Assembly (NCBI GenBank): GCA_021613535.1
Contig: CP075492.1
Location: 5,084,001-5,148,000, forward strand
Direction: 5' to 3'
Source of the DNA: Adineta vaga
Taxonomy: Eukaryota; Animalia; Rotifera
DNA length: 64,000 bases
Every line of letters begins with the position of its first letter. Position 1 is the stretch's first letter. Below the pieces are notes generated by a model that was not told the DNA's origin, did not search any database, and saw only the letters and a list, made by a program, of their open reading frames with translations. Below are positions 1-64,000 of this stretch, piece by piece. The position numbers were made by a program, and so were the translations under genes.

Positions 1-195
1 ATGCTATGTTTTTGATCGATGGACACTTTCGTCGATTAAACACTCCAGCAGAAAGAAGAAAGGTCAGAAAAACCAAACGGGTATTGAGGTGGAGTGTGAG
101 TAGGTTAGGGTGAGGGTATAAATGTATGTGTATCAAGAATATAATTGTTCGAATCTTCACATCTTTACTCTCGTCCACGCTCATACGAGCAGTCA

Positions 196-339
196 TCCTA
201 TTCCGTGATGCTGAACATTTCGAAATCAGTTCCGGTCTAAAAACCAGTTCCCACTCATTCTCGGAATTCCACTCCAGAATTGCGTCGTGTACAAATTGGT
301 TGGAACTGATTCCGAAATATACACCCTCGTGGAATAGGA
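196..339. mobile_element. Small MITE-like hairpin element
   Basis: 38-bp imperfect inverted repeats 196-233 (tcctattcc...tttcgaaatcagttcc) and 302-339 (ggaactgattccgaaa...ggaatagga), 31/38 matching; no coding capacity. Confidence 0.55.
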
Positions 340-1075
340 ATTATTCTCTTCAGTCGATTAAAAAGTGTATACTCGAGATAAGAAAACAGTCTGAGAAATG
401 TAGTACTTTTAGACACATATATATATAAAAAATACAAAAAAAAAAACTCTTAACAGAACATGTGCATTATTTGTACACAGTATTATTGATCTTCTGTTCT
501 GTGTTTATTGAAATCGGAAGAAAGAATTCGTCCAATTTCATAATGGTATTTTTTTTAACTTGAGTGTCTATTGAATACATTCCAAAAAGAAACGATTGTC
601 AATTCATTTTGAAGACTTTTTTTCACCGAAACTAAGTTTTTTTCACTTGTTTGTCATTTAGCGTCGAACAGTTTTGTCAAGATCAAAAATGTTGTATGAT
701 TCTCATTTAATCATCCACGCATTGTCGACGATTTTTATAAAAATAAATTATTTTACGCATTTCACAATTGTTTTTATATACTTTATTTTTATCACAAGAT
801 GAAATTATTGAAATAGTAGATCTGCTATCTGACTATCGTTATTATTTCAAATCTTAATAAAGAAATTTTCTTTTCTGAAGAATAAATTAAGTCGATCTGT
901 CAAATGCTTTGTTGAATATATAATTTTTATGAAAGTACGTCAATTAATACTGAATAAAATAATACATCTGTTGGAAAATATTTATTTTTCTCAAAACGGA
1001 ACAAACGTTTTCTATATAATATAAGAATATCCATAGTTGCCGTTCATTTTTTCCACTCTTATTCTCTATAAAAAC

Positions 1076-4000
1076 ATGTTCTATATAAAATATATCTTTT
1101 TCATCCATTGTACTATGGCAATACCACAAATAAATCTTTATTTTACAACGAATGAAGTCACTGAACATGAATATAATGATGCAATAGGTATACGTTACAA
1201 TTGTTTTCGTCTTTCTTCAAATATGGATCAAGCAAGTCTTACTCGAGAAATTACATCTTATTGTCTAAGTGAACCATCAACAAAATTTCCTATTACAAAT
1301 GATATATCATTACAAATCTATTCTTTTTCAAATCTTGCGAAACAGAATGTAACAAGTGAAGAATTATATCGTTGGTCAACATCAATTGATATCATTGAAC
1401 AATATCAAATCTATTTAGAATCAAATGATCCATTATTAGCAAGAGAAATCTTCTATAATTGTACATTACCAAGATTTGGACCAATGTGTCAATATGAATT
1501 ATACTATTATTATGAGAATTATTCAACGTTATATGAAATGATTCATGCTTATTATGAAATGTATCCATATAATCCAACTAACTTGACTTGTTATGTTCAT
1601 CTAAAATGTAATCGTGGTTATTCACCAGCATGTTTAGATTGGACAGAAATTTGTGATGGTAAACTTGATTGTCTTGATGGAGAATACGATGAAGAACATT
1701 GTTGGCAACTTGAATTTAATGAATGTCAACAAAATGAATACAAATGTACAATTGGACAATGTATACCTAAGGAATTTGTTCAAGATGATTTAAAGAATTT
1801 TGATTGTATTGATAGATCGGATGAAAATTCACGATTTCTTCATAGTTATGAAAGATCTGATAAACATGAACCGGCGTTTGCATTTGAAGATGTTACATGT
1901 GAAAGTACATTTCTAACAAGTTCTTGTATACAAATACGACATTATTTACTATCACAATCGATGTTTTCAATTAAAGATAATTCTGTCTCAGATAAATGTT
2001 GGTCAGCTTTAAAATGTTATTTTGCTTTATCATATAAAAATGACTCCGAAATTACTAACGATATTATCGACAATGATTGTATACCTACTATGAAAGAAAC
2101 TTGTCCAGATATGTTATATGTTCCAACTATTCCAACATTCTTTAATCATATTTATACAGTTTACAAGAAGAATGATTTACCATATATTAACAATTATATT
2201 CTACCTTATTTATGTTCGAACAAATCTTTTTTCAGTGTTGGATCACTCGATCTAGTTCTTGATTTGTCAATGAAAAATACAACTTGTTTTAAGATATCTC
2301 ATTCATCAAACATAATGATGAGTAACATACCTGATTGGTCATCCCGATATCAGATGTCTATGGAAAGTATATTCCAACAAATAAAACAACTCGAACTAAT
2401 AACTAATTTTCCTCACAATCGATGCAATGAATCCAATGTGTATCAATGTAAGAATTCATTGAAATGTATATCATTTCATCGTTTAATGAATGGTATATCT
2501 GATTGTCCTTACAATGATGATGAAAATATATTTGAAGAAACAAATCTTGAGTTATTCGAGAAATTAAAATTTCAATATTATCAATGTTATTTTACCGGTA
2601 AATACATACCTCAATCAGCAATTTTAAATACAAAGTGTGATTGTGGTCGACTTGAAAATTTCTTTTGTGAAGATGAAAATGAAATCGAAAACTTTACAAA
2701 ACGAACTGTATCATTTCAAACTATTTGTGATGGTTTTCAAGAACTATATCCTTTGATGATTGATGATAAAAATGAAACAGATGAAACAAAATGTGAACAA
2801 TGGGAATGTGATAATATTTATACTCATTGTGATGGAATATGGAATTGCTTATACGGAGAAGATGAAATGAATTGTAATTCATCACCAGTGCTATTGAATT
2901 GTTCTTCGGATCAACGACTATGTGTAACAAGAAATACATCAGAATTAACATGTTTATCAATCAATAAAATAAATGATGGTATAGTCGATTGTCTTGGTGG
3001 TACTGATGAACAAAACTTATGTCCACCAACAGTTATATATAGAGAAAGAAGATTTTATTGTATGAACAAACATCCTTTGAGATGTCTTAAATTTCTTCAG
3101 TTATGTAATGGTTATGAAGATTGTTTATATGGAGATGATGAACAATTTTGTCAAAAAAATCGAACAATGTCAATGTATAATAGTATTTGTAAACCTGAAT
3201 ATTTATCGTTAGCTTCGGATGTTGAAAAATTTCTCTGTAATGCTTCAACGAGTGAGAACTATAAAGCAACAGTTAAATACTTTACAATTAATAGATTTCA
3301 TGAATCATTTCACAATGAAATAAATGACAATCAACAACTTAATGTGATAACTTTAGATGATTATAAACCAATTCCATTATTAGATAATCCTCGTTGTCAT
3401 CGTGGTCTCGATGTACGTATTTGGTTGAATAAATCATCGAATATTTATACAAGTGGATGTCTTTGTCCACCAAGTTATTATGGAAAACAATGTCAATATC
3501 AAAATCAACGTTTAAGTTTATCCATTCGATTTCATGCATCTGTTCAATCAAGAAAAATTCTATTTCTAATCTTAATTTTACTTCTTGATAATACAAATCA
3601 ACAAATTATTCATTCCTATGAACAATTTACTTATTTATCAATACGAGATTGTAAAATGAAATTTAATATCTATTTACTCTATTCAACTCGACCCAAATAT
3701 ATGAATAGAACTTATTCAATACATATGAATATTTATGAACAACATTCTTTACAATATCGAGGAAGTTTTTTCTATGCATTAAACTTTCTATTCTTACCAG
3801 TTCATCGTTTAGCATTCATTGTAAATATTCCATTCGAAAATAATTATCAAATTTGTTCGAATAGGAAATGTTATCATGGAAAATGTATAAAATATTTCAA
3901 TACAAAAGAAACATTTTGTCTATGTGAACAAGGATGGTCTGGACAACATTGTCATATACCATTTAATTGTACATGTTCATCGAATTCATTATGTATCGGT

Positions 4001-5830
4001 ACATTAAATAATCATCGATCAATATGTATTTGTCGAGAGAATTATTTTGGTTCTCAATGTTATATTCGAGATCGAATATGTGATAGAAATTCATGTGAAA
4101 ATAATGGCTTATGTATTGCGCATGATGATTTTATGTTGTCAACAAATCAAAACTATTTTTGTATTTGTCCAAAAGGTTTTAGTGAAAAACAATGTCAACG
4201 AAATGATACTCAAATTAATTTAGTTTTTGATAAAAATCTGTTTCTATCACATTCAGTTTTCATTCATTTTATTACAATTATTCCATTGAATCCATTTGCT
4301 TTTCGTATGACCAAATCTTCACCACAACGATTGACGACTTTACAAACAATATCTCAAGCAACGAATACTTTAAGAATATATTGGTCACAACCGTTTCATC
4401 TAGTTTTTATTGAAACATTAGATAAAACATTTTATTTAACTATTACACAGTCAATTTATAATTATTCAAGAATGATAACAAAAACAATTGATTTAACACA
4501 TCGTTGTCCATCAATAAATGAATTAGTGAGTAAAACTTTTGCTCAACTTCATCTACTTCATCGTATAAAATCTTATCATTTGATTTGTCAACAATATTCA
4601 CCGAATTTATCATGTTTTCATGATGATATTCATTTTTGTTTATGTTATGATCATCAAAATAAACGTTTAGCCAATTGTTTTCAATTCGATCATCACATGA
4701 AATTTGATTGTTTCGGACGAAACGAATGTGAAAATGATGGACAATGTTTTCAAGATTCACCTGATTGTCCTAAACGATCGATTTGTATTTGCCGTTCATG
4801 TTACTATGGAAATCGATGTCAATTTACTACCAGTGAATTTGGCTTATCACTTGATGCTATTTTAGCTTATCATATCATTCCCGATGCGAATATTTCTCAT
4901 CAAACATCAATTGTCAAACTTAGTTTTTCATTAACGATTCTATTTATAATTTTAGGATTGATCAATGGAATTCTTTCATTCTTAACATTTACAAGTAAAC
5001 GTATACTTAAAGTTGGCTGTGGAATATATTTATTAAGTTCATCAATAATAACAATCTTAATAATGATTTTATTTGGATTAAAATATTTTATTTATCTTTC
5101 AACACAAATATCAATATCATCGAATGAAGTATTTTTCAAAATTCAATGTTATTCATTAGATTTTCTTCTTCGAATTTGTCTTAATATGGATCAATGGTTA
5201 ACAGCATGTGTTGCAATGGAAAGAGCAATAACAGTTATTCAAGGTGTTAATTTTGTCAAAGATAAAAGTAAACGATTGGCAAAAAAGATTATAATTATTC
5301 TTTTAATAGTAATTATATTAACAGCATTACATGATCCTATACATCGTCGTTTGTTTCAAGAAGAAGATAATGAGAATGAGAATATGAGAAGAATCTGGTG
5401 TATTGTAAGTTATTCGACAAATTTACAAATTTATAATCGAATTATAAATACATTTCATTTCCTTATTCCATTTTTTATTAATTTAATTTCATCAATTATT
5501 TTAATTACAAAAAAATCTCATCGACAATTACGTTTTCAACGACATCGATCTTATAAAGTCATGCTACGTGAACGAGTTATAGATCATCGACATTTGTTAG
5601 CTGCACCGATTATATTATTTATTCTTGCATTACCACGATTATCTCTTTCTTATGTATCGAAATGTATGAATTCGTCAAAAGATGCTTGGATATTTCTTTT
5701 TGGATATTTCATTTCATTTATTCCATCAATGATTACTTTTCTTATCTTCGTTTTACCATCGCAATTTTATAGAAAAGAATACCGAAGATGTTTTATTGAT
5801 CGATCAAACACCATTCATCCGGCTCATTGA
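1076..5830 (+). CDS. Large intronless LDLa/EGF-repeat 7TM (rhodopsin-class) receptor
   Basis: Continuous ORF; first ATG at 1076 (track start is TTG); multiple LDLa repeats (CDGKLDCLDGEYDE, CDGIWNCLYGEDE), EGF repeats (CLCEQGWSGQHC), C-terminal 7 hydrophobic helices with ERA in the DRY position. Confidence 0.85.
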   Translation: MFYIKYIFFIHCTMAIPQINLYFTTNEVTEHEYNDAIGIRYNCFRLSSNMDQASLTREITSYCLSEPSTKFPITNDISLQIYSFSNLAKQNVTSEELYRWSTSIDIIEQYQIYLESNDPLLAREIFYNCTLPRFGPMCQYELYYYYENYSTLYEMIHAYYEMYPYNPTNLTCYVHLKCNRGYSPACLDWTEICDGKLDCLDGEYDEEHCWQLEFNECQQNEYKCTIGQCIPKEFVQDDLKNFDCIDRSDENSRFLHSYERSDKHEPAFAFEDVTCESTFLTSSCIQIRHYLLSQSMFSIKDNSVSDKCWSALKCYFALSYKNDSEITNDIIDNDCIPTMKETCPDMLYVPTIPTFFNHIYTVYKKNDLPYINNYILPYLCSNKSFFSVGSLDLVLDLSMKNTTCFKISHSSNIMMSNIPDWSSRYQMSMESIFQQIKQLELITNFPHNRCNESNVYQCKNSLKCISFHRLMNGISDCPYNDDENIFEETNLELFEKLKFQYYQCYFTGKYIPQSAILNTKCDCGRLENFFCEDENEIENFTKRTVSFQTICDGFQELYPLMIDDKNETDETKCEQWECDNIYTHCDGIWNCLYGEDEMNCNSSPVLLNCSSDQRLCVTRNTSELTCLSINKINDGIVDCLGGTDEQNLCPPTVIYRERRFYCMNKHPLRCLKFLQLCNGYEDCLYGDDEQFCQKNRTMSMYNSICKPEYLSLASDVEKFLCNASTSENYKATVKYFTINRFHESFHNEINDNQQLNVITLDDYKPIPLLDNPRCHRGLDVRIWLNKSSNIYTSGCLCPPSYYGKQCQYQNQRLSLSIRFHASVQSRKILFLILILLLDNTNQQIIHSYEQFTYLSIRDCKMKFNIYLLYSTRPKYMNRTYSIHMNIYEQHSLQYRGSFFYALNFLFLPVHRLAFIVNIPFENNYQICSNRKCYHGKCIKYFNTKETFCLCEQGWSGQHCHIPFNCTCSSNSLCIGTLNNHRSICICRENYFGSQCYIRDRICDRNSCENNGLCIAHDDFMLSTNQNYFCICPKGFSEKQCQRNDTQINLVFDKNLFLSHSVFIHFITIIPLNPFAFRMTKSSPQRLTTLQTISQATNTLRIYWSQPFHLVFIETLDKTFYLTITQSIYNYSRMITKTIDLTHRCPSINELVSKTFAQLHLLHRIKSYHLICQQYSPNLSCFHDDIHFCLCYDHQNKRLANCFQFDHHMKFDCFGRNECENDGQCFQDSPDCPKRSICICRSCYYGNRCQFTTSEFGLSLDAILAYHIIPDANISHQTSIVKLSFSLTILFIILGLINGILSFLTFTSKRILKVGCGIYLLSSSIITILIMILFGLKYFIYLSTQISISSNEVFFKIQCYSLDFLLRICLNMDQWLTACVAMERAITVIQGVNFVKDKSKRLAKKIIIILLIVIILTALHDPIHRRLFQEEDNENENMRRIWCIVSYSTNLQIYNRIINTFHFLIPFFINLISSIILITKKSHRQLRFQRHRSYKVMLRERVIDHRHLLAAPIILFILALPRLSLSYVSKCMNSSKDAWIFLFGYFISFIPSMITFLIFVLPSQFYRKEYRRCFIDRSNTIHPAH

Positions 5831-6334
5831 TTTCATACTTTTATTGAAAGTGCACATTGAAAAACAGAATAACATACGATACTAAAAATCTTTGAAAAAT
5901 ATTGATCTCTGTAAGACTATCTTCTCTATTTCTATATGTGTGTCAACTTTTAAACATTTTTATTTTTGGATTGTTTTATCCTACAGAAATCATATTATTA
6001 CAGGAAATACATCAATATATAGCGTGTCAAATACTCGATCGATATAAACTTACGAATGTCATTTCATTTTCACGATTTTTTTCTAAATCTAAACGTACAC
6101 TTATGACACACAACGATAAAAGTGCTGCTATAATCATGTTTGTGGAACTAATCTTTCTATTATATTCTTTATATCTGCCTATCTATCTTTCATACGCAAG
6201 ACTGCGGTGTATTTATTTAATTTGTTTATAAAAGAAAAAAGAAAAAAAGAAAAGTTGCCATTGCATTTTCATACATAACATAAAGAGTGATTTTATATTC
6301 TTATTCAATTCATTAAACAAAATCATATATTTTT

Positions 6335-8830
6335 ATGACAATGTCTGATCATGATGACGAACAACTTCGAATTTTACTAAGATTTATTTTGCATCTCAAT
6401 GAAGTCAATCAAGATTTACGTCGTTTGGTCTGTGATATTGAAGATGATAAAACATCAATTACAGCTGTTTGTCGTTATTATGAAGCATTCAATGAAATAC
6501 AGATGATGATAACATCGGGACCAAGTCTTAATTTAGTTGATTATCTTGTTGAATTAGATCGTTTAGATGATGCTCATCGATATTTCAAACAAATACATGA
6601 TGAAGATCAGCATAGACGTTCGGGACAATTGTATAATATTGGTTTGAAGAAACTGATCGAAGAAAGTGATGAATTAATCATGTTTCACAGTATTCCACTA
6701 AATTCCGATGATTTACTTGAATTATCAAAATCAACAACATATCAACCTATAAACCCTGAAGAAATGCAAGGTATTGGAAAATTGAATGCATTTCAGTCGA
6801 TAAAATCACGTGAGATGATTTGATTCTATTCTAGAATCGAGTCTAAGTGCATTTCGAATTATCTTCGATTGGTTTAAAGAACACGGTTATCAACAAGGTT
6901 TGATCAATCTATATGCGACTAAAAGAGGCAATATGATTTGCAGTTCACTAAAATTGTATATATATATATATCTTTATTAATTGTATCTTTCATTTTCTTA
7001 AAGATTAGGAGAATATTTAGCAAAGAAATCTGTTCGTCGTGCATCAATCAACTTGTTTACTGTTAGTCCTTGTCTGTCTTCATCTCGATCTTCTCTCAAT
7101 GGTGATATGATACGAGAACATATGAAAACACAATTAATGTATTTTCGCTTTTTTTAAAATTATTATTTCGATATGTCTTACATGAAGTAAACTGTTTGTT
7201 TTTTTTTCAGTCGATTAGGACATCGTATAGCACGTTCACCGGTATTTGGTAGTCGTGATACATCATCACGAAGAAATTCATTATTAGTACCTCCAAAACC
7301 TCACGAAGAGGAGAATACAATTAATGTTGATGGCATCGCTTCATCGATACGTTTCAGCAACGATCAAGAAGCCAACCGATATAAATATTTACTCGATGCA
7401 TTCGTTATTCTTCTTTTACGTGATGTTGACTTACTGTTCTATGTTTTCGAAGCAGAATTCAAATCGATAATTCTTCACAAATTAATCGAAATACCATTGA
7501 CCTATCTATACGAAGAAGCAAAACAACTTTGTAAAGCTATTAATGAATTAACAAATAAAATTTATCATGGAAAATTTGCATTTTATTCTCTTATTTCTGT
7601 TATTCGATGGTTTTATCGATCTAATCCACTTCTTACTCAGTTTTATCAAGTAAGATGACTTTTATGCTTAGCAAAGAATCGTAAAAATTACGAAAAGAAA
7701 GTATTCTGTTTATTCATAGGAAAGTGATCTAACATTATCACAACAACAATTCACGAATACACTCTTAACACTTTTTGAAAATTCAGTAAGAAGTTGAAAT
7801 AAAATCGAATTTTATTTGATTACTTTTTTTGTAGTTAATGGAATATCTTCGTCTGATTCTGAATGAAATTCAAAATGAATCATCACCAATAAGTTCAAAT
7901 TGTCAAGTACATTCATTAACGGTACATGTATTCGATTATATGGAAGATTATTTGAACTATGAAAGTATTATCACTACTGTTCATAAGAATCAAAATAGTA
8001 TTGTTCCATCGTGTATTTATATGGGTGAGTGTAGAGTTCTTATTTTTACTTCTAACGTCTCTTCTATTGGCATTGATTTCAGGTGAACTTTATCGAATAC
8101 TTTGTAGGAATATTTTTGAAAAAAGACCCGAATCTATTGTATATGATGATAGTGTTATTCGGGCAATATTTCTTCTCAATAATACCACTTATATTTTTAA
8201 ACGAATCGAAAGGTATGAAAAACATACGATCTTCATCTAAATATGTTTTCTTTTTTGTATTGAATTATCTCTTAGTTCATCTTTATTATCGATCATGGAA
8301 CTCATACATCCCAATCTAAAATCTAATATTGAAACTTACATTGAAAAAAGTATCAAAATCTATATGAAATGGTATATAATTCTATTTGAGATTTCTGTTC
8401 GAACAATGATCTTTTCTATTCATATAGTTGTTCGCCGATAATCACTGCTATGCAACAAATGTTTCATTATGATGACTTACATCATCTTCCAAATAATCAA
8501 GTAAATAAATAAATATGTATTTCAATTCTCTTCATAAACAGTTCTTTTTTTTCACAGTTAAAAGATTCTGATCGTAGTCAACTGAAGAGTAATTTTTTAA
8601 TGGTCAACACAGCTATTGATACATTTCGTCGACAGAATCAATCCTATGTTATCGATGATTCTCAATTACGCGATCGATTACGATCAGAACTTAAGACAAC
8701 CATATTAGATATGTTTACGAAATATTATACAAAATTTGCATCGAAAAATTTCACTCATCATCCAGAAAAATATATTCGATATAATCCGTCAACATTTAAT
8801 AATTTGATTGAACAACTTTTTGAAGATTGA
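6335..8830 (+). CDS. EXOC7: Exocyst complex component 7 (Exo70)-like, multi-exon, copy 1
   Basis: Exo70-type motifs: VHSLTVHVFDYM, IFLLNN, LRDRLRSELK, FTHHPEKYIRY; short GT-AG introns join the ORF pieces. Confidence 0.8.
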
Positions 8831-9074
8831 TTATATGATGATACAAATAATATCAACTATATTCATTATTCAAAAAGACATAAACTCAATATAAGGTTTC
8901 GTGTATGTTACTGATATTTATTTTCATTTGATAAAAGAAAATCGACAAAAAAAAGAACTAGACACATTATTCTTATCAGTTAAAGAACACGACATGTATA
9001 TGAGGATTGTTATAATCAAATAGCATTTAATTTTAAAAGTAAAGAATGAAAAGAAAAGCAAATATGCAATAAGT

Positions 9075-9439
9075 TTATTGATAATAATCAGTTGAAATAA
9101 CAATCTTCAATTGCCATGGTAATGCACATTTATTTAAATCGATCGGTAATTCAAGTGTTCGATTTCTTGTTAAATTTTTGAGACGAATCAATCGTTGTTC
9201 ACTTGAAATGTAAAGCGAAAGTGTATCACCTGGATTAAGATCATTTGGTGCAGTCAATTGACGATTTGCAGTTTTGTCGTAAATCTTCAAGAAATTGTAC
9301 CCAATATAATATATGCTGTTCATGATAGTCGTTCTTTACATAAGCTCTTTCCAATCTAGCTGTAAAAGCTTGGTGGCAATCCTTCATTTTGTTCAATGGA
9401 CTTTCTTCATAACCCTTACTGATGTCTGATAATTTTTTT
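9075..9439 (-). pseudogene. 5'-truncated, internally deleted copy of the B-box gene at 43218-44336
   Basis: Matches 43535-44336 but lacks 359-bp and 78-bp internal segments; frameshifted. Confidence 0.9.
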
Positions 9440-10874
9440 ACTAACGATGTTAAATGAGACAATCGTTTTCAACAAAATTGGTGAAGAAAGAAAAAGAAGA
9501 ATGTAAGCGACATCGTTCGTTTGTAGTTTTCTCTGTCGGCACTGTTTCATATTCAACACAATCCCAAACGTTATTTTAATGTTTTTAGAATGACGAAATA
9601 GCTATCAAGATTTCATACTATATATAACTTTTCTTATAAATGTGCGGTAGTTATCTAGTAAAAACTATATATTGTGCCTTCAATTACACTTTTAATACAT
9701 TGATTCACATTAACATACAGTAATAATATGTAATACGAACACTCGCTGACAATATTTGAATAGGTTAGATTGTTAAAACGAAAGAACGAATTATAATAAT
9801 AGTAACTTTGATAACTGTTATAGATGTTTTCTTCCTTTCATTTCTTTTTTTCCATGTAATAAAGATGATGAAAGTGTAAAAACCTTAAGAATGATTTGTA
9901 TGAAGTTCGTAAACATTTTATGTTGGAAAGTTTTCTTTTTTCCTTCATATAAATACTTTCGAATTATTTGATCTGTATTAATTTTCTGTCCAAGGAAATA
10001 AATATTCTCTGATAAAATATTCTGAGAATTTGAATATAAATATCACAAACTGTTTTTTTTCTCTTGATAAAAGACTAAAAACGGCTGTAGAATCTCAACA
10101 TATACGATCTAGTGCCGGCAATTGAAAAGGAATCCATAAGAATATTACTTGAAGTAAGTAGAGATTTTTAGATTGAATTTGTTTCGGAGAAGAAAATTGT
10201 AGTATTTTTCATCTCGAGGGTGTTGCTACTCTAAAAAACGTTCTCGTATTTCACAAAAACGTTTTGATGTGTAAAATTTTCTTTTTCACAATAAAGAAAA
10301 AATTCAATAATATAGGTGTTCTCACACCCTTTTCTTGGTTGAAAGAAAAAAAAACTAGAATAGCATCGTCTGCATTTTTAGTCTCCTATAGTAAGCCATT
10401 TCCGTGTTTCTTTCTCCTCTCAGCAGTAAAAATAAAATAAAAAATTCATTTTCCTACTCATACGTCATGTTATTTTCCAACACAGCTATAGTTACAACAT
10501 ACATCTTCTTATTGTTGACGCTAAATGAATTTCCAGTCATATTTGTGAAGCCTCTTTCAAATACACAAGCTGCGTCAAGTGCTTCCTGAGGGTGGGTTTG
10601 GCAAATACATGTTCTTTTAACAAAAGATCATAAAGAAACATCTGACAATTTAATACTACTAAATATTTTATATTAGAATATAAGTGAAGGAATTTCACTT
10701 ACGCAACTAAAATTCACTAAGTCTTCCTGTTAAGTGATAATATGTAATTTAGATCGATTCGTCGCGATACCGTTTCATGAATCAAGACTTTTTTTGTTGT
10801 TTTTATCAATGATTTATTCTTCGCGTACAAGCCATTACACAATTTTCAATATTTCTTTTCGCCTTTTCCTTTAG

Positions 10875-12315
10875 ATGGGTAGTTGCTGTGCTCGTTACTG
10901 TTGTTGCCGTTGTCCTTCTTGTTCCCGATGCATCTGCTGTCCCTGCTTCTCGCAATGTTCCTGTCATGAAAAGCAACCTTCAACCGCAAATCCAGTAGAG
11001 AAACCACCCGAAGAGTTAAATGAGGTACATACAATATCGACTAGTAATCAGAGTCCGATACCGCCCAAAAGCCTACAAGTATCTCGTGCCCCTACACCCG
11101 AACCTGATGGCGAGACATCATCGAGTAGTGAAGATCAACCGTCATCACCGCCTAAAACACGTCCACCAGAAAGATATAACAAGATTGGTATCACCACTGA
11201 AGATCCCTTACTTCTTATCAAAGGCTTTGAGAAAAAACCTCTCGTATCCCTTGAAGAAGCACTTCACATATTTCAAGGACGAATTCCTAATCTTGATGAT
11301 CAAATCAAAGAAGCAAAAGAAAAATGTTACTTCCCATCAAAACACAATCTCACTCACGACGAGTCCGCTGCTCTCTACCTGTACTTGCTCATAGGTGATG
11401 ACGATTCTGTTCGTAGTCATCTACAAAATGCATGGACCTCAAATAATCGAAAACAAATGAAACCATGGTTTCTATATCTGAGACTACTGAAGAATGGATT
11501 AGACAAATTACCAGATGTAAAGGTGGAAGTATGGCAAGGCATAGGATTCAATGAAGAAATGAAAAATATGCTGGAATCGAATTCATTATCGATGTATACT
11601 TGTATGAGTTTAGCTTCGCCATCGAGTGATCAAGTTAAGAATGATCTACGTGAACAGTCGAATGGAAAGATGATTCTTGTAGGATTTGACTCAGTGGGTG
11701 GAAAAGACGTGACAAACTATGTGCCCAAATCAATATCGGATCCGAAAAAGGATGATAAGAAAGACAAGAAGCGAGAAACATTGCTTTGGCCAGGTACTAA
11801 GGTGAACCGAGTAGGCTTGATGGTATTCGATGGAAACGGTTGTCTGATTGCACATCTGAAAGCGAAGCCTAGTAAGTAAATATTTGTTTTTTCGTTTACC
11901 TGAAATTGCTTAATTGATGATTGAGATTGAAAGATATTGGCACATAAAACATATCTCTACAGTTGAATGAATTCTGTATTTTGTAGATGACCCACCATCC
12001 ACACCACGAATAGTTGAAAACAGTGTACCGATAGAAGTACCAAAATCAAAACCAAAACAAAAGCATTTTACATGTCCATTGTCGAAAGATCCATATGCTT
12101 ATTTCACTCGCTATGAACGACAACAATGTCAGAATCGTTGCAGTGGTCGTCATGCTGAAAATCATTGTAATGGTTTTGATCGTATCTTTCATGCATGTTC
12201 GCATCATTGCGAACCTGTTGATTTCAGTTGTTCACGCTGTTCGAAACATATCGAAGTACTGTATAAATGCAAGAAATGTGACGAACGCTTTTGTAAACGT
12301 TGTTGCTTTAAATAA
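10875..12315 (+). CDS. Cys-rich N-terminus, Pro/Ser linker, degenerate arginine ADP-ribosyltransferase-like domain and C-terminal Cys/His finger
   Basis: PLVSLEEAL, LTHDESAALYLY, KPWFLYLRLL..LDKLP..VWQG resemble the bdelloid ART family; intron 11872-11986 joins in frame to the 12079-12315 ORF. Confidence 0.7.
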
Positions 12316-12758
12316 ATGTATTTTTTAGAAACGAACTCTCAGAAGTCTGGCAAAGGCTCCACAAAACTTATGAAACTTTAAATTATCCTAAAACTTACCT
12401 AAAAAAAACTAAGAATATCGAATAGTTATATCATCTCATTCATGAATATAGTCACTAGACGTTTTTGCAAGAACTGTAAACTATAAATATATCAAAGTGA
12501 GACAACTGTTCCCCTCTTCTCTATGATTGACACAGTATAAGCTAGACAATTTCTTTGAAACTACAGTGACCTATATAGTCGGAGTGTATGTTTTAGCATT
12601 AGTATTTTATTCTTTACATAGTTCTATGCTTTGTTTTATTAAGTTGCTTATAGAACAGTAAACATATGATTTTGTATACAACCATCTAGACTTTTATTAC
12701 TTCCAATAATATTTAAATCAACGAAGTGTAAACTAAGTACACTCATATACCCATTTTC

Positions 12759-14816
12759 TCAGTCAAAAACACGATAGAATTGTCCCCATGCACGAAATTC
12801 GGTTTCCTGTTTTAATCGCTTATGTAAACTTGTAATGATTTTTGTCAATACTTCTCTTTTATTCTTGTTTATTCCAGTTGGATTTTGCCAATTGATAAAA
12901 AATGGATGACTTTTATTTTTCCAAAAGTAACGATCTTTTTCTGTATAGACATGATCGACAAGAATATCTACTAAACCTTGGAAACGTCGATCACGATGGA
13001 ATGCTTCTGAAGGAAAGATAAACATGACAGGAATATTCAATGCTAAGCAAGGCAACAGAACATGTAAACGGCCAGTTAATACTAATTTCGAGTTAAGCAA
13101 TTGTTGAAATCGTTTTTTCACTTGATTAAAATCATCTAACTGTTCATTAGCTTTATTGACATAAGGTGATGTATATATAGCACTACTCCATGTTACATTA
13201 TTCTGTAGAATATCTGGTGGAACAAGAAATTCTAATAAGTTTTTGTGAACATCAACGATATGAATGGATGTTTTGGATTTATTAGGAAATTGTGTGAACG
13301 ATTGAAACTTTAGGGTCGTTGTTAGACATCCAGAAAACCATGATGATATATTATATGTTTTCAATGATTGCAAAGTTGCCCTGTCACGAGCTCCAACAGG
13401 TCCATATTCACGATATGTTCTCTTAATTGCCAACATGATCTTTGTCATTTGCGGAATGATATGCATTGAAATATAGACAGGTCGAAAATGATTTGGTGGT
13501 GGCCAATATTGGTGTTGTTTTGATTCTCGATGAAGAAAAGCCCACCATGCATTCATTAAAATCAAAACAGGTGTATGTGAATCATTTCGAAATGTACTTT
13601 GACCAAATATCATAGGATTCGATGATGGAAGATTATGCAAATTATCTCGCTCAAAAAATCGATCAACACATGGATAATATTGTAATGATGCCCATGCTTG
13701 TACATAATCACCATTATTATCACTATGATGCATATGTTGATAGATTAATTGTCCCATATGAATTCGTTCAATTGATGAATGAAAACAAGATATTTGCTTG
13801 GGTGAAACTAAGTTCCTTGGTAAAGTAATCAAACGATCAATCAATGAATTTTTCATTGGTGGAGGTATGTATTGTGGTACACGAGTGATTGAAAAATGAA
13901 TTCCATATCGATGTTTATCATTTTCCCATGTTGCCATTCGAACTGACGAATCTTTTGTAGTAGACCAATTAGCAAACATTGCTTGTTTATCAAAACCATA
14001 GAAAGTATTTGTAGATAATAGATGAATAGAATCGTTTGCATCTGCCCATGAATGAACAACCTTTGATAATAGAAATTCTGCGTCTAATTTCATTATACCT
14101 TGCTTTTCATAGGAATTAGATATTTCAATTAAAAATTCATTAATAAAACGATGTCGTAAAGTTGATATTGAGAGAAAATCTAAACCCGTTCGATAGCTAT
14201 CTCGTGGTACCAAAGTGATTGTGTTAGTTGATGTCAGATGGGTGATTGGTTTGATTAGAACGATGTCAGTTGACACGTAAGTTCCACCATAATGCCACAG
14301 TAAAAGTATAGAATATATCAATTTTAAATGTTTGTACATTGGTATCGAATAATCGGATGGATTGTATGATTGATTTAAATGATCAAATGTTATAATTGTT
14401 TACATTGCTGTTTGATATTTCCATTGAACATGTTCGTTTAACCACCATTTTAAGGGTGTTTGAAAGATTAATGATGACTCTAATTCGTGTACACGCAGAT
14501 TGGGAAAGGTGGTTTTTGGAATCTGTAATCGATCATGACCGACAATATATAAATGAAACTGTGTTTTCGGATGTAATTGAGTCCAACGATATAGAAAATT
14601 AGTTGTTAAACATGATAATTCGGTCACGCCTGGTTCTGGTAATTCAATGGAAAAATAATGATCGATTTTCGATTTCTCGAATACGTCTTCTCTATAGAGA
14701 ACATATCCAGGGTGGAAAGAGATAGATTTCCTCGGATAAAAGGTACCCATAAAACCAACATAAATCAAACATGATCCAATTATGATTAACAACCATGTAT
14801 TGTTACTTATTTCCAT
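12759..14816 (-). pseudogene. Type II membrane GT32-like glycosyltransferase fused to polysaccharide pyruvyltransferase-like domain; one in-frame stop
   Basis: N-terminal TM; LLWHYGGTYVSTD (GT32-like); NNGDYVQ, VGARD, SGCLT, TGRLHVLLPCLALNIPV (pyruvyltransferase-like); the two ORFs are in the same frame, separated only by TAA 14400-14402. Confidence 0.65.
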
Positions 14817-15794
14817 GTTTGATCACTGAAACAGTAACATATATTTTATACAAACAATGAATAGCAACAGACAAATATGCAGAGAAAACAAATACATTTT
14901 TTTTACTATACTCAAACTCATTTTCTTCAATGATATTGTGACGATTTTCGATAGAGGAGATGCATGCGCTGATGGGACTACGCGTTTATTTATTTCTTCG
15001 TCTCATAAATCGCATCGATATGATACAGAACACACGCTTATATACTCATATATCGATAGAAGGAAAGGAAAGGTAAAACAAAGTACAGCAAAATGTAAGC
15101 GAGAGCGTCACAGATATAATTATTTGTAACTCCCTCGTTTGATCATCGCTAAATTCTATTTTGATCTAGAAATCCATATGTCTTCATTTGCCCTTGACGT
15201 CTTTACAAATCTTACCTTTTTATTTGTGAATATGTTCTCTCTCTTTGTATTGCTTTTTTCAAATAAAATATAATTAATAATGAGATTGCGTAGGGGCGCA
15301 ATAAGACTTCGCGTAGCAATGTAGTGAAATTCTATTGATATGAATGTTGAATAATACTCAAAAATTACCATAAAAATATGTTCGTATCGTATATTCGTCA
15401 ATGTACTGCTTTTGTTTTTCCAAGTAGATAATCAAGGAAAAGTAGTTAATCATTACTGTAATATATGAAATGAAATTAACAAGGAACTAAACAAAAGAAA
15501 ATGAATTGTATACGTACAATAGAATTATAAATATGTGAATTTGATCAATCATTAACGATTCACGATATGTTTTCCTTTGGATTCTCATCTTGATTATTTT
15601 CATTAATTAAACAACGATATAATGAATTGGGAATACATGAAAAGATATGAATGATCATAAGGAGAAAAATAATTATCTCGGCTGTTTGTTTACTCTGTTT
15701 TCTAGCAGAAAAAAACACTTTGAACACACATTAGAAGAAAAGCTGATGAATAAAAATAAACTTGACAGAATGAGAAGGAAAACTTTTCATTCTA

Positions 15795-17037
15795 TTAGGT
15801 TGTCAACAAAGTTTTGGCGTTTTTTTCAAAAATTTTATTTTTGTTTTTTCACTTCAAAAGTACAACTAGTTTTCAGATATATATTTACCATTACTATCTA
15901 CCACTTGTTGCCAACGCTCTGGCAGAGACATGATCCCGCGCTCGTAGAAGTCCTGGGATTTTTCATCAAAGAACTTGACAAGCTCCGTTTTGACATCGCT
16001 TTCGTCGTCGAACTTTTTATCACGTAAATCATTCGAAAGAGATCGAAACAAATGGTAGTCTGTTGGAGCCAAGTCAGGGGAATAAGGTGGATGAGGAATG
16101 GTAATCCAGCCGAGCTTCAATAATTTTTCACGGGTCGACTTTGCTACATGTGGTCTAGCGTTGTCATGTAAAAAATAAACTCGATCCTGCTTTCCCTTGA
16201 GCTTTTCTGCAACCCGATCCAATTGTTGACAGTACAGATCAGCAGTGATGGTGTAACCATTTGGTAGAACTTCCCAGTGGATAACTCCTTTGATACCCCA
16301 CCAGACGCTCAGCATCAATTTCTTGGGATGGAGATCAGCCTTCGGTGTTGCTACGCCGGTTTGACCAGCGCTCAGCCACTGACGTCGACGCGGGTAGTTA
16401 ACATACAACACCCACTTCTCATCACCAGTAATCAGATTGGATAACCATTGGTAGTTGCGGTGAGATGTGATTAAATCCATACATGCATCAACTCTCTGTT
16501 GCAGCTGATGTGCCGATAATTCATGAGGTATCCATACCCCATATTTCCAGGTCTTGCCTAATTCGTTCAGATGTTTTTCCACCGTAGTATGAGAGCACCC
16601 GAGCTGCTCTGCTAAACACCGTAAAGTCAGTCGAGGATCTTCTTCGATAAGCTGCTTTAAAAAGTCCACATCCACTTCCATTGGTCTACCAGATCGAGGT
16701 AAGTCGTCGAGTTCTAAATCGCCATTCTTGAAATGATTGAACCAACGTTGCGCGGTACGAGTGGAGACTAGACCCTGACCCATCGTGCCGCATATGTTGC
16801 TGGCTGCTTCCGTTGCTTTGTGCCCCAAACGAAATTCATGAAGTAAAAGCACTCGAACCTCTCTATGAGAAAGATTCATCTTTGACTCGACATCAACGTC
16901 CATATCAACGATTTTTTTTATCATTCAAAAGACATTCATGTCCTATATATATACCCTTAGTATGGAAACTTCTAGAACTTTCTTGGTTGTTCTACAAGAT
17001 TTTAGAAAAAAACGACAGAACTTTGTTGACAACCTAA
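15795..17037 (-). mobile_element. Full-length mariner transposon (1243 bp)
   Basis: TIRs TTAGGTTGTCAACAAAGTT.TG.CGTTTTTTT at both ends; TA duplication at 15793-15794 and 17038-17039. Confidence 0.97.
15866..16924 (-). CDS. Mariner D,D34D transposase
   Basis: HTH N-terminus, WIPHEL, TGDEKW, HDNARPH, YSPDLAPTDY; uninterrupted ORF. Confidence 0.97.
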   Translation of the reverse strand: MIKKIVDMDVDVESKMNLSHREVRVLLLHEFRLGHKATEAASNICGTMGQGLVSTRTAQRWFNHFKNGDLELDDLPRSGRPMEVDVDFLKQLIEEDPRLTLRCLAEQLGCSHTTVEKHLNELGKTWKYGVWIPHELSAHQLQQRVDACMDLITSHRNYQWLSNLITGDEKWVLYVNYPRRRQWLSAGQTGVATPKADLHPKKLMLSVWWGIKGVIHWEVLPNGYTITADLYCQQLDRVAEKLKGKQDRVYFLHDNARPHVAKSTREKLLKLGWITIPHPPYSPDLAPTDYHLFRSLSNDLRDKKFDDESDVKTELVKFFDEKSQDFYERGIMSLPERWQQVVDSNGKYISEN

Positions 17038-17785
17038 TACTATCATTACTATTAAAAGAAATATCACTGACGATTCAAACGATAGGATTTCTAACGGTTG
17101 AAATCTGAAATAACTGAATAAACTTGTAGGATCATAAAGATATCCAGATAAATCTCTTTGATCAGTAGATGAAAAATAATATAAATTAGATAATAATGAT
17201 CGTAGATTGATAAAGTCATGTAACGGAAAAGATGAAAGAAAATCTCCGATTTTGCCATATCCTTCATTATTGGATAGTTTTAAAGAGATGATCTTTTGTT
17301 CTAATTGAGTATCGAATGTAATTATCTGATAAAATTTATCAAATACAGATTTTTTCCATTTGTGAGAAATCGATATGTAATGGAATACTTCGAATTAGAT
17401 TGAAAAAACGAATGTTCAGTTGATCAAATGAATAGAATAAATATGGACCATTGAGATATCGAAAAGTCCAATCTTCGAATTCGAACAGTGTATTGTCCAG
17501 ACCGATTCTAATACGAGAAAGCGATTTCAATAGATGTCATACACAACTCAATTGTATTTTTTTTTCATTCGATGTTATATTTCGTATGATTGTTATCACT
17601 AACAATGAACATGTTGATATCTCTTTTTCTGTTCTCTTATTTCTACTTTTTTCGCTATTGTTCTACTCCGTACTCAAATCACCTTTCACTGCACTACACT
17701 AAACGTGTTTTGTTAGATTTAGATTCGTATCGACGAAAAAAATACATTTTTTTCTTCGAGATTTAAATCCTTTCCTGTTATCATT

Positions 17786-19399
17786 ATGGCTTCGATTATC
17801 AATTCTCATATCTTCAAGGATATCTTTGGTACTGCTGCTATGCGTCGTATGTATAGATATAAGAAATAGTTATAATACACTTGTTTCTTTCTTGCATAGA
17901 TCTTTGGTCTGATAAAGCACGTACTGCCTATTATTTGAAGTGGGAAGTTGCCTTAGCTAAAGTACAAGCTAAACTGAAAATCATTCCTCAGGAAGCTTGT
18001 GATGAGATTATTGCCAAAGCAAAAGTCGAAAATATTGATTTCGATAAGCTCAAACAAAAAACTGAATTAATTGGTTATCCTGTACTAGGTGTTGTTCAAC
18101 AGATTGGTTCTATATGTCGTGATGGTCTTGGTGAATGGTGTCATTGGGGTGCAACAACACAGGATGTCACAGACAGTGCTACTGTTATGGCTATACGTGA
18201 CTCTCTAAGTATCATTGAAACTGATCTTGATCACATCATGAATAGTGTTGCTAAGTTGGCTGAAGATCATCGTTTGACACCTAGTAAGTTTCTGTGTCTG
18301 ATAGTATTGGTATTTCTTTAAGTGTATGATTTATTTTCTAGTGGCTGGTCGTAGTAATTTACAACAAGCTGTACCCATCAGCTTTGGCTTCAAGATGGCA
18401 CGTCTTCTAGCAACTTTTCAACGACATAAAGAACGTATTGGAGAAATTCGAAAACGTGTGTTGACTTTGGAATTCGGAGGAGCTGCTGGTACTCTTGCTA
18501 CTTTAGACAGCAATGTAGCATTGAAATGTCAAGCAGAACTAGCACGTGAACTGCAATTAACTCAACCAGAAATTGCATGGCATACAGAGCGTGATCGTAT
18601 TGCTGAAGTGGGTGCGTTTCTCGGTATTCTATGCGGTACTTTATCGAAAAATGCGACAGATATAAAGGTATATACAATAAGAGAAAAGAAATCAGTTATA
18701 TTCTTCTATTTTTTTCCATCATAATTTAGTTGATGATGCAAACTGAAATTGGTGAAGTTTCCGAACCCTATGTTCCTCATCGTGGATCGAGTTCTACCAT
18801 GCCAAATAAAGTTAATCCAATTAGTTGTGTATATATTCATGCATTGGCAGCAACTGTTCGTCAACATGCTGCTGCTCTTATGGATGCTATGGTTGAAGAT
18901 CACGAGCGTTCTACCGGTCCATGGGAAATTGGTTCGTTTCTCAAATCTTTCCAAACTAATTTTTCATTACAGTGATGTTCTTCTTTTCTTTTTAGAATGG
19001 ATCGTTCTCCCAGAAGCTTTTATTCTTACAGCTGGTGCATTAAATCAAAGCAAGTCGTTAATGGCTGGTCTACAAGTTCATCCTAAGAACATGCGTCGTA
19101 ACTTGAATTTGACAAAAGGTCTCATTGTATCCGAAGCAGTTATGATGGGTCTTGGCGCAAAAATAGGTCGTCAAACTGCACATGATCTTGTCTACGAATA
19201 TTGTCGTCGTGCCGTTCTTGAAGATCGTATGTTGATTGAACTTCTCAAGGAAGACAAGACTATTTCTGAAGTCTTATCAAATTCTGAACTCGAATATCTT
19301 TGTAATCCGACAAATTATCTCGGTCTAAGTGGAATCATGGTTGATAATATTCTCAATGCTTATAAAACGACTATACGAACTAGGGATACTGGCGCTTAA
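17786..19399 (+). CDS. Class II fumarase/aspartase-superfamily lyase (PcaB 3-carboxy-cis,cis-muconate cycloisomerase / adenylosuccinate lyase-like), 5 exons
   Basis: HWGATTQD, GRSNLQQAVP, GSSTMPNKVNP signature, DHERSTGPW; introns 17847-17899, 18284-18341, 18668-18729, 18932-18995 all keep frame. Confidence 0.88.
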
Positions 19400-19881
19400 T
19401 CGACTTAAATTAATGATGTTGATATTGTTGATCCAATTCATTTATTATTTCTTTGTTGTCGCTAATAATATCACTTCTTTTTCAAATATATGTAGAACTT
19501 ATAAGTATATAATCAAAATTTTCTAATACTATATCATAAGAGTTACATCAAACTGTAAATGGTTAAATAACAATAACAATACTGATTCTTTTTCTTTTTT
19601 TGATATTTGCTTAAGATGGTATCTGTGAATGTATATGAGTGATAGAGTGAGTGTGTTGATATTTTTCTTTTCTAAATCAAACATCTGGAAGAATAAAGTA
19701 AGTGTAAAATTACTAACAACAAATTATATGCATAATATATTCTCTCTCAAAAGCTCGAATTAACATTTAAATTTTGTTGTCTTATTTATAATATGGTTAA
19801 AACTAATCTCTTTTGATCTTATCTTTATAATCTCAAGCTTCACTTACACAAACTTGTTTTTGAGAAGACGCATAAATTCTA

Positions 19882-22241
19882 ATGGACAAGACATTAGAAT
19901 CACTTATTACTACACTATGTACATCTTCAATATCCACTGATACAATACAACAAATTACACATTTCCTTCAATTACAAACAGATGAAACATTATCTGCATG
20001 TATCTCTCAATCATTTCAATCATTACTTGATTTACATCAATGGTCATGGCAATTACTAAGTCAAGATTCTCATTCGTGGATTCATGAATCTTCTTATCGA
20101 GAATATTTTAATGCACTTGCAAATTTTGATCAAATAATGATTTTCAACGATAGTATCGACATTGACATAAAAGTTCATCTTATTTTCTCTATGACTATTC
20201 CTCAAATCAATGATATGTTCACTCAAATCGATCAAAATATTGATGATGATGATAATAATTCTTATATAACTATAATTAGTTTATTACTCAATAATCATTC
20301 ATATTTTCTCTTTGAAAATCCAGATTACAATACTATATCTATTGTCGATCATATTGGCCAACATATTGTCAACACATATGTCATGAATAAACAATACAAA
20401 TTCTATCTAACTGAACTTCATCAACCAAATATCAATAAATCATCTTTGTTTACATCAAAAATGTTATTCTATGTCAAAACATGCTCATTTTATTCATATA
20501 CTTATTTGGTTTCTAAAACTCACAATTTCCCATATAATGCAGAGGAAATGATCGATTATCTTTCCTATGATTATTTACGAATGATTCGTACACATTGTCA
20601 TACCGTTGCATCATGGAACAATGGACAGCTGGATTGTATTGCACATTTAATTGCTTTCATTGTTGGATGCTGTTGGTGGGATGGACAAATTGAAAAACCA
20701 ATAAAAAAGATTTTTCCTAACGAACAAGTCACTTGTGATCATGTACAAGATCTCATACAACTATTATCTTATAAACCATTTCATAAACAAATCAAACCAC
20801 ATCGCTCGAATGGTGAAACAATTCTATTACATTCATCTTTAATGCTTTTTATATTAATCGTACAAAGATTGAATATTAATTGGTTCTTTCGTTCAAATGC
20901 AACAGTACGAGAAACAATTGTACTTATGGCTGAAACATCGCAAAATGCTGAGATTTGCTTAAGTGCATATAATATTCTTGGTGAAACACTTACAGATGAT
21001 CAATTAAAATATATGAAAATAGCTGATCACATTAGTAGTCGTTGTTTTCATTCTCTTGAAGGAGCTCTAAATCAATCGCCAAAGAATTTCAGAAGACTGC
21101 CGATTGTCTATATGCTAAGAGTATGTAGAAAAGAATCATTGTTTATAACGAGAAGAATATTGTTAATTTTCTCAAAGGTTTTCAATGTTTATCAAAAAAT
21201 GATTCAATGCAACAAAAAGCAGCTAGTTTAAATAAGATTTCTCTCTTTATTCAACTTTGTGATCAATATCCAATTACATGGGATATTATTTGGACATTTT
21301 CATTCAATTCTGATATTCAACAGCAACTTCGATCAAATAGTTTATTTATGTCGAAACTTGCTCATTTTGAAAAAGAAAATCATGATGAACAAATGAGAAA
21401 AATTATTCATGGAATTCTTTGGAATCTTGAAATTAATCATGAAAATCATTTATTATCAAATATCAATGATAATAATCAAACATTTGATATTATGATTAGT
21501 TATTCGCATAAAGAAAAACTTCTTTGTCAACAACTTTACAATGAATTAATCAAAGCAAATTATCGTGTATGGATTGATTTTGATCAAATGCATGGAAATG
21601 TTATGGATGCAATGGCACAAGGAATTGAACGATCACATATTATTATTCTTTGCATTAGTGAACAATATCGAAAGAGTAATTATTGTCGAGCAGAAGCACA
21701 TTATGCATTTCAATGTCAACGAAAAATTATTCCAATTCTATTGCAAAAACATTATAAACCTGATGGATGGTTATTATTTCTTATTGGTCAATTATCATAT
21801 GTAGATTTTACTAAATATGAATTTTCTCAAGCAATGAATAAATTATTCAAAGAATTTAATACATCGAATGATACTATTGAATTAAATAGATCAATCGTTT
21901 GTTCAAAAGAAACAATTCCTGTTGTATCTACTACATCAAAAGATGTGAATAATATTCTCGAATGGACACCATTACAAATTCAACAATGGTTAACAGAACA
22001 TAATTTAATTCAAATGTCTCGTTTATTTTCTGATTGTGATGGTCGTAGTTTAGTTTATTTAAGAGATTTTATGATACATGGTGATTTTAGATCAATGTTA
22101 AATTCACTTCAAGAAGATTCACTTCGACGAACAAATCAACATTTATCTATTATAGAATTATCTCGCTTTCTTTCATTGATTAAACAACAAAAACGATTGG
22201 TACAATTAATACGAAACAATAACAAAAAAAAAGAATCTTGA
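19882..22241 (+). CDS. Helical/ARM-like N-terminus, TIR domain and SAM domain protein
   Basis: FDIMISYSH, RVWID, SNYCRAEAHYA (TIR_2-like); LEWTPLQIQQWL..DGRSL (SAM-like); one intron ending 21177 (donor 21121 or 21125, phase ambiguous). Confidence 0.8.
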
Positions 22242-23546
22242 ATATATATAACTTCGGAATAATAGAAACTAATTTTTATTCTAGACAGATACGAATCATT
22301 TTGAGATTCTATTTATTTGCTATGATACTATCATTAACAATATTTCTTAAACGGTCGCTGTACGGAACGTCTTAGAATGATTTTTCTTGTAAAGTAGACA
22401 CACTCATCCTCGCGAAACTTATCGTATTATCTTATACTAATATGTAATCAAACAAATTTGCGACTTTTGATTTCAAAGGATATAATTATAATGCCATGAA
22501 AAGGTGTGTTCAATACTTAACTCAATCTCTAATTTGTTGTCTAGACAAAATACTCTGAATTATTATTTAAGGCATATAATTAATCTTCGAGTAGTACGTA
22601 TTAATTCGAAAAGAAAAAACAATTGCTATAGATAGATGACTAACAAACAAATATGACTAAAAGATGATCTTCCATCAATGTGTTCAATTACTTACGATTC
22701 ATAAACATTTATCGAATCATTAATGAACTCTTTGTAGAACGACACCATTTCGTCTGAAATTCATCATTTCTTTATTTGGTTTCCAACAGAGAAAAGAATG
22801 CCAGATAATTATTGAGATATAAAGCTATAATTGAGTGAGATTATACCATTGTCGACATGGATAAAGACAAATAACAATGAAATAAAAGATTGTTAGATAG
22901 AGTAAACAACATAACATTGGTCAATAATGAAGAAGAATCTTTTCTAATCAATGTTTGAAATAATTCAGGATTAAATATAAACCAATTATAAAAATGACAA
23001 GAAATATTAATGATGGAATAAACATAGGAATTGTAGTAGACTAGACTGTTAGGACTTTTAATATTTCTCTATGATTCCTTCAATTAGAACACTCTATTCG
23101 AAAGAAGGGAAGGCATGAAATAAAGCCATACGAAACACGATCCTTCATTGGCCAAAATCCGTTCATTTTTACAAAGTTTTAGTTATCCATGAGTTTGTAG
23201 AGAATTTCAAGCGTTATCTATTGATAGAAGATGTGTTCTTACTAGAGAAATATCAAAATTACAAACAGTCTGATTTATTCTGGAGTATACTCTCAAATTT
23301 ACCGATTTGGCTTCTGTTCATGCTTACTATCTTCTTCCTTTGCTCTCGAGTAGCAATACATGATAAGAAAATATTTCATATCGTCACATCTTTCCAACAT
23401 GTTATCATGTATGAGTCATTACACAAATAAAGTCTCTCAACTATTTGTCTAAAACGGGAATATAATTAAAAAAATTTTTTTCATAAGAGCTTTATTTATT
23501 AACCATAAAATTCTATCCAAATTTTAAGATTTTTTAGACAAAAAAA

Positions 23547-24465
23547 ATGTTCGAAAGACTTAAAGCTACGTTCGCAAAGGTAATTGTAATCCAATATATC
23601 GACAATCAACAGATTAATTTTCATTTTGATCATAAAAAGGCACACTTTCTCTTAACATTTAGGTAAAAGAAAGATATAGAAGAACACTGTCCGTTTTTGG
23701 TTATGGTTAAATCAGCTTTCATGTCTTGCACAGTTGTTAGGTTGGGCAGTTGCAACATATTTATTGTGGAAACTTTTACATCCTATTCATACAACATGCA
23801 AAAATTCTTTTTTTGCGCAATATTATCCCGAAAATTACACTCTTGAAGCAGAAAACGAATGCCGTTTGACAAAAGAAGGTAGAATGATTTTTCTGTCCTA
23901 TTATTTTTGCAGTTTGATTGGCAATCTAATACTGATAATTATGTATTTCAACAAATGTCTTATCCATTTTGAACCTTGCCATATTGAGAATAATCGATGT
24001 AAGAGTATATTCTCGATTTTATTCATTCCCATAACTTACATCATCACTATTATTCATATGACTTTGTATGTGATATGGACACCAGCATTACGAGATTCAT
24101 TTACAGTAAAAAATTTTAATCGAAAATGGATGGGTTATTCAAAAAGAAAATATCGCAGTGTTTTTACACTTATTCAAACGGCATATTTATTGGTAAATGC
24201 TCTTGAAATGTCAGTTATACATGGTTTATTCAAATCAGATTTGATGAAATCTTTTGCAAACGTGCTATTATTCTTTGGTATAATCAATATCGTGGCACGA
24301 ATCGTTATTTTCGTTCCTCGTTGTTTGAAATATTTCATAGAAGGAATCTTTCAATATTGTAAAGCCTGTTGTGAAGAAACAGCCTTGAATTATGATGATG
24401 ATGATGATTATACAAATGGAAGAACTGAAATTACACCCTTGAATCCAAATCATGAAACAGCATAA
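23547..24465 (+). CDS. Multi-pass membrane protein of unknown function
   Basis: 243-aa hydrophobic ORF with about 5 TM segments, plus a probable short first exon from ATG 23547. Confidence 0.55.
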
Positions 24466-24615
24466 CAGAAAACATAGATATTGTTGTCTATTATTCTTCT
24501 AAATAAATTGCTGTCGAACTTTTCAGCGTCTTTATTTCCGTTTCATAAGAAATACACAATAGACTGTATAGAATAATCTTAAAACTATATGGATGCCGAT
24601 TTCAAGTGAACAGCA

Positions 24616-26330
24616 TTATCGTGAGTGTTTGTCGATGCTGCTCATATATGATTGTAAAGCTTCGTATTTCAATGCTGACGAACAAGACTCAACAAGTACT
24701 GTAACAGTCTGAGTTTTCAGCGAAGTGAATAGAAGAAAAATGATAATTGAAACTAAAATAAGTGGAAAAGAAAAACAAAATAGAGATGGTTGTAAGATAT
24801 TTTCTGCTTGTATTTTCGATAGGAGAACTGTTTTGCTCGATGTTCTCAAGTAAATCATTTTTAAAGAAATAAACTAAACTAGAGGTAAACAAAATGGCAG
24901 CAGAAAAGAGAACTATTTTTGATCGTTGATGTATCTATTGCATAGTTAAAGAATCTCTAAAAACTTCATAATTTGTCAATAGAAACAAATAGATGCATGT
25001 GATAATACGTTGTTGTTTTATAGAATCTTCTGTTCAATTAGTAGACGATTTAAACATATTTAACATTTTTGCCCATCGACCTAACTGGCACATATGTACC
25101 CAGCATATAGTCATATGAATCAAGTTAAATATAAGACTAAATATTTATTATAATCAAATCATATCATGTATAGCAACAATGTTTGTGGAAGAACGTTTGC
25201 ATTTTAATACAACCTTCATTCAAAACTGGTACAAGTAACCGAAGTATGGTAGTTAAACCACCATAGAGACTGATTAAGAAAGTGATAGTATGAGAGAAAT
25301 TCACCTGATCTGTTTTAGTGTACGTGCAGAAAGAAGGGGCATATTGATCAAAATAATTTTTATATGTATAATTGTTGTTGTCGTTCTTCAATAAAGAGAT
25401 TGTTGACATAATCTTTCACAGAATTTCTGTCTGTTTAAATGTAAAAGTGGATTAATTCATGACAAATTTGTCTATAAGAAGAAAAATTCTAGTGAAACAT
25501 TTTCAAATTGTGTGGTACACATACATTCTGCAAAAAATTCATTTGTTATTGCAGATGCAGATATATTCAGCTCCTTATATGATGATCCTTCAGGTCACGC
25601 TCTATGAATATCGCTATCATGACGTTATCGGGTATCGAATAGAAACCAGCTGGAACAACAGAATTTTCATCAATACACTTGGATGTTCCGTTGAGATAGT
25701 ATGTATAATCTACTTTTATACCGTAATCAATATCATTTAGTATTTCAGAAACTTCATTTTTATAGAATGAACACAATGCTGCTAATAATTCGAACTAGAA
25801 ACAGAAAAAAAAATAGAAGATTTAGAATAATTCGTTAAAACTAAATCAACAATACATACATCCGAGATTCAGCCGGTGCTCAAAAGTCCATCACTAAGAA
25901 CAGACTTGCTCGGGCTAGGTAGAGTGCTTCAATCTATTGTTTACTAACAAATACGCTTGAACAAAGAGGATGCAATGATATTGTATTGTTAACGAAAGTT
26001 TTGTAAGGCACACTAATGTTTGTACATGGACAAGAAAGTGTTTCACCATGTTTCAAATGTAATTGATCGAAAGAAGATAAGAGTGACATCTGATTTTTTT
26101 ACTATTCGCTTCTGTGTAATCAACAAAACCCGTGATGTCAAAATTTTCCCTATTTCTTCCAAAGTAAGTAATACGAACTTGCCTGTCAAAAGAGTAACGT
26201 AAAGTCTAGTTGCACATTTTTGTTGTTGAAGAATTGTTGCTTGATTTTCTGGTTCATCATTATTATCATGATAATCATCATCGTCTAGAATAAAAGGATT
26301 TTATGTATTTGTGGAACCAAGAAATTAAAT
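24616..26330 (-). pseudogene. Decayed fragments of a large repetitive membrane-protein family gene
   Basis: Broken frames with recognisable motifs (YKNYFDQYAPSFCTY, LYGGLTTILRLLVP, IFLLFTSLKTQTVTV); many stops. Confidence 0.5.
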
Positions 26331-27028
26331 TTATTGCACGCATTGTGACGTTATTCTACAATAAACACGTCTTTGTGTTTCACGTAGAAATTTTGACCGT
26401 AAGAAACTGTCGATGGGCAAATATTTTGAATAAAAATGAACTGAGTAAAAATAAAAATTACAAATGTATATAGAAAAGAAAAGTGAATAGCTAATTTCCT
26501 GCCTGAAAACATGTTCATCAAAAACAAAGTGTAATGAATATTTTATTAGGAGTTATTGTTGCGTAGTTCAATATTGAGAATGGACGATAGATCTCTAACG
26601 CATATCGTTACTCACATCCAGACCCTCAAAAACGTTTTCTGAATTAATAAAATTCTGTAGCATGTATGTATACTTCGAGATGCACACTGAAGGTGAAAAA
26701 AACACTTGATTGTAACCTTGATATCTTACAAAACATTCAATATGAAAAATATAAATGGTCTACTGGTGTAATACAGGTACGTTTTGTTTTTATTGTAATA
26801 TGATGCTGACTCATTTAACAAAATACATAAACGTGAGTGTTAAAAAGTAAAAAATTATGATAATTATCCCACACAAACGTTAGAAAGATAATACGAATGC
26901 GTATAAGCAATCAAATACTCACTTCCGTTAACGACATAAGTATAAATGCAAGGTTTTTGCTCTTGTCTTTTTACGAATATACATATGTTCATCTTGCAAA
27001 GTAGTTAATATATTTTTCCTTGACAATT

Positions 27029-29723
27029 ATGTCCATCAAGTCAGGTGCAACTATTGGTATGGCTGAGTATTATAATGAGAATTCAGCTCTTCAATTGTCT
27101 GTTGTTACTTCTACAGAATCTTTAATTCAATTGGGTGTCGAACATTTACAGGGTATAGCAAAATTATAGACCCCCCATATACATGAATACGAAAATCGTT
27201 ATTTTATTTCAGCAGTAAAAGATGGTGACCAAACAATGGTATAGGAATGCGTGGGTACACATGTACTATCTACCAATCTAACATCCTATTTCCGTTCGCT
27301 GATAGTGGAAGAAAAAAATACAAATCAGTGAAAACTTGCTGTACCATAATTATAGGCCCCCTATACGAAAAATACATTTCTCGATTTTCTGGAGTTGACC
27401 AACTGTTAATTTCTGACATTTTCCTATAATACAAGTAACATTCTATCTATTTCTCTCACTTTGAGGTATGGATGGTCAAAGTTATGGCGCAGATTCTCGT
27501 TATTATGAGTTTTACTGGTGTCTTATAACTAACTACGTGATCTTGGGCAGGAGACACTTTTTTCGTAATTTATATCTACACAAAACTAGTCTGATAGACA
27601 TAATTACGCGAGATAGCATTGCCCTAATTCAAATTATGTTGATCTAAGAGCAACTTAGTAGAGTTTAAGAAGATAGTCACCTTGGTACTTCTCTTTTATG
27701 TGGACTGTTCGTTAGAAAGTCGCAGAATTTTATGACTAGTTGAAGCAACCAATTCAATCTAATGGTATAGTTAGAGAGAGCGTATCAAGTTGTACAAGAA
27801 TATCAACAAATATAATACAGGAAAGCAGTCCTCAGAATAAAGATTGATGACGTCGAAGATTGGCTAATTACTAAACTTATGCAAAATTAACTACTGTCGT
27901 CTGATTGTGTTATAGTAACTCATGAAGAAGGAAACTGGATTTTTCCTACTTTACTGAGATTCATAATCAAAGAGGTGTCTGAAAAAGTGTATAGAGTCCG
28001 CCGGAATTAGTGTATCAAAATTATATAAACAAATTTTCTGTTGCCTCCATATGCATATATCGGGTGAAACTAGTTAATCTTCGACGTCATCAATCTTTAT
28101 TCTGAGGACTGCTTTCCTGTATTATATTTGTTGATATTCTTGTACAACTTGATATGCTCTCTCTAACTATACCATTAGACTGGAGTCATCGGTTCAACTA
28201 GTCATGAAATTCTGCGACTTTTTAAGGAACAGTCTACATAGCTATGGGGTACCACGATAGCTATCTTCTCAAACTCTATCAAATTGATCTTTAATCAACA
28301 TAGTTTCAATCAGGGCGATGCTATCTAGAGTAAACACATCTATCGGACTAGTTCTGAACAAATCAAAATTACGAAAAAAGGATATTCTGATCAAGATCAC
28401 GTAGTGAGTGATAAGACACCAGTAAAACTCATAATAACGAGAATCTGCGCCATAACTTTGACCAACCATATATCAAAGTGAGAGAAATAGATAGAACGTT
28501 ATTTGTTATTGAACAAATTTTCAGAAATCGCCTGATGATCAACTCTAGAAAATCGAGAAATGTATTTTTCGTATAGGGGGCCTATAATTATGGTACAGCA
28601 AGTTTTCACTGATTTGTATTTTTTTCTTCCACTATCAGCGAACGGAAATAGGATGTTAGATTGGTAGATAGTACATGTGTACCCACGCACTCCTATGCCA
28701 TTGGTTGACCGCCATCTCTTATTGCTGAAATAAAATAACGATTTTCGTATGCATGTGTATGAGGGGTCTATAATTTTGCTATACCCTGTAGACATATCGA
28801 ATTCATCTTCTCCGTTGATTATTGCTGATTTTGGTTCTTCTCACGGAAAAAACTCAATCGCAGCAATGAAAACAATTATAGAATATGTTAAACAAACAAG
28901 AGAAAATGTAACATCAATTCTTGTTGTTCATAATGATCTTATAACAAATGATTGGAGCAAACTTTTTCAACTTCTTGCTCAAGATAATTCATATCAAGCT
29001 GTTGCTAATGGTCATTCATTTTATGAACAATGTTTACCATCAAATAGTCTTTCAATTGGTTATTCATCGACTTCAATCAATTGGATGTCGAAAATACCTT
29101 GTCATATTAGCAATCATTGTATTCACATATTTGCTAAAGAAAATGAAGAAGAAGCGTATAAAAATCAAGCAAAACTTGATTACAATGCATTTATTGAACA
29201 TCATTCTCGTGAACTCGTATCTGGTGGTATCTTAATTCTTAGTATTCCAAGTGTTGATCAACATGGAATATTTGATGTTAATCCATATTTTGATGTACTT
29301 TATCTATGTGCACAGACGCTTTTGAATACAAAAGATCTAATGGATTTCTCACTTCCATTATACTATCGTTCATTATTTGAATGTGTCGACAAAGAATTAT
29401 TCGATCGATGTTCATTAGAATTGATTAAAGTCAAATTAGATTCAGTCAAAGTACCTTTAATTGAACAATATCAAACTCGACAATCGACACTGGATCAATG
29501 GGCAAAAGGAATCGCGAAAATATTTGAATCTTTTGTAGACACAACATTGAAACAAACTCTCACAAATAACGGACATTCAAACGAAGAAATTAATCAATTA
29601 TCGATCAATTTTTGGATTTTATATGAAGAAAAATTGAAAGAAAGACCACATATAGCTTCTATAGATGCTCGATTTGCATCTATTCATTTAGTCTTGAAAA
29701 AAGTTATTGATCAAAAACATTAG
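27029..29723 (+). pseudogene. SAM-dependent carboxyl methyltransferase (SABATH / Methyltransf_7-like) interrupted by a foldback element
   Basis: MSIKSGATIGMAEYYNENSALQ...VEHL (27029-27148) joins in frame to DISNSSSPLIIADFGSSHGKNS...HNDLITNDW...SFYEQCLPSNS (28791-29723) once the element and one TA are removed. Confidence 0.88.
27149..28788. mobile_element. Non-autonomous Tc1/mariner-type foldback element (1640 bp, ~710-bp inverted arms)
   Basis: TA|CAGGGTATAGCAAAATTATAGACCCC ... GGGGTCTATAATTTTGCTATACCCTG|TA; arms 27149-27861 and 28076-28788; ~215-bp spacer; no transposase. Confidence 0.93.
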
Positions 29724-29869
29724 ATAAATTTGGAGTACTTTTTATAAATCTACAAATACATATTTTTCTTCATATAATATATTGAATAAAAGAGCAAACC
29801 CACACCCTCAAGCTTATCTTTACATATCAGTTTTAACAATGTAAATAAATCCACGTCCAATTATTTTTG

Positions 29870-30720
29870 TGAACGAATCAAAATCGAAAGAAATATTCAA
29901 CAACAATAATTGTCTCATTCAAAGCATTAGATGATCAACAATGTTTTCAATGCAATATATGTTTATCATTCGTTTCACTAAATCAATTTTTAAATCTTAA
30001 AACATTCGACTCAGAAATTTCATTATTAAATGAAAGACTTATAATCAATGGAATTAGATTGGTCATTATCAGATATTTACAAAAACAATTTCTTTGCTAA
30101 ATTATCTACATATTACACGAATTACTGATTTTTATCATCATGAAAAGGATAATAAAACTGTTCCTTGTGAACAACATTATCGTCTGAAGCAATTGATAAT
30201 CGACAGATTCGATAGCGAATTTCAAGACTCTATAACATTTGCAAGACAAACACCAAATTTGAGAAACTTATTCATTGGTACGAATAATAATAAAGACATG
30301 AATAAGATCGATGTTCTTTACTCAATGTTTTTCGATGATTCCTATGAAACTGTCTTCGAGAAATTGCAATATTTTCACAGTGATTTTTGGCAAAGAGAAA
30401 CATCAATGATATATTGAATATATAAAAGGAGATAAAAATAGCATCTATTTATACGATTCCTTACAGATTATACGAATGCATTCGTTCATGTTACACGTTT
30501 AGCAATAAGTGTATTAGCATTAACAGAAAATTGTGAATTTTATTTTCCAAATGTTCAATATTTACTATCTAATATAGACGATTATACATTTCTAATGGTA
30601 GAACATCTGGTAAACTTAAAATTGATAGTTAATCTTCAAAAGTTGAAATATTTCATTATATTCCAACGATACGTTAATCAATGCCACTGTATTATTAGAA
30701 ATATTTCTTATGATGTAAGT
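29870..30720 (+). pseudogene. Decayed gene remnant (leucine-rich/F-box-associated type)
   Basis: Short ORF 30094-30417 (TPNLRNLFI) and flanking broken frames (IYTIPY, FPNVQYL). Confidence 0.35.
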
Positions 30721-31221
30721 TACTACGGAAGCGACGATAGACAGTTTGCGAAAGGCTCATCTGATTAGTGCTTTGGAATAAGGTTATTTATCTGGCTTGA
30801 TGAGAAACATTAATAGGTGATAGAATAGCTATGTTCTAAATTATCGAAAGAAGAATTATTGGCGCAACAGACTAGGAGAGATTTTATCTGTCAAAAATAA
30901 AGCTTGTTTAATATAATAATGAAAATTCAATCTAATTCATCATCATATATTCGATCATTGTTTGATGATTTAAATATAATAGCGTTTCGCTCTAGGAAAA
31001 AACCAACAGAACAAAAAGAAATGGAGAGACAAAGCTATCAATACATTATAAAATAAATACAAAAGACTGTCGGATTCATAATATCTTTACTTATCTAAAT
31101 GATGATTTATGATAATACTTTTTTTCTTTTATTCTGCATTGTGTGGCGAGAAAAAATATAAACAGTTGTTCTCCTATTCACAATGTTTTTTTCTCTTCAC
31201 TTTGATTTTGTTGACATAGAA

Positions 31222-32522
31222 ATGGATGCATCTCAAGTATGGAGATTGAAACGTGTAAGAAACCTTTCCGTGCTCTTTGCTATTGCTGTCAACACAAACT
31301 ATGTATTGTTCATCTAAATGAACACTTCAATTTGATTAATGCTCAATCAGTTCCATTAGTCGATGAAATCAATACACTGTTCGATCTGTTTAAAACTATT
31401 TCTTCGAGTCGACCAAGTTTCCTTTTGGAATTGGAAACATGGCGTCAAGATGCTTGTGGAAAGATTGATAATTTGTATCAAACAATACGGCAAGAATTTG
31501 AAGAAACTCTCGCTGAAGAACGAATTAAACAGAAAAATGAACTTGATCAATTGAGAAACCGCATAGATAAATTAATCGAGGAAGAAGAAGCTAGTCAAAA
31601 AGATATTGATACGATTAGTGGCTCTATTCAATCTTGACGGCAAACCATTGAACAAAGTTCATTTCTTCACTGCAAATTACCAGTTTTGAAAATCAGTCAG
31701 GAATATATCACTATTGAAAAACCGACTATACTGTCAAAAGATCTTTGGCTTCATTCGAATCCATGGAAAACTATGCCATTAAAAAATTGTGATAGGTCGA
31801 TTGCAGCGAGTGACAATCATTTGTTAGTAGTACAAACGCATAAACTTTACCTATTCGACCAACAATTGACTCTTCAAAACGAAAGTCAATATCCTTATGG
31901 TAATCTCTGCGATATGTTCTGGTCGTGAACCATCGCTCAATTTATTCTCATCACTGGAAAAGATATTTATACACTCGATGAACAAACAATGACTGTCAAA
32001 AAGTCAACGTTTAGTAACAGATTTATGGAAAGAGAATGGTGGTGTGGTACTTGCTCAAATGACTCATTATTCGTGACAGCAAAAGTAGTGGGTTCATCAG
32101 TTTTCGAGTTCAGTCTTCAACCCTCAATCGAACTTGTTGAAGAGCATCGGCCACCTATTTTTTGCACTCAAGATGAATTTATCAGTGACATTTCGGCAAG
32201 CAATAATTTCTTGGCAATTGCTGTTGTCAATGATAAGGATGATGTTCGTTTCGATCTTTATGCAATAGGAACACGTCAACAAGCATGGTCACTTCAACTT
32301 GATAGAATACCCTCAACTTGTCGAATTCGTTGTTGTACATTAAATAATGATCAATGGATAATGATCGATCGTAACAAAAGGGAACTTTATCATATTTCTC
32401 AAAACGGAAAACTGATAAACAAGGAAAAATACAGAGAAGTACCTTGGAATGCTGTTCAATTCAATATTAATTGCATTGCTATTTTAACGAAACAGAATAT
32501 AAATCTTCATCAGTTATTTTAA
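31222..32522 (+). pseudogene. B-box-like zinc finger, coiled-coil and beta-propeller-like gene with two in-frame TGA stops
   Basis: CYCCQHKLCIVHLNEH; ORFs 31239, 31686 and 31989 are in one frame, split by TGA at 31635 and 31926; probable frameshift after ATG 31222. Confidence 0.75.
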
Positions 32523-32600
32523 AACATTAAGTTGTTCTTATTATACACGCTTCACACGTAGCCTCAGCACTCTCAAAGTTCATTTTTGTTTTTAGCGTTG

Positions 32601-34727
32601 TTATTCAACTGATATAATCCTAAAATGTAATGAATATAAAAAGAGAAAAGATAAAATCGAAATCGAAATATGTGATGATTTCGATGTCGGTTGTGTTGAT
32701 ATCGGAATCGCTCGGATATCACTTAAAATTAATGAACCACCATTGAATACATTCATTTTCAATTGAAGAACTTGTTCAGGTTTGTCCAATGGAATTCTTA
32801 TTGTTTCAAACATAACTGGTAAAAATGCAATTTGTTCTTTAGGTAAATCCATTGCATTACATCGAACAAATTCTAAATTAAAACGACTTTTCAATGAGAT
32901 TTTCATTGGTGGATATAAACGAGTTGCAGTTTGAATTTGAATATGAACTTGCATTATTCTTGGTTGAGAACATTTTAATGAATCTGTTGAATTAAACCAA
33001 CATGAATCTCGACGTGCTAATTGAATATCAATAAACTGAATTGTTTCGATTGATGTTGAATTAAATTTGAAAGAAAGTTCTCCTGAAGAATTTTCTCGAA
33101 AATTAATCTGGAGTGCATTTTCAATTTGATCAAGACAATTGAATTCTAATTGATCTTTATTCGGAGGACTTGACTGAAATTGTGGTGGAATTTTTTCTGT
33201 ATTTTTATAAGCAGAAACAAATAGTGGAAATTCTTTTTTTGCATAATCTTTCAGTAATGTAATTTCTACTTGATCATTTCGATCAATTGATTGACTACCA
33301 TTAAATACAACGATGGATTGATTATTATTGAAATATTCTCGACCAATTTCTGGAAGATAGCTAGGAAGTCTAAAATTTAAATCACTGTTAATTATACTCT
33401 TCAATGAATCTCTCAACATACGGTTGTGAAGGTTGAAGAATATCAGCCAACTTCGGATTGGCATTTTGTCCAACATATGCCCGGAAAAAAGCTGATAAAA
33501 TAAAAATTGTTGTTTGTCGTTGAATTTCTGAACCATTGATTTTCAAAAGAGTAACATCATACGATGTATTCTTTGCCGGAGGATAAATATCACTAACACG
33601 AAATGTACTTGCATTTACATCCCATAATGGATCTTGATCACCAAAACATGTTGGAATACTAATATGCCATTCACTATTAAAATATTCATGATTTGCACCT
33701 ATAATCAAAAACAAATTTGTTTTTATTTAAAAATTAGCGTTTTACTGACCATATAGTTGAAGAATATAGTTTGCTTGTTTAGATATTTGTCGTTGTTGAT
33801 AAGCTAAATTGACATGAACTACAAGATATGTGTTAGAATGCAATCAAATGAAAGAAATATCTTACGATAATCAATTTCATCGTCTTCACAACCTGCAACA
33901 ATCATTGCCCAAGGTATATTTTCCACACCTAATCTTCTACCATTTTCTCCATAATACATTGGAGTAATTTCTAATAAAGCTTTAAAACGAATATTGGATA
34001 ATTTGTTTTTCCATAGAATAGCATCGGATGAACCTTTTCCTTCCATTAACATGTTATAAGCATTTCGTACTCCTTCACCACCACGTGAATGTCCCATTAA
34101 ACCAATTTCAGTGAAATCAAATCTATTGGATAAATCAATTCCATGAAGAATTTCTTTGGATATTTCAGAATTCCCATTCCATTCTATCATTTTTTCAATT
34201 GTTCGAAGAACAATTCGAGCTCGAACGAAATTTAATGCTGAATCATTCACTATCGACCATTTATTATTTATTGAAAGAATATCAATCGAAATAACAATAT
34301 ATCCATATGATGCAAAGTGTCTTCCTAAATATGAAAATCCTAAATGACTTGCGACTTTTGATGTATGTTGAGGGCAATTTCCTTTGATATCTGCGGAACC
34401 AATATCAATCGATGGATATCCTTCAGGAACTGGAATTCGACAATCAGGATGTTTTCCAGGAAGAAATATTAATATTGGATAACGATTGATATCTTCACTC
34501 TTGTTTGGATAAAATAATTCTCCACGAATTTGTGTTGTTAAATTATTTGATGTGGGTGTTAATTCAGGATCAATTACGATTGGATATTCATATGATGTTT
34601 GACCAATGGGATAATCACCGGGAAGAAGAAAATTTTCATCATTTGTTGGAAAACATTTATTGGAATGAATTATTAGTATTACTATGAGAAAATTATATAT
34701 TTTCATGAAGGAATTTTGTTTCGGCAT
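32601..34727 (-). CDS. Secreted/surface alpha/beta hydrolase of bacterial type, 4 exons
   Basis: Signal peptide, GFSYLGRHFASYGY, GHSRGGEG nucleophile elbow, GANHEYFNSEW; introns 33819-33865, 33699-33749, 33370-33421; hydrophobic C-terminus. Confidence 0.8.
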
Positions 34728-35783
34728 AAAACGACCTTCTTTAAAAATACAAAGTCAGTATTGTATGATTTTATTATGTTGATATGAAAAGAAATTTAAT
34801 CTTACGATGGGATTAATCAGCCTACGTGTTGATCAATAAGGCAACGGATATTTAATACTTTGACCGAATTTTGTTCGTTGACACAATGAATCAAGAGAAA
34901 AACAATTCAACATGTTTCTCTTATCTCAAATTGATAAAAATGATTCATCATTATTTATATCTATATTTGCGCATTCGTTTAGAGAATAAAGTATGATAAT
35001 TCTATAATGAGTCGATCATAAACTGAATTTCCACAAATGAATAATTTCAATTGTTATTTACTTGCTAATATTTACTCATATCCCAACATAGGAAACGAAA
35101 ACCATTTTTGCCATTTTCTAAGATTGTAAAGAAGAAATTCAAACGTCACAGTCGTTGTCTAACAATCCACAAATCTTGTACGTGAAGGATTAATTCATTT
35201 ATCGAATGGAATTGCAGCTGTTGTCATTATGCTATTACAACAAGGCGTCGACACGAAACAACAAAATCAAGAACGTGATATGATCTGGATCAAACTATAA
35301 TGAATTATATTGATGATATTGCAAATTTTGATTGGAAACTAATCATAAAAATGAACAAGAACTTCTTCCGAACACTTCTTTCAAGACTATAGACTTGCTA
35401 GGTGGATATCTCAGTAATCTCGTCATCAATTGTACGAAACTTCTCTCAACAATGCATCATTTATCGACTTTCGTACGATTCTCATATGATTGGAAAAGTT
35501 TCTGTATTATCACGTCAATATACAACTTCAAAAGGCATTTGTTTTTTTCGATAATATCGACTTATATCTTCAAAGAAATATACCATTATAGTAAATATTA
35601 ACCATCAGTATGGTATTTAACCCTTGTTTTGTTTTTTATTATAATCCATTTAACATTTACTAAAGATAAGATTAACTGAATACTAGAACAAAACGTAACC
35701 TTCGAGTAAAGCTGCTTGTTTTTTCTTTATTTTTTACTTGACTATTTATATGATAAAAGTCCTTGACATAGTAGAATATCATC

Positions 35784-37507
35784 ATGGATCGAATGGTTTA
35801 TATCGTTATATTGATTTTGAGTTGTATATTTACAATCAATGGTCAATCAACTCAATTGAATACTTATTGTAATCCAATCAATATTGATTATACATACGCA
35901 ATTTATAATGCACCAGAGAATATTTCCTATCGTTCAGGTGCTGATCCCGCAGTTGTCAAATTTCGAAATGAATATTACATGTTTGTAACACGTTCAATGG
36001 GTTATTGGCATTCAACTGATTTACTTCAATGGACATTTATAACTCCTGAAAAATGGTATTTTCAAGGCTCAAATGCACCTGCTGCTCATAATTATAATGA
36101 TTCTGTTCTATATGTAACGGGAGATCCTTCCGGTTCGATGAGTATTCTTTATACAGATAATCCGAAGAAAGGTGATTGGAAAGCAGTACCATATATTTTA
36201 AGTGATCTACAAGATCCTGCATTATTTATTGATGATGATGATAAAGCATATATGTTTTGGGGTTCATCTAATGTTTATCCACTTCGAGCACGAACTCTAG
36301 ATAAAAATGATCTATTTCGTCCATCGAAAAGAATCTATGAATTATTTAATCTCGATGAAAGTAAACATGGATGGGAACGATTCGGTGAAAATCATGGTAA
36401 TACTGATATTGAAGGTTATATGGAAGGTGCTTGGCTAACAAAATATAATAAAACATATTATTTGCAATATGCGGCTCCTGGTACAGAATTTAATGTTTAT
36501 GGTGATGGTGTTTATATGAGTAAATCACCATTGGGACCGTATCGTTATGCACCTAATAATCCAATATCATATAAACCAGGTGGATTTATGAATGGAGCTG
36601 GACATGGTAGTACAGTTGTTGGACCTGAGAATAAATATTGGCATTTTGCTACCATGGCATTATCAGTGAATATGAATTGGGAAAGACGTATATGTATGTT
36701 TCTAACAGATTTCGATAAAGATGGTTTAATGTATAGTGATACATCATTTGGAGATTATCCACATTATGCACCAGGAATTGGAGGTAAAATGGGTAAATTC
36801 ACAGGTTGGATGTTACTTTCTTATAAGAAACCAGTACAAGTTTCATCTTATATTGATAAATATCGAGGTGAACATTTAGTTGATGAAAATGTTAAAACAT
36901 TTTGGGTAGCAGAAACAAATGATGCTCAACAATGGATAGAAATCGATCTTGTCAATATCGGAACAATTTATGCTATTCAAATCAATTATCATGATTATCA
37001 ATCGAATATATTTGGAAAAAACCTGGTTTATTTCATCGTTATTTTATTGAAGGTTCTTTTGATCGAAAGAATTGGTCAATTTTAGTTGATAGAAAAACAA
37101 GCTATAAAGATGCACCTAACGATTATATCGAATTGAGTGTTCCTCGAAACGTCCGATATGTTCGTTATAGAAATTTTCATGTTCCGACGCCGAGACTTTC
37201 AATTTCTGATCTACGAATATTTGGCCGGGGTCATGGTCGATCACCGAGCAAAGTTACAAATTTAATCGTTAATCGATATCGAGATCGACGTGATGCAATG
37301 ATAACATGGGAACGACAACCGAATTGTCAAGGATATAACGTTCTTTGGGGTATTGCTCCGAATAAATTATATAGTTCATGGATGGTCTATGATACAAATT
37401 TCTTACAATTGAAAAGTTTAACAGTTGATCAGAGTTATTACTTTTCAATTGAAGCTTTCAATGAAAATGGAGTCTCAGAACGAACAACACTTGTTAAATG
37501 TGTGTAG
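35784..37507 (+). CDS. GH43 glycoside hydrolase with F5/8-type C (CBM32) and FN3 domains, Bacteroidetes type; 1-nt frameshift near 37020
   Basis: TYCNPINIDY, SGADPAVV, QDPALFIDDD, MEGAW, GAGHGS; intronless; frame restored by adding one base in the A run at 37016-37021 (FGKxPGLFHRY). Confidence 0.88.
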
Positions 37508-37690
37508 TTTAGTTTTCCCATGCAATAATATATATATCATATTTAAGCATAGTGTTCTTGAGCATGACTATATCCAAATGAATAAAATCATGTCTATGAG
37601 TATATGACTTTCTTAACTTTAGTTTTTTTATTACTTTTGTGATGTAGATATGCTCGTTCATTTATGCTTTTATCGAGTTGTAGTTTAGCA

Positions 37691-38910
37691 ATGGAATTTT
37701 TTTTATTGTTGGGACTATGTTTGTGGATAACACTGGTTACTTGCGAATTGGAGTGTGCACGAAGTCCACGATATAGTAATCTTCGAGCATTCGCACAGTC
37801 AAATGACAGTCAACACAATAGACGTCGACGACAAACTGAAACTGCTGAAGCATGTTATTTTATGGCAAAAATTGATTTATTCCGAGAAGAATATGCAATA
37901 GATTTTTCCGATTCGACCATTTATGATAAAGGTATAAAGAACAATTATATTCAACTGTTAACAACAGTAACACTTGATCAAGATCCACTCGATGCAAAAC
38001 ATCATGGATTTATTCGTAGTGAATTGTTTTATTCATGTACTTCAACATCACGTTGTACTGATATGTTCGGCGAAATACTCAAGAATTCTATGACAATGCT
38101 TTCAAAATTTGATCTACTTTCTACTTTACCAATCGATAAATTTCAGCAATTACTCGTGAAGAAGAATGGTGAAAGTGAATCGAATAAATCCTTGAATTGT
38201 TTTATTGAAGATTCCAATAAAACAATTGAGTGTAAGCATGGTTTATGTTTTGCTAATCTGGCCAACGAGCATGATCGAACCTGTATGACTGATGAAGGAA
38301 AAAAGTATAATAAGATTCAAATAAAGCTCGACATAATCAGCAACTCGTTAAAAATTGATAAAAATATATTTCCGAAAGTTTCCTATACATGTAATACTGA
38401 TAACTGCAATAGTCCGAATAAAATCAAACAAATAAAAGATTTAGCTGGTTTCAATTCCTACGATTTTAACAATTTAATAAAAAAGTTGAAACTGACTGAT
38501 TTAGTAATAGCTGGAATGGGTATTAATAATATGCTTGAAAATGGTGGCTCGTTTGATGACAAATTTTCCGACTTAGTCTCGGCTTTCAATAATATCATCG
38601 ATGGTGGTAAAGAATTCAGTGAAGTGTAAGTTTAGAAAGATAGACAAGCAGTTCCTTACTGCAAGTTTTATTTTATTTTAATAAAACTTCATATTCATTA
38701 TTTGCGTCTATTTTTTTTAGAGATTTTGACGATGTTAATAAATCAAATATATTACAGCCACCTACAGAATTTAGTAGAAAAACAACAGCTAAATCGATCA
38801 TGTCGACTCTCATTAATGATGACGAAGATTTTGACAATTCTAACAAAACTCATAAGCCATTATTTACGCTTATTTTTCTCGGTCTTTTCATCATTGCTTT
38901 CATCTGTTAA
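37691..38910 (+). CDS. Secreted Cys-rich surface protein with Ly6/uPAR-like CNTDNCN motif and hydrophobic tail
   Basis: Signal peptide, RRRR site, Cys pattern, second exon ~38721-38910 ending in LIFLGLFIIAFIC. Confidence 0.65.
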
Positions 38911-39120
38911 TAATTCTTTTTTTTCATTTGAAAAAAATCTCTTCTTACTAAAATAAAATCAGCACCACCGCTTGCACACGTACTCATGTTTTTTTTGTAT
39001 GTAAAAGAGAGATAAACAAAAATACACAGAACAAAGAAAAAAGCAACATGATGACGTATTTTTTCCCAGTTGATTTACGCTTCATGTGTATATATACCCC
39101 AAGCAGCAACATGTTTCTCA

Positions 39121-39921
39121 ATGGCGTCTTCAAATGCATCGACCACATCAAGTGGTTACACGATTCAAACAAGTACAAATATTAATCCAAATTATCGTTG
39201 TTATTGGTTAAATAGTTGTCAAGGTAATCATGAATTAAGGTCTTGCAGCCATTGGCGAGAAGAATTACGTGGTAAATTAGGAATTTATTATTCATCTAAT
39301 GGTATGTATCGACGATTCTCTCGTGATAATTTGAGTGGTGTTAATTTGGAACATAATCCTACTGGATGTACAACAGTACATTTATTGATCTATACAATTC
39401 GATCCGATGGTATGAAAGAGATTCTATTTGGCTTGAGTAATCGTAGAGAGAATCATGATGATTCAACGCGACGTCCTTTACTTTCATTTCCATTTTCAAA
39501 ACCATGTAAACGTCGTGAACCTGGTCTAAATATTGCACGACGTGCTTTTAAATGGATTAGTGATGATGAAACCATTGCACGACAAGTTTTAAAGTCTCAT
39601 TTTCTTTTTCAACATGCCAATGTAATTTATCCATGGTATGTAACTAATGAACAAGCAAATTTATTAACAAACAATTTTCAAGCGAATGAAGAATTGATTT
39701 CGTTACATTGGTTTCCATTGACATCTGTATTAGAATGTTTACCAGAATGGAAGAATTTTTTAACGAGTCAAGCAACAGAGAATGAATTAGCACAACATGA
39801 ACACATCGATCAGATTGGTATTCAATTAGGTGAATATCATTTATGGTCAGTAACAGCCAGTTGTTTGCTATGTATTCGAGAATATATACCTGGTGGTTTT
39901 GAAACATTTTTAATAGTATGA
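39121..39921 (+). CDS. Hypothetical protein (N-terminal CCCH-like cluster; possible degenerate Nudix-like fold)
   Basis: Open frame from ATG 39121; CYWLNSCQGNHELRSCSHW; EILFGL, ELISLHWFPL. Confidence 0.6.
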   Translation: MASSNASTTSSGYTIQTSTNINPNYRCYWLNSCQGNHELRSCSHWREELRGKLGIYYSSNGMYRRFSRDNLSGVNLEHNPTGCTTVHLLIYTIRSDGMKEILFGLSNRRENHDDSTRRPLLSFPFSKPCKRREPGLNIARRAFKWISDDETIARQVLKSHFLFQHANVIYPWYVTNEQANLLTNNFQANEELISLHWFPLTSVLECLPEWKNFLTSQATENELAQHEHIDQIGIQLGEYHLWSVTASCLLCIREYIPGGFETFLIV

Positions 39922-39992
39922 TTTTTATTTCTCAAGGGATTTTTCACGATCAAAAATAAATGAAATCTATAGCAGCTGTTTTATCATTATAA

Positions 39993-41127
39993 TTAGTCAT
40001 TTATTTTGTCGGGAAACAGAAGTCTGGCATTATCACGATTGATTGATAGTAATAATTGATCATTCTTTTGGAAAAAAGCATCGAGATTTTTCGTTGTATC
40101 CATTGCTGTTGTTAATGGAGCATATGGTACATCACTGCCGAATAGAATTTTCGATGGATCAGCAAATGCAAGTAAGGCTTTTAATTGAGGAACACTGGAT
40201 GATAAAGCTGTGTCATAATAAAATGAACGAAAATCATCTAGAATTTGACGAGCATTACGTGGACATTGAAGAGATGGTATGTTGCTTGCCATTGTAATTC
40301 GTTGAGCAAGAAAAGGAAGAGTACCACCAGCATGTGAAAGAATAATTTTCACATCAGGAAATGTGGCACGAATTCCTGTAAGAACAAGATCACATACTGT
40401 TCGAGTTGTTTCTTGAGGATAATCAATTAATGGTTGGGGTAAATAACGATTAACGATGCTAGTAGGTGCTTCACTTGGATGAATAAAAACAACTGTTGAT
40501 ATTTCATTAAATTTAGTCCAAATTGATCGAAAGGATGGATGACCAAGATATTGATTTTGTCCATAACTGGTGTAAATTGTAAATCCATTAGGTTTAAGAA
40601 TTGAATAAGCATAATTGATTTCATCGATGGTTCCTTCAATATCAGTTAAAGGTGGAAGCGATGCAAAAAATCCGAATTGTTTTGAATTGTTCTTTACTAA
40701 ATCGGCCGAAAATTCATTCAATTGTCGTGCTAATAGTCGACCTTTTTGCTTATCGTGTTCATAAATCTTCGAACCAGGTGCTGTAACTGAGACGATAGCT
40801 GTCTCGATATTTAAAAGAGACATATGTTGTTTTGCTTGTTCAATGGACCATTTCGGAGTTGGCCATCCACTGGGATCACCACCAACATCTTTCACAGCTT
40901 CTGTATAGAAATCAGGAATAATATGATGGTGAGTATCAATACGACGAAAATTTTTATTCGTTACATAATCTTCAGTTCTTTCTGTGATATACAAAAGAAT
41001 TTCATTGTTCTTTTTGATGCAAAAAAATACACATGTACGTACCTCTCGATTGTGCGTTACTATAATGTCTAATTGAAATTATGAGTGAAATCAATGAACG
41101 TTGTAGAGAGAGTTTTAAACAAAGCAT
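39993..41127 (-). CDS. Amidohydrolase-2 family (aromatic-acid decarboxylase-like) with N-terminal presequence exon
   Basis: IDTHHH, VFIHP, LSHAGGTLP, YYDTALS, FGSDVPY; exon 1 41127-41043, intron 40982-41042, in frame. Confidence 0.88.
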
Positions 41128-41406
41128 TATTAGGAAAGACTCATTCTGACATTATAGTTTATGTATGAAAGTTAGATGAAATATCAATGGTGGTTATAAC
41201 AAACGAATGTTTAAATAATTCATAAATAAACAATATCAATTAGTGACATCTAGTGAGGAACGTCATCTAACTTAAACTATATCTAGTTATGTTTTCAAAA
41301 CTAATGAAAAAATATTTTTTTTCTCACGCCTCTACTTCCCTATATATATCTGATTACGAGTCTTTTTTCTCCTCTCCAAACATTCCTTTACCTTCAAGTT
41401 TTAACA

Positions 41407-42112
41407 ATGATGGCATCCTACAAAAATTCATCACAAATCAATGATATTTCATATATTATTCCTTCTTTCGAAACAGTTCATTCACGAATGATTAAATTCA
41501 TCCTTCTACTTCTATTTGATTTTATCAAAAAACCCACACTCCATCGTGCAGTACATAATCACACCCTCATCGCACTTGTCATTGTCAGTTTCTTTCAAAC
41601 CATATCCGATCTACCGATGACCTTAGACTATTTACGCATGGGTCAAGCATCATCTTCAATCTTTTGTTTATTGTGGAATTTCTTTGCACTTTCAAACTAT
41701 GCTGTGGGTGTTTGGATTATGACATGGGCGTCGTTTGAACGTCACCTACTAATCTTTCATGAACGTTTAACAATTACATCTCGTGGTAGAATTCTCTATC
41801 ATTACATACCATTATTAATTTCTTTTGCTCTTCCTTGGATCTATTATGTGATTCTGATTTTCTTCTACCCATGTACAAATACGTTCTATCCAACATTTCT
41901 CTTCTGTGGCTGGTGCTGTTATGCATACAATGATCAATTAGTGTTTTTTAATTGGATGATGTTTGGTGTTATTCCAACATGTTTGATCAGTTCGTTTGTT
42001 TGAGCACTCTACGAGAACTATGATCTGAAAGACAAACTCAAATTCATTCATCTAGACGTATAACGAAGAATTTGATCTAAAAACTCGACTCCGAAAAACA
42101 GCTAAAGTGTAA
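41407..42112 (+). pseudogene. Deleted duplicate of the GPCR at 55450-56460
   Basis: Near-identical to that gene but missing 39 bp in TM1 and ~240 bp covering TM5 end to TM7. Confidence 0.9.
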
Positions 42113-42138
42113 CGAAATAGCATACCAAGGAATATTAA

Positions 42139-42521
42139 GGTCTTCCCCCCCCCCTCAAAAATATTGAATTTTGTCGACAAAATGAAATCTCAGATAAACG
42201 TAAGTTAAATACTATATGGTTCGAGCATTGAAAATCAGTAGGATTTTGAGGTTCGGTCTTTCACAAAAACAGATTTTCTCCAAGAAATGTACTGTCATCA
42301 TCACATACCGATTTTTATTCGAAAAATAAGAGTTTTATATTCAGGATGTGGGTGGGTGGGTGTGGATCTCCCTCCTATATATTCACACCCACACCCTCAA
42401 TGTGTTTTTTCTTCTGAATCTATTATTTTGTTTTCGACAAAGATAAAACCCGTACTGTGATGAACCATAGTTTACCACAAATCCGAATATTTTCATTACT
42501 GCAGTATACTCTTATCAAACC
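42139..42521. mobile_element. TTAA-flanked non-autonomous element (GG...CC ends, Kolobok-like)
   Basis: TTAA|GG at 42135-42140 and CC|TTAA at 42520-42525; the paralogous 3' flank at ~56477-56500 looks like the empty site; imperfect internal inverted repeats. Confidence 0.55.
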
Positions 42522-43217
42522 TTAATATTTATCATTTGTTTCTGTTTCTTTAAGACAAGTGACGTTGCTTGAATATGTGTGAAACACGAACCAGATGGCG
42601 CGTGATAGAAAATATTTGAGAAACGAATTTATTTAGCTTGGCTTGAAATCTAACATGGACACGCTTCAGCCTTATTAATTGAAAACAATAGGAGGGTGAC
42701 GATTCTCATGAGATAATTTGTTTTTTCAACGTGCCATCGATTGAACTGTTTGCATAGTGGTCCATGAGATCGTTCAAAGATTGGCATTACTTATACAGAG
42801 AAATCGCGTGTGAAATTACTGAAGTCGGTTGCAAATTTAATTCACACGCGTGTGAAGCCAGTTTCACTCGAGAACGAAAGCATTCAGGTTATCATTCTGT
42901 GCAACGTCTTCTATTATCTATTTCGTTTTTTCTAAAAATATACATTAATTTACCTTCATCAAGCGTTTTTTCCTTGTGACTCTGTGTGCCTCACCACATA
43001 AGATGTTTACCGTTTAAATAAGCTTGATGCAAATGCTAGAATTTTTTTTATTTTCTGTTTACCTAAATAAATAACAAAGGAAACTTCACACAATTCTTAT
43101 CTTTAACTGTTTTTTTTTCGTTAGATAATAGCGAACGTGTCCATCACATATAAATAACTGTCTATTGTAACCACAAACCACTTTTGGCTAACAACTCTAG
43201 TGTATACTCGTTCTATC

Positions 43218-44336
43218 ATGTCGGCAGCTATCGTCAATAATCGATGCAATTTGTTCTTCGAACCGCCTCATGAACAAAAGTGTTCAGCATGTGATAATCC
43301 AATGGGAATCTTTACATGCCATGGATGTTCCAAGGTTTATTGTCAACAACATGCAGCACAACATCGAGAACCATTGAAAGATAAACTAGCATCTCTTATT
43401 GATGAAAATGAAAAATTAGACATCCATTTCGATAATGATGGGTATACTGGCGAACATAGAAGTTTAGAAAAAGCCATCAATGAATGGGAAGACAAATCTA
43501 TAGAGCAGATTAGACAAGCAGCAGCGGAGGCCAGAAAAAAATTATTCGATATCAGTAGCGGTTATGAAAACAATCCATTGAGAAAAATGAAGGATTGCCA
43601 CCAAGCTTTTACAGCTCGATTGGAAAGAGCTTATGTAAAAAACGACTATCATGAACAACATATATCATATTGGGCACAATTTCTTGAAGATTTACGACAA
43701 AACTACATTCGATTTCGATCAAATTTTGCTCGAATCGAATATTGTAGTAAAATATTCATTTCGAAAATTCTCGTTATTGGAATTCCAGTGGCACCTCGTT
43801 TTACAAAATGGTGCTCCTATCAAAAAGAGTTGGTTCCAACGATTGCTCTGAGACAATCGGAATACTTTCAAGACGACGGTTATTCGGGTTCATTAGTCAT
43901 GGGTCCCTGTGGTCAGACTACTACCATTATCCCAACATCTACACCCAGAATATCGAGCATTTATACATCGGTTGATTCTGACTATGTTCATGAACTCCAA
44001 ACAGGTGAATATCGATTTCGTCTCGATGAACGATGTCGATTCATTGGTATTATGACGAAAACTGCAAATCAAAAGAATGCACCATTAAATACTCCAAGTG
44101 TTTATGGTTGGTGTACAACAGAAGATGCTATCTATCGTGACGGTTATCGTCAATTGACTGCACCAAATGATCTTAATCCAGGTGATACACTTTCGCTTTA
44201 CATTTCAAGTGAACAACGATTGATTCGTCTCAAAAATTTAACAAGAAATCGAACACTTGAATTACCGATCGATTTAAATAAATGTGCATTACCATGGCAA
44301 TTGAAGATTGTTATTTCAACTGATTATTATCAATAA
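43218..44336 (+). CDS. B-box zinc finger, coiled-coil and SPRY-like domain protein
   Basis: CSAC..FTCHGCSKVYCQQHAAQHR; INEWEDKSIEQIRQAA; FIGIM, SVYGW, GDTLSL, LPWQL. Confidence 0.8.
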   Translation: MSAAIVNNRCNLFFEPPHEQKCSACDNPMGIFTCHGCSKVYCQQHAAQHREPLKDKLASLIDENEKLDIHFDNDGYTGEHRSLEKAINEWEDKSIEQIRQAAAEARKKLFDISSGYENNPLRKMKDCHQAFTARLERAYVKNDYHEQHISYWAQFLEDLRQNYIRFRSNFARIEYCSKIFISKILVIGIPVAPRFTKWCSYQKELVPTIALRQSEYFQDDGYSGSLVMGPCGQTTTIIPTSTPRISSIYTSVDSDYVHELQTGEYRFRLDERCRFIGIMTKTANQKNAPLNTPSVYGWCTTEDAIYRDGYRQLTAPNDLNPGDTLSLYISSEQRLIRLKNLTRNRTLELPIDLNKCALPWQLKIVISTDYYQ

Positions 44337-47300
44337 ACTTATTGCGTGTTTCATTTTCTTTTCATTCTTTTACTTTTAAATGCTATTTGATTATAACAAT
44401 CCTCATATACATGTCATGTTTTATAACTGATACGAATAATGTATCTAGTTCTTTTTTTTGTCGATTTTCTTTTATCAAATCAAAATAAATATCAGTAACA
44501 TACACGAAAACCTTATATTGAGTTTATTTCTTTTTGAATAATGAATATAGTTGATATTATTTGTATCATCATATAATCAATCTTCAAAAAGTTGTTCAAT
44601 CAAATTATTAAATGTTGAAGGATTGTATCGAATATATTTTTCTGGATGATGAGTGAAATTTTTCGATGCAAATTTTGTATAATATTTCGTAAACATATCT
44701 AATATGCTTTGCTTCAGTTCTGATCGTAATCGATCACGTAATTGAGAATCATCGATAACATAGGATTGATTCTGTCGACGAAATGTATCAATAGCTGTAT
44801 TGACCATTGAAAAATTACTCTTCAGTTGACTACGATCAGAATCTTTTAACTGTGAAAGAAAAAGAACTGTTTATGAAGAGAATTGAAATACATATTTATT
44901 TATTTACTTGATTATTTGGAAGATGATATAAGTCATCATAATGAAACATTTCTTGCATAGCAGTGATTATCGGCAAACAACTATACGAATAGAAAAGATC
45001 ATTGTTCGAACAGAAATTTCAAATATAATTATATACCATTTCATATAGATTTTGATACTTTTTTCAATGTAAGTTTCAATATTAGATTTTAGATTGGGAT
45101 GTATGAGTTCCATGATCGATAATAAAGATGAACTAAGAGATAGATAATTGAATACAAAAAAGAAAACATATTAGATGAAGATCGTATGTTTTTCATACCT
45201 TTCGATTCGTTTAAAAATATAAGTGGTATTATTGAGAAGAAATATTGCACGAATAACACTATCATCATATACAATAGATTCGGGTCTTTTTTCAAAAATA
45301 TTCCTACAAAGTATTCGATAAAGTTCACCTGAAATTGATGCCAATAGAAGAGACGTTAGAAATAAAAATAAGAACTCTACACTTACCCATATAAATACAC
45401 GATGGAACAATACTATTTTGATTCTTATGAACAGTAGTGATAATACTTTCATAGTTCAAATAATCTTCCATATAATCGAATACATGTACCGTTAATGAAT
45501 GTACTTGACAATTTGAACTTATTGGTGATGATTCATTTTGAATTTCATTCAGAACCAGACGAAGATATTCCATTAACTACAAAACAACCAATCATATAAA
45601 ATTCTATTTTATTTCAACTTCTTACTGAATTTTCAAAAAGTATTAAGAGTGTATTCGTGAATTGTTGTTGTGATAATGTTAGATCACTTTCCTATGAATA
45701 AACAGAATACTTTCTTTTCGTAATTTTTACGATCCTTTGCTAAGCATAAAAGTCATCTTACTTGATAAAACTGAGTAAGAAGTGGATTAGATCGATAAAA
45801 CCATCGAATAACAGAAATAAGAGAATAAAATGCAAATTTTCCATGATAGATTTTATTTGTTAATTCATTAATAGCTTTACAAAGTTGTTTTGCTTCTTCG
45901 TATAGATATGTCAATGGTATTTCGATTAATTTGTGAAGAATTATCGATTTGAATTCTGCTTCGAAAACATAGAACAGTAAGTCAACATCACGTAAAAGAA
46001 GAATAACGAATGCATCGAGTAAATATTTATATCGGTTGGCTTCTTGATCGTTGCTGAAACGTATCGATGAAGCGATGCCATCAACATTAATTGTATTCTC
46101 CTCTTCGTGAGGTTTTGGAGGTACTAATAATGAGTTTCTTCGTGATGATGTATCACGACTACCGAATACCGGTGAACGTGCTATACGATGTCCTAATCGA
46201 CTGAAAAAAAACAAACAGATTACTTCATGTAAGACATACCGAAATAATAATAAAAAAAAGCGAACATACATTAATTGTGTTTTCATATGTTCTCGTATCA
46301 TATCACCATTGAGAGAAGATCGAGATGAAGACAGACAAGGACTAGCAGTAAACAAGCTGATTGATGCACGACGGACAGATTTCTTTGCTAAATATTCTCC
46401 TAATCTTTAAGAAAATGAAAGATTCAATTAATAAAGATATATATATATATATATACAATTTTAGTGAACTGCAAATCATATTGCCTCTTTTAGTCGCATA
46501 TAGATTGATCAAACCTTGTTGATAACCGTGTTCTTTAAACCAATCGAAGATAATTCGAAATGTACTTAGACTCGATTCTAGAATAGAACAAAATCATCTC
46601 ACGTGATTTTATCGACTGAAATGCATTGAATCTTCCAATACCTTGCATTTCTTCAGGGTTTATAGGTTGATATATTGTCGATTTCGATAATTCAAGTAAA
46701 TCATCGGAATTCAGTGGAATACTGTGAAACATGATTAATTCATCACTTTCTTCGATCAGTTTCTTCAAACCAATATTATACAATTGTCCGGAACGTTTAT
46801 GCTGATCTTCATCATGTATTTGTTTGAAATATCGATGAGCATCATCTAAACGATCTAATTCAACAAGATAATCAACTAAATTAAGACTTGGTCCCGATGT
46901 TATCATCATCTGTATTTCATTGAATGCTTCATAATAACGACACACAGCTGTAATTGATGTTTTATCATCTTCAATGTCACAGACTAAACGACGTAAATCT
47001 TGATTGACTTCATTGATATGCAGAATAAATCTTAGTAAAATTCGAAGTTGTTCGTCATCATGATCAGACATTGTCATAAAATATATGATTTCGTTTAATG
47101 AATTGAATAAGAATATAAAATCACTCTTTCTGTTGCATATGAAAATGCAATGGCAACTTTTCTTTTTTTCTTTTTTTTCTTTTTTCTTTTATAAACAAAT
47201 TAAATAAATACACCGCAGTCTTGCGTATGAAAGATAGATAGGTGGATTTAAAGAATATAATAGACAGATTAGTTCCACAAACATGATTATAGCAGCACTT

Positions 47301-47368
47301 TTGTCGTTGTGTGTCATAAGTGTATGTTTAGATTTAGAAAAAAATCGTGAAAATGAAATGACATTCGT
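43535..47368 (-). repeat. Right arm of large inverted duplication
   Basis: Reverse complement of 6052-9439 plus the segments deleted from the left arm. Confidence 0.95.
44577..47077 (-). CDS. EXOC7: Exo70-like, multi-exon, copy 2
   Basis: Same exons as copy 1 with few substitutions. Confidence 0.8.
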
Positions 47369-48526
47369 TACTTTTTGAGGGTGTGGGTAATGGTGTGGAT
47401 GAGAAGGAATTTTCTTACAGCATGCAGGAAAAACAAAATAATTTTAATTTGCCCATATGGGATTTTCAATTGCCCTGAATTTCAATTTTCCCTGTAACAT
47501 ATATATATATATATATGCTTCACATATTATATGAAGAAATATGAATAATAACAAATGAAACTTAAATCAATGTAATATTAGTAAATTGATGATCTATTTG
47601 TAGTCATGAGCAAGAATCCGTGTTTGACGGATATTTCGGTAAGTTAAATATCTAAAGAACGATGTTATTGTAACTGGAACAATTGAGATTAAAAGAAGAA
47701 TATATAGTGATAGGTAAATAGTATATCCAGAATTGATAGATACACATGCATTACGATCATTCTAATTGACTATAATGACGACGACGAACATGCTTTGACG
47801 TTATTAAAAAGTGATTAGAACTATATTAATGAGAGAATATGTTCGTACTTTACACAAAAAATATTTCCATATTAGTGAGATTAATACAATATCCAAAATT
47901 TATAATACGAATAGTAACGTTTATATAAATATCTAGAAAACATTACAAATTGATCCAGTAGAAAAATAGAATGAACAAAGATTTATATGATAGATACGCA
48001 TACTTGAAACTATAAAAATATTCAAGCCATTACCAATAAGTTCCAAGATAATAATGAAAATATCAACATATATTGTCAATTGTTGGCTAATGTCTGACAA
48101 AGACATGATTTTGTACTATTATAAACAACTGTTGCTTATCAAAGATTAAAGAAGAACAGGAACGCGATATAATATCATAAATGTGCAAAGAAAAGAATCA
48201 AAGAATATGTTGCACGAAATACTATAATTTTATCAGAAAACAAGGTTGCGTTCTTAAACAGAAGAAAAACGAGTCAATTAAAAAATCTTTAATGAATTAT
48301 TTTTACGGTTATTACGTTATAGTTTAATGATAAAGGACGAAAAATAAAATGGAAGAAAAAGCAATTATAAAGCGAAATGAATTGTAATTGGGGATGTGGT
48401 TATGATGAAATCGCAATGGTGACTGTGAATATGTGTTGCTCACTCAAGTTTTCTTTGACAGACTCACATTAATTCATTCGGCTCTAGAAAGATTATCTCA
48501 AAGTAAATTTCATGTATCCATGTTTG

Positions 48527-51459
48527 TTACTTTTTAGTAAATCGATTTTTATTTTTGTTTTTAAATCGTGCTGATCTGTGTTTCTTTTCTTCAGCTGGAC
48601 CAGTATTGATACAAGAGAATACCCGGCAGAAGTTGCTTTTGAACGAATTAGTTTTTATACGTGTTTTTAGTAGCTTTTCATAATGTGAATGTGTCTTTGA
48701 ATACGTTTTCATTTTGGCATAGAACAAGCCAATGCTACTGAAGGAATTAGTCAGATTGAGACGATTTTGTGCAAGAATATCTTGACATATGTTCGATGAT
48801 AGTTTGAAACGCGAAAGTGCTCTGCAATAGCTTCCTATTTTGATCAATACTTGATTCAAGCTACCGTGCTGTAAGTTGACCAGCGAATAGTACGAACGAA
48901 GAGCTTTGAAGCGAGTGATAAGCGCTGTTCCCGAAATAATCATCGCTGTCGAATAGTTACAGATTTGTCTATATTTTGAAATGGAGACTTTTTGATAAGT
49001 CGGAGATGCAAACAAATGCGGAGAGCTATTACTTTTCCACAATTCTATCGATAATTCATTGGAATTCGTGGAATTTAAATGTTCTTGTGCCGTATTATAG
49101 ACATAATCGTATTTGGATGCATTCAGCGAGTATAAGTTCTGTGAGTAAATATCGATACGATCTTTCAAACTATTGTAAGAATTTATTTTTGATAGTAACT
49201 CATGTAAGTTTGTTGTCTTCTCTAGCTCGTCCATGTCGGGCATGGATGAGCAAAGTTGACGGCATTTCATCATTTCTTCCTCTCTATATGACTCTGTATG
49301 ATACGCGAAACATTTGTTATAATTGTTAACAAAAGTGAGATACACTATCCATAGTCGACTGTTGGAACGCTTTATTTTGTCTATGCGAAAATAACACGTA
49401 GAGAATCGAGACTGCAGCTAGCGCTTTTCGCAAATAAATATGCAACTTTTCGATTAGTGGAAATTGATAGAAACTCGTTCATCGATATAAGATTACCGAT
49501 ATTTGCTTTTAATATTTTATTAAGTGATGGGTAGGTAAATCCTTCTCTTGTACACCAGCATAATGATTCTGCATGTATATAATCAAATTGGAATCTAAGA
49601 AGCATACATGGGTACTCTTCTTCGTTATTAAAAGATCGATCGCATGGATCGACTAAATCTTGTTTAAATCTGTCTTTACATTGCACTGTATGCATCATGG
49701 TTTTACAAAGTTCTGTGAAGATACTTACGATTCCATTGAAAGAATATAAAATTGCATTTGATTGTAAAAGTATCGCAGCTCTTCCTTTGAACTGACATTT
49801 ATACTCCATAAAAGGAAAATCGATTAACAAATCACATTTATGAAACATCACGTCATCGTTATTAAGTGTTTGTATTTCAATCATTGACTTATATCTTTTC
49901 AACCAATTTAAACTGTGTTCATATACTTCACATGATTTCTGTTGAATTGTATAGGCATTCAAGACAGTTGTTGGTTTAAATAGATACAACATTTTCAGTG
50001 GTTTTTCATTAGGCTCGAAACAGTCTCTGATAACTATATATATATATATATATATATTAAAATAAACATGCAATAAGAATATAAGAGACTGTACGAGAAA
50101 ACTTTACTCACCAGTATCTAATACTTCAGCTTTTCGTTTGGTTCGACACTCTTGTGATTTGTGAAAAAAATTTGATGCTTTATAAACAGGCATAAAATCG
50201 GATAATCCGAAAGTATCCCATAATATAATATCATACTGACCGACTACTACACAAGCTAATCGGACAGTATTAGGTACATGATCCGACGAATGAAGCTTCT
50301 TGGCCTTAATTAAAGGAAGTGTATGGAATGCAGAGCCAGATATCAACTTGTAGTTTTGCAGTTTAGTTGACATTTTTAATGATAACCTAAGACGAAAATA
50401 ATTTAAAGTACAGAGTGATATTTTTGATCTTACTTGTATGTCCCATTTTTAGTCAATAATGATCGATTGATATTGAGACGAAGTGGATTACAACGTGTCC
50501 AGTTGGATTAATATTACCGTCGAAAAATCCACTTTGAGTATCTAGATACCATATCACCTTTTCATCAACAAAGCTTTCTGATACAATTGCGACTAGCAGT
50601 TTAATATGATCTAGTTGCGAAACTGTTGACGGTAGCTGAAAAATCAAAAGAATATTTGTCAAAAGATTCATTTTACATACAGGCTATCCTCGAAAATCTT
50701 CCTTTCCTGTATTTATATGGACAGTGTTTTTAAACATGATTAGAACCTAATTTTGTACAATACAGCTAATATACTTTGAAAAAAGATGTCTTACTTTAAT
50801 TTCCGGTAAGACACCAACATACTTTCCATCGCGTATTTTTTTAATACCATGTATAGGCATTACATAGCTGTCATGTATAATGTCTAAATTGCTCGTAACC
50901 GTACAAAAATCGACAAATTGTTGTTGCAACTGCTGATAAAGAATAACATCACGTACAAACATCACATGATGCGACCAGTAATCTTGATTTACATGTTCTA
51001 GCTGCGCGCTGATTGAAAGTGGCCGATTATCGCCGGAACATATATTAAAATCAATGCTTGGCGTGGCTGGCCTATGTTCTTCTGATACAGACATGCTGAG
51101 TGATACAAAATCATCATAATCTTGGAAAAACAAACAGAATACTACTCGATAAACAGAAGCAGTAAAAACCTACTAAACCGGGCAACGTTTTCCATCTCTG
51201 TTACATTTTGAAGTAAAACTCTCACATGAAGTTGTTTCTTGTGTGTTATCGGCAATATATGTCGAAGTTCTTCAACGTACTCATCATCGAAATCGATAAA
51301 TCTCTGATACCGTTGGTCATAAACTTCAAGTTCAAACGAATTTTCGTTAATTTCGAAGAATAACATAATAGATTCCATTATTTCTTTGAGCGACATCGAT
51401 GTATTAAGTAGTAGCACATCGGATTTATTTGAATATTCGACAGTTAGATTGTATTGCAT
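48527..51459 (-). CDS. Multi-exon gene: FxDFDxEY N-terminal domain, Rel-homology-like region and degenerate ART/TPR-like tail (tail probably decayed)
   Basis: Exon peptides FIDFDDEYV; GVLPEIK|LPSTV..LLVAIV; TVRLACVVVG..ILWDTFGLS; YPSLNKILK-ANIGNLISMNEFLSISTNRKVAYLFA (ART-like); stop at 49381 splits the tail. Confidence 0.55.
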
Positions 51460-51862
51460 TTTATACAAAGTAAGTTTATTTTCACTCTCAATATTTTCGT
51501 ACCTTAGCAGGAAAAATGAATAAGCATTATGTAGAGATGTCATATAATGGTTAGTTGTGTTTTATCGAGAAGAACAGCAAAAAAAAGGTGCTTTCACTTT
51601 TCCGACCACCGTTGACTTTTTTCAACCTCAGTCAACATCTTACAACCACTGTTGATTTTTTCCTACCTATATTGAAGTATCTCAACTCTATACTGTTTGT
51701 TACACACACCTGTGTTCTTTTTCATTCTATTGATTTTCTAATGTCTATGAATGTTTGCTTTGTATGTTTCTTTCTTTCGACCTATGTTGGAATTTTTCAA
51801 CCATAGAACTGTTATTTGAATTAAAAATAATAAATTTAAAAATCAGAATAAGATATTGAGGT

Positions 51863-54800
51863 ATGAGTGTGGAGACAACTGTTCATGCGTTATTTCAATA
51901 TGTTGATTTGAACGGCAGAGATAGAACAAAGAAAACAAATCAATTCAATTATCAGACGCGATTAGATAACATCCTACACTGGATTTTGACATGGTGGAAA
52001 GGTCGTACAATTTCTCATATAGAAATTAAAGACACTTCCAATCACTTTGTTGATTTTGACGAAGAGTACATAAAGGAACAAAATCCATTCTTTGTATCTG
52101 AATCGACAGTGATTTTATTCCGAGTCATTGTAACACGTGGTAAATTGTAAATCTTAATTTTTGATTTGATTTGATTTTATATACTAACAGATAGTACATC
52201 AGAATCGAATAGAAATGCTTTTCAAGAACCATCCGATAGAACTGTTTCTTCTAGGGTGCTTCGAAAACTTCCGGAACGTAAGATAAATGTTAAATATAAT
52301 TGTTTAATCCTGTTTTCTCATAGCTTCAGCTTCGATTTCTGAGCGATCAAGTGCTGAAATTGTAGAACCAGCTGAAGAAGATAAATTTTCTTTCTTATCT
52401 GCGCCAAGTGCAGTTAAAATAAACGATACAAATCCTTTCATAATATTTACTAAGAACGTAAACGACAAACAACGTGATCAATATGAAACTGATAAAACGA
52501 AAGCAGCAACAGGTGATCGAAGAGGCTGTTTTGTACGAATACAAGGCGACAAAAGTGGTTTCAACAAAAATGATACTCATAAAGCTGTTGCCCCCATGAT
52601 AAAAGTGAGTGTAACTTATGAAGTTGATTTATGTACGATTTGAACTGACCTGAACAATGTCATGTACATCATCATTTTTGAATCTATCATTATTGATGAA
52701 ATTATAGAGAAAAAAAGAGGTAAAGCATGAAATGATTGAGTAATTCACTTATCGACGGTGAGTCATCTTTTCTTTTCTCGTTATCTACGTTAGTTAATCT
52801 TTGTTTTTATTTTTTGAGTCTCTCTTTAGTAAAGAAATAATCAGTCGAAATTGTTTTGAATAAAAAGTTGGAAACACGTGTTCTATATCAGGCGTAAGCA
52901 ATATCAAAAGATTACATATGAATCAGTAGACTCTCCTGCATTTGTATTTATTAAGTATGCACTCTCATCTAGATTACCTGAGTAGCTGAATACTTAATGC
53001 CAATGTAGACCTGAGTCTGAGTCTGGATAATAAAGCCACGAATGGTTCAAACCTATTCACTCGCGCCTTCACCCTCGAAATAGTCAAAAAGCATAATGAT
53101 TTCTTCTTTTTTGATAGATTTGCGAGCATTCCATACCTAAAATAGAGAGAACGAAATGGGTTCTACTTGTTTTCTTGTTATACGAAATCTGCGAGAATGG
53201 TGTCCGTAAACTTTTCCATAACAAGGAACGTCAATTGATAAGCAATCTTACTAACAATACAGTTTCATCTAATTCAGACGTGAATATTAGAGCATCAACA
53301 GTGATACAAGATGAGTAAGTCTCAATCTTTCCATTTTCTCATGTTTTTCCGTCGGCACCTTTAGAGTTGACTCACGTGGAAAACCAGTTATTCTACAACT
53401 AACTGATGAAATGTTTAGTGAAGTTGGCGAAAAGTTAGTAAAATCATTCTGATCATATTTAATTAGTTTGCTCTTTAATAGGCTAGACTTGAAACATAAA
53501 GTTGTCCTTCGAGCAAAAACGTGTTCTGAAAAGAAAACACAGTTATTTTGCGAATTGAAAAATCAATACCCTAAAAACATGAACTACGAAACAACTCGTA
53601 TAGGCTGTTTGCTGGTGCATGATGGTAAAGAAATGTGGGAAGACTTGACGCTTTCAAAATCGATGATCTTTCCTAGTAACTCTTCTTCCTATGATTGCGT
53701 CATTGTATTTATTTTTGTAATTATATTTTTAGAATCAAACGATACGATCGGAGATATAGACATCATAGTTAATGATAGATTAATCGAAACTATAACTGTT
53801 CGAATGATGAAACGTAAACCAGACTTAAACACATCCGGTATATGTTTTTTTTACTAGACGCATTTGGATATATATATATGAATATGAATATTCTTTGCAA
53901 TAATATTTAGAAACAATAGTCAAACGAAACCCCGTTAATGCTAAACGTCAAAAGAATGTACGATCGATGGATATACGAAATTCACAAACTGACCAATATA
54001 ATCAAAACCATAATGACAGCTCAACATCTCTTGCTCCGGAACAATCCAATAATAGGAATTGTGAGAATATGTATTTACAGCATGACTGTGCGGCGTCGTT
54101 CCATCCAATCGTGAATGCTACGAACTCTTCGGTAAGTAATACATTCGAAAACCATTTCAGTTCAAGACTAAACGGAATCATTTTAAATGTGAGTATAGCA
54201 GCAAAGCAATGTTAAGATGAGTTTCTATAAAGACGTATACTATAATACTGGCACATTTACGTAACAGATTTACTATTTTCAGTGCGAAATGATTCCGCCT
54301 TCAATGAACAACAACTATACGTATAATATATTACAAAGCGAATCATCGACGGCAGCAATACACTCATACAATCATCCTTTATATGAAAATAATGATCAAG
54401 TAAGTGTTCCTAGATTATATACGTTCAGCAAGTTCTTCAAAGATTCGCCATAGTAACTGTTGTACATCTATAATCATGTAAATAAAAAAAAACTGAAGGA
54501 TTAAAAATATCAAGTTACATTAAACCGTCTCGAAAAATAAATCAAGATTATTTGTAGTTTTGATGGACATATATTTGATTTGACTATTTGACCAATCGAG
54601 GAAAGATTAGAATATATATAGAACGAAATATTATTTTCATAAATTCTTTATATAAGGCAATGAATACACTCTGATTTTTATTGCATAGGAAAGATCAACG
54701 ACAACCACGTTAATTTGTCCATCTATGACAAATAATGAAAGTTTTTCCAACTACTTAACATTCGATCAGCAACCAGTTTTGCCAGTCTCAACGATGCCTT

Positions 54801-54985
54801 TACCAAATTTTCACAGTTCATTCACTCAAGAATTATGGAACACTTCATTAGTGGTTTGTCTTTCATTTAAATACAAAACCAATCTGAATTTTGTGCTTTT
54901 TAGAACGAATATATTTCAAATTTCGAAATGGAAAATACCAAATTCGACGATATTCACTCACACGATGATGTACAATGACGTCTAA
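51863..54985 (+). CDS. Multi-exon gene: FxDFDxEY N-terminal domain, Rel-homology-like region and low-complexity tail; apparent frameshift near 52500
   Basis: FVDFDEEYI; QRDQYETDKR...VAPMIK|ICEHS..VLLVFLL; YETTRIGCLLVHDGKEMWEDLTLS; many short GT-AG introns; 3' end approximate. Confidence 0.55.
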
Positions 54986-55449
54986 ATTCAAAATATCGTC
55001 TCCTTTTAGGAAAGACATCTGCTAATTGAAATCATTTTCTTGTGTCATATTTTTGGTTACTATTCTGCAGAAGGAGATATTTTTCATCTCTTTTAAGTTT
55101 CACTTAATTAAATCTTCACTTTATCATTGACGAAATCAAATACATATTTGTTTTGTTCATTTTTCGATCATACTCATGAATATCGTGTGTGACTATATAG
55201 ATCAACAAGTAAAATTAAAATATTTATATTGAAACAGATCTCGGATTTTCTACATAGTCTTCGTTACATCAATTTATACTTTAATAGAAAAATATGCTTT
55301 TGTCATTTTGATATCATTGCGCATGACAAGTTTCTTTTCCACTCAAACTCACTTCCGTATATATCTGGTTACGACAACAAGTACATCCTGTGGAATTTCT
55401 TCTTTTCTCTTCACTTCAAACATCCATTTACATTCGAGTGTTAACAACG

Positions 55450-56460
55450 ATGGCATCCTACAATAATTCATCACAAATCAATGATATTTCATATACTATT
55501 CCTTCTTTCGAAACAGTTCATTCACGAATGATTAAATTCATCCTTCTACTTCTATTTCAATTGCTATCTATCACTTGTTCACTCTTTCTTCTATTTCATT
55601 TGATCAAAAAACCCACACTTCATCGTGCATTACATAATCACACCCTCATCGCATTGGTCATTGTCAGTTTCTTTCAAACCATATCCGATCTACCGATGAC
55701 CTTAGACTATTTACGCATGGGTCAAGCATCATCTTCAATCTTTTGTTTATTGTGGAATTTCTTTGCACTTTCAAACTATGCTGTGGGTGTTTGGATTATG
55801 ACATGGGCGTCGTTTGAACGACACCTACTAATCTTTCATGAACGTTTGACAATTACATCTCGTGGTAGAATTCTCTATCATTACATACCATTATTAGTTT
55901 CTTTCGCTCTTCCTTGGATCTATTATGTGATTCTGATTTTCTTCTACCCATGTACAAATACGTTCTATCCAACATTTCTCTTCTGTGGTTGGTGTTGTTA
56001 TGCATACAATGATCAATTAGTGTTTTTCAATTGGATGATGTTTGGTGTTATTCCAACATGTTTGATCAGTTTATTTTGTGTTTGGTTAATTCTTCGTGTT
56101 ATTGCACATAAACGACGTGTACAGCAACGAATCAATTGGCGTCAACATCGTCGAATGACGATTCAGTTGCTGAGTATTTCGAGTCTCTATATCTTTTTCG
56201 ATGCTCCCACTGTCATTATCGGTTTAGTTCGATTAGGACTGCCGACATTTGGTAATGAAATTCAAATTCTGTATTTATTTTATATTGTATATCTTTTACC
56301 AATACTTGTTCCGTTTGTTTGTTTGAGCACTCTACGAGAACTATGGTCTGGAAAACAAACTCAAATTCATCCAACCAGACAATTTACGCAGAATCATACA
56401 ACTGGGCGCACTGATCAACCTGATCTAAGAACGCGTTTTCAACAAATAACTAAAGTATAA
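55450..56460 (+). CDS. Orphan rhodopsin-class GPCR, intronless
   Basis: 7 TM, LHNH, WASFERH, RRMTIQL, PFVCL. Confidence 0.88.
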   Translation: MASYNNSSQINDISYTIPSFETVHSRMIKFILLLLFQLLSITCSLFLLFHLIKKPTLHRALHNHTLIALVIVSFFQTISDLPMTLDYLRMGQASSSIFCLLWNFFALSNYAVGVWIMTWASFERHLLIFHERLTITSRGRILYHYIPLLVSFALPWIYYVILIFFYPCTNTFYPTFLFCGWCCYAYNDQLVFFNWMMFGVIPTCLISLFCVWLILRVIAHKRRVQQRINWRQHRRMTIQLLSISSLYIFFDAPTVIIGLVRLGLPTFGNEIQILYLFYIVYLLPILVPFVCLSTLRELWSGKQTQIHPTRQFTQNHTTGRTDQPDLRTRFQQITKV

Positions 56461-57032
56461 TGAGATAAAACGACATGGAATATTAATCAATTATCTTTAC
56501 GTTTGATACGCTACAGTTCAATGATAGAAGAGGAAAAATTAAGAGAGAAGAAAAATAAATTATTTAGTGGTATATTATACTCATATGCGTCCTAAGGGAA
56601 TCCCTATCTTATGAAAACATGTTGTGCGTCTGTCGATGTAAATCAAATTTACAAATTTATAAAAAGATATTAGATTTTCTTTGTATTCTACACATGCTTT
56701 TGCTGTTCAATAAATAATCATTAAAACGAAATGATATAGCCATTTTTAGGTATTTTCATTATGTCTTGTTCAAAGATTCTAACAATGATTGTAGTCATAT
56801 CACTGACATGATAATTATAATGGTATTTATCTAAAAAAAATATTTGCTATCAGTGGCGTTTCACGATAAATTCATTCACATTGATAGCTAACTTGCACAC
56901 GTTTATCACACATGTTAATTGGTTATTCAACTGTTTATGTTGCGTCCATATACCCTTTTCTTTTTCTTTGTATATATAAGCAATGAATAAATTTTCATCA
57001 ACTGAAGGACAATACACAGAGTTAAAACAAAT

Positions 57033-57785
57033 ATGGGAAAACTCGATGGAAAAGTTGCATACATCACCGGTGGTGCAGAAGGTATTGGTTTAGCTACTGC
57101 TCAACGATTTGTTATTGAAGGTGCCTACGTCTTTATCACCGATTTAAATCAAGAAAAATTAGATTTAGCAGTACAACAAATTGGCAAACAGAATATTACA
57201 GCCATTAGAGCAGATGTATCGAAACTCGACGATCATCATCGTGTATACAATGTAATTCAAAGAGAAAAAGGCAAACTTGATATTGTTTTTGCAAATGCAG
57301 GTATTGCTGGTACAATGCCATTAGGATCAATTACAGAAGAATATTTTGATCATATGTTCAATGTCAATGTTAAAGGTGTTCTCTTTACTGTTCAAGAAGT
57401 TCTATCAATTTTGAATGATGGTAGTACAATTATTCTCAATGCATCTATTGCTACTATTAAAGGTCCACCGGCTTCAAGTATTTATAGTGCAACTAAGGCT
57501 GTACTTCGTTCATTTGCTCGTTCTTGGTCTGTCGATTTAAAACATCGTCATATACGTGTTAATACTATTAGTCCAGGACCAATCGATACAGCAATGTTAT
57601 GGAATATGTATGATACTGAAGAAAAATCTAAAGCATTTGCTGACAGAATTACTACATCCACAGTACTTGGTCGAGTTGGTCAACCGGATGAAGTTGCTCG
57701 AGCAGTTTTGTTTCTTGCATCGGAAGACAGTTCTTATGTGACTGGTATTGAACTTTTTGTGGATGGTGGTATTGCACAGATTTAA
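57033..57785 (+). CDS. Classical short-chain dehydrogenase/reductase, bacterial type
   Basis: TGGAEGIG, FANAG, YSATK, SPGPIDT, LFVDGG; intronless. Confidence 0.93.
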   Translation: MGKLDGKVAYITGGAEGIGLATAQRFVIEGAYVFITDLNQEKLDLAVQQIGKQNITAIRADVSKLDDHHRVYNVIQREKGKLDIVFANAGIAGTMPLGSITEEYFDHMFNVNVKGVLFTVQEVLSILNDGSTIILNASIATIKGPPASSIYSATKAVLRSFARSWSVDLKHRHIRVNTISPGPIDTAMLWNMYDTEEKSKAFADRITTSTVLGRVGQPDEVARAVLFLASEDSSYVTGIELFVDGGIAQI

Positions 57786-57841
57786 AATTGTTTTTCGTTT
57801 ATTATGTATGATATAATTTCTTAATAAAAAAAATTGTTTTC

Positions 57842-58130
57842 TCAAAAACGTTTCAAAAGTTTAATGTTGATTGCTTTGGGTTTTACAGTAAATCTATCTT
57901 TGATTTGAAATCCTTCTTCTAAATGTTCTCCAGACAAAATTGTATAATTTTCAAGTAAATGAATAGAGCATATTTTGGTTTCCATTAACGCAAATCGTAT
58001 CCGAATGCCAGCGCGTGGTCCGACAACAAATGCTAGGAAAGCTAGTGGATGTCGTTCAGGTATGAACAGATTCGGATCTTCAGCACCCCATAAGTCACGA
58101 CTAGAATGGATAGAACGTATATCTGGTTAA
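57842..58130 (-). pseudogene. Cytochrome P450 C-terminal fragment, heme Cys lost
   Basis: DLWGAEDPNLFIPERHPLAFLAFVVGPRAGIRIRFALMETK (degenerate PERF and FxxGxRxCxG motifs). Confidence 0.8.
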
Positions 58131-58941
58131 ATAACATTAATTCATTTTCTCCGATTTGGTCTTACAAGAGGCAGACGCTCTTTTTATTCTCTAGTATTTA
58201 TTATTCATACAAACCTCATGTCCTTGAGAGGGGCTACCAGGATTTATTCGCAGACTCATACCCTCAGCCTACACCCTCAATATTTATTCCAAAATGTACG
58301 GAGATTTTTAAATAAATCCCGGTAGCTGCTGGAATTGCATTGTACGCATCCCAATATTCTTGGCGTGCTTTTTAAAGTGCTTGACGTTTGATTATTTGCA
58401 CTAACCCGAATAATTTCTTCAATTAATTGTTATACTTACCAGTGTGTTTGGTAAAAGAGCTTTAATCATATTAGGTAAAACACGTATTACTATAGTATCA
58501 ATTTCATTATCATTTTTCAGATATTCGATAGAATCTTCATCGATCATCAGTGGAAGATGCGTACGAGTAAACTTATCCATCGTATAATTGTTTGTCGATA
58601 TGAATCCGTAAACATATCTGTTGTATCAAATGTTGAACTACCCATTGATACCAACAACAACATCGACAAAAATATTCTACATTCTATGCAAATAAAGAAA
58701 TAATTAAAGAAATAGTTCATTATGAACAAACTCACTAGAAAAAGCCAATACTATTGTTTTAAAAATATAATACAACAATACTCCTAAAATAACGATTCTT
58801 CATTCTCCGTATTTATACAAAGTATGGATCATTAAGGTATATATATTCATGATTCACGTTTTTCACAATATCATCAAGAACATTTGAGGTGCAATTTCTA
58901 TGCTAGATTAAAAAAATTAGGAACGTTTTTGTCTGGAAATT

Positions 58942-59856
58942 TTATTTGCAAAAGAATAAATTCTGAAGTTTTTGTTTCAATCTTGGTATTGCACAAAGAA
59001 TAGCATAGGGCAACACAATGGCTGGAACGAATGTTAATCGTGAAATGTACGGAGAAATAATATTACTAGCAAAAGACGGATAACCAGCTGTTTGAACGAT
59101 AAAAATAATGACATAAGGAAGATCAAATAGAAGATATATTGAAGATAATAATCCAAGTTGAATGGTCATTTTTCGACATTGACGCCAAGTAATTATTCGT
59201 TTTAAACGTTGTTTTTGTTGGACAAATCGAAAGACAAATGAACTACTAAATAAAACAATTAACAGAATTGGAATGGAATAATTAACAAATGAATCATAAA
59301 AATTGAACCACATCGGAATTGTATTACGATAGCATACTCTACCACAACGAATTGTGGTTCGAACAGCTATTAAATTACATGGATAAATAAAAATTAAATA
59401 GAAATAGAGTAATGGTGTATAAAGAGTAAAGAATGTCAATGGAATATAGTGAAGAAAAAGACGAGCACGAGTTGTACGAATTAAATTCGCATGAAATACA
59501 AGAATATGTCTTTCAAATGATGCCCATAACATTAAAGAAATACCTCCATACCAAATACCATTGTCAACAAATTGCCAAATAAGACAAAGAGAAGGAAAGA
59601 AAAGAGAGACATATCCAAGACGAGCATAATCTAATGTTAATGAAAGATCAATTGTAACACCAAGAAAATTGTAAAATAGTAGTAGAATTATAACATGATT
59701 ATGCAAACTTGTACGTGAGGTTTTGTCAAATAAAATATGATAAAATACGAATAAATAACAAGGAATCGATAGAATTTCACCAAACAGAAATAAAGAAAAT
59801 TCTAATTTGGGCCAATAAGGTGGAATATTCGTCAATGTAGAAGTAAAATTTCCCAT
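58942..59856 (-). CDS. Orphan rhodopsin-class GPCR, same family as 55450-56460
   Basis: SLHNH, WASFERH, RKMTIQL; 7 TM. Confidence 0.88.
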   Translation of the reverse strand: MGNFTSTLTNIPPYWPKLEFSLFLFGEILSIPCYLFVFYHILFDKTSRTSLHNHVIILLLFYNFLGVTIDLSLTLDYARLGYVSLFFPSLCLIWQFVDNGIWYGGISLMLWASFERHILVFHANLIRTTRARLFLHYIPLTFFTLYTPLLYFYLIFIYPCNLIAVRTTIRCGRVCYRNTIPMWFNFYDSFVNYSIPILLIVLFSSSFVFRFVQQKQRLKRIITWRQCRKMTIQLGLLSSIYLLFDLPYVIIFIVQTAGYPSFASNIISPYISRLTFVPAIVLPYAILCAIPRLKQKLQNLFFCK

Positions 59857-60190
59857 ATTCTTTTTTTACAAAAAATATGTGTTAAAGAATCTTTTATATA
59901 TTGATAAAAGGTGTTAATTATTTTTGATACATGTCAAAATGAATTTTCTCTTCTCTCTAGAAGCAAACAGTCTCATTAAAAGTAATGAACATCATCCACA
60001 TGAGACGTGCATGAATCAAAGAAAAAACGATTCTATAATGACGTACTGAGAGATGCAATGAAACGCGATATTCTATTTGTATTCTTATTTTTTACTTGAT
60101 TCAGAAAACAATTAAGAATTAGTTAAGTTGATAGAATTTATTTTCACAAATGATTATACGCATCAAAATATGTAAGAAACAAATGAACTA

Positions 60191-60887
60191 TTAAAATGAA
60201 TGTCGTAAGTTTAAATAGTTTGTCTGTAAAGTCGTTGTTTGCATTACCTCTTGGTAAGAAGGTGGTGGAATTTCTGGATTGCTCATTGTTTGTAATTCTC
60301 GACTATTTAAAGATATTTCTTCCCGTTGTTCTTGTCGTGTATTTCGATGCGTTTTTCGATACCATTGTCTACATAAAATTAGTACTGTTATTGTGAGAAA
60401 AAATAAAACTCCACCCAATATTTGACCGATGAACTGAGACTTTGATGGTTTATTCCATTGCAGAAAACTATAATCTGCAGAGCGATAACACGAATAAATA
60501 CCATTGATCTAATAAGAATAAAATCTAATTTAAAAAGAATCGAAATTCATAATATACCTGATATTTTCGTGCTGCATTCCATGCGTTATCTTCGTCTGAA
60601 AAGCCACTGAGGTCTATAAGCGAATAATTTCTGATTAGATTTTCGTCCACTATTGTCACATTCCAACGTGGATAAAGATTCGGACTTCGAAATTTCATAT
60701 CAATAGATTTGACTTTACATTGACCAAGAACAAATGTGTTTATTTTATACAATTCATTGAAAGCTACTATAAATAAGACAAGGCTGATACCATATCCGAA
60801 AATAACACTACATGTAAAAAAAGTACTTTCATCATCATTAAGTTTCGTACAAAAGGAAGATGATGGTATATCATCTGATGTTGACAT
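60191..60887 (-). CDS. Small two-TM membrane protein with PPSY motif, 2 exons
   Basis: Two hydrophobic segments, intron near 60480-60557, C-terminal PPPSYQEV. Confidence 0.6.
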
Positions 60888-61031
60888 CAATTCCTAGAAA
60901 AAAAACTGAAGTGAATGTATGTGCATTCCTTTTCTATGACTTTTCCATGACCCTTTGACCGATAATACAAAACTTACACGTTTCGTGTACGACGAAAAAA
61001 AAGAGGGAACATTGTGATATTACAAAGAAGA

Positions 61032-61799
61032 ATGACATTGAACGTGTATATTCAAAGATTCATGGACTGTATATGCTTTAACAGGTTTTTGGATACAACC
61101 TGATCAACCGGAAGTTGAAATGCAACAGGGAATATTAATGGCTGATGTTGCTGCTGCATTAGAAATTCCTTATTATATTTTTAGTACCCCAGCGGATGTT
61201 GAGAGGATCAGTGATGGAAAATTGTAAATATGAAGAAATCCGAAAGAGTTTGTACGGTAATGATTGTCGTTTTGGGTGTGACCTCATGCAACACAGAAAG
61301 CAAAAATACAAGATTATATCATTGAAAAATATCCAAATATGAAAAGTATTTTTGTAAGAATTGTCTTTTATATGCAAAATTGGACAACATATGCAAAGGT
61401 TTCGAAATCAGATGATGGTGTGATTATTTTCGAACTTCCTATTGACCTTAAGACAGAATTCGATATGGTTGATGTTAATGATACAGGCCGTATTGTTCGA
61501 GAAATATTGGATAATTCGAAAAAATTTGTTGGACAAATTATTGATGTATGTGGTGATGTGATGCGTTTTGAAGATGTTGCAAAAATATTTACAAAAGTTA
61601 CTGGAATTCCAGCTATATCGAAAACATTAGGTGAAGAAGAATTTCAAAAAATGCTCAAACTGATCTTATTGACATGTATACATGGTTTGAACTTTATGGT
61701 TCATACTCAAAAGAAAATCAATGGAAAAACGAACAGATAGTTACGAAATTAAATACATTTGAAGATTGGTTAAAGACAACCGGTTGGAAAGGGGAATAA
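61032..61799 (+). pseudogene. NmrA-like NAD(P)-binding protein, deleted and frameshifted
   Basis: WTVYALT-GFW..EMQQGILMADVA..IFS; FYMQNW; MVDVNDTGRIV; lacks GxxGxxG and the segment after ALT; frameshift near the 3' end. Confidence 0.7.
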
Positions 61800-62047
61800 T
61801 ACTATAAACATTATCAAGCTCATTCAGTTTTTTTTCTTCATATATCTCCATTTGAATATCAAATAAATGCGAAGAAGGGAAAAAAGCTTAATATCAAGGC
61901 AATGACATTATTATTTTAGATAAGATATATTTTTGGACATATTCAAATACTAGATAGTAAGACGTCATAGTTATGTTTACGCGTATAATCTTTTCATTTC
62001 TTTCTTCACGATTTATATATATATATATACAATCTATTTTTTCCGAC

Positions 62048-62257
62048 ATGTTTCTCATATTAATCATCTGCACAATTATTTTCTTGTTTTTCTATTTTAA
62101 AAATAACTATTTCACTCTTCATAGTCCAATACATGGTTTATCACCACAGTTTCTTTTCAGCAATTTTATTCAATCTGATATGATGACGCAAGGTAAATCT
62201 CTATCAAAGACTTTCTTGAACTTCAAACAACATTATGGCGATATATATCGGTTTTGA
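62048..62257 (+). pseudogene. Cytochrome P450 N-terminal fragment
   Basis: TM anchor, PIHGLSPQFLFSN (PPGP-like hinge), FKQHYGDIYRF then stop; no downstream exons seen. Confidence 0.6.
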
Positions 62258-63410
62258 CTATGATTTGGGGACATTTGACAACGAAATCTCAGATCAAAAT
62301 AAACTGCTGACTATTATCGGAAGTCTTTGTTAACATTCGTTGTTTTCTTTTTGAAATGTGCTACATTTCTCTCGTAAAATATTGGCTTTTTCTAATAAAT
62401 TCTTATTTTAGTTTGTTTTACCGTTTTTTTCTCTTCATACTTATTCTCAATTTTAAAACGTATAATCAATGGAATTAAAGATAAATTGGAAAGAAATCTA
62501 GTTAAAATTCATTTTAGAATCTTAGATTAACATATTAAGTCAAAATATTATATCTAATCATGACCGTAATTATTTTAATTATATTTATCTAAAGAAAATC
62601 GTTACAAAGAATAACATGATCGATGCCAGTTACATTAAAGTATGTTCATTTTTATGGTAAGCATGTAAACAAGAAAAATCAGAAAATTTTGTCTGTTAAA
62701 TTCCACATTTTTATTCTATATATTTATGTAGAAAAGAAATTATTTCAAGATTGTTCAATGAGCAAAATTACGAGATATAACTTGAATGTACATGTATGTT
62801 AAAAATTCATTTCTCTTATTTATCAGATAATCCATTCAACACTTTCAAGATGGTACCAAGATGTCCTCATACGATTCATTAGTACAAATATTATACGGCA
62901 TTTTCCGTCTGTTTACAGTTTATACAAGTACGGAAATAGCATTGATATCTTGATTTGCCTAGAATTACTCGTATGACGTGTCTTTCCCTTCAGATAAATG
63001 TCGACGGAAGAAAAAAAAAGAAGACGAGTTCTAGAGAGACAAATGGTAATTAATAATACATAAGGCTATAGATGGTACTATCCAAACTATTGCATGCCAA
63101 GGAAGCGATGCAGATATTAGAGGTCACTACAAAAAAATAAAGAGAAAAAGACCATATCTATCTTGGTGGTTTCTTTTTCTCCTTCGTTTCTGTTCTCTCC
63201 TTCTCTCTGTCCCTCTCTTTCCCCTCTATATGTACAAACGAGTAATCTTTTCTTTTTCTTTCTATCGCGGTTACGTCCTGCTTGCTCGTTGAGCATAGTG
63301 ATATAAATACGTTGCATTTGCACCAGTATTCATCATTCGACATATATACAACTCGCTCTTTTATCTTATCTCCTGCATACTCGCGTCGATACTATTATAC
63401 AACGAGAAAA

Positions 63411-64000
63411 TATGGCTGCACGCAATAACCTACTTGATTTGGCAATTTTTATGAGTTTTGTCTGCTGTTGGGCAACAATAACGATTGTTGAATTACCAAC
63501 TGACAGCAAGAAAAACGATTCAACAACGATGGGTATTGGTATTAAACTATTAGAAAAACAGTAAAAATAAAAATTAGTAAAATAAATATTTAATTTTGTT
63601 CATGTTTAATTATAGTAATGGAAAACATTTGAATTATGCTCGTTTGTTAGATGGTCAATGTTTTAATTGTTCAACGTATAAATGTACGAATCACAAAGCA
63701 AATATGGGTGGTTCAGAATGGTGTATTATGTTGTTTCAAGATGCTCTCAATCATTGTGATTCGGATCCAAATTGTGGTGGTTATACAATGACAACAGCTC
63801 GATGGTTTCATGAACAATATGATAAAAAGGGTCAAGTCGCTGTTCATTTAACAAAAGCAGGAGAGAAACCATTCAATTGTTCATTCACCGAATGGAGTAG
63901 TTATGAAAAACAAAATTCGATTCGTGATACTCCTGTTGTTTATGGCAAAACGACTTGTCCAAAGACAAGTAATTTCGATTATGTATTCGATAGTAATTCA
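63411..64000 (+). CDS. Secreted protein, 5' part (runs off window)
   Basis: ATG 63411, signal-like MAARNNLLDLAIFMSFVCCWA, intron ~63533-63615, Cys-rich open exon to the window end. Confidence 0.55.

What the first reader, a model, noticed from the sequence alone, without database searches (positions are those of the whole stretch)
48527..54985. Head-to-head pair of distant paralogs with a shared N-terminal motif and a Rel-homology-like domain, one linked to an ART-like tail
Seen: starts ~400 bp apart, divergent. Both genes show the same ordered motifs: FIDFDDEYV / FVDFDEEYI; LPEIK| / APMIK| followed by an intron at the same spot; LLVAIV / LLVFLL; VRLACVVVG..ILWDTFGLS / TRIGCLLVH..EMWEDLTLS. 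Established: Rel/NF-kB/NFAT domains have RxxYETEG/RFRYxCEG, PxVKI and VRLCF elements; here QRDQYETDK, PMIKICEH and TVRLAC echo them. Inference: an unannotated, highly diverged RHD-fold transcription-factor family under a bidirectional promoter, with a PB1/ubiquitin-like heterodimerisation domain and an ADP-ribosyltransferase-derived tail in one partner. This is the best candidate for an undescribed system in the window.
Basis: partly seen in the sequence, partly recalled or inferred. Interest (0 to 1): 0.8.

Follow-up and report, generated by a model that had tools for sequence, protein, structure and literature searches.

The report
Paired PB1–Rel-like rotifer genes
Two back-to-back genes of the bdelloid rotifer Adineta vaga are distant paralogs that each pair a PB1-type docking domain with a domain shaped like the DNA-reading half of NF-kB/NFAT; bdelloid rotifers of two genera keep this gene pair, so it is probably a new kind of Rel-like regulator.

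Summary

- **The two genes.** Gene A runs 51459→50104 on the minus strand. Gene B runs 51863→54978 on the plus strand and has 11 exons, six of its introns confirmed by spliced RNA contigs. The start codons lie 320-404 bp apart.
- **Paralogy.** Pairwise similarity is near noise. Profiles of the two ortholog groups match at hhalign probability 97.6%, E 3.5e-12, over 295 columns, and three intron positions and phases are shared.
- **Folds.** AlphaFold models of an A-type and a B-type relative give an N-terminal PB1 fold (NBR1 PB1, Z 11.3). They also give a middle domain whose only strong matches among 48,161 PDB representatives are Rel-homology N-terminal domains (RelA, p52, p50, TonEBP; Z 9-11). 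Other p53-like folds reach only 6.3-6.5. A protein-language-model search independently points to PF00554. No HMMER search reaches RHD or PB1.
- **Conserved pairing.** The head-to-head pair recurs at three A. vaga loci, in A. ricciae and in two Rotaria species.
- **ART tail.** In this window it is an eroded ART-TPR remnant: the Arg-bearing segment is missing and it is out of frame. It is intact at the C6 paralog and fused in the A. ricciae gene model.
- **State of gene A.** In this assembly it is 1 nt short of an open frame.

The scan has already noted the same family at other loci of this genome.

The parts
51174..51459 (-). Gene A exon 1: PB1-like domain with an acidic OPCA-like motif. An alternative upstream ATG at 51543 was used in the GenBank models.
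   Evidence: ORF. Orthologs start at the equivalent Met. The splice was read from the sequence and from P0066. PB1 fold of the ortholog P0014.
50795..51120 (-). Gene A exon 2: disordered linker plus the first strand and loop of the Rel-like domain, ending in LPEIK followed by GT. The loop motif here is degenerate (QLQQQ in place of R-x-x-Y).
   Evidence: Weak match of C6 paralog. The A7 profile does not hit this exon.
50434..50635 (-). Gene A exon 3: core strands of the Rel-like domain. The assembly is 1 nt short near 50498-50502 compared with GenBank alleles, so the frame breaks and a TGA follows at 50453-50455.
   Evidence: Profile hit at 50441-50668 with one TGA inside.
50104..50386 (-). 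Gene A exon 4: last strands (TVRLAC...FGLSDF) and a basic patch, with the stop at 50104-50106. A consensus GTGAGT donor at 50111 would allow an in-frame splice to 50033.
   Evidence: A7 profile hit E 1.6e-8.
49381..50033 (-). ART-TPR family remnant, part 1: pre-ART helical region, the W/Y-T..F.Y..LN motif and an STS-like block. The roughly 50 residues that carry the catalytic Arg in relatives are absent.
   Evidence: 114 genome-wide matches to residues 118-229. (aligns to C6 ORF residues 176-250, then 300-341). No Pfam hit.
48527..49417 (-). ART-TPR remnant, part 2: two to three decayed TPR units, in a different frame from part 1. There is no usable intron between the two parts.
   Evidence: 205 matches; E 2e-10 to the C6 TPRs; frames read from the sequence.
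51460..51862 (.). Shared intergenic region between the divergent start codons; a putative bidirectional promoter.
   Evidence: Arrangement conserved in six loci. No shared motif beyond A-runs and no kB consensus site.
51863..52140 (+). Gene B exon 1: PB1-like domain with a basic beta1-beta2 region plus the FVDFDEEY acidic motif.
   Evidence: An RNA contig covers 51844-52084. PB1/UBL fold of the paralog P0005.
52192..52604 (+). Gene B exons 2 and 3 (52192-52277 and 52324-52604): linker, first strand and the loop motif QRDQYETD, ending in APMIK followed by GT.
   Evidence: Splices agree with the GenBank model P0003/P0068. Profile hit E 7.6e-5. Motif alignment.
52605..53117 (+). Gene B intron 3, 513 nt, unusually long for this genome. 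The public gene models stop inside it.
   Evidence: No Rfam family.
53118..53837 (+). Gene B exons 4-7 (53118-53314, 53365-53433, 53482-53675, 53733-53837): core and last strands of the Rel-like domain (TRIGCLL...LTLSK), followed by a beta-hairpin.
   Evidence: GT..AG joints in RNA contigs of runs X1, X8 and X9. Profile hits E 9e-6 and 2.2e-13.
53911..54978 (+). Gene B exons 8-11 (53911-54131, 54283-54399, 54689-54853, 54904-54978): a basic NLS-like patch, then a low-complexity tail rich in N/Q/S/T with an acidic end.
   Evidence: Joints 53838-53910 and 54132-54282, and the loose end at 54404 that continues at about 54689. The last 50-nt intron is predicted from the sequence only.

Best explanation
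The locus holds one member pair of a small bdelloid-rotifer family of about eight genes in A. vaga. Each protein has an N-terminal PB1 domain, a disordered linker, and a single domain with the fold of the N-terminal (DNA-specificity) half of the Rel homology region. The C-terminal IPT/TIG dimerisation half is absent.

Most likely mechanism (inferred): the two paralogs are co-expressed from the shared promoter. They dimerise front-to-back through their PB1 domains. A-type has only the acidic OPCA-like face, and B-type has a basic beta1-beta2 face as well. The PB1 contact would replace the missing IPT dimer interface and bring two Rel-like domains together on DNA.

The B-type partner looks like the active transcription factor. 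It keeps an R-x-x-Y-x-[S/T]-[D/E] motif, an NLS-like basic patch and a long low-complexity, acidic tail.

In Adineta, the A-type gene lies upstream of an ART-TPR module on the same strand. In the A. ricciae gene model it is fused to that module, which would tie the pair to that large family. In this window the A copy is eroded: the loop motif is lost, there is a 1-nt frame break, and the ART-TPR remnant has no catalytic-Arg segment. Here gene B is therefore probably the only fully functional partner.

Shown: paralogy, predicted folds, conserved pairing, splicing of B, and decay of the tail. Inferred: DNA binding, PB1 heterodimerisation and the regulatory role.
For: - **Paralogy:** hhalign 97.6%, E 3.5e-12.
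- **Models:** pLDDT above 90 in both domains of both models.
- **PB1 fold:** NBR1 PB1 Z 11.3 with rmsd 2.0 over 81 residues; MEK5, Par6 and p40phox PB1 at Z about 10; Foldseek E 4e-4.
- **Rel-like fold:** RelA/c-Rel Z 11.0 and 10.6, p65 N-terminal domain 10.8 and 10.2, p52 10.1, TonEBP 9.4 and 10.0, p50 9.3 and 9.0. The next p53-like folds (RBPJ, VosA/VelB, p53) score only 6.3-6.5. The top Foldseek hits are NFAT and NF-kB.
- **Independent support:** ESM feature search gives only PF00554 clusters at the top, scoring 0.90 with 181 shared features for A-type and 0.87 for B-type.
- **Loop motif:** conserved in all B-type sequences.
- **PB1 charge pattern:** A-type has 0-3 K/R in beta1-beta2 and net -4 to -8 in the OPCA-like stretch; B-type has 2-6 K/R.
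- **Pair conservation:** found in Adineta and Rotaria.
- **Expression:** gene B is spliced in RNA contigs from two studies.
- **Tail:** A. ricciae has a fused 1247-aa model, and in-frame GT-AG paths exist at C3 and C6.
Against: - No sequence-level match to RHD or PB1 in Pfam or PDB. The fold evidence rests on predicted models with about 20 informative sequences.
- Structural alignments cover 140-165 of about 200 residues at rmsd 3.5-4.6 A.
- I could not obtain a residue-level superposition, so equating the R-x-x-Y motif with the Rel recognition loop rests on my own knowledge of Rel sequences.
- The motif is not conserved in several A-type proteins and is lost in this window's gene A.
- There is no kB-like site or shared motif in the intergenic regions.
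- No RNA contig lies on gene A, although a gap in contig coverage does not show that the gene is silent.
- The link to ART-TPR and receiver-like partners could mean a signalling role rather than a DNA-binding one.
Confidence: 0.5

Rival explanations
1. The Rel-like domain is used as a protein- or ligand-binding module rather than for DNA binding. The PB1 pairs would then be adaptors in a lineage-specific signalling or conflict (immune-like) system built around the huge ART-TPR family.
For: - A-type is followed by, or fused to, an ART-TPR module in Adineta.
- At the C4 locus the PB1 domain is fused directly to the N-terminal domain typical of ART-TPR proteins, and that gene is paired with a Rel-like gene.
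- Divergence is very fast: 37% identity between the C3 and C6 copies.
- The loop motif is variable in A-type.
- PB1 domains are classic scaffold modules.
Against: - B-type proteins keep the R-x-x-Y-x-S/T-D/E motif, carry NLS-like basic patches and have long low-complexity, acidic tails typical of activators.
- Rotaria A-type proteins have no ART-TPR tail.
- The closest folds are all DNA-binding domains.
Confidence: 0.25
2. At this particular locus the pair no longer works as a pair. Gene A together with its ART-TPR tail is a decaying copy (a pseudogene, or at most a truncated decoy), and only gene B is functional, acting alone or with the C6 A-type partner.
For: - There is a 1-nt frame break in exon 3 relative to two intact GenBank alleles, and the exon lengths sum to 1097 nt, one short of a multiple of three.
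- The loop motif is replaced by QLQQQ.
- The A7 profile misses exon 2.
- The ART remnant lacks the Arg segment and its two halves are in different frames.
- No RNA contig lies on A, while B is covered and spliced.
- B-type PB1 has both acidic and basic faces.
Against: - The frame break could be an assembly error, because both Sanger-era alleles are open.
- The remaining exons are open and 98-100% identical to those alleles.
- Contig data cannot show absence of expression.
Confidence: 0.35
3. The resemblance to RHD and PB1 is convergent or an artefact of structure prediction. The genes would then be lineage-specific orphans with a generic beta-sandwich and a ubiquitin-like domain, unrelated to Rel proteins.
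For: - No HMMER-level similarity.
- Foldseek E-values are only about 4e-3.
- ESM scores of 0.87-0.90 lie in a range that shuffled proteins sometimes reach.
- For B-type, PB1 and other ubiquitin-like folds tie at Z 7-8.
Against: - Two separately predicted models, of distant paralogs but from largely the same family alignment, each put six different Rel-family chains at the top of an unbiased search of 48,161 chains, 2.5 or more Z units above other p53-like folds.
- All ten best named ESM clusters are PF00554 in both queries.
- For A-type, PB1 domains rank above generic ubiquitin-like domains.
Confidence: 0.1

Closest known systems
Rel homology region of NF-kB/Rel/NFAT/TonEBP (N-terminal DNA-specificity domain, Pfam PF00554)
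   Same: The predicted fold of the middle domain matches (Z 9-11 to RelA, p52, p50 and TonEBP). A loop motif R-x-x-Y-x-S/T-D/E sits after the first strand, and a VRL.C...S..I-type last strand is followed by a basic patch.
   Different: There is no detectable sequence-profile match and no IPT/TIG dimerisation domain. A PB1 domain sits in front. The family is restricted to bdelloid rotifers and is arranged as divergent gene pairs. The loop motif is lost in some A-type members.
PB1-domain scaffolds (p62/NBR1, Par6-aPKC, p40phox-p67phox, MEK5-MEKK2/3)
   Same: The predicted beta-grasp fold has PB1 domains as best matches, an acidic OPCA-like stretch at the beta3-beta4-alpha2 position, and a basic beta1-beta2 region in one partner.
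   Different: No Pfam PB1 hit. The acidic motif is D-F-D-[DE]-E-Y rather than the canonical OPCA sequence. The domain is attached to a Rel-like domain, a combination I know from no animal protein (my own knowledge; one literature search found nothing).
Plant ARF-Aux/IAA and NLP transcription factors (a DNA-binding domain plus a PB1 used for oligomerisation)
   Same: Works alike: a transcription-factor DNA-binding domain whose pairing or oligomerisation is delegated to a PB1 domain. This comparison rests on my own knowledge and is an analogy only.
   Different: The DNA-binding domains (B3, RWP-RK) and lineages are unrelated. The PB1 is C-terminal in the plant proteins, and they have no paired-gene arrangement.
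Bdelloid ART-TPR proteins (arginine-type ADP-ribosyltransferase PF01129 plus TPR_12 repeats)
   Same: The stretch 48527-50033 is a diverged member. The C6 paralog's 975-aa ORF has ART (26 bits, above the cut-off) and TPR_12 (366 bits).
   Different: In the window the Arg-bearing segment is missing, only 2-3 TPR units remain, and the two halves are out of frame. It is a remnant, not an enzyme.
Other Rel-like beta-sandwich DNA binders (CSL/RBPJ, fungal velvet, p53)
   Same: They share the same broad p53-like/s-type Ig architecture.
   Different: They match clearly worse (Z 6.3-6.5 against 9-11 for the Rel family).

Membership tests
Rel homology domain (RHD_DNA_bind, PF00554) | Significant match to the family's sequence profile | tested here: not met
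   No PF00554 hit at E up to 1-10 on the window exon pieces, on 10 full-length relatives or on the 9 domain segments. The domain profile finds no PDB chain.
Rel homology domain (RHD_DNA_bind, PF00554) | N-terminal s-type Ig / p53-like beta-sandwich that superposes on RHD-N | tested here: met
   Tested on predicted models of relatives, not on the window proteins themselves. Z 11.0/10.8/10.5/10.1/9.4/9.3 for A-type and 10.6/10.5/10.2/10.1/10.0/9.0 for B-type, all to Rel-family chains; the next fold class scores 6.5. The window exons match the family profile exon by exon.
Rel homology domain (RHD_DNA_bind, PF00554) | Recognition-loop motif (R-x-x-R-x-R-Y-x-C-E-G in NF-kB, R-x-x-Y-x-T-E-G in NFAT; from my own knowledge) | tested here: inconclusive
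   R-x-x-Y-x-[S/T]-[D/E] is present in all B-type sequences, including window gene B (QRDQYETD), and RMRYKSD is present in the C4 gene. It is absent in window gene A. I had no residue-level structural alignment to prove that the positions are equivalent.
Rel homology domain (whole region) | C-terminal IPT/TIG dimerisation domain (PF16179) | tested here: not met
   A-type proteins end 20-30 residues after the domain. B-type proteins have only a beta-hairpin and then a low-complexity tail. No Pfam hit.
Rel homology domain (whole region) | Sequence-specific DNA binding | not testable with these tools
   Needs EMSA, PBM or DAP-seq.
PB1 domain (PF00564) | Significant match to the family's sequence profile | tested here: not met
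   No Pfam or PDB sequence hit.
PB1 domain (PF00564) | Beta-grasp fold closest to PB1 domains | tested here: met
   A-type: NBR1 PB1 Z 11.3 (rmsd 2.0, 81 residues), with MEK5, Par6, p40phox, Cdc24 and MEKK3 PB1 at 9.8-10.4, above generic ubiquitin-like folds. B-type is weaker: NBR1 PB1 at 7.8 ties with other UBL folds. The ESM Atlas shape search lists PB1 proteins.
PB1 domain (PF00564) | Acidic OPCA motif and/or conserved basic residue(s) on beta1-beta2 | tested here: inconclusive
   An acidic D-F-D-[DE]-E-Y stretch sits at the beta3-beta4-alpha2 position in both types. The basic beta1-beta2 region occurs only in B-type. The canonical OPCA sequence is not matched.
Arginine ADP-ribosyltransferase (ART, PF01129, R-S-E type) | Profile match and R / S-T-S / E-x-E catalytic elements | tested here: not met
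   The window stretch 49381-50073 has no Pfam hit. It aligns to the C6 ART around, but not across, the segment holding the Arg. The C6 paralog itself passes PF01129 at 26.2 bits against a cut-off of 22.3.
TPR repeats (TPR_12 type) | Repeated 34-42-residue helical hairpins matching TPR profiles | tested here: inconclusive
   The window stretch 48527-49345 gets only TPR_NPHP3 at E 0.022, below the cut-off. It matches the C6 TPR units by BLASTP at E 2e-10 and 205 places genome-wide. These are remnants of 2-3 units.

The most novel reading that the evidence does not exclude
Bdelloid rotifers have no canonical Toll receptors (PMC6043800), and this genome showed no canonical RHD signal (a weak negative). 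They may therefore have replaced NF-kB/NFAT with an obligate PB1-coupled heterodimer of single-domain Rel-like proteins. In Adineta, one partner would be physically fused to an ART-TPR sensor or enzyme module, giving a one-step sensor-to-transcription-factor (or DNA-targeted ADP-ribosylation) pathway of innate defence or stress response.
Probability: 0.15. Interest if true: 0.85.

Novelty: new variant of a known kind. Interest (0 to 1): 0.66.

Why it matters
Rel-homology factors (NF-kB, NFAT) are central to animal immunity and stress signalling, and as far as I know they always dimerise through their own IPT domain. This family has only the DNA-specificity half, joined to a PB1 docking domain, and is encoded as conserved divergent gene pairs. 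That would be a different structural solution to Rel dimerisation.

Almost nothing is known about immune signalling in bdelloid rotifers, so this would also be a first handle on it. The link to the enormous ART-TPR family suggests how that expansion might connect to gene regulation.

The idea is directly testable with PB1 interaction assays, DNA-binding assays and expression profiling after pathogen challenge or desiccation.

Tried and rejected
- **Pfam on exon pieces and relatives:** only noise.
- **Profiles against PDB sequences:** searches with the domain profile and the family profile found nothing.
- **Direct A-versus-B tblastn and a 3-sequence A-type profile:** no significant link. Only ortholog-based profiles showed it.
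- **Word-index protein searches:** they added only 2-3 relatives each.
- **Canonical RHD in the genome:** PF00554 in six frames and back-translated RFRYxCEG and RAHYETEG patterns gave no hit. The Pfam control rang nowhere, so this is only a weak negative.
- **Intergenic motif search across six loci and kB-site scan:** nothing beyond A-runs.
- **Rfam on 47500-56500:** nothing.
- **Neighbours of the A. vaga records through the contig index:** not on record.
- **An intron to reconcile the two frames of the ART-TPR remnant:** rejected, because no GT..AG pair keeps the frame open.
- **Joined proteins not used:** The folds were made on database relatives (P0014, P0005:1-375), with the window exon pieces included only as separate alignment rows.
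- **Reads limit:** the one read-laying run went to RNA-type runs, so I could not check the 1-nt frame break against DNA reads.
Full report
**Source and scope.** The window is G000:C3:5084001-5148000 of a 100.8-Mb assembly in six contigs. A paralog protein carries the name 'hypothetical protein I4U23_031399 [Adineta vaga]' on a contig of the same length as C6. The organism is therefore the bdelloid rotifer Adineta vaga. The window was searched exon by exon by reference, and the folds were made on database relatives.

**Anatomy of gene B (plus strand).**
- The ATG is at 51863.
- The 11 exons are 51863-52140, 52192-52277, 52324-52604, 53118-53314, 53365-53433, 53482-53675, 53733-53837, 53911-54131, 54283-54399, 54689-54853 and 54904-54978.
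- They sum to 1788 nt, which gives 595 codons plus the stop.
- Five introns appear as GT..AG joints in RNA-type contigs of runs X1, X8 and X9. A sixth shows as a loose end at 54404 that continues at about 54689. A contig of a second study covers exon 1.
- The last 50-nt intron is predicted from the sequence only.
- The public models (ACD54629, and I4U23_012264 at 227 aa) stop inside the unusual 513-nt intron 3.

**Anatomy of gene A (minus strand).**
- It most likely starts at the ATG at 51459, which aligns with the Met of all orthologs.
- The exons are 51459-51174, 51120-50795, 50635-50434 and 50386-50104.
- Two GenBank alleles from 2008 (ACD54630 = P0001, ACD54654 = P0066, 421 aa) correspond to it at 96-100% identity, but they retain part of intron 2.
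- Compared with both alleles, the assembly is one base short near 50498-50502. The frame shifts and a TGA follows at 50453-50455.
- The four exons sum to 1097 nt, one less than a multiple of three.
- I cannot say whether this is an assembly error or a real mutation.
- No RNA contig lay on gene A, which does not prove that it is silent.

**Are A and B paralogs?**
- Directly, the evidence is at noise level: E 0.015 for the FIDFDDEYV/FVDFDEEYI block and E 1.1 for the VRLAC block. A three-sequence A-type profile did not reach B-type genome-wide.
- A profile of the N-terminal domain searched against 1.84 billion representatives found 61 proteins. Two of these are bacterial repeat proteins that I discount. 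Every hit that carries a name is from Adineta or Rotaria, and none has a Pfam domain.
- Alignments of the A-type group (11 sequences) and the B-type group (9 sequences) match each other at hhalign probability 97.6%, E 3.5e-12. The match covers 295 columns, running from the N-terminal domain to the last strand.
- Three intron positions and phases coincide: after the N-terminal domain (phase 1), after PEIK/PMIK (phase 0), and at K|L before the last strands (phase 2).
- The paralogy is therefore real.

**What the domains are.**
- AlphaFold2 models were made for the A-type protein P0014 (Rotaria sp., 367 aa) and the B-type protein P0005:1-375 (the C6 paralog of gene B). Each has two confident domains (most blocks above pLDDT 90) joined by a disordered linker.
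- In an exhaustive alignment against 48,161 PDB representatives, residues 1-85 of the A-type model match PB1 domains best. NBR1 scores Z 11.3 (rmsd 2.0, 81 residues). MEK5, Par6, p40phox, Cdc24 and MEKK3 score 9.8-10.4, above generic ubiquitin-like folds.
- The middle domain (about residues 153-354) matches only Rel-homology N-terminal domains at high Z:

| PDB match | A-type Z | B-type Z |
|---|---|---|
| RelA/c-Rel | 11.0 | 10.6 |
| 2o61 chain A (NF-kB in the interferon-beta enhancer complex) | 10.5 | 10.5 |
| p65 N-terminal domain | 10.8 | 10.2 |
| p52 | 10.1 | 10.1 |
| TonEBP | 9.4 | 10.0 |
| p50 | 9.3 | 9.0 |

- For B-type, structure-based identity to the NF-kB chains is 16-20% (8% to TonEBP). 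The next p53-like folds (RBPJ, VosA/VelB, p53) reach only 6.3-6.5.
- Foldseek gives the same families at modest E-values: PB1 at 4e-4 and p65/NFAT at 4-5e-3.
- A language-model feature search is independent of the models. It puts only PF00554 clusters at the top for both domains: 0.90 with 181 shared features for A-type and 0.87 for B-type.
- Against this, no HMMER search links the family to RHD or PB1. Membership of the Pfam families is therefore not met, and the claim is one of fold and probable remote homology.
- The window's own exons match the family's domain profile piece by piece. For gene B the E-values are 7.6e-5, 9e-6 and 2.2e-13. For gene A they are 8.2e-4 and 1.6e-8.

**Details that bear on mechanism.**
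- After the first strand, all B-type proteins carry R-x-x-Y-x-[S/T]-[D/E]. Window gene B has QRDQYETD and the C4 gene has RMRYKSD. From my own knowledge this resembles the Rel/NFAT recognition loop.
- Several A-type proteins have lost this motif, and window gene A reads QLQQQ there.
- None of the proteins has an IPT/TIG dimerisation domain.
- A-type PB1 domains have an acidic D-F-D-[DE]-E-Y stretch (net -4 to -8) and almost no basic residues in beta1-beta2. B-type PB1 domains have the acidic stretch plus 2-6 Lys/Arg in beta1-beta2. This fits a front-to-back A-B contact, which is an inference.
- Gene B continues with a basic patch and a long N/Q/S/T-rich, acidic tail.

**Conserved pairing.**
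- The divergent A/B arrangement recurs in A. vaga on C6 (A-type at L033 8204 on the minus strand, B-type from 9406 on the plus strand).
- It recurs on C4, where a PB1 fused to the N-terminal domain typical of ART-TPR proteins faces a Rel-like gene.
- It also recurs in A. ricciae, in Rotaria magnacalcarata with 600 bp between the starts, and in Rotaria sp. Silwood2 with about 410 bp.
- Further members are a B-type pseudogene on C1 and two tandem genes on C1, for about eight genes in all.
- The intergenic regions share no motif beyond A-runs and have no kB consensus site.

**The ART tail.**
- The stretch 49381-50073 (residues 118-229) and the stretch 48527-49345 match 114 and 205 places in the genome. 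These places belong to the large single-ORF ART-TPR family.
- The C6 paralog has an intact 975-aa ORF with PF01129 (26 bits, above the cut-off) and TPR_12 (366 bits).
- The window copy aligns to that ORF's residues 176-250 and then 300-341. The segment that holds the catalytic Arg is therefore missing.
- Only 2-3 TPR units remain, and the two halves lie in different frames with no intron that reconciles them.
- An in-frame GT-AG path from exon 4 (donor at 50111) to 50033 exists, and a similar path exists at C6.
- The A. ricciae annotation fuses A-type and ART-TPR into one 1247-aa gene.
- Rotaria A-type proteins end without any tail.
- The tail is therefore an Adineta-specific addition, and it has decayed in this window.

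**Context.**
- A review states that A. vaga has no canonical Toll-like receptors and that rotifer immune pathways have not been reported (PMC6043800).
- I found no canonical RHD signal in the genome. This negative is weak.
- I found no paper describing a PB1-Rel architecture.
- The scan had already flagged the same kind of pair at other loci of this genome (s1-484529 and s1-494562). Its follow-up reached the same reading, so this window adds another locus of one family, not an independent discovery.

**Verdict.** The locus holds a real, conserved, lineage-specific family with a new domain architecture: a PB1 domain plus a single Rel-like domain, encoded as divergent gene pairs. The transcription-factor and heterodimer mechanism is the best-supported reading, with confidence of about 0.5. 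In this window gene B looks intact and is expressed, while gene A and its ART-TPR tail look eroded.

Noticed in passing
window 55390-56460 (+): A single-exon ORF of 356 aa just downstream of gene B is a rhodopsin-family 7TM receptor (PF00001, 31.2 bits against a cut-off of 30.5).
   Followed up: partly
window 50034-50058: An (AT)n microsatellite lies inside the putative intron between gene A exon 4 and the ART remnant. The reads tool skipped 50026-50070 as a repeat.
   Followed up: no
L035 (G000:C1:14557000-14566999), about 4700-5750: A B-type paralog with in-frame stops (one TGA in the PB1 exon, others later) and no A-type partner. Upstream there are ORF fragments that look like a mariner-type transposase (my own reading, not tested), and downstream there is what looks like an NHL-repeat gene (my reading of the sequence, not tested).
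   Followed up: partly
L046 (G000:C1:4769000-4778999), 3086-4879 and 5776-7161 (-): Two further family members lie in tandem rather than head-to-head. Each has a PB1/UBL-like N-terminus, and the loop motif has Lys in place of Arg (QKNIY). This looks like a third subtype.
   Followed up: partly
L034 (G000:C4) 5799-6548 (-) and relatives P0002, P0035, P0036, P0047: Proteins of 249-327 aa join the A-type PB1 domain directly to the N-terminal 'VWLD...' domain that opens most ART-TPR proteins. That domain has no Pfam family.
   Followed up: partly
L033 (G000:C6) 1123-3546 (+): A second, separate ART-TPR gene (807 aa; PF01129 at 26 bits plus TPR_12) lies next to the C6 pair, so ART-TPR genes cluster around this locus.
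   Followed up: no
ESM Atlas cluster seen: A cluster of 133-aa 'hypothetical proteins', mostly from Rotifera, has PF00554 in 44% of its members. It may be a bridge between this family and canonical RHD, or a canonical rotifer Rel gene. I could not fetch its sequences.
   Followed up: no
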